Shown here piece by piece: positions 1 through 64,000 of a stretch of 64,000 nucleotides of DNA. The DNA comes from Psilocybe cubensis (lineage: Eukaryota). Below the pieces are notes generated by a model. The model was not told the DNA's origin, made no database searches, and saw nothing but the letters and a program-made list of their open reading frames with translations. The DNA is taken from positions 3,038,001 to 3,102,000 of the forward strand of contig CM038999.1 of the NCBI GenBank assembly GCA_017499595.2. The letters run 5' to 3'. Every line of letters starts with the position of its first letter. The stretch's first letter is position 1. Made by a program: the position numbers and the translations under genes.

Positions 1-1700
1 CTCGTCACTGCGGCTGTTCCAATCATGGAGAATCTCGTTTGCAAGGGTAAAATTTGACCTTCAAACTATGCCATCTGTCATTCTTGGAGGACCTAGCGCA
101 CGGAATCAGCACGAGGAGACAACAGGAGGGCTCGAAACCCGAGAACATTTACTCGCTCATTACCTTAGAAGCTACCTTTTTCAGTCCTCTGCATGTCTTC
201 GGGAATCATGGATTGAAGATCAGGCCCCCGACTTTATGTACTGTTGAATGTTTCCTATGGCTACGACGGCGGTGGGGCGCCACAACAAGTGGGTGTTGCA
301 TGCATCAAAATTTTTTTCTCAGGCTTCGTAGCTTTACAGTTTTAGCCTTGTTAGCTGGCTGTCGGGATTCTTGGAGTTTTCGATATTGGAACAAGGGCAT
401 TGTTCGATGGGGCTTTTTATTATACGACGAGCGTGTTCCCTTCTCCAAAGCTCGTCAGTTCTAATATCATCGCCCACAGTCAGTTTTTCAACTTAGCCAA
501 CCTGAAGTTCCCTCCCTCTCCCCGAGTTCCTACATCACATTGAATATCTCACTATCTTGGCTTTGCAGACTGTTGCGGCGTTGTTGTTGGCTTCGAGAAT
601 TTTGGAAGAATAAAATATCGTTCTCAGAACATGATCATTGAGCTATGGTGATTGTATCCTTGGGAATGAGACGAGAATCTTCAAAGGATACCGTTGAAAC
701 AGATGGTAATCTGCTAGTTGGCTACGGCAATTAAACTGAACTGGTATCTAAGAAAAGACAGCTTCTTTGGACGTAATCAATGCGGTGCCGCCTACCTTCA
801 ATTAATTCATCATGCCAACATGTTGCATCTAGTCATATACGCAATTATGTGAAGGGCCCGAAGAAAACATTTTTATGTTTCAACTTGTTCCAACACGCCT
901 GAGGCTCCTTCGTTCCTTTCTTTCCTACTACACTCACTATAATATTTCCTGGAACTTGATATTCCATAGACGGTCCTTTCCCCCTTCCCTCCAAACACAT
1001 TTTAATAGCGGTACATTCATTTTGGACTCTTGGAGTCTTTCATTAGACTATGCATCGTCCTCGCACCTCTTTTCTCCCATCTATCACACAAGTCCTTGAA
1101 AACGGATGTCATCAGCCGCGGCCATATTGTGAGGGCTCTTCGTCGGTCTTAATTTGGGTGGACCCCGTCCATCTCATGCCCGTCAGCAGACCCACAAGCA
1201 CTAAACGTCCACAGACACCCTTGACACGTTTAATGGTACGTGGACGCTTGTATCTCGTCGATTTATAGTTGTCACTAACTTTATCCAGAAAACTATTGAT
1301 ATACAAGGCGCACAACCTGCCCAAGAGGGTGTGGAGCACTTTTCGTACGTTGTATGCTTCCCGGACGAGGCCGAGGTGTGTACTTACCTTCTTTATGGGT
1401 ATTTACTTAAAATGTATTGTCATCAAACAGGACGACGCCGAATCGAGCGCGGACTTTGTTGCTCGTCGCCCCAATACTTCTCGAGGATTTCGGTTTGCAT
1501 CAGTTGAGAGTAATGGACTATACTCCAATGATTTTATCAAGGTAAGTAATGCAGTGTTTATGATGTTTGCTTACAAGAAGTTTTAATTTATTATTTCATT
1601 GCAGGATAAATTTCTGTTACTCACAAAAGGCGCCCAAAAATTGATACCGACTGCTATGGCAGAAGCTCTCCTTCGAAGGAGATTATCATAGTCCAACCTG
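1..1700 (+). pseudogene. Possible decayed gene remnant, weakly reminiscent of agaricomycete peptidase C14 (metacaspase-like) genes
   Basis: Protein-like fragments lie in shifting frames with stops (G*NLTFKL-CH, LLAGCRDS, VIKCGAAYLQLIHH). One clean intron-like signal, GTAAGT..TTGCAG, is present at ~1542-1604. The family resemblance is my pattern impression only. Confidence 0.2.
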
Positions 1701-2759
1701 GATTTAGATGTTGTGCATTCAGATTACGCTCACCTCTTCAACCCGAACTTCAACTCGAAGTTTGTGTCCTTGGTCCCATCTCGCCTTAACGGTTCTCTTC
1801 TTCGCCCTCCTTGTTGGGTGCTATGTCTTGATTGCAGCGCGCCCAACTCAGACGTCCTCCTATATCTGCCCAATCCTCGACTCATTTAATTCAACATACA
1901 CAATCTTTTTCACTAATTGGTTGTCTATTTCTTGAGCCATCATTTCCCCCTTCCTTTCCTCTCCTCCTACTACTACTACATGGACGCGCCTCCATCCAGC
2001 CGCTGCATTGTGAATGACATTCTGAGAATGTCGTCGAGGCACTACTTCCTTTGGAACATATAACATATCTGTTGTCAGCTTTCACTATCACTTGACTCCT
2101 TCACTCATTACATCGAACTCACTCCTTGCTTTATTACTCAATTCAACTCTATATTTCAGCAACTTTACTCGCCATGTACTATTATTGTTTCCACCTATTT
2201 AAATTGGCTCAGGCCACCCGCTCAATCCTTTTTTTACATGTAATAAGTTATTAAAATATTTACTGTCATAGATATATCTCTCAGTGCCGGGGGTGATGTT
2301 GGATTGACTGCTCATAACTACATGCCGTTGCTTCAAATGATAGGGCTTATAAACTGCTTTCAAAAATGATTTTAGTCTTGCATTGCATCGCCCTAAACAA
2401 TTAGACCCATGATAGATTTATATCATAATTCCCACATATTCCCTTCCATGGGTAAACTACGGTGTCTATTATCCGCCTGGGGATGATGACGGAGGCATTA
2501 TACACCTTAGACGCTCGTATGTATGAATTTCAATTTCTACCAGTGACTCACTGCAGCATTCACAACCAAAAACCTTGAATAACAATTATAACACACGAAA
2601 AGACAGACAATAAGACACCACTAACAAAAAACACACAAAAAAGTTGTCGGACTACATATACATTGGCACACGCTGGAATAGTAACGAAACCATGCAGCAA
2701 AATAATACACCCAAGTCAAAAAACCTCTTTTCGTAGTAAGAGTAGTCTTTAAAAAGTTT

Positions 2760-4544
2760 TCACCCCGAGCCGGACATCTGCGTGGCACCACCACCACCCT
2801 GATTATTCAGATTATGCACAACACAACCAGGGTACGCTGGCGGAGGCACTTCGTCCATAAACGGACCCACGCTGCTCGGTGCACCACCGGCATCGGACTC
2901 TTCGTAGTGCTGATGGTGCGATTGCGATTGTAATTGCGACTGCGACGGCGGCGGCGGAAGTGGAAGTGCTCTATTACTCAACGTGCCAGCGCGGCCGAAT
3001 ACAACGGCTCGAGGGTCAATTTGTTGCATTTGCTGTTGTTGTTGTTGGCGCTGATTATATTGGTGCTGTTGCTCAGCGACGAATTCTGCATGTTTTGAGC
3101 TCGACCCGCCAGTTATTTGTCCACCAACACTAGACCCTGCACCGGCAGCACCATTATACTGGTACATATACGACCCATAGCTTCCATGCGCCTGCGAAGA
3201 GCTCTCACTAGCATGGTGATACACCGACGCGGATGCAGACACAACGCCTCTGCTCGAGTCGTAGTAGTTGAACGGCGATGAGAGCGATGTAAGGCTGATA
3301 TTACTGCTTTCGCCCGTTGGCGAGGTATCCAAAGACGGCTCCGTGTTGCTCTGCGGCGCTAAATTGGAGGTCGATCCGCGCGCGATGCTGAATGGTGTAG
3401 GCATCGTACGCTTTACTCCTCTCCCTGCATGGCATAGCAAAAAAGTATAAGCATCACAAGCATAATGTAAGGGTTAAATTGCACATACATCTCGACCCCA
3501 CCAAGCCCTGAGCTCCTGTACCACCACCACCATGGATAGCAGACTCGTCCAGATACGCCGACATCGCCCTCTGCGACTTTTTCCTCCGATAAAATAGCAG
3601 AACCAAAGCAATAAGCGCAATAGCCAGCAGCGCGCCAAGTACACATCCTACAATCGCAGCCACAGGCGGCGTGGCGCTGCTAGACTTCTGCGCGTCTGGC
3701 GAGGACCCTGTGTCGGAGTCGTTCAGCTTCGCACCAGCAGACGATGATGGTTCAGGACTGGTATTGGAGTTTGTGGGTACTGCCACAGTCCCGGTTTGCA
3801 CTGTAAGGTCCGAGGATGTCAGAGAGACGGAAGAGGACTGCGCTACGATTATATTCCTCGCGAATCAGCTTGGGCAAGCAAAAGACAAAACAGCAGAAGC
3901 GACTCACACGATTGACCGCCTGTACTCGTCACGGACGACGACGACGACACCGCACCACTCGACTCAGACACAACCACAACAGACGTCACCGTCGACTGCA
4001 CCGTCGCCGTCCCACCCACCACCGTCTTCGTCTGCGGCACCGCAGCGCGCGACGACGGTGCGTTCCCCGTCGTCGGGTCATAGTCAATGCGGTCAAGCCG
4101 CAAATACGCGTCGTTGCCCGTATTCGTCATCGTGACGAGGTGCGAGCCATACGGGAGCGGGCCCGAGTCCCAGAACGTCGTCTGCCACTGCACAGGCGGC
4201 GTCGTGGCGTGTGCGATGCGCACCGGCGCGCCGCCGTCCACTACGAAGGACGCCTGGCTCAGCTGCCCGTCGCCCGTCGGGATCGTGCATATAAATGCGA
4301 TGCGCGTGCCTGTGCGGAGGAAGATGATATTACTATTAGTATGCGGTTGGGTTTCGGTGGTGGACTCCTGTGTAGTGTAGGGAGGGAAAAGCGTACCTGT
4401 GAACCGCACGCGCGCGCTGGAGACGATGGTCGATGTTGAGTGCATGGTGCCGTGCCAGTTTCCGTCGCTCGTGACGAGCTCCCAGCCGTCCGAGTATATG
4501 ATCTGCGGGTCGTTGTCGTCGATCGAGCCCTCGTATAGAGACAT
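2760..4544 (-). CDS. Single-pass membrane protein: beta-sandwich-like N-terminal domain (IDDNDPQIIYSDGW..LRLDRIDY), Ser/Thr-rich stalk, one TM helix, low-complexity cytoplasmic tail
   Basis: ORFs 3849-4625, 3454-3801 and 2760-3440 join via short introns. TM segment AAIVGCVLGALLAIALIALVLLFY is followed by RRKK, and the tail contains PPPAY. ATG at 4544. Confidence 0.8.
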
Positions 4545-5359
4545 TGCGCTGGAGCCAAGCCTAAAGAGTTTTTTTGTAGAACAATAAAAGAATGAATAGG
4601 TAGATTCGAAAGGAGTGTGGTTCACAGAGATAGGGATGCTGTATTGGTTCTGCCCGTGTATGCGCCTATGTCAATAGTACAGCATGTCAGCTAGCCATCA
4701 TGCAATTTGAAGGCCCATATGAAGAACGAGGGCACACAGACACACCTTTAGACCAGATACAACAAAGGACGCCGACGACCCCAAGCAAAGAAAGCCGGGA
4801 TACACGACAGGAAAAGAAAGGGCAAAGTACAAACTACTGAAACGCCCCCGTCCCTTAGTCGCGCCCATTGCGTACTTGACCCGCCCATCGTGCGAGCTCC
4901 TAATCCTATTCAGGCCAGGTAACATCGTACCCTAGACAGATATCAGGAACCCTCCAACGGTAAAGCATCAGAAAAGTGCACTTACGGTGTAGCATAGACG
5001 CCGAAGCTGTCATCTGGAGTCTGGACGCGTTCGTTCGTTGCTACACGAGCCCTGCAAGTGTGAGCGGGACCCATTCACGCTGTCGTGCGCTTCCGCGCAG
5101 TTTTGTAAGAGCAAATCATATTGCAGGAGCCAGCCATTGTGCCGTTAGGTTCGATTTGTTTATTCATGTCGGTGGCCTCGCGCGAGTCGCACGATGTCGC
5201 GCTTTGCAAGGCCTTCATCATGTTTGCCGAAGGACAAAAGGGTCCGCTTAGGTTCCGCTGATGTCAACGGTGATCCTTCCCAATTTAGACACGCGGATGC
5301 AAATATTAATAGTAGCTTTAGGGGTGGCTGATTGATGGCATCTACGGCTACATAGGGGC

Positions 5360-5870
5360 TCAGAGGGGACAGTCAACGACTTGTTGAAGGCTGAAAGGCT
5401 TTAACTTGCGACAAATAGAATCTGCGGTACGTGCATGGCCTACGAGAATAGCATATGTAGGTGACTCCCGAATATAACTTTCTGTAGTTTTGAACAGACA
5501 GGGGGAGAAATTCAATTCTACAGTTGCCAAAGGACATTTTGAAAGTTCGGGGTGTCGCGCAGGCATCGCTGGAAGCGCACTGCAGCTTCAGCGCTTACAT
5601 GCATCAACCTGTCTCCTGTCTCTCTGACATGTGCAAACTCCGTGTAAACACTTACCTCCGGATAAGGGAGCCCACTGACCAAACATGGCAATTTCGTCCA
5701 TTTCAAGCAAAGGTGGCGTAAACGGGTCGTTCGTGAGATTGATGTCAGTGTCAATCATTGATCCACAACTCGACCTTGTTAAATTTTTCTGCTTTTTTCC
5801 TCCTTATCACTTTGGAAACCTGAAGTTACACAGTCAGAGTGGCAGTCCGGCTCAAGCACTGTGCTAACTT
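5360..5870 (-). pseudogene. Possible degenerate F-box/LRR-like gene fragment
   Basis: Fragments TRLRHLCLKW, FQRCLRDTPNFQNV and PVCSKLQKV resemble the LRR-like C-termini of agaric F-box proteins. They are interrupted by stops and have no clear start. Confidence 0.25.
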
Positions 5871-6010
5871 TGAATCGATGCCTCGAGTCCATGTGCTTGT
5901 GCTTAAAATAGCCTGAACAGTTAAGGCTTGCCAGGCTCATCGAGCGAGTAAAATTGGTACATAGATGATGTATATATTTACAAGTTGGGTCACGCTGGGG
6001 TTGGTGGGTC

Positions 6011-6046
6011 GCTAGTAGTCGTTAGTAGTCGTTAATGGTCGTTAGT
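6011..6046. repeat. 10-bp tandem repeat (GTTAGTAGTC-like, ~3.5 imperfect copies)
   Basis: gctagtagtc gttagtagtc gttaatggtc gttagt, just downstream of the PalI-like stop codon. Confidence 0.7.
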
Positions 6047-6090
6047 GCTGGTCCGTCCGTGTGTGATGTGGGTATCTTGGTAAAATACAA

Positions 6091-6894
6091 TTACTTGTCG
6101 GAAGTGATGTCGATGAGATGTGCGTGGTGGCGACTATGCCTGCGCCGATGGCGGGGGATATCCTTTGGATGCCTGATGACAACATTTAATAATAAAGACG
6201 CATATATCTACGTCATCACTCACCTTCGGACACCAAGACAATAGCACGCCCTGGCGGAAAGGGCGATAAGTGCCAGCCATGTAAGGATAGTGCCCACCAT
6301 GATCATCCAGAATGCTGGCCCAAAATTAAAGGCAAAGTGTATGCTCCCATCTGCGACGTTCTTCAGCTGTGATCTGGCCACCAGTACGAGGGCAAGATCG
6401 ATGGCGAGTGCGGCGGATGCGAGGAGGGCGGTGACGACACTCAGGATCAGGGCGGTAATCGCCATCGGGTGTGAGGCAAGAAATAGAGAGAAGAAGAGGG
6501 GGAAGAGGGAGACGGCTGCTGTGATGGGGTGAAGGATGAGGATGGCAAAGAGGGCCTGCTGAACGGCGTCGACGATGGGTTGGGAGAGGCCCGGGACGTC
6601 GGTGGCTACGAAGGAGGGGATGGTGTATCCCAGGGTGGGACCGACGCAAAGAGGAGTGACGCCGAGAGCATTGTATGCGCAGAATCCCCAGATGCCGAAG
6701 CGCAATTCTGTGGCGAGACTGAGCGGGGCAGATTCTGGCGGGGGTGCAGTGGAGACGAGAGAAAAAAGATAGATGGGCTTGATGATGGTGAGAGACAGCG
6801 AGACAAATAGAAATAGCAGACAGGCAGAGAACAAAAGAGCGACGGCGAGCAGAGAGACAGGCCTGTAGAGGGCCAGAGGGCGATGGGCGAACAT
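6091..6894 (-). CDS. SUR7/PalI (Rim9-like) family 4-TM membrane protein
   Basis: N-terminal TM is followed by the claudin-like motif LRFGIWGFC..C..PTLGY and three further TMs (ILHPITAAVS.., AIDLALV, FGPAFWM). An intron GTGAGT..CAG at ~6224-6173 adds the short basic tail RHPKDIPRHRRRHSRHHAHLIDITSDK*. Confidence 0.85.
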
Positions 6895-7017
6895 GGTGGA
6901 TCCACACCAGAGAGAAACAGGGGCTGGCGGGCCGGGCTCATTAGAATGTTTGTGTGTGTTTGGCAGGGGAGTATGTTGTGGAGGCGGCGATAGAATCTGT
7001 GTGTGGCCACAGCGACC

Positions 7018-9244
7018 ATGTCTGCGATACTCGTCCTGTGCTCGCTGCTGCACATCGTTGCTGCAGACGACAGCACGTCAGAGTATGTCCACAGATCCTT
7101 TGTCTGACTGCTACTGACTCTCTGCTAGATTCCAGCATGACCCCTACCTCGCCTTCCGTCCACAGTTCGCCCGTTCCCTCCCCGTCCAGATCATGCTCAC
7201 CGGCGTCGTCCTCACCCTCGTCGCCGTCCTTTTCATCCATCTCATGTTCACCGCTCAGTATCACTGGCCTCTCGCCCCCGTAAACTATGTTCTCCAGCTC
7301 TCCGGTGTCACCACTCTGCTCATCTCTCTCATCGCTACCATCCATGTCGTTCTCTCCGCCACCTTTGCCGAGAGCGAAAAGTGGCCTTATATGCTCTCAT
7401 ACATCGCCGTCAATGTTCCACCCCTCGACATCGATACCAACACAGAGGGCTGGTCCGTCGCAGAGAGGGCCACCTGGCTCGTTATGAATGCCTCAACCTC
7501 GGGTCTCATCCAGGTATTGTTTCTTCTAGCTCCATCTTATTTGCATCTGATCACTTTATTTCCCAAGATAACACACATTCAATTTCTCACTCTACTCTAT
7601 CCCTCCAAGCTCGAGGGCCGTCTCATCTTCGCCCTTCTAGGGCCCCTCGCCGTCGTCGCTGCCGTCATGCAGCTCCTTCCCATCAGCGGCAACACCTACG
7701 TCAACAACATTGCTTCCGCCGTCCGCAACGTCTGCAACGCCACCCTCTCCCTCCTCTTCACCCTCTCCCTCTTTATCTGGGGTCTCCTCGTTAACCGCCG
7801 CCAGGCCTGGCGCACAGACGGCGGCACCGCTGTCTTTGGCTGCGCCGCCCTCTCCCTCGCCGTCGTCAGTACCGCCCTCAACTTCCTCTACGTCCACAAG
7901 GAGGAAGAATTCGTCTGGCTCCCTGCCCTCATGTGGGCCGTCGTTCTCTGGCAGAGCTTCCTCGGCTGGTGGTGGTGGGTCGGCGCTGGCTCGGGCGGCG
8001 CCTTTGCGAGCGAAGACGAAAATATGGAGGACAAGCTTCGCAGGCAGGCTAAGCGCGACGCCCGTCGCAGGGAAAAACGTGAGAAGAAGAAGGAAATGGG
8101 CAGACTGCGAAGCACCATGCTCGCACGAAGCGAGTCCCGGAATGGGACAGGCATGCTAGCTGTACCCACGTCCTCTGCGTCCGCGTCGGGCCAGTCCCTC
8201 TCGCGCTCCTCCAACGCGTATCTGCGCCATGGCGTATCCCCATCCTCTATCGCCCCGCGCGAAATATCTCAGACCAACTCGAGCGAGCCGCTCACCGCTT
8301 CCCCTACCTCCCCCCGCACTAACACCAACACCAACACCAACTCGACCTCGCTCAGCGACACAACGACCTCCGCATCGTCTTACGCCTCCTCCTCCCTGCG
8401 CACGCGCCCGAGCGGCCGTCTGCCGCAGTACCTCCCTGGCGTCGTCTGGCGCTGGTACGCGTCGCTGCGCCGTGAGCACAACGCCGCCGCGCGCGTGCAG
8501 GCCGCCGAGCGTGTCGAGCGGATGCGCGAGATCGGCGCGGTGCCGGCTGGGAGTGCGGGTGCTGGGCCGAGCGCTAGTGCGGCGGGTCCAGGATCAGGGG
8601 AGATGGGCATCGAGATGACGGATGTGAGCACCCGAAATGCGGAGGACGATCCGCTTACTGTGGAGAAAGCTGCGGCACGCAATGCTAGTGCCAATAACAA
8701 CAAGAATAACAATGCTAATGCTAGTGGTGCTGCTGGTGCGCGTCGAGGGCAGGTCGAGGTGGTTGGGTGGGGATGGGGATGGGAGGGCTTTGGCTGGCGG
8801 CGCCGGCAGAGGCGCGCCGAGCGCGATACGGATGCCCAGATGGAGCGGGACTTTGAGTTCGAACGACAGGGCCGCAGTCGGGGCCGTACGCGACGGAGAA
8901 GGGGGGCGGAGGAGAATGGGAGCGGGAGCCAATGGTCATCTGCATCGTCTTCCGATCCATCAGACGAGGAGGAGGAGGAGGAGGAGGAGGATGATATGTA
9001 TGTTTCTGATGAGGATAGGCGTGCGAGGCGGCGCGAGCGCGAGCGGGAAAGAGGGAGAGATCGGGTGCGCCGGCGGACGGCTGCTGCACAACAACATCAG
9101 GAACAAGAAGCGCAGGCGCAGGCGCAGGTTGTCCCTAATGCACCTACGGGCGCGGAACCCGTCGCTGCTACCCGTCCGCGCTCTGTGTGGTGGTGGGGTC
9201 CGCTGTGGCGCTGGCGGTTACAGGACTCGACGGTGTACAGATGA
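7018..9244 (+). CDS. 7-TM ambient-pH sensor-like protein of the PalH/Rim21 (basidiomycete Rra1-type) family with a long charged C-terminal tail
   Basis: Exon 1 MSAILVLCSLLHIVAADDSTS is signal-peptide-like. Intron GTATGT..TAG (7083-7128) leads into FQHDPYLAFRPQFARSLPVQIML, and an in-frame intron lies at ~7514-7567. There are seven hydrophobic helices, QITHIQFLTLLYPSKLE parallels the PalH TM3 loop motif, and a highly charged region directly follows TM7. Confidence 0.75.
8964..8994 (+). repeat. (GAG)n microsatellite encoding poly-Glu
   Basis: gacgaggaggaggaggaggaggaggatgat within the 7-TM protein tail. Confidence 0.9.
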
Positions 9245-9454
9245 AAAGTCTCTTTGTTTTGTGCATTTTTTTTGTTTTTTTTTTTTGCAGAGTCGGATTC
9301 CTTGCCTCATCTGGCCTCTTTCGTTTTGTTCTCGCTGGGGATTTAGGCTTGGATTATGGGAAGGTTTTGCGGCGTGTACTATACATGCATGCATGCACTT
9401 GTGGATATTGCCATAGGGTTATTTGGCGGGGCTCGATAATATTAACGGGCGACT

Positions 9455-9612
9455 GACAATCGACGACCGACGACCATCGAAGACGCCCGGAAAGCTTGCT
9501 TTATTTAAAACATATTCCGCTTTTCTTCCCATCATGGTTTTTTGCCCGGACCCGACAAAAAAAAAGTCAACTCGGGCAGACGACCATCGACTATCGACTG
9601 TCGACTATCGAA
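9455..9612. repeat. Two patches of short TCGAC/CGAC-based imperfect repeats
   Basis: tcgacgaccgacgaccatcga (~9460-9480) and gacgaccatcgactatcgactgtcgactatcga (~9578-9611). Confidence 0.6.
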
Positions 9613-11904
9613 AAGCCCCTGAGCTTGCTTGCTTTATTTACAGTTTCCATGTTGGTTCAAATATTGGGGTTGTTTGGGTTCAAATCAATGGATTTGGGAG
9701 TCCAAATTTGGGATTCGAGGTTTTTCTTTTTTGTGAAGAGGGGTGTTACAGGGCAAATGTCAAAATTGCAAAAAAAGAAAAAAGAAAAAAAGAAATGGGA
9801 TTGTCATTGACAGGCTGAAGAAAGAGGAGAACAAAGGAAATTGAAAACGAGAAAGAAAAGAATGAGTGCGTAGGCGATGAATCTGTAAGATCGGCAGGAC
9901 AAGGACAATGACAATGACGAGGCTATGATCATGAAAAGATGTGAGCGTGGGTGGACGCGTACCAGGACTGGCAGGACGCACTGCATATGCCGTAACAAAT
10001 TCGACCCAGAAACGAAGATATCGCGATTTACCTTTTCTGCGTTCCTCTAGACTCTTTGCTTGTTTGGTTGGTTGTGCCAAATCGCTTTTCGTGATTGGAC
10101 CGCCACGAATCGGTATCCCAGCACAGTGACACCCTCGATCTAGGACCTATGTTCTGTCAGCTTCTTGAATCTTTACAGATTCCGTCCTTGTTCACAAAAA
10201 AATGTGTAATGTGTCAAAGGCTTCGCGAATCTCGACCTACTTTTCAAATCTTTCACTGGACTGGCCTTTCAAATAACCTTTCGATCTATCGTAATTATAA
10301 GCAGCCTCCATGCCGAGTAGCGCCTTTTTACAATGACGACTAAGGACCGCATGCCTATTCCCGCCACCCCCACATCTACCCCTAAAACGTAGAATGCGGT
10401 CACTTCGCTCCCTGCTTTCTGGCCTCGTGCTTCATCTCGTTTATCTGCGATCTGCGATCTGCGGTATACATGCAGTACGAGAAGGCGATACCGGGAAACT
10501 CGAATTCTTCAAGTCAGAAACGAATCACGTCGATTTTGGCTCTCTCCTCTTTTCCACTTTTCCACTTTTCACTTTTCACTTCTTGCTTTTTGCTTTTGTC
10601 TCGCAGAAGATCTACTTACGGCCGGTCGGTCGCGCCAATCCAATTTGCTATCTATTCGCGATTGGACAGTCCCAAATCCGTATTCACTGTTCAGAGCGGT
10701 GATTATTTTGATTGGGTCCCAGGGTGCTTCTTTTTAGATTTCGTCGACCGCCCGTTCTCAATGCTGTACCATGTCCGAAATTTTTTTTAAAAAACACCAT
10801 ACTATTACAACCACGTACCCGCATCTAACCCCGACCTTTTCCCATTTCCTATACTGTCGCCCCGTTTTCTACCCTCTGCCTTTATCTCCCTCATTTCTGG
10901 TATATGTGTTGTCCTCGCTGTCCTATCTGTTCTGTTTCTGTGCTTAGTGTAGTGTAGTGTATCTGGTCGCGCCCGTCTCGTTGCTCTCATCTGATTCGAT
11001 TGATCTGTTGATTTTGATTTTTTTTTTAGTTAGCTTGGTTTCTTGACCTACAGTACACATCTACCCCTTTTTATCCTGCAGTGCTTAGACGTAATATCTT
11101 ATCCTTTGCTTCCCGCGCCTTAGGGCCCTCATTAGTATGATCACACCGCCGCCGATTACACCTGTCTGTTTTTACCCTCCACCTCTAACACGTTGTGTAT
11201 CATAGATCAATCGAATTTTGCATCTTGTCAACGAAATTATGGCTATATTCGTATTTTCCAGGAAAGAGAATATTGCAAGTGAGAACTCGTAAATTTTATG
11301 TACATGATTCGAATTGCTACGACAGCGACAATGATAGTTTAAAACGACAGTACAAGACTAAAAAAATGCTAATTAAGATACCAAGAAACTAGGAGAGTAA
11401 TAACCAACAAGGCAGCATGGACCGTTGTGAAGTGATAAAAACGGAACAACAGATGATTCAGAATGTGCATATATGACAACGACAGCTATGAGAAAAATCT
11501 AACAAACCGACGATCGATGGTCTTAGTAAGTGGCAGTATACCGCGTAGACCGCCGTGCAGGAGATGAACGGTGATAATTATATCAAAATGAAGGGTCTTT
11601 TTTATTATAGCTCGGCACCGGGTTGAATTTTTTTCACTTCGAACAATGAACAGTGTGTGCGAGGGATGTGGGTTGGGTTCCAGTAGATGACCAAGGGATA
11701 TATACAACAAGGGCCAGGGCGCTTATTTTTCAAGAAAATTTGGCATGTTCGAGGGGGCTGTGGGAAAGGGCCTCGAAGTTGGCTTTTCTGTGGCTTGAAT
11801 GGGGCATGAGACCGATGGGTGGATATGATACAGGCGGAATTTTGCGAACAGGTGAATGTTCGCGTCTTTGTTGCGATTTGACGCGGTGGATTTTTTTAGC
11901 AGAA

Positions 11905-12482
11905 TTACTGGTTTCGAATAACTTGGCGGATCCACCTCTCGAGAACCATAACAGGGAAGAGCCGACGGAATGCTGCGGCTAGAGCTCGAAGTTTCGCCTA
12001 CAGGTACAGGAAATATCGTCCGTCAACACTACGAATTATGAGAAAAGTTGATCTCTCCACTTTACCTTGATAAATCCATCTCCTCCATGGGCCGCGTTGG
12101 CGTTTGGATTCGGGTGTGGGTTTACCACGGGCGCCTGTTGGTTTTGAGCCTGTAGTATCTGGCCTTGCACCGGGCCAGCTTCTCCTCTTCCTGCGTGAGA
12201 TTCATCTGAAGCATCGTCGCGATCTTGTACCTTGAGAACCACAGTCAGCTTGAATGTTCAATTGTTTATATTAATTTGAGAAAATCCCGCAGCAGTGGGG
12301 TAAAATAGGAAACGCAGCAAAAAATGCCACTCACCTCCTCATTCTCCTCTGGCTGAGCCTGAGCATGTACTGGACGTACGCCAGGAAGATGGAGCCCTTC
12401 CACCGCATCGCGGTGAGTTGGCACGAAAGGGTGCCCAAGCTCGAGGACTTGGCGGATAGATGCCAAGGGGCTGCAGGCCATG
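11905..12482 (-). CDS. Small hypothetical protein (probably 3 exons)
   Basis: MACSPLASIRQVLELG..EENEE, intron GTGAGT, VQDRDDASDESHAG..GDGFIK, intron GTAAAG..TAG, AKLRALAAAFRRLFPVMVLERWIRQVIRNQ*. Splice signals are plausible. No family was recognised. Confidence 0.45.
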
Positions 12483-15400
12483 GAATCGTTAATGAAGAGG
12501 ATAGAATTTAAAGTCAAAAGAAAGGACAGGCGGCCGCGTCGACCTGCAGCAAAACAAAATTGTTGAAGTGATAAAAGAAAAATGGGGTGAGGGATATTAA
12601 ATCGAGGAACAAAATCGATCAGATGAACACAATGAAAAGCGGCTAGTTCTGAAAAGTTAGATTGACGAATGCCGCTCTCCTAGTATTCACACACACACAC
12701 GGGTTTTGCAACAAACCAAAATCATCCTCATGACAATGGTCAATGACGATACATGCCAATTCCCGTTATTTGCCATTCTTTCGAACTCTGCAAAAACTAC
12801 ATAGTTTGGAATCAACGGAGACACGCGTCAGCACACAAAATTAGCACCAAAAAATGATTGGGACCGGCACTGCCAACTAACATGCATACTCGAAGTGTCA
12901 CGGACTTCCCTTTCCCTTCCCCAAATTTGACCATCTACGCAGAGGCGGACCTTGTTACTCGACTTGCCCGTATTGTTACCCTCAGCAAGGTATAAAGATG
13001 GTTCGACGGCTTCCAAAACTCAACACCCAGATGAACATCTAGAAAGGATTTGACGCTCAATGGCATTTGGAATACCAACAACAATGTACCCACTTGTCAT
13101 GCATGAGTGAGTCGCATTGATCCAGTATGTGTTGTTGTCGGAGACAGATCTTGCGGGAGGTAGAATCACTCTTTCGCTAGGCCGAATTCGACGTTCGATA
13201 TACCAGCAAACAGCTACCAAGGACCTCCGACCAACCGACCTCGCCTGGTTGGATCAATTTTGTATTACGACTTGAAGACATTCCATATACCGTGAGTATC
13301 TGTCCGCCTATCGAAACAAAGGACTATTGCCGGCAAAGCCTGTTCTCGACGTATTCATAACACCTTGTCCTGGAGCGTTGATGGCTACGAAGTCCGTCCC
13401 AAAAATACATTTTACCGAACCCGACATCCTTCTAAAACAAGAACTTATGGTCGCAGCCAACCAATTCTTCTCATGTCGGGAAGATTGACAGCAGCATTGG
13501 TTAAATGTACTCCACCAAAAGAACCATGACCCACAGGTGTTGCAAAGGGACAGACTTCGAGGAAGGATATACGTCGACAAAATTTTCAATAAGTGCTCCA
13601 GTGAAGCGAGAAGGGCGTGGCCAAAATGTCAGCAATCGATTGCTCTGGTTGATAGACCGCAAATTATCGAAAGATTTCAAGGCTGGTCCAAGCATTCCGA
13701 GAGCTGCCCGGGAGTGTCACTCCCAGAATTGATCCCCATGGCTAGAACTCTTAACATGGACATCTCCCGACTTGTGATCAAAATTCGAATTTGGACAAAA
13801 CAAACATAGAATGTTGTTCCACGGGAATATTAGGATCGTACCCCCATCACGACTAGGAATCGGTGGGCGTATTCGAACATGCCCATGATTGACGTTAGCG
13901 GTGCATTGATTTACGCAGTGGAATAGCCTGTGTCCATTCCGTCTCGAAGTCGTGGAAATGTATAACTGGAAGTGGGCGACCTTCCTAAACACCCACTCAG
14001 CAAGAGTCTCTCTCCAGGCGTTTCTACCACCTTCTCTTTCTGGATCTGCACCATGAAGATCAATCTTACTTGTCAACCTGTGTCTGTAATCCTCAAACGC
14101 GACTTCCCATCCTCTACAGCCTTGACAGTCATTCAAAGCCAACATTGGTCTCCTGGGAGACGAAGATGCTTCGAATATCGTGATTTATTCGTAATTTATT
14201 GTTAGCTGGAGGTCTGAGATAGATTTGCTGGTTAATGTGAGAAGAGGTATTCCGCATCGATGTTTTGTTGTTGGCTCCGTATTAATCATGCTGTTCTTAG
14301 TCAATAAGACAACTGCAAGGCTGCCCAGACAGGACAGGCCTGAGTTGCAATCCAGGACGGTCGCGACTGCCGAGTACCAGAAAACGCATGGTAGGAACAA
14401 TCCTGATTCAGCCCTGTCACCCTCCATTTAATCCTAGAAGCCTACTCTTTTCGTGGATGGCTACTGCTATGGTCTTCCTCCAAGTGTGATATTGATACGT
14501 CACATGATTGATGTCACGTCCAATTAAAATGGATCAGAGGAGTCATTCTTCGTTTTTCTCTTCGAATGTGTGATCTGGCGATATTAATTGCATTAACAGG
14601 CCCTGTTCGTAATCCTGTAAGGCGTGCTTCAAGATCAGCAAGTCCCTCAAAATACAAGACAACAAGAATAAATTCTGGCAAAAGCATAATGGCCCTCCAA
14701 TCCAGAAAGCAAAGTCAAGCGCGGGAGAAAATGAGAAGGAAGTGCCAACCACCCAGCCAGTGGATGCCAGAAACACGCCAGAACAGAGAATATAATCCTA
14801 GCAAAATCTGGACAAGAAGAAACCACAACGATTTGGTTAAAGAGCAAAGGACTTACTATTGACAGGATGTCATCTTGCGTTGAGCTGAACTCTCGACGCC
14901 CACAACACCACAATCTCATATTGCATGTGTGGAGGTGAGGAGTTGCACGAAAACACCAAGGACTCCAGGGCCTGTTCTATGGTTCACGTTGGAGGATGTC
15001 CCAAAACGCCATGTTCAATAACTGCAGACAGGTAAAAAGACTTTGCCCATTATTGCGGGCATATCCATGCGTCTGTATGATGATCCAGTTCCTGCATAAA
15101 AGGCCATGTATTTTGTCCGAATCCATTTCTGTGGGCGATGTGGGCTGTTATGCGACGTTCTAGAACAGATCGCGGAAAAACAATGTCCTGTGGCGGCACA
15201 CAATATCCAACACCAAGGACGACCGAGATCTGTCGAAAAAGCGGTTGCTGGCCGTTGACTGGCTATGGCTTGTGTTCGGGTGCAACTTGCGGATGATGAT
15301 AGAAAGAAACACGCCGTCATATTCCTAGTCTCCTAATCTCATCCTACACCTCTACTCACAGCGTCAAACGCCTCGAGCAGCTTTGCTACCAGTGTGCCAT

Positions 15401-17343
15401 TTACTGCGTTGAGTCGCCCAAAGACATAGATCACCGGTGGAGTAATGACCTGGAAGGTAGGGGGTGCCGCCAAACACATATTCATCGCGCTCATTATTTT
15501 GCGTCCACAGCATGGTGTCAAAGCTGGTATTGACGTCAATCGTCTTTCTGGTAAGGTTTGAGCATTGACGGACAGTGAAATCGGTTGATGAGGCTCATTG
15601 TCTCATCTTGTGGCACCGCGCTCGAATTCGACACACCGATTTGAAACCAAACTTGACTTGCATTGTGAACGATATCGCAATATCTGGTCTGTGCGAGACA
15701 ATAAAAAGTATATGCTCCAATGGAACAAAAATGACTGAAATGCGATGTTGAAAGATTGAAAGAAAAAGTAGCGGAAGAAGACCCATCACGGGGGCACAAT
15801 CCAGGCCGGCGTCTCGCCGGTTCGCCCAGCCGTACCACTTCCACTACATGAATGCCACTGCCGCGGTTTAACCTTCAATAATACGTTTTCAATACTTCAA
15901 GCCGCTGCCTTTTTCAAGTAAACCAGCATAAAATAAATCCTCCACATGCTAATTCAAAGAATTTCCGGTGCGAAGTATTCAAGTTGGTAATTTACGCTCG
16001 AGTGAGTCAAACCATCAATATTTGCATTTTTGTTGACTTTGCAGGCATTATAGGCATTAGCAAACGTAGGGTATAGATAAAAACGCGCGAACCATTTGAT
16101 CAACCAAAATCGACTACCGATCCTTAAAAGAACTGAAATTTTTTGTTCTGCTGTGTACTTATTGGCGAACCTAGTTTACCGACTGGTACTCAAAAGTTAA
16201 GGTGGTAGGTTTCAATCAAGTAGTTCCATGACACACGACTTAATTTCTGCACTATCGAATTGCATTTAGGATCCTTCGAATGCTTGATACTCACATGATG
16301 TTTTCGAACATAAAGCCCCTTCGGACACGCAAGTACGCAAGTTGTAGATTTTACGAATTACAAATAGTTAATTGGCATGTTTCATTTCTTGACGTCCAGT
16401 GACTGACGATCTCTTCGTTAGTCTCCATCATCCTATGGGCTGCTTCCTGTCGTTCTCCCTGTCCGCTTGTCAAATTATACTCTAACTTATTTCATTCGGT
16501 TTGTTTTCTGGCTTGAAGCCAAGTCTTGACCAAGGGTTCTTTTGCGCTAGATCTTCATTCACTATTCTTCTTGCCGGAACTCTTATGAGATCAAAGTACT
16601 GGGCCCAGAAATGGCTCATCAATTTAACGTCTAGTTTGATTTTATCATTTATCGCAACGTCAATACCCGCCCATTGGCCATCAGTTCGCCCCATGGCAAT
16701 TCATTTGATGCTATTCCCAAGAGCTCCTACCCGGAATTATCAACAAGTGCCAGCGATAATTCTGGATGGCCAAAGTAACCAACATGCAGACGAAAACTTG
16801 ACTATCTGGATGACCGAGTTAATTACTGCTCCATAAATCTGCCTGTATGTTTTTCTCATTGGACATCGACGTCTGTTTTATGCTGATGTCTATGCGTGCG
16901 TTTGAGTTTATCTCCTCTGTCACTCACATAATATCTCCTTTTCAGATCTTTACGGAGTTGATGAACACATTTTGAAGACAGAAGATCTGACAAGTGCAGG
17001 AAAAATGTTATTCAAAGCGTTTCAAACAGGTTCTATTACATCCTGAATCCTCGTGTTGCTATGTCCGGTGCAATGTGATATCTACTCTGTTGTTCAAATC
17101 AAAGAAGGATGACGCGTGTTCTACAATTCATCAAACATGGTCCTATTGCGCTTCCAGTTCCGGTGGTTCCGTGATATCATTGGTCTTCGGCTGCGGTCGC
17201 CCGGTGTGCTACGAGATCAAACATTCATTCGAAGGTAAATGTATATGCCATGCCCGCGTTTACTATGACGGTCTTATTGAAGCTTCTTTTCTGTCCTGAT
17301 CTCATTACCGCATCTGGTACTTCGAACTCGGGACTGCAGTGGT

Positions 17344-17349
17344 TATAAA
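17344..17349 (+). promoter_or_regulatory. Candidate TATA box of the kinase gene
   Basis: TATAAA about 80 bp upstream of ATG 17430. Confidence 0.45.
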
Positions 17350-17429
17350 TGCTTCTTGAAGCTTGTTTACGAGTCTCTTCTACTGTTGGATACTGAACTT
17401 ATTTTGAACAATTAGTGACTCATATTTCC

Positions 17430-18836
17430 ATGTCTGACCCTCTCCTTCCCCCGGGTCTTCCTCTGCCTCCATCAATCCAAGGATCTGGAATACGTGCTGA
17501 AGTGCTAGGCTTTCCAAGCCTGTCTAAGCATATTGAAGATCATCTTCCTGGAAATGAAGTACTTGATGAAGGTATGCTATCGTTTCTTTAATTAAATAAC
17601 TGGTTACATTTTGATTCAATAGACCGCTCTGTACGCATCTATACCATACTCAAAGTTCTTCATCAGAGCCCATGGTCCTCTCTGTACATGTGTAATTGGC
17701 ATAGTCCATTGCGTCCCAAGGAGGGATCGCCACCTCTAATCGAAATTTTCCGGTTTGGAGAAAACTCTCGGCTCATAGCACTCAAATGCATTGACTGTCC
17801 GACATTGTCTTCCTCAAATATTCCCCAAATCAAAGAACTTGACGTCAGCACTATCTTTCTGTAGTTTTAGTGCATCCCTGATGGACCATGTCTGTTTGCT
17901 AGGCTCTCCGGAAACTTTCACCTCACAGGAATATTGTCAGCCTCTACGATTACTTTTTCTCTTTAGATCAACGAAAATTATATCTTGCCACCGGTGCAAT
18001 GGAAGGAAATCTTTATCAATTTATAAAGGCTCGCAAAGGAAGAGCATTAGCAGGTGGTCTCGTGTCTTCCATCCTTTTTCAAACGCTCCTTGGATTAAAT
18101 CACATCCATTCGAACGGTTATTTCCATCGCGACTTGATACCGGAAAATATTCTTATCACAACCCAGGGTCTGTTTAACTACCTTTCCATACTGACCAATA
18201 CCACCACAGCTCCTGATGCAGTTGAAGAAAAAGACGTTGTTGTCATTGTCAAAATCAGTGACTTCGGTCTAGCTCGAGAGCTCGGAAGCGAAGGACCCTA
18301 TACCGAATATGTTACCGTTCGTTGGTATCGCTCACCCGAAGTTTTGCTTCTAAGCCGGAACTACACCAGTGCTATCGACATGTGGGCCTTTGGGGCCATC
18401 GCAGCGGAGGTTTTGAACCTCTCTCCCTTGTTTCCTGGAAATAGCATAATCGACCAATGTATGAAAATATGCGAAGTTCTTGGCAGTCCTTCTGACGAAG
18501 CGCGATTGGATGAGAACGGTGACCGGCTGGATGGGGGAGCATGGCCCGAAGGCATTCGATTGGCTCAAATCGTTGGTTATCAGTTCCCGGCTGTGAGTGA
18601 GAAATCAACTTGTTAAGTTTTATTCTTAGACCTTCTTTTCGTCTCTCTAGATCGTTCCAAGACCTTTCTCTTCATTCTTTGAACCAACGGTCCCAGCCTC
18701 TCTTCTCAGCTGCATAAAAAATCTCCTGGAATATGATCCCGGAAAACGTCTGACAAGCCAGGCTTGCCTCTCCCACATATACTTCATTGAAACCTCCAGT
18801 CATCGTGAAGTCCCGGCGGACTTGCAGAGACATTGA
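17430..18836 (+). CDS. Divergent CMGC/RCK (Ime2/MAK-like) protein kinase, kinase domain only
   Basis: Four exons splice in frame. Motifs: LIALK, KELD/ALRKLSPHRNIV, MEGNLYQFIKARKGR, HRDLIPEN, DFGLARE, PYTEYVTVRWYRSPE, DMWAFG, YDPGKRLT. Stop TGA at 18834-18836. Confidence 0.85.
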
Positions 18837-19955
18837 ATGCGACTTTTTTCATTATTTAGTTATATTAATAGGTATCTTCGTCGTTTAGCTGTTCAGTCCA
18901 TAATTGACTACATTTGATATCGGTAAAAATGTGATAATCGGGTCTGTTGATGTCTAAATCCACCTTTAAATCTAGGAAACTTAACTAAAGGATGTTTCAA
19001 GTACAACAAAGATGGGCCAACCTCACGGTATCCTTCCGCAATGCGAAGCACACTAGTATGATCTGATTGCTATGGTATGCCAGTTGTGGCGAAATCCTGA
19101 TTCAATGAAGTTCTGAGTTACCGTGGATAGCACATCACTACAGCACTACAAACACCTATTCCTATTGACCAAAATTATTAGCACTATGCTTTCATTGCCA
19201 GTCTTCAGGAGTTGAAGGAGTTGAAGAGTTATTCTGTGTTATTATTAACTGTCAAATTAATCCATTCTATCTGTAAATTTCGCACAAATGATTCTAATCA
19301 ATCTTTGACTATGCGGGTTTGTTAAAGGCAATTTTATCACCTAACCTAGTCTCTCCTAGACAGGCAACGATACGTACGGCTTCTTTAACGACGACGACGA
19401 CGTCATATAATAAAAGAAAGGGCTTAAGAAATGGCTGGATACCCAGTTATTGTTCTGGGATAATTTGGGTCTCGCTGTTGCTTCCTTTACTGCAACATTT
19501 CATAGAACCCATCGCCATGAACAAACAGGCCAGGCCTCCCAATAACTGAATATTCTGTCCGGGAGGTCGCTACTGAACAAGACCTTAAGAGAGAATGACA
19601 AAGACTTTGAAAAAAAATGTCAATCCAAAGGAGCATAATAGTGTGTGTGAGTGGGCAGGCATCGGTTCGATACCGATTCGAAGGATATTTTTGATAAATG
19701 AAATCTAAACATCATTTTTTAGTGCCACTGTGTCGAGTAAAGTATCGTGTTTCTTTTGTAGACATGCAGAATCGCCAGGAGAACATCATCTGAAAAACAT
19801 AACCGTGTCTTCATTCTGCAGAGGAATAGTCCCAAGTCGTGTATTGGCGGCATGGATATCGTGAATTGTAGATCGATTGGGCACAAATTGGGACGAAAAT
19901 ATTCATTCATCGGGTCAAATAACCGTTGTATGATCTAAAGACAGAATTCCAGACT

Positions 19956-21283
19956 CTATGCCCCAGGGCGGCGAACCTGAGTATACTTTGATTGATCAGT
20001 CATGATAGAAAACATAGGAAGGGACTCGTGTCACCAGCTGGTATCTAACACCACAGAATTGCATGAATCTATTAAGGTTGTGATCTCTAGATGTGGTGGG
20101 CTCCGGCAATTCGTATTCATTCATCAGAGCCTTGGTTGTATCTCCTGAACGTGCAATATATTATTAAGAAATCACATCTTTTAGCTCATACCATGACGTA
20201 TTTAACATACCGTCGAGCTGGAAAAGTTCTTTGAGATCCTTCGGGTATTGTGCACTGACAGTCCCGTCCGCCTTCAGCATAGTAGCAAGAAGGTCATCCG
20301 TTTTATTGTGACGCAAATTCCCGTTTGTGCGGCGGCTCTCGCTGCAGTAAAATATTACGACGACTCTTTGAAAACTCCAAAAATACCAAGGAACTACTCA
20401 CGAATTATGCAAGCGAAGATTCAATTCTTCGAGTTCCTTCTTACTCATTGCAACCTCGTCTTGAAGCTCCTGAGGAATATGCGCCTTGAGACACTCCGCG
20501 ACTTGCTCTCTAACCAATTCGTCTATCTGATTTGTGATCTCTTGCTCCACTATTAAAATGTCAATTTGGAAATTGCGGGGCTCCAAGCAAAATCAAAAAA
20601 ACCCTTTTCTCGCATGGTTTCTTGGACTTGACGGTCCAGAATCTCGTCCAGAATGTCTGAAATAAAATACGAATGATCAGGAAATACCGCTTATCAAGAA
20701 AAGGAATCTATGCACTCTGAATTTCGATGAGACCTTCCTTATGCTTTAGGTCTTGTCCACGAATTTGTTCGCGAAGTCTGCTCTTTTTATAAGCAAGGCA
20801 TTCACAGAGATTTACTGTACACAGACTCTGATATCTCTTGCTTGGTTCCAGGCTCCCCCAAGAGCGCTATTTGCATAGTCTGGTTCTGTAAAGCATCTAT
20901 AGCAGCCTGAAAGGATCTTGGCGTCATGTTCCCAAGCAGTGAGCTTTAGCTAAAAATACCCACCGTTAGGTTTCCTAAAGGCTCTTTAATCTGGTTGATA
21001 TAGACGCTCGATTTCTCAACACCGACATCATTGTTGATGGAAATGGGGCTAAGAGACGAGGTAACTGTGTTCTCTGCGGTACTTGAAGTAGGATGTTCCA
21101 TGACGGGGACGTTGTATCCAGGGAGGACGGTTGAGCCTTAATAAATGAGCAAAAGGATGATGTCACCCTGCCCCAAAAACATGCGGTGTCCAACTCTCGT
21201 CCATGATGCCGTGCATGAGGCATACTCGTGACCGCCTCCGAGGACAAGGTGTTCCCAAACTGTTCCGTGGGTAGATCGTTCAT
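19956..21283 (-). CDS. Hypothetical coiled-coil protein (multi-exon; 5' end uncertain)
   Basis: Exons read FQAAIDALQNQTMQ, LREQIRGQDLKHKEGLIEIQ, VEQEITNQIDELVREQV..LNLRLHNS, ESRRTNGNLR, YPKDLKELFQLD and DHNLNRFMQFCGVRYQL, with canonical introns between them. Confidence 0.65.
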
Positions 21284-21406
21284 TTGATGAGGTGTATCTA
21301 ATATGCTACTAAATGTAAATAAATATCGAGGTGATGTAAGTTCGCTACAAGTGTGGAGTGGAGGGCAATATCTATTTATTATGAATTACACGTACGTGCC
21401 TGAGCG

Positions 21407-47983: not shown

Positions 47984-50078
47984 CTATGAGGCATGGCCAT
48001 GTCCCGTATCGGAACGGGTGGCTGCCCATTGCTTCCATAGCTTCTGGCGCTTGAACTCGTTTCCAATGGATGCCACAAATTGAATGACCCGCCATGCGTC
48101 ATGAAAATTAGTGGCAATTCCAAGACTGATCCTGACGACTCCGAGCTCTCTTCCCATTTTGTCTTCAAAGTCCTGTAAAGTGACACCGGGGTAAAGGCGG
48201 CCCATCTCTTCCACTATATCTAAAATAGCTGCTGCACCCCCGGGATTGCACATGCACCCTGTTCGCAAGGATATATTCTGTAAAGATGCCGCGTATTCGA
48301 TAAACGAATTAGGGATCATCTCCCCAGAAGCCTGTGGAGTTATGTGCCGCTTGTCAATCAATCGACAAGAGAATGGAAGATGTAGTAGACATACGTTGAA
48401 GAAAAGCAGTGCCAGAATGGAACCCGCATCTGACTGATCGCCAACGGAACGAAGCCGTTTGGTAGGTGCTCGGGACAGAATCTGTACTACAGGCCGTCCG
48501 GAAGTGTCGTGTCGTATTTTGGACAGCGTAGATGTTAAATAGAAAATGAGCGAAGATAACCTAAGTGGTAAAAAGGGTAAGTAGGCAGATAAGAAGCGCA
48601 GCCCGTTTGTAATGGCTGATAGTTGGAGATAATTGATAGTTCCATCCTAGGAATAAGCGCCGAAGTCAGCATTTCTAAGGGTTCATCCTTCAGACGGGTG
48701 ACAGACACACCTCAAATTGCTCGTGCATTTCATGCGCTCGTGTCATTATATCACCAGGTACCTGAACTACGTCCACAGTTCCCCCAGCGAACCAGGGTCG
48801 TTTTAATTGAGCCAAAAATGACTTCTTAACGATTAACGCGCCGACGCCTGTAGGGTAGCCGAACATCTTATAGAATGATACAGCCATTGCGTCGATCGGA
48901 TATTGTGAGAGATTGACGATAGATGTTGGGGCTAGTGCGGCACCGTCTACAACAACGTGATACCCGAGCGATGCAGCATACTCCGTCATGGAGAGAGGTG
49001 TTTTGCTGTTTGTCACATTTGACTGGCTCGTTTGCACAAACAGGCTTGGAGACGTGTCCGTAGATCTCGGCCGGTGTTGAAGAAGTATGTTCTGGCAATA
49101 TGATAAATAATAATCCTGTGTTGAACGATCACTTTTCTTCTTACCTTTGCCGTTTGGACATCAAATCCTCCTCGAGAAGTTGAAGGTATATAGGCTACTT
49201 CGGCGTTCTTAGCCTTAGCAAATTCTCGGATTCCGTGGACCTAAAAGATCATATCACCAAGTTAAAATTGACATTGTGGTCCATATTAAGAGCGTCCACG
49301 CACGCTGTTGTGTGCATCGGTTCCGAGAACCAAGCTACTTCCTTGCGTAAAAGGATAAGATTCCGCAACTAGCTTCAATGCCCCACTCGCGTTGGCGGTA
49401 AAAACTACCGTGTAATCCGAGGGGGCACTGAAATGTGATAGTACCGACTGGCGTGCCTCATCTGCACATTTTAGGGATAACTTGGAGCTAGAATGAAAGC
49501 CGTGAATCATGATGATTCATGATTATATTGCGCATATACTTACGTATTGCTGACAGAATGTGTATTTCCGAGAATACTGCCATTCAGGAAATCGGTATGG
49601 GCCCTGATCAGGCTCTCCGGGTAAAGGGATCCCCCCATGTAGTCTACATAGGTTTCGTCTGCTCGCTCCAATCTAGCAAAATCTGTGCGGCGAAGGGTGT
49701 CCAGTATCCAGGTTAATTGATATTCTGTTGGGCGATGAGAAGAGCGGCAGACACCAGAGGCAATGCAGACTCACCGGGATATTCCTGAAGAAAGGCTTCG
49801 AAGGCTCTTTCTTCCTCATTAGAATCCAAACGTACTGCAGCCGGAGAATAAGCAACAGAGGGAACAAATGTGCGGGGTTGATAAAGTTGAAGATGATCGA
49901 CTGATATCGTCTTTTCGTTGACTAGCTGAGAAATTTCCGGTGTAAAATCCTCGCTGTCGAAAGAATTTATTGAGGTACACCCAAGGCTGATTCGTGATAA
50001 GAAGCCGGAGCGTTTATGAGATAGACCGAGCCCTTTGGTAGAAGTCGGCCCGTTTAGATGGCCTTTAGAGTTGCGCAT
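47984..50078 (-). CDS. Class V PLP-dependent transferase, molybdenum cofactor sulfurase-like (no MOSC domain)
   Basis: YVDYMGGSLYP, GNTHS, VVFTANASGALKLVAESYPF, DAHNSV, DGAALAP, PLP-lysine motif SFYKMFGYPTGVGAL, LRTGCMCNPG and VVRISLG. The ORF ends shortly after. Confidence 0.88.
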
Positions 50079-50158
50079 GTCCTAGAAGATGTAGATTACT
50101 GAAAAGGTAGGAGAGATGAGGAGAGGTGGTTAGGCAGGAAGGTCTTTCGTCAAGGTCT

Positions 50159-50164
50159 TTTATA
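50159..50164 (-). promoter_or_regulatory. Candidate TATA box of the PLP-enzyme gene
   Basis: TATAAA on the minus strand about 80 bp upstream of ATG 50078. Confidence 0.45.
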
Positions 50165-53038
50165 TCTGCAAGGTGCAGTTTCCCTGGCCGATGGATCCCA
50201 GAACCTAAGTGGGGGACATAGTAATCGGGGTAGTTTGTTAGAATAGGTGTGACAGGTGGATAGATCTATCATGGTCAAACTTGAACAAAGCGTTACTTCC
50301 GCAAGTGTATCTAGTTTCAAAGCACCGCCATAGTCTGGCCGGCTAAGTCAGAAGGCCAAGGATCTACTAGTAAAAATAAATCTTCTATTCACCAAGTACC
50401 GAAAGGCGCGCCTCCCATTACAGTTCATGCGAGATTCAAGATCGTTTGTCAAGCCCCTATATTTGATCTCTTGCAAAATGTCCACCAGATCAACGCGGAA
50501 AACATACGGGAAGCTAGTACCAAGATGGAATTCATAGTGATTGAGTAAAATGAGAACCTAAGCATTGGAAGGCAAAAGACCGTAAATGAAGCAACAGAAG
50601 GCGCGCTGCCTACTTCAAGCCCGAACTTTGAAGTCACATTGGCTGTTGTTGTTGTTCCATCATCAACGGATCATACAGCCAGACCCATCCAAGGACATGA
50701 CCTTGACATCATCACTACATGGAGAAAAGCGAGGTAACATGCCGATTCACAGACATGTACGAAAGCATATGTCGATTCGGGCAATGACTTTATGGTACCC
50801 ACTCGGGACATCAACACCAACACGGTAAAGATATGTGCGCAAAACCCAGACAAGATATAGAGTGATCATCTGTAGCCAGATAAAGATTTGAACTGATACT
50901 AGACACAGGTTATTGTTTTGGGTATCGAGTTTGAGTGTGTATATGCATAGCTAGGGGTCTACCCCAAGCGAGAAGAAGAGCGCAGACTTTGTGCATCAGG
51001 ATTGATATCAGAGTGCGGCCTTGAGCTAGTTGTTAAGCAGTCGGCATTCCCGATTTGCCATTTGATAAATTTTCACAGAAAAGCGACGGTGTTGGTATTT
51101 GTCCCATGAGTATTCCAAGTGAACGAGTATACTTCGAGGTTAATACGTAACACCTTAAAATTATTCAGGTCGAGTTTGGCATTGTTTATCCTTTGATGCT
51201 GACTTGCCGGATCGTCGGAACAGCGTCTGATTTTGATTTTGACATTCAAATTCACGACCACTCAATACATTCACACCGGCGCTTACTCTGTGCCACTACA
51301 CAGTAGCATCCGTGAGCAACGAAACAACTTCAGCCATAAATCCAGACATTTTTCAATAAAACTGTAGAGCGGCGCATCCCAACTGTCTTTTAGAATTTAA
51401 CTCCCGAAGTTCTCCAGTTCTCCAGTACATTGCCAATGCAAGCGGAGGAAAGCTTTGCTAATAAGTACTTTTCACTAGTTCTACGCGGTTAGTACCAATT
51501 TACATTGTAGTATGATCGTTCCCGTCGGAAACTTAGGTACGACGTGCTTACACATAAAAAAATGACAAGATGCGACAACACAATCTATCTATCAATGAAG
51601 GATGTGCTTGCTTACAAACTTAACAGAAAGTCGTAGTTTACCCAAGGTTTACTGAATCATTATTATCACTGATATATCGTATGCTTAATGGCAATAAAAC
51701 TAAAAGTGAGTCCCCTTTTTATTTGACTATATAAAGGAACTCATATGTTGTTTGCATCCAAAATGGGCGATCAATATGAAGACTGATGATATGGCCTAAA
51801 AAAAGATGAGGACCTGAGCAGTAAGCGGGCGCGTAACCCAGAAATACCCCGACGACACAGTAATAGTCATGTGCTGAGGTATGGGCCCTTACCAAGCTTA
51901 TCTACGATTGGCCGATTTTCAACTTACGGTACTAACTGCTATCAAGCGTATCAGAATTCAGACCTAGGTTGTTGAAATGCACCCTTGATACTATTGAAAC
52001 TGCGTACTTCTTTAAGTTTCAACAGCGGACATTTTTACCATTTTTTGTCTAGAATCACAATTACAGTTGGTTTCTCATGTTTGCAAACATAACGCTCCAT
52101 TGTATACATATAATACACTGATTGCTGGCTATTATCATTATAGCGGCTAGCTTCCTTGTACGCTGAAGTGGCATGTAAATTTAAAATACCATAACAGTGT
52201 CAGTTTATAGAAAAAATTACCTGAGTACCACAACAATCATGATACCCGTACCTACCCGTACCATTTTTTGGCTCTACAATCGAAAGTATGAAAATGAAAG
52301 ATTTCAAGCAAAGTATCCCTGAAACTTTTACAGAAAGGGGTCTGATTCACCCTGCTAAATGGAACTCTGTTATTTTTTGTAATCTCGTAGTCTAAATGTA
52401 GGGGAAATGCAAAACCCAGGACACGGTGATGGATCCACTGAATATAGATTGTATGATCATGTATAATATATATAAATATCCTACCAAGATATCACTAAGA
52501 AAACAATCAATACATTGATTGCACAATATTTTATGCATCATGAATAAACTACAAAAACTAATGAACAAAGTTCTTGTGATGTATTTTGACAATTTTCAAA
52601 CGAGATGTTCGGCAAGTCCCAACACCTTCCAAAAAAAGAACATTGTGTGCGCGGATGACATAAGCAGCGTCAAAATAAACTGCTCGGCAGCAAGCAATTT
52701 CATTGCTGCCACACCTGGGTCCAATTCTCTGCTGTATAGTTATTGGCGCCAGCGATACATATTGTACCCGTATGTTGTTTACTGCTCCAAATGTATTCAA
52801 TCATAGCTCATCAACACGACTTGCGACCATGATCTGTCAATTTCTAATTTCACAGCGCTACGGCCTCCTCACTGCCCAATTCTGGGGTTCAGACAAATAG
52901 ACGTTGGCCCCTTTCTGCATGTCCAGTTCACGGTTTAGTGAATTGTCTAGAAAAACTAGAATCCATCTCCCAGTCATCCCAGCCTCGGGCCGCGAGCAGT
53001 TCCGTCAGAATATCTACAGTCTTTTACGATCAACCATC

Positions 53039-55245
53039 ATGGCCGACCAACATACCACATTCAAGCCTAAAGAAGTACATGGTTTGAAAAAGATACCTCC
53101 ATATTGGTACCCATATACCACCATGACCAAGTTGCGATGGATTGGAAGGGAGTTGCTAGAAGTTGTGTCTACGGAATTTCGTGATCGATCCATGGAATAT
53201 TACGTCCGTCAGAAGTTTTTCTTGAAAAGGCTCGAGAAACTGAAGCTAACAGTTGACTATAGAGGTACGCTCTAGAATCAGGCGTTACTACTGTCAATGG
53301 GAAGATTGCAAGACCAGATACCATCTTGAAAGATGGGGACCGTGTCGAGTGAGCCATGTGGCACTTCTTAATCTTTAGTACATTCTCACTGACGGATTCA
53401 TCCCTTTCACAGAAACGTGGTTCACAGGCATGAACCGCCAGTGACGTCCAAGCCTGTCAAAGTCCTTCTGCACGATGTGGAACGAGAATTTATAGTAGTC
53501 GACAAACCTGGTAGCATCGTTCGTTCGTCCTAACTATCTTTGTGCCTGGGCTTAACCTAACAAATACACCTGATAGCCTGTCCACGCATCTGGGCGCTAT
53601 TACCGCAATTCGCTCATTGAAATCCTCGTGAACGATTTTGGATATGAGAAATGTTACCGTATGTTCAGAACAGCTCCAGCTTCCATTCGCACTAACAGCC
53701 TTACAGCTGTCAATCGCCTGGATCGTCTCACCTCCGGGTGTATGATAATTCCATTATCGGCCAGCCGAGCTAGGCAATTAACCGCAGAGTTCATGAACGG
53801 AACCGTTCGAAAGGAGTACGTCGCAAGAGTCAAAGGCAAATTCCCTTCGTAAGATATTCCCTTTCTGGTACAAATTAAACGTACTGAATGATTGTCTTCT
53901 AGCGAAGAAATCGTATGTGAGGAACCTCTGTTGACAGTAGATCGGCAAATGGGGTTAAATATTGTCCATCCTGAGGGCAAGGTGAGTTTTACAAAATTGA
54001 AATATTTGGCCTATCTCTCATATCATTGTACCAAGCACGCAAAAACAGTTTTTAATCTCATACGGTATGATGAAAACACCGACAGTAGTGTGGTTCGATG
54101 TGAGTCTTCTTTGTCTAGACCGCGCACACAGGTTCTAACTCGTTTCAAAGGCCGACCTTTTACTGGACGATGTGAGTTTGTGTGCGCATCAATGATGTAA
54201 ATATCCATAATTTTATATTCACTATCTTAGCACATCAACTCCGTGTGCACTTGCAATTCTTAGGACATCCGATAGCAAATGATCCTGTATATTCTGAAAA
54301 AAAAATTTGGGTATGTGCATTCTGCTTTATTTCCGACTGATATATGAAGTGACATTCAGAATGGTGCTAGGGAGAGAATGTTGGCAAAGGAGGCATTGAT
54401 GTCACTCCAAGCGAAAACCGTGAAGCTCCCGCGCCCCCATCACACCTCCAAGCTCTTGTCAATTCAGTAGGAAGCCCTGAATCACTTTCAAAATCATCGG
54501 AAAATGTCAGTGGTGATTCCGCGGCTACAAAGTTGTTACCTCGCGAAACAGGTGAGGATATTGGAATGGGTTCGCCAGTACCACTTTCAAGTGAGGCTGT
54601 GGGTGTAATAACACGACTTAGGAACATGAAAGTAAGTGCAATGTTACAGATAAGATGTCTTTCGCTGAGAGTGATCGCTGATTTGTTCCATAGGATGAAG
54701 ACGAAGACTGGAGTAGATGGCGAGATGTAGTCTTCCGAGCCAAAGGCTTAATGCGGCCAAAGGATCTGGTTATCAAACCTCCCCCTCCCCAGAACAAAAG
54801 GAAAAAGGGAGGGAGAGCCGAAGTCGTATCTCAACCACCCTCTGTTACCGACCCCGATGTCTTGGATAGTCACCATTCTGTTGAGGGCACCGCCGTGTGC
54901 GCTGACGCCGACACTTCTCCTGGGCCGGCTGCTACCTCGAATGCACTGCTGGCAGAAGACCCGACCCCCACGCCAACAGAAGAAGCTGCTTCGGGTTCAC
55001 CTTCACAGCTCACATTAGACGAAGTCACCGAAAAGATTTCAGCAGCTCCATATACTGGACTAGATGTGGGCCCATCAAATGACCCGATTTACTGTCCTGA
55101 ATGTTACCTACCTCTTCATCCCGACCCGAAACCCGAAAAGCTGTATATCTTCTTACATGCGCTGAAGTATACTATCAGCCTAGGAGAATTCTCCACAGAG
55201 ATGCCAGACTGGGCGGCGGAAGGTTTTGAATGGGATCAAACCTGA
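53039..55245 (+). CDS. RluA-family tRNA pseudouridine synthase (Pus9/Rib2 N-terminal/RPUSD2-like), no deaminase domain
   Basis: [47 protein letters not shown], catalytic [32 protein letters not shown] and [18 protein letters not shown]. Confidence 0.92.
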
Positions 55246-55341
55246 TAGCAAAATTAGGTGCTGGTGAACGGTGTGTTTGGATATAGAATGTATCGATAAT
55301 ATATATTGCATGCCCGGGATGGGTATCGTAACAAAAAGCAG

Positions 55342-56407
55342 TTACTAATACAGCGACGATGTCAGGCAAATTGGTTGTGAAAATGAAACGATGTCTAACC
55401 TTAATAAACTTGGCCATAAATTTCCTTCAATACAATTCAGGGTCAACCAAATGTAAACAAATTTAAGATGATAGAAGACGAACTTGTGGAATTCCGTCCG
55501 GAGTAAATCGTTGACAAAGTTACCTTGAGTCGACTTCTGGGTCATAGCTTGGTTCTTGAATATAAGGTCTGCAGAAATAGCAGAAATGGGGTCAAAGTAG
55601 GTATTGTAATCTCGCAGATGCGAAAACTTACCATCGTCCCATCGTTTCTTCACTTGGAATGTGCCTGGAACAGTGGTGTTAACACCTCCCTGGGTTTGCT
55701 GTCCCAAAGCAGCAGCAAGATTTAATAGAGGATTGGCTGTCGCAATCTCTGCCTCTCGAGACGCGGCGGCGCTTTCTGATTGCTCCCGTTCCAGTCGTTC
55801 TTTCTCTGCAGCACGTTCACGTTTGATCTTCTCCAATTCTCGCAATAGCTCCGCAGTATCATCCTCCTCTTCATCAGAATCTTCTTCACTGAGTAAAATA
55901 ACAGTGTGTCAGCCCAAAAAAAAAAAACCAGAGGAAAAGCTAGAAGAAAGTATTAACGGACAACCAACCTTTCATCGTCATCATCGCCTTTGTCCTTCTC
56001 TTCTTCCTCTTCTTCATCGTCGTCATCTTTGTCCAGCTCCAAAGCTTCCTCCAAAAGCTTTCTCCGCTTATTAGATTCTTCGTCCGCTGGCGCCGGTGTG
56101 TCTTCCACGAGAGGTGGCTTCCCCTCTGCTTTCCTTTTCTTGTTCCTCGCCTCTTGTTCAGCTGCAAGTAGCTCAGCACGCAGATCCCGTTTCTTTACTT
56201 CGTTTGCTGATGTCTGGCCAACTTGACTTCAAAGTGAAAATTAAAATATGGTCACCTAAAAATCGTTCTAAAAAGACATTGACTATCGGCGTACCGGAAT
56301 TTGAGTTTGGTGTGGGCGGCCATGTCACGAACAGAGAACTGGCGCGACCCGCCCTTGACATCCTTAGCTTGTGCGGGGTCCCATGTTGGTCTGTGGGCTG
56401 TAGACAT
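55342..56407 (-). CDS. CWC15: Pre-mRNA splicing factor Cwc15/Cwf15
   Basis: MSTAHRPTWDPAQAK..RDMAAHTKLKFRQ, DDTAELLRELEKIKRERA, VKKRWDDDLIFKNQA and FVNDLLRTEFHKKFMAKFIK. Confidence 0.95.
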
Positions 56408-57010
56408 TCTAGGTAGACGGTGTGGGAGAAAGGAGGTCTTTGAGTGCGAGTAATTGGTGAAGGTTGGGGTTTAGGTCTAGTGTACAAGTGCATCAATGGT
56501 TGATAGACACCGTAATTGGTAAGGTATTTCCAGCACGTGATCTAATATTCAGACGCGACCTCGAATCGTACAACAAAAGAACAGTCCACTTGAGGTCTAC
56601 AAATTCTATACAATTGGCGTTTGTTGGTATGTTTAGTACTTGAGTTCAGAACTACAAAGAATTGTATATTGTACGTAGATATGCACACGAAAGAACACAT
56701 ACAGTTATCCAAGAATTGCGGAGGATGATAATTATATTCTATAGAATATGAGCAAGAGAGTCCAAAGCAATTAGCAGTGTCAATGAGCCAAAACAAGCTA
56801 AGGGTATAGCGGACAAATAGTCGGTTGAATAGTGAGATGATGGTTTCAGGATGTTATGGAATGGTCCATAACACAGAGAAAACGAGGCGGATCGATAGCA
56901 TGGCATAACCGTAACAAGGCGTAGGGGGTCATAATTTAATCGTCACATCAAAAAAAAATAAGCATGATCCTTAGAGTCCAAGCAAAAAAAGTTGTTTAAA
57001 ATGAGGGGTG

Positions 57011-58493
57011 TCATGGTGCAGTTGTATGGCGTCCAGCACGAGGATTGTTGTAAAATTCTTGACGTAAATCGTTAAAGGCATGACGTAGGCCAGCACGGAA
57101 GGCTTTACTTGCTTCCCATTGCCGCTCAAACGAGGCACGCGACATGAGTCGCGTCTTTTGTGCTTTCTGGGCCTTGGATTCGTTATGTGATTGTAATAAC
57201 AAAAAGTGTAAATGTCGGAGTCGAAGTCGATCAAAAGAGACCTACGCACTGTAAATAAACGATTGGGAAGATATACATCGGACTTACACTGTATTTAGAT
57301 GCCAAGTCCTTGATTTTCGCCTCGTGTTCTTTTAATTTAGTTAAGATTGCCTGGATTTGACGAGGTCGGAGGGGCTGAGTCTCAATCAGTTGTCTAACAC
57401 GCGTTAGCCGTTGAAGAGTACTGGAGAGATATCAAAAATGGAGGCAAGAAGTGATAACATAAGGCACGTACGTTCTGAGAGAGAGGAGCCGCTTTGAGTA
57501 CTTTTGATGCCACGAGGAAGATCGTACGTTCCACTCCTCCGCCCCCATCTGCACACGATGGGTGAGGGTATCACGTAAAGACCTCAGATATTCTTCGATC
57601 TGCGAGCATGCATCAATGTGTTGGGATAGGTCTTGACTTTGCGCAAGGAAGAACTACATAATGAAAAGCGTTGAGATGAATATTGAGTTGATAATGAAAG
57701 AAAAACATACAGTATTCATAAACTTTACATCTTCTGCACATAATGAAAGAAGATTGATATTTTCTTTTACAAGGGAGACTTCGGTTGGATCATCCAACAC
57801 GGTTGATAGGCCAGGAGCGGAATTAACTGGAGGAGCCATGCCGGGAACTGCAGAAGAAACTGCCTTTACACTTTGAAAATCAGATGTTGCCTTGAGACTC
57901 GGAAGTTTTCTGGGTCTTGGCCGTGGAGGTGGTGAGGCGTTATGAGGGAGGTCTGATTCAGCATGGCGATCTACATCATTGGTGAAAGGGAAAGATAGCG
58001 GGGTATCAAGCCGTCGTGTGCGTGGTGCCTCAATGTCGTTGTGTTCCTCAATGCTAGCATTCCCTTCGGCGTCGTCGTCCTCCACTTCTTCGATCCTCCC
58101 ATGCCCAACATATTGATCTTTACCAAACACATCCTTGATCCATCCTGTCTCGTATTCAGGAGTCGGGCTAGGAAATATTTCGTATGCATGTGTTCGTGGA
58201 CGACTTGGGCCGGCTGCAAATGGATCCGATTCGTAGGTGTTTAAAGGATTCAAGTTTTCTGCCATGAAAGACAGCAGACTCGAGGGTTGGACACCGTTAG
58301 CGATTGGACCTTGGCCATCGTCAAGAATCCCAAGAAACTCAGAATACGTAACAAACTCTGGAGAGAAATGCGCTACGCCATTCTGGAGTGTGGACGAGGT
58401 GGCGCTCGCGCTTGTTGGGTGTGGCAGACGCCGTCGAGCAGATGTCCGAAGATTCAGGTCCGGCCTGTCGAAAAGCGTAAAGTCGTGAGCCAT
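57011..58493 (-). CDS. Hypothetical protein (4 exons) with disordered N-terminus and helical C-terminal domain
   Basis: Long exon 1 (MAHDFTLFDRPDL..KFMNT) splices in frame to FFLAQSQDLSQHIDACSQIEEYL.., TLQRLTRVRQLIE.. and VSFDRLRLRHLHFLLLQSH..TTAP*. Confidence 0.75.
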
Positions 58494-59566
58494 TGGGAAG
58501 AAAGAGAGCCAAGATGGCTATGAGGATATAAAAGAGAGGGAAAGTCGTGAAGGTAAGGGCGCGTGCATAGGAGAACAAGGAAGAGAGGGAAGGCCGCCCG
58601 TCGCAATATGTACTCGCCACAATATTCCACGTCTCGGCAACAAACCGAGGTACCAACATCTTGTTAAACTATTTTGGGTTTATTACAACAGAATAAGAAC
58701 GTTAACAACCGTGCTATAGACATCTCTCTTCCCATGAAAATACATTTCATTACTAGAGCTCTCAGGTTGGACATAAGAAATGCACTAGCACCGATCACAA
58801 GCCAGTAACATTCGTCCTTCTGAAATCCTTTTCCACACCGTGGTGGTGATATCATAGCATATCATAGAACTATATCGCCGACATCATCCCCTCTACGCAT
58901 GGTTACATCACGTTCCGAAGTCTTCGTGTGCAACCAGCACACACAAATCGACAATTGTCCTCTGCGGGATGTCGCAATTGTTGCCTCTTTTTCTCTCAAA
59001 GTCATCCTCAGGCTTGCCAGTGCAAAGAGATACAATAAGCTATGCTTGATTCAAGCTGGGCATTCGAAAGATACAGTAATGGTTACAAAGTGAGAAAGAG
59101 AAGCGGGATTTATTTAATCTATCAATCCCGGCTCCAATTCTCAGATTTGGCTCAGAAACAACTCGCCAGCTAAAGACATTTGGCGATTCAAGCGTAAAAA
59201 TAAACCCAAACAGTACAAAGCAAAATGAATACAAAGTACAGCGACATAATACGTGGGTATCGAAAGCAATAAAAGCATACTAATGTCCGGTGCGAATAGG
59301 GATAGGAACGCGTTGAGTGGTGGTTATAAGAAATGCGTAAGTTGAGATCCGATGAGTTGTTGTTACAAATGGTTGGAGTAGATAAATGATATCGCAAAAG
59401 CTGAATGAACATGCATAGAATGACGTGAAGGCAGGATATACAATGGATGGAAAATAAATTAGATGGTTAAGACCCGGCTCAAAGCAAAGGCCTTGAAAAA
59501 TTTGGCGAAGAATGCGAGGGAAATGCCAAGGTGAAATCTTTGTTACCAATGTGTTCGTCACTTCTA

Positions 59567-61638
59567 TCAAGAGTCGAACTGTGTATTGAGTTTTGGCTAT
59601 AACAAAGGATCAAAAGTTAAGCAAGGTAAACGATTTGATTAATCAAGACATTAAAGGCATACCAATTTAGGCCGTGTTGCTTGGGCTGTGTACACAGGTG
59701 CTGTCACCAATGGGTGAAGCTGTTGATGGTCTTCCCGCCTGTGGGGTGGCAATGGCATGCGCCTAACTGTTCTGTTTCCCGTTAAACTGGTCGACCGCGA
59801 TATAGATAGCAAGGGTAAGGTTGTCGGAACATTGGCAATGCTCGTGTGTTTAGGTCCAGGTGAAATCATATCCTTCTGAACTTGCGTCTGATTGTGGACC
59901 CTCATTCCAGGTTTCTTGTCATGGATGGTGTGAGTCTGACCTGGCCACGGGTTGGCGTTCGACGATGCATTATCATGGATTTCGAACTGCGTTTCCTTTT
60001 CTTTGCCTTTATTTTTCACTGAAGAGATGGGAATTAGAATTGGTTCACAAAGCAAGTAAACTAAAATAAACTTGCGATTAGAAGGAGGTGCGATCAAGGT
60101 GGGAGGTGGTGGTAATGGTCTCGGAGACATCACATTTGATGGACTCAAAGAATATTCTTGCACAGGAATTTTGGCTCCATTGTCTTTGCTAAAGTTCTGT
60201 GAACTATGATTTTCTCCTGCAGCTGAGAAGTTTTTATGAAATTCTTCTACAACTTCTTTGGGTCTGAATAGGTCGAAAGAACGAATAATCATTGTGTGCG
60301 ACTATATTGGAGAAAGGCCGTTAGGACGAAATAATGATCCACTAAAATCCATCAATACAGTACATACCTCATCCTGGGAACCTCGCACTGATCCCAACAT
60401 ATCGGTGAAAGATGAGAGAAGATCCTTCATGAACTGCGACCTGTTCACCTCCATCTTCCGACAAGAACTAAGCAATGCCTCCCATTCTCTTCCGTGGCCT
60501 CGTAGCTCCTGAACAGGTTGGCTTTCAGGCTTTGGGCTAAAGTCGGAAACAGTGACCAAACGGAATGGAGATTGGATGCTGTTTTTCATCGACTGGAGCC
60601 TGGTCAGATCCAAGGAATGACGGACGTTCCTGTACTGCCTTTTCCATTCTGCAGAAATTCCTGTCTGAGGTTTGCGCCCCTGAAGCAACATTTCCTCCAG
60701 TTTTTTCACGCCTGGTTCATACACCTCGCGCCAATGTAAGATCTGGTCGAATCGGAGATTTAGACATCGAGCTTCTAGTTCCAGTGCAATTTGCATGGCC
60801 AATGTGTGGTGGTTCATCGCCTGTCTTGCAGCCTCCACCCTAAAACCATCAATAGCATCGCGAAATTCTCTGTACACATGCATTTAGTCACTTTGAATAG
60901 CTGTTTGATAAAGCACTCCAACATATATACTTACGACGGTTCCTTTTCACCCATAGTCCGTTCAGCCAGTGTGGCTAATCGCGAAGCATAATCGTGCTCA
61001 ATGGCGCCTCTGGACGTGGAAATTTTATATTAATACTGCGGTATAATGCATATAGTATTTTACGACCTTTTGATCCAGAAATGCGCAAGTTGATCTGTGG
61101 TTTCTAATGCACCCTTCATGTAAGCAGACAGAGCTTGTAACTGAGGAAACTCTATTTTCCCCACATCCGATAATTGAGATACCAAGGGTTGTTGGGTATG
61201 ATGAAAAGATCCAGGAAGTTGAGATAACAGGGCAGTCGGTTCTCGCACAGATGAAGATGATTCTGAGTTCCAACCCACGAGAGAATCATCTATCAAGAAC
61301 TGCTCCCAAACAACGGGGATCCCGGGGGTGTATGTTTCTAGCTTTCCATGCGCATACGATAAAGTTGCGAATCGCTCTGGGCCAGTAGTGTATTCGTTGA
61401 ATCGAGCAGCGAATTCTGAGTAGCCAGCGGGAATGGATGTGGTGTGTTTGCCTTCTCGGATTCTCCCATCCATCTCAACGATGGCCCTGATCTGGCCGAC
61501 ATCAAACGAAAGGACATCCACAGGTCTCTTTGGATCCAACAACTCGTAAATCCGCAAAGATCTCCTTCGAAGGCATCTATGCTTGATTCCAGGGACCATG
61601 TTTGAAGATTCTTCGGAGTCGAGCTGCAAAGCAGTCAT
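59567..61638 (-). CDS. Hypothetical agaricomycete-type protein (multi-exon; 3' end uncertain)
   Basis: ORFs 61060-61680, 60302-60883 and 59651-60292 are separated by intron-like gaps. Motif FDVGQIRAIVEMDGRIREG..PAGYSEFAARFNE. An AT-rich TATA-like element lies at ~61741-61750. Confidence 0.7.
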
Positions 61639-64000
61639 AGGTCGGCCAGGACACTCGATACGGAATCTGAAGCAGAACAAAGGCTCAGCCTTGAAAGAGA
61701 AGAATAAAAGATGATTCGCGAGTGAGCAAGTTCAAGAGCCTTTTATTTATCAACACCGCCTCGGGGAATTACATACCGTTAAAGAAATCCGTTCGTGACT
61801 TCACTGAACCCCTTGAAACCCAGAAGGAGAACACTGATTCGGTGGTACATCATAGTTGAGTCCTGAATAGTCATTCGAGAAATGCAACAAACATGGTACC
61901 AGGTGAATTGGTGAAAGGCATTTCTGCGCAGCATATTTGATTGCACAGCGTTGATTTCCGAGTCGGAGGGAGCCAACACTGCCAATACAGTCCACCATTC
62001 TTGCACCGTTCTGAACTTGACGGAAACTACGCCGGGCACGGCCAAACCGTCACAGTAGCTTGGTCATCACATGATCAGACATTCTATTTTTAGCTATATC
62101 ATTAAGGGACTTAGTAAATGCGGCGTTGCAGCTTGCATCAAACACAAATCAAACAAGTTTGGGCCAAAATACGTCTGACCGCCTTTATTCGAGGCGTCAG
62201 TATAGAATGCATGCCAAAGCGGCTAATTCTGTAACTGGGGTGTATGGGGCAATCAATGCATAAGTATTTCTCATTCAACTTTCAGATTGTGGCTGCATCC
62301 TGAGGATGAATCAGATGAAGTTGGAGTCTGATATCCGTTTCGATCGCCATTTTGAACGTCGTATCATTCAAAAATCAAGCAGAACTGACAAATAAAAAAT
62401 ATCAGCCAGGGCTATGATTACTCGTATATTTTGTCGACCATACTATTTAGGTCACGTTCGAGTGCAACAACTACTATTGCTTTCAAATACTTAGGTTGGC
62501 TCTAGTTAGTAGTTTCCGCTGAAGTTGACTTGCGTAAAATATCCAGATCTTCAATTTTTAATCTATGGCACAAAAGCCAGAGCTTTAATTAGAGTAACAC
62601 CAGTACCGTCGGACAGACGGCTCGTGTCAACCATCATCACCAAGTCAGACACTTCCCTCATGATAAGTTCTAACGTCAAAAATTCCGAGTCAGCAGCACA
62701 GAGTGGTCCGGTTTATTGATGACTTGAAGAGACATTTATATTGGAATCAGTTAACCTGCTACCCACGCATAGAGTTGATAGTTCACTTGACAAAGCTTAT
62801 TTCAATCTATTTCAATCAAACTCTTGAAGGTTGATATCATTTCTTGTGCTCAGCCTCCGTGTTGAGCATTCCCCTCTTTGTGGTCGAGAATCTTTTGTCA
62901 GGTTTATCGGATCAAGCTCACTGTCCTTTCTCAGCAAACATACAATCTTGATAGACCATTGCTTAAATACACCTACATACCCGATACTCTTTCTCTTGTT
63001 GCAAGCTGGGAGCTTGGGGGAAGCAGCGATCATTATCTAGAAAAGACAGTTTCAAGCGACATGGATTGATATCTCCTATAGTTCAAACGAGATATGGATT
63101 CCTCCTGAACGCGTTTTAACGGTCTAAAAATTTAACCCCCCACAACATAGCGGGCGCTTAGTACTTCTCGACTTGTCATCGACGGGCCGGTCATCCCCAG
63201 TCCATATAGTACTAGACTCTGATCTCCGATTCACAGCACATAACAGAATAACAATACTGTGCATTGCCACCATTACAATGTTTGACTATTTCAGGTGCGG
63301 CCGTCATGGAAAAATTATTATCTATCAAACTTTCAAGTTTGTTGTTTGCTCGAACTTGCCCTGTGTTACAGTGACTACAGAGCGCGGTTCCATCACATTT
63401 GTCAATCCAATAACCTATCCGTTACTAAATAAGCCTGAGGGCCGTACGTTCAGTAGGGTATGGGCGCTGCCAAAAATGACCGTCTGGCGCGAGCAGGGCA
63501 GAGCATCCAAGAATTATCTCTCTTGATTGTGGGTGTCATCAATCATAGCTAATTATAGTCGAGGTTAGGCATCTGTAAACTTTGGCCTTGGAAAGTACAA
63601 CAATGCGGTTAGGCCAGTCTATAACAGTGAACATGAACCAACAACGTAAGCCAGTATGGAGCTATTGGAGTCCCACAATTACCAGGGTACCCATCAATTA
63701 TGAAAATGTATGGTGTGGTGTATGTTGTGTACTAGCGCAGACGCCATTTCAAGTACACGCATGCCTGTGTGTTCAATGTGTTCTATTATCTGTATCTTGA
63801 TGTTAAGTTGCTAGTATAGTGTTTTTCCGGGATAGTGGTGGCAAGGTCGACAAAAATGCCATGACGAGCACAGATTTAGCACTTAGCAGACTGAGTTGGG
63901 TACAAGAGATTGCGGCACAGTACAAGCATAAAAATAGAAGGTTGAGAATGTCCAAAAGAAAGTGAGGATTAAACCAAATGTACTAAAACCACCTCTGAAG

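What the first reader, a model, noticed from the sequence alone, without database searches (positions are those of the whole stretch)
6091..9244. Head-to-head PalI-like and PalH/Rra1-like genes, 123 bp apart: a candidate co-regulated pH-sensing receptor module
Seen: a SUR7/PalI-family gene (minus strand, ATG 6894) and a 7-TM PalH/Rim21-type gene (plus strand, ATG 7018) are divergent. Only 123 bp (6895-7017) separate the start codons, with no TATA box, so both 5' UTRs and the core promoter must be shared or overlap. Established: in ascomycetes PalI/Rim9 assists the 7-TM sensor PalH/Rim21 at the plasma membrane. In the basidiomycete Cryptococcus the 7-TM sensor is Rra1, and as far as I know no PalI/Rim9 partner has been established there. 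Inference: this tight linkage may identify the accessory subunit of the basidiomycete pH sensor, encoded as a bidirectional two-gene unit.
Basis: partly seen in the sequence, partly recalled or inferred. Interest (0 to 1): 0.8.

Follow-up and report, generated by a model that had tools for sequence, protein, structure and literature searches.

The report
Mushroom Rra1 pH-sensor gene beside SUR7 gene
A mushroom-forming fungus carries its copy of the basidiomycete pH-sensor gene Rra1 head-to-head with a small four-helix SUR7/PalI-family membrane-protein gene, an arrangement kept in many gilled mushrooms but not beyond them, so it is a testable but unproven hint that the two proteins work together.

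Summary
A SUR7/PalI-family gene lies at 6091-6894 on the minus strand. A 7-TM gene lies at 7018-9244 on the plus strand. Their start codons are 123 bp apart and no TATA lies between them. All three predicted introns are skipped in cDNA-like contigs.

The 7-TM gene is the orthologue of the Cryptococcus pH sensor Rra1. Homology searches lead from it to the C. gattii and Tremella proteins that the Rra1 paper names. It keeps the functional histidine and the C-terminal motif. It does not pass Pfam PalH, although 13 of 64 family members give consistent sub-threshold PalH hits.

The head-to-head pair recurs in 13 of 79 metagenome loci. All 13 fall in the Agaricales clade. None of 20 non-Agaricales loci with enough upstream flank has it, and it is absent in Agaricaceae-like loci. 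The two genes lie on different contigs in 15 named genomes, mostly Mycena.

In the literature, SUR7/PalI genes are dispensable for Rim signalling in Cryptococcus (triple knockout) and Ustilago. Rra1 partners are now known (Rra2, Nap1) and neither is PalI-like.

Verdict: both genes are labelled correctly and form a lineage-restricted conserved pair. That the SUR7 protein is a sensor subunit remains a hypothesis, at about 0.3.

The parts
6091..6894 (-). SUR7/PalI-family gene. Two exons (6224-6894 and 6091-6172), 249 aa, four TM helices, a short basic His-rich tail.
   Evidence: Pfam PF06687, 40.6 bits above the 29.6 cut-off. Spliced product. AF2 model at pLDDT 86.4 shows 4 helices plus an extracellular sheet. 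The closest solved folds are TARPs and claudins.
6173..6223 (-). 51-nt intron of the SUR7-family gene.
   Evidence: GT..AG on the minus strand. Skipped in contigs of X1 and X2, read through in X3 and X4.
6895..7017 (.). 123-bp region between the two start codons. No TATA and no PacC GCCARG site.
   Evidence: Sequence printed. Motif scan.
7018..9244 (+). Rra1 orthologue. Three exons (7018-7082, 7129-7513, 7568-9244), 708 aa: signal peptide, 7-TM domain in about the first 295 aa, then a cytosolic tail of about 415 aa.
   Evidence: gene model; orthology to named Rra1 orthologues; seven helices.
7083..7128 (+). Intron 1 of the Rra1 gene (46 nt).
   Evidence: GT..AG joint in an X2 contig.
7514..7567 (+). 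Intron 2 of the Rra1 gene (54 nt, in frame, no stop codon). If retained it would add 18 aa inside the third TM helix.
   Evidence: Absent from all 9 homologues aligned. Skipped in X1 and X2 contigs.
7238..7240 (+). Codon of the TM1 histidine (LFIHLMF). It aligns with His46 of the C. gattii Rra1 orthologue.
   Evidence: this column is H in 94 of 104 family members. His46 affects Rim101 processing in C. neoformans (PMC11526942, section 9).
9182..9241 (+). Conserved extreme C-terminal motif SxWWWGPLxRWRLQDSTxY.
   Evidence: Nearly invariant among 9 Agaricomycete homologues. Present at the C-terminus of C. gattii CGB_G5320C.

Best explanation
Shown: the plus-strand gene is this fungus's orthologue of Rra1, the 7-TM protein that starts alkaline-pH (Rim101/PacC) signalling in basidiomycetes. 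The minus-strand gene is an expressed SUR7/PalI-family tetraspan with a claudin/TARP-type fold.

Inferred, and the reading I think most likely: the head-to-head arrangement arose within or at the base of Agaricales. It has mostly been kept because the two genes share a very short promoter region inside a block of partly conserved synteny. It has not been kept because the two proteins form an obligate two-subunit receptor.

On this reading Rra1 works as in Cryptococcus. It senses pH through the TM domain (including the conserved TM1 histidine) and the C-terminal tail. It hands the signal to an Rra2-type adaptor, the ESCRT machinery and the Rim13/20/23 protease complex. The SUR7-family neighbour is an ordinary plasma-membrane-domain protein, at most a dispensable helper.
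For: Identity of the plus gene:
- A profile of the plus gene and 9 homologues hits Kwoniella pini P0219 at E=4.3e-133.
- P0219 in turn retrieves Cryptococcus proteins.
- The clusters of those hits contain CGB_G5320C (C. gattii) and TREMEDRAFT_69388. Ost 2015 names both as Rra1 orthologues (PMC4393102, passages).
- Window exon 3 against CGB_G5320C gives 52% identity over 163 aa, E=2e-41, plus the C-terminal motif.
- The His46 column is conserved.

Linkage is lineage-restricted:
- Of 79 metagenome loci holding an Rra1 relative, 13 have the SUR7 orthologue. In all 13 it lies upstream on the opposite strand (tblastn, HMM).
- 42 loci have at least 1300 bp upstream; 9 of these have the gene and 33 do not.
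- On a tree all 13 positives sit in the Agaricales clade, and 0 of 20 loci outside it have the gene.
- Inside the clade 12 loci lack it: 9 Leucocoprinus-like ones, plus L012, L022 and L047.
- In named genomes the two genes share a contig length in 12 species and lie on different contigs in 15, of which 12 are Mycena species and the others Roridomyces, Favolaschia and Macrolepiota.

Neighbourhood synteny is also partly kept. The window's kinase gene (17.6-18.8 kb) lies 1.6-3.1 kb downstream of Rra1 in L002, L003, L011 and L029. Other window genes recur near Rra1 in 6 more loci.

Genetics elsewhere:
- A triple knockout of the three SUR7/PalI-domain genes of C. neoformans has no Rim phenotype (PMC4393102, passages).
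- In U. maydis every Rim component except PalI/Rim9 is needed (review PMC3385132, passage).
- The N. crassa palI-homologue mutant is also the exception among pal mutants (abstract start of PMC4996508 in the listings).

Rra1 partners found so far are Rra2 (2 TM, CNAG_05520, an analogue of the Rim8 arrestin) and Nap1.

No shared cis motif: there is no PacC site in the window's 123 bp. One of the 13 divergent regions scanned (the window plus 12 loci) has one, and no common 8-mer appears apart from a splice donor.
Against: The neighbour belongs to exactly the family that assists the 7-TM pH sensor in ascomycetes (PalI/Rim9 with PalH/Rim21). Only a handful of SUR7-family genes are expected per genome (my estimate, not measured here), so a chance pairing of these two families is unlikely a priori.

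The pair is kept head-to-head in about 10 distinct Agaricales lineages. The SUR7 start lies only 147-511 bp from Rra1 exon 2 in 11 of 13 loci.

Among SUR7-positive loci the flanks are shared far less often than the pair itself. Flank length limits that comparison, and the set was selected on the pair.

The knockouts were done in yeasts that lack the linkage. I could not show that the knocked-out genes are orthologues of this gene.

I have no genome-wide baseline for how often divergent pairs are retained in Agaricales.
Confidence: 0.55

Rival explanations
1. First reader's reading. The SUR7-family protein is the PalI/Rim9-type auxiliary subunit of the Rra1 sensor in Agaricales. It is a claudin/TARP-like tetraspan that helps Rra1 reach or stay at the plasma membrane, and it is made from a shared bidirectional promoter so that both rise and fall together.
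For: - Family precedent: PalI/Rim9 aids plasma-membrane localisation of PalH/Rim21 (review passages).
- Rra1 looks like a divergent PalH. The Pfam PalH model hits 13 of 64 Rra1-family members at E<=0.01 (best 9.8e-8, 31.9 bits), always over the same model positions, about 58-63 to 234-262 of 332.
- The head-to-head arrangement is conserved in 13 metagenome loci of the Agaricales clade with very short spacing. The two genes share a contig in 12 named species, including a 4,192-bp Gymnopilus dilepis contig with consecutive locus tags.
- The nearest solved folds are TARPs, which are receptor auxiliary subunits.
- Both genes appear as spliced contigs in the same two cDNA-like runs.
- PalI-type helpers are often only partly required even where they act (A. 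nidulans; review passage). Negative knockouts are therefore weak evidence.
Against: - The linkage is absent outside Agaricales (0 of 20 loci). It is lost in Agaricaceae-like loci, and the genes lie on different contigs in 15 named genomes, mostly Mycena, while both genes persist.
- SUR7/PalI knockouts are silent in C. neoformans and U. maydis.
- The passages I read of the Rra2 AP-MS and pairwise AlphaFold work name Rra1, Rim23 and Vps23 and no SUR7 protein. I could not see their supplementary tables.
- Orthology of this gene to PalI/Rim9, rather than to another SUR7 paralogue, was not testable here.
- No co-expression data under a pH shift.
Confidence: 0.3
2. The two genes are co-regulated for a reason other than a shared complex. 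For example, both could be part of a plasma-membrane or cell-wall stress programme, with the SUR7 protein organising membrane domains in which several sensors, Rra1 among them, sit.
For: - A short shared upstream region is kept across lineages.
- The precomputed source names for homologues include 'actin cortical patch SUR7'.
- Published work links Rra1 function to plasma-membrane composition (review table row).
Against: No expression data bear on it. No shared cis motif was found. It carries the same lineage restriction as above.
Confidence: 0.1

Closest known systems
Cryptococcus neoformans Rra1 (CNAG_03488) with its partners Rra2 (CNAG_05520) and Nap1
   Same: The plus gene is the orthologue. 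It shows 52% identity over TM3-TM7 to the C. gattii orthologue and has the same build of 7 TM helices plus a long tail. It has the same TM1 histidine (His46) and the same extreme C-terminal WWGPL..WRL..VY motif.
   Different: In the window a SUR7-family gene sits 123 bp upstream, head-to-head. The Cryptococcus SUR7-domain genes carry distant locus numbers, and their triple deletion has no Rim phenotype. Rra2 has 2 TM helices and acts like the Rim8 arrestin, so it is not a tetraspan. No Rra2 sequence was available to look for its orthologue here.
Ascomycete pH-sensing membrane complex: PalH/Rim21 (7 TM) with PalI/Rim9 (SUR7 family), plus Dfg16 in yeasts
   Same: One 7-TM sensor with a long cytosolic tail and one small SUR7-family tetraspan. 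The window's tetraspan passes the Pfam SUR7/PalI model. Rra1-family members give consistent sub-threshold PalH hits.
   Different: The window's 7-TM protein does not hit Pfam PalH at E<=1, and no family member reaches the 34.1-bit cut-off. Whether the tetraspan is the PalI/Rim9 orthologue is untested. No functional data exist for any Agaricomycete.
Claudin/TARP superfold (e.g. TARP gamma-2/-5/-8 on AMPA receptors; claudin-3, claudin-19)
   Same: Four TM helices carrying an extracellular beta-sheet stabilised by a Cys pair. Foldseek gives E about 2e-5 and TM-score 0.55-0.68 normalised to the query. TARPs are receptor auxiliary subunits.
   Different: Sequence identity is only 10-16%. The resemblance is one of fold and says nothing about a partner. 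It probably holds for the whole SUR7 family.

Membership tests
SUR7/PalI family (Pfam PF06687) | Scores above the curated Pfam gathering cut-off. | tested here: met
   40.6 bits against 29.6, E=2.9e-10, model positions 3-200 of 201. 81 of the 83 homologues listed carry PF06687 in the precomputed column.
SUR7/PalI family (Pfam PF06687) | Four TM helices, with a Cys-containing motif in the first extracellular loop (motif recalled from memory, not taken from a call). | tested here: met
   Helices at 11-32, 105-136, 142-180 and 193-216 plus a five-strand sheet. In the 66-sequence alignment F66, G67 and G70 are invariant, and W69, C72 and C83 are at least 90% conserved.
PalI/Rim9 subfamily (orthologue of A. 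nidulans PalI / S. cerevisiae Rim9) | Groups with PalI/Rim9 rather than with Sur7, Fmp45 or other paralogues in a family tree or by reciprocal best hits. | not tested
The one search spent on this gene returned only Agaricomycetes.
PalI/Rim9 subfamily | Needed, at least partly, for PacC/Rim101 processing and for plasma-membrane localisation of the 7-TM sensor. | not testable with these tools
   This needs genetics. Published knockouts of SUR7/PalI-domain genes in C. neoformans and U. maydis were silent.
Rra1 family (basidiomycete Rim-pathway sensor) | Sequence orthology to the proteins named as Rra1 or Rra1 orthologues. | tested here: met
   Chain to CGB_G5320C and TREMEDRAFT_69388, both named in Ost 2015. 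Direct BLASTP E=2e-41. On the family tree the window protein sits with the named Agaricales proteins and apart from the sequences identified as Tremellomycete, Malassezia, Ustilaginomycotina and Pucciniomycotina.
Rra1 family | Seven TM helices at the N-terminus followed by a long cytosolic C-terminal tail. | tested here: met
   Hydropathy. Model of the Cyclocybe orthologue P0001: seven helices between residues 41 and 294 at pLDDT mostly above 90, then a largely disordered tail containing two helices.
Rra1 family | The TM1 histidine (His46 in Cryptococcus) that tunes signalling. | tested here: met
   The aligned column is H in 94 of 104 members and in the window protein. The function of His46 is taken from PMC11526942 section 9.
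Rra1 family | Required for Rim101/PacC activation at alkaline pH. | not testable with these tools
   Shown only in Cryptococcus and Malassezia.
PalH/Rim21 (Pfam PF08733) | Scores above the curated Pfam gathering cut-off (34.1 bits). | tested here: not met
   The window protein has no hit at E<=1. Of 64 other family members scanned, none reaches 34.1 bits. 13 hit at E<=0.01 (best 31.9 bits), all in the same register. This is remote homology, not Pfam membership.
Bidirectional (divergent) co-regulated gene pair | Head-to-head orientation with a short shared upstream region, conserved in relatives. | tested here: met
   123 bp between start codons in the window. In 13 loci the SUR7 gene lies upstream on the opposite strand, 147-511 bp from Rra1 exon 2 in 11 of them. 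This holds only within Agaricales.
Bidirectional (divergent) co-regulated gene pair | Correlated expression and mapped, closely spaced or overlapping transcription start sites. | not testable with these tools
   Only assembled contigs were available, and they cannot show transcript starts or levels.

The most novel reading that the evidence does not exclude
In gilled mushrooms the basidiomycete pH sensor Rra1 has a dedicated claudin/TARP-like auxiliary subunit. This would be the long-missing Rim9/PalI counterpart, encoded head-to-head with the sensor and expressed from a shared promoter. Rra1 itself would be a highly diverged PalH. The ascomycete and basidiomycete sensing complexes would then be homologous in two of their membrane parts rather than independently recruited.
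Probability: 0.3. Interest if true: 0.6.

Novelty: new member of a known kind. Interest (0 to 1): 0.4.

Why it matters
Reviews describe the membrane end of the basidiomycete pH pathway as differing from the ascomycete one. No Rim9/PalI-type helper has been shown there.

A conserved physical pairing of the Rra1 gene with a SUR7/PalI-family gene in Agaricales gives one specific candidate to test, in species where knockouts are feasible.

The consistent sub-threshold PalH hits in Rra1-family members also suggest that Rra1 is a diverged PalH, not an unrelated protein. That would simplify the evolutionary picture.

If the pairing turns out to be neutral synteny, the locus is simply a correct annotation of two known gene families.

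Tried and rejected
- Complex prediction (collected). Residues 21-320 of the Cyclocybe Rra1 orthologue were paired with the window's SUR7 exon-1 protein. The result was 'no answer' (score 0.00 in two runs). The controls were not run and my alignments were not used. This is neither for nor against binding.
- The look-up of sequencing runs. No holder is on record as RNA. Two runs are guessed to be RNA, and I rely only on the splice joints in their contigs. Contig depths were not used to compare the two genes.
- PacC-site and shared-k-mer hunt in the divergent regions: nothing.
- Sequence searches of the PDB with both profiles: only low-complexity tail matches.
- Foldseek of the Rra1-orthologue model: no match at E<=0.001. 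The weak rows are GPCRs and rhodopsins.
- Protein Atlas for the SUR7 gene: only SUR7 clusters, with no subfamily resolution.
- Pfam on ORFs flanking the pair: nothing above cut-off.
I therefore could not count SUR7 paralogues or look for Rim genes genome-wide.
- The tblastx clustering of flanks was too coarse and was replaced.
- I considered that intron 2 (in frame, no stop) might be coding. I rejected this because all 9 homologues lack it and the cDNA-like contigs skip it.
Full report
**What is there**

The window comes from an Agaricales fungus. The closest named proteins are from Psilocybe cyanescens, Cyclocybe aegerita and Crassisporium.

On the minus strand a two-exon gene (6224-6894 and 6091-6172) encodes a 249-aa protein. 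On the plus strand a three-exon gene (7018-7082, 7129-7513, 7568-9244) encodes a 708-aa protein. The start codons are 123 bp apart (6895-7017), and that stretch contains no TATA.

The gene models are checked in two ways. First, all 9 homologues aligned lack the 18 residues that the in-frame 54-nt intron would add. Second, contigs of two runs that must derive from spliced RNA (X1, X2; one study; their 'RNA' label is a guess) skip exactly the predicted introns: the 51-nt and 54-nt introns in both runs, the 46-nt intron in X2. Two other runs (X3, X4) with long contigs read straight through. No listed RNA-type contig covers 6852-7052, and contigs cannot show transcript starts, so the claim of overlapping 5' UTRs stays an inference.

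**The minus gene**

- It passes the Pfam SUR7/PalI model: 40.6 bits against a 29.6 cut-off.
- Its orthogroup has an invariant F-G-x-x-G core. It also has a Trp and two Cys in the first loop that are at least 90% conserved, and a C-terminal S-A-R-A-C-Y-C-x-G-V-R-R stretch (66 sequences).
- An AlphaFold2 model is confident (pLDDT 86.4, pTM 0.84). It shows four TM helices carrying a five-strand extracellular sheet.
- The nearest solved folds are TARP auxiliary subunits of AMPA receptors (E about 2e-5, query TM-score 0.55-0.68) and claudins.
- Whether it is the orthologue of PalI/Rim9 or of another SUR7 paralogue could not be tested. The one database search spent on it returned only Agaricomycetes, and no reference sequences could be fetched.

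**The plus gene**

Pfam PalH does not hit it. Nor does it hit 14 Agaricomycete homologues at E<=0.01; one has E=0.19.

A profile of the gene and 9 homologues, searched against 1.84 billion representatives, found 491 proteins at E<=0.001. Look-ups of 20 of these named the following:
- Tilletiaria anomala
- Mixia osmundae (a fused gene model)
- three Malassezia species
- Cutaneotrichosporon
- Cryptotrichosporon
- Kwoniella pini (E=4.3e-133)

A search with the Kwoniella protein returned many Cryptococcus species and also the window's own homologues, at 48-53% identity. The clusters of two of its hits contain CGB_G5320C of C. gattii WM276 and TREMEDRAFT_69388 of Tremella mesenterica. These are the proteins that Ost et al. 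2015 list as Rra1 orthologues (PMC4393102, passages).

Window exon 3 aligns to CGB_G5320C with 52% identity over 163 residues (E=2e-41), and the extreme C-terminal motif is shared. The histidine at position 46 of the C. gattii protein aligns with the His of LFIHLMF in the window protein, and that column is His in 94 of 104 family members. Boucher et al. report that His46 mutants of C. neoformans Rra1 change Rim101 processing (PMC11526942, section 9 read in full). A model of the 94%-identical Cyclocybe orthologue has seven TM helices after a signal peptide and a mostly disordered tail.

I take the Rra1 orthology as settled.

**Relation to PalH**

Of 64 Rra1-family members scanned apart from the window protein (14, 12, 38), 13 hit Pfam PalH at E<=0.01. 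The best is 9.8e-8 at 31.9 bits. All 13 hits cover the same model positions (about 58-63 to 234-262 of 332) and the same part of the protein. None reaches the 34.1-bit cut-off. The hits concentrate in Ustilaginomycotina-like sequences. No Cryptococcus, Kwoniella or Malassezia member has one, and neither does the window protein.

This argues for remote homology between Rra1 and PalH. The papers I read describe Rra1 as lacking sequence homology to Rim21.

**Is the linkage conserved?**

A scan of metagenome contigs gave 79 loci that encode an Rra1 relative. The SUR7 orthologue was found in 13 of them, by tblastn and by an HMM over six-frame ORFs. In every case it lies upstream on the opposite strand. 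The distance from the SUR7 start to the start of Rra1 exon 2 is 147-511 bp in 11 loci, 810 bp in L035 and 2825 bp in L029; it is 235 bp in the window.

Forty-two loci have at least 1300 bp upstream. Nine of these have the gene and 33 do not. The other four positives have shorter flanks.

I placed the loci on a tree of the TM domain with 39 named references (FastTree; loci with fewer than 180 aligned residues were left out):
- All 13 positives fall in the Agaricales clade.
- None of 20 long-flank loci outside it has the gene. These are Russulales-, Thelephorales-, Atheliales- and Boletales-like loci, plus L071.
- Within the clade 12 long-flank loci lack it: nine Leucocoprinus-like (Agaricaceae), plus L012, L022 and L047. 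One further negative (L078) was too short for the tree.

In named genomes I compared the contig lengths and locus tags listed for the two proteins.
- They share a contig in 12 species. Examples: Gymnopilus dilepis (a 4,192-bp contig, tags 011854/011855), G. junonius (consecutive ids), Volvariella (886/888), Flagelloscypha (…871/…874) and Schizophyllum fasciatum.
- They lie on different contigs in 15 species: 12 Mycena species, Roridomyces, Favolaschia and Macrolepiota.
- 'Same contig' here rests on equal contig lengths, not on coordinates.

So the pair is an Agaricales feature with secondary losses. It is not a general basidiomycete one.

**Is the pair more than ordinary synteny?**

The wider neighbourhood is also partly conserved. 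The window's protein-kinase gene (17.6-18.8 kb; Pfam) lies 1.6-3.1 kb downstream of Rra1 in L002, L003, L011 and L029. Genes from window 18.9-25 kb recur near Rra1 in six other loci, in varied order. Among SUR7-positive loci the flanks are shared in only a minority of pairs, but that set was selected on the pair and the flanks are short.

I have no genome-wide baseline. No PacC site lies in the window's 123 bp, one of the 13 divergent regions scanned has one, and there is no common 8-mer except a splice donor.

**What the literature says**

- Ascomycete PalI/Rim9 helps PalH/Rim21 reach the plasma membrane (review passages).
- In C. neoformans three SUR7/PalI-domain genes were deleted singly and together, with no Rim phenotype (Ost 2015, passages).
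- In U. maydis all Rim components except PalI/Rim9 are needed (review PMC3385132, passage).
- The N. crassa palI-homologue mutant is likewise the exception among pal mutants (abstract start in the listings).
- Since 2024 Rra1 partners are known. Rra2 (CNAG_05520) has two TM segments, co-purifies with Rra1 and acts like the Rim8 arrestin (PMC11526942 section 9; PMC12345238 passages). Nap1 is the other. Neither is a tetraspan.
- Searches for Rra1 with Sur7, Rra1 with Agaricomycetes and PalI with PalH and Agaricomycetes found no paper describing this gene pair.
- Supplements of these papers were not seen.

**Verdict**

The observation and both family labels are right. The conserved divergent arrangement is real but confined to Agaricales.

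The coincidence that Rra1's neighbour belongs to the very family that assists the ascomycete sensor is the main argument for a functional link. The lineage restriction, the repeated loss of linkage with both genes kept, and the silent knockouts in two other basidiomycetes argue against an obligate subunit.

My estimates:
- about 0.55 that the linkage is syntenic or promoter-driven, without a dedicated complex
- about 0.3 that the tetraspan is a PalI-type helper of Rra1
- about 0.1 for looser co-regulation

A complex prediction gave no verdict.

Noticed in passing
Rra1-family proteins P0433, P0435, P0441, P0444, P0442, P0432, P0237, P0260, P0250, P0229, P0445, P0258, P0431: The Pfam PalH/RIM21 model hits 13 of 64 Rra1-family members at E<=0.01 (best 9.8e-8, 31.9 bits against a 34.1 cut-off), always in the same register. 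This suggests Rra1 is a diverged PalH, although the papers read here say it lacks sequence homology to Rim21.
   Followed up: partly
window 9300-17600: About 8 kb between the Rra1 gene and a protein-kinase gene holds no ORF with a Pfam hit and no tblastx match in any locus. In L002, L003, L011 and L029 the same kinase gene lies only 1.6-3.1 kb from Rra1. The window therefore seems to carry an insertion or a gene-poor stretch here.
   Followed up: partly
window 28536-33406 (+): A single uninterrupted ORF of 1543 aa full of TPR repeats (TPR_10, TPR_12, TPR-S) overlaps, at its 3' end, a second ORF in another frame that has a CHAT protease domain. This looks like a large TPR-CHAT gene of the kind seen in fungal NLR-like repertoires.
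   Followed up: no
window 7514-7567: Intron 2 of the Rra1 gene is 54 nt, in frame and without a stop. If retained it would put 18 residues into the third TM helix. It is spliced out in both cDNA-like runs.
   Followed up: yes
L017:4854-5001: In this Agaricales metagenome locus the projected SUR7 start and a signal-peptide-like ATG of the Rra1 gene are only about 27 bp apart. The two transcripts would have to overlap head-to-head.
   Followed up: partly
P0265 (Mixia osmundae, 1378 aa): The public gene model joins a CPSF73-type metallo-beta-lactamase/Beta-Casp protein to an Rra1-like 7-TM region at residues 855-1252. This is probably a merged annotation of two neighbouring genes.
   Followed up: no
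window 9182-9241 and the C-terminus of P0448: The last 16-20 residues of Rra1 (WWGPLxxWRLxDxxVY) are conserved from Cryptococcus to Agaricales, although the roughly 400-residue tail is otherwise very variable. A second conserved tail helix (LRRxHxxAARxQAxERxER) is modelled at pLDDT of about 80.
   Followed up: partly
window 17600-25300: Other genes near the pair are a protein kinase, an ABC transporter (minus strand, 21.5-24.3 kb) and an alpha/beta hydrolase. None belongs to the Rim/Pal pathway.
   Followed up: partly
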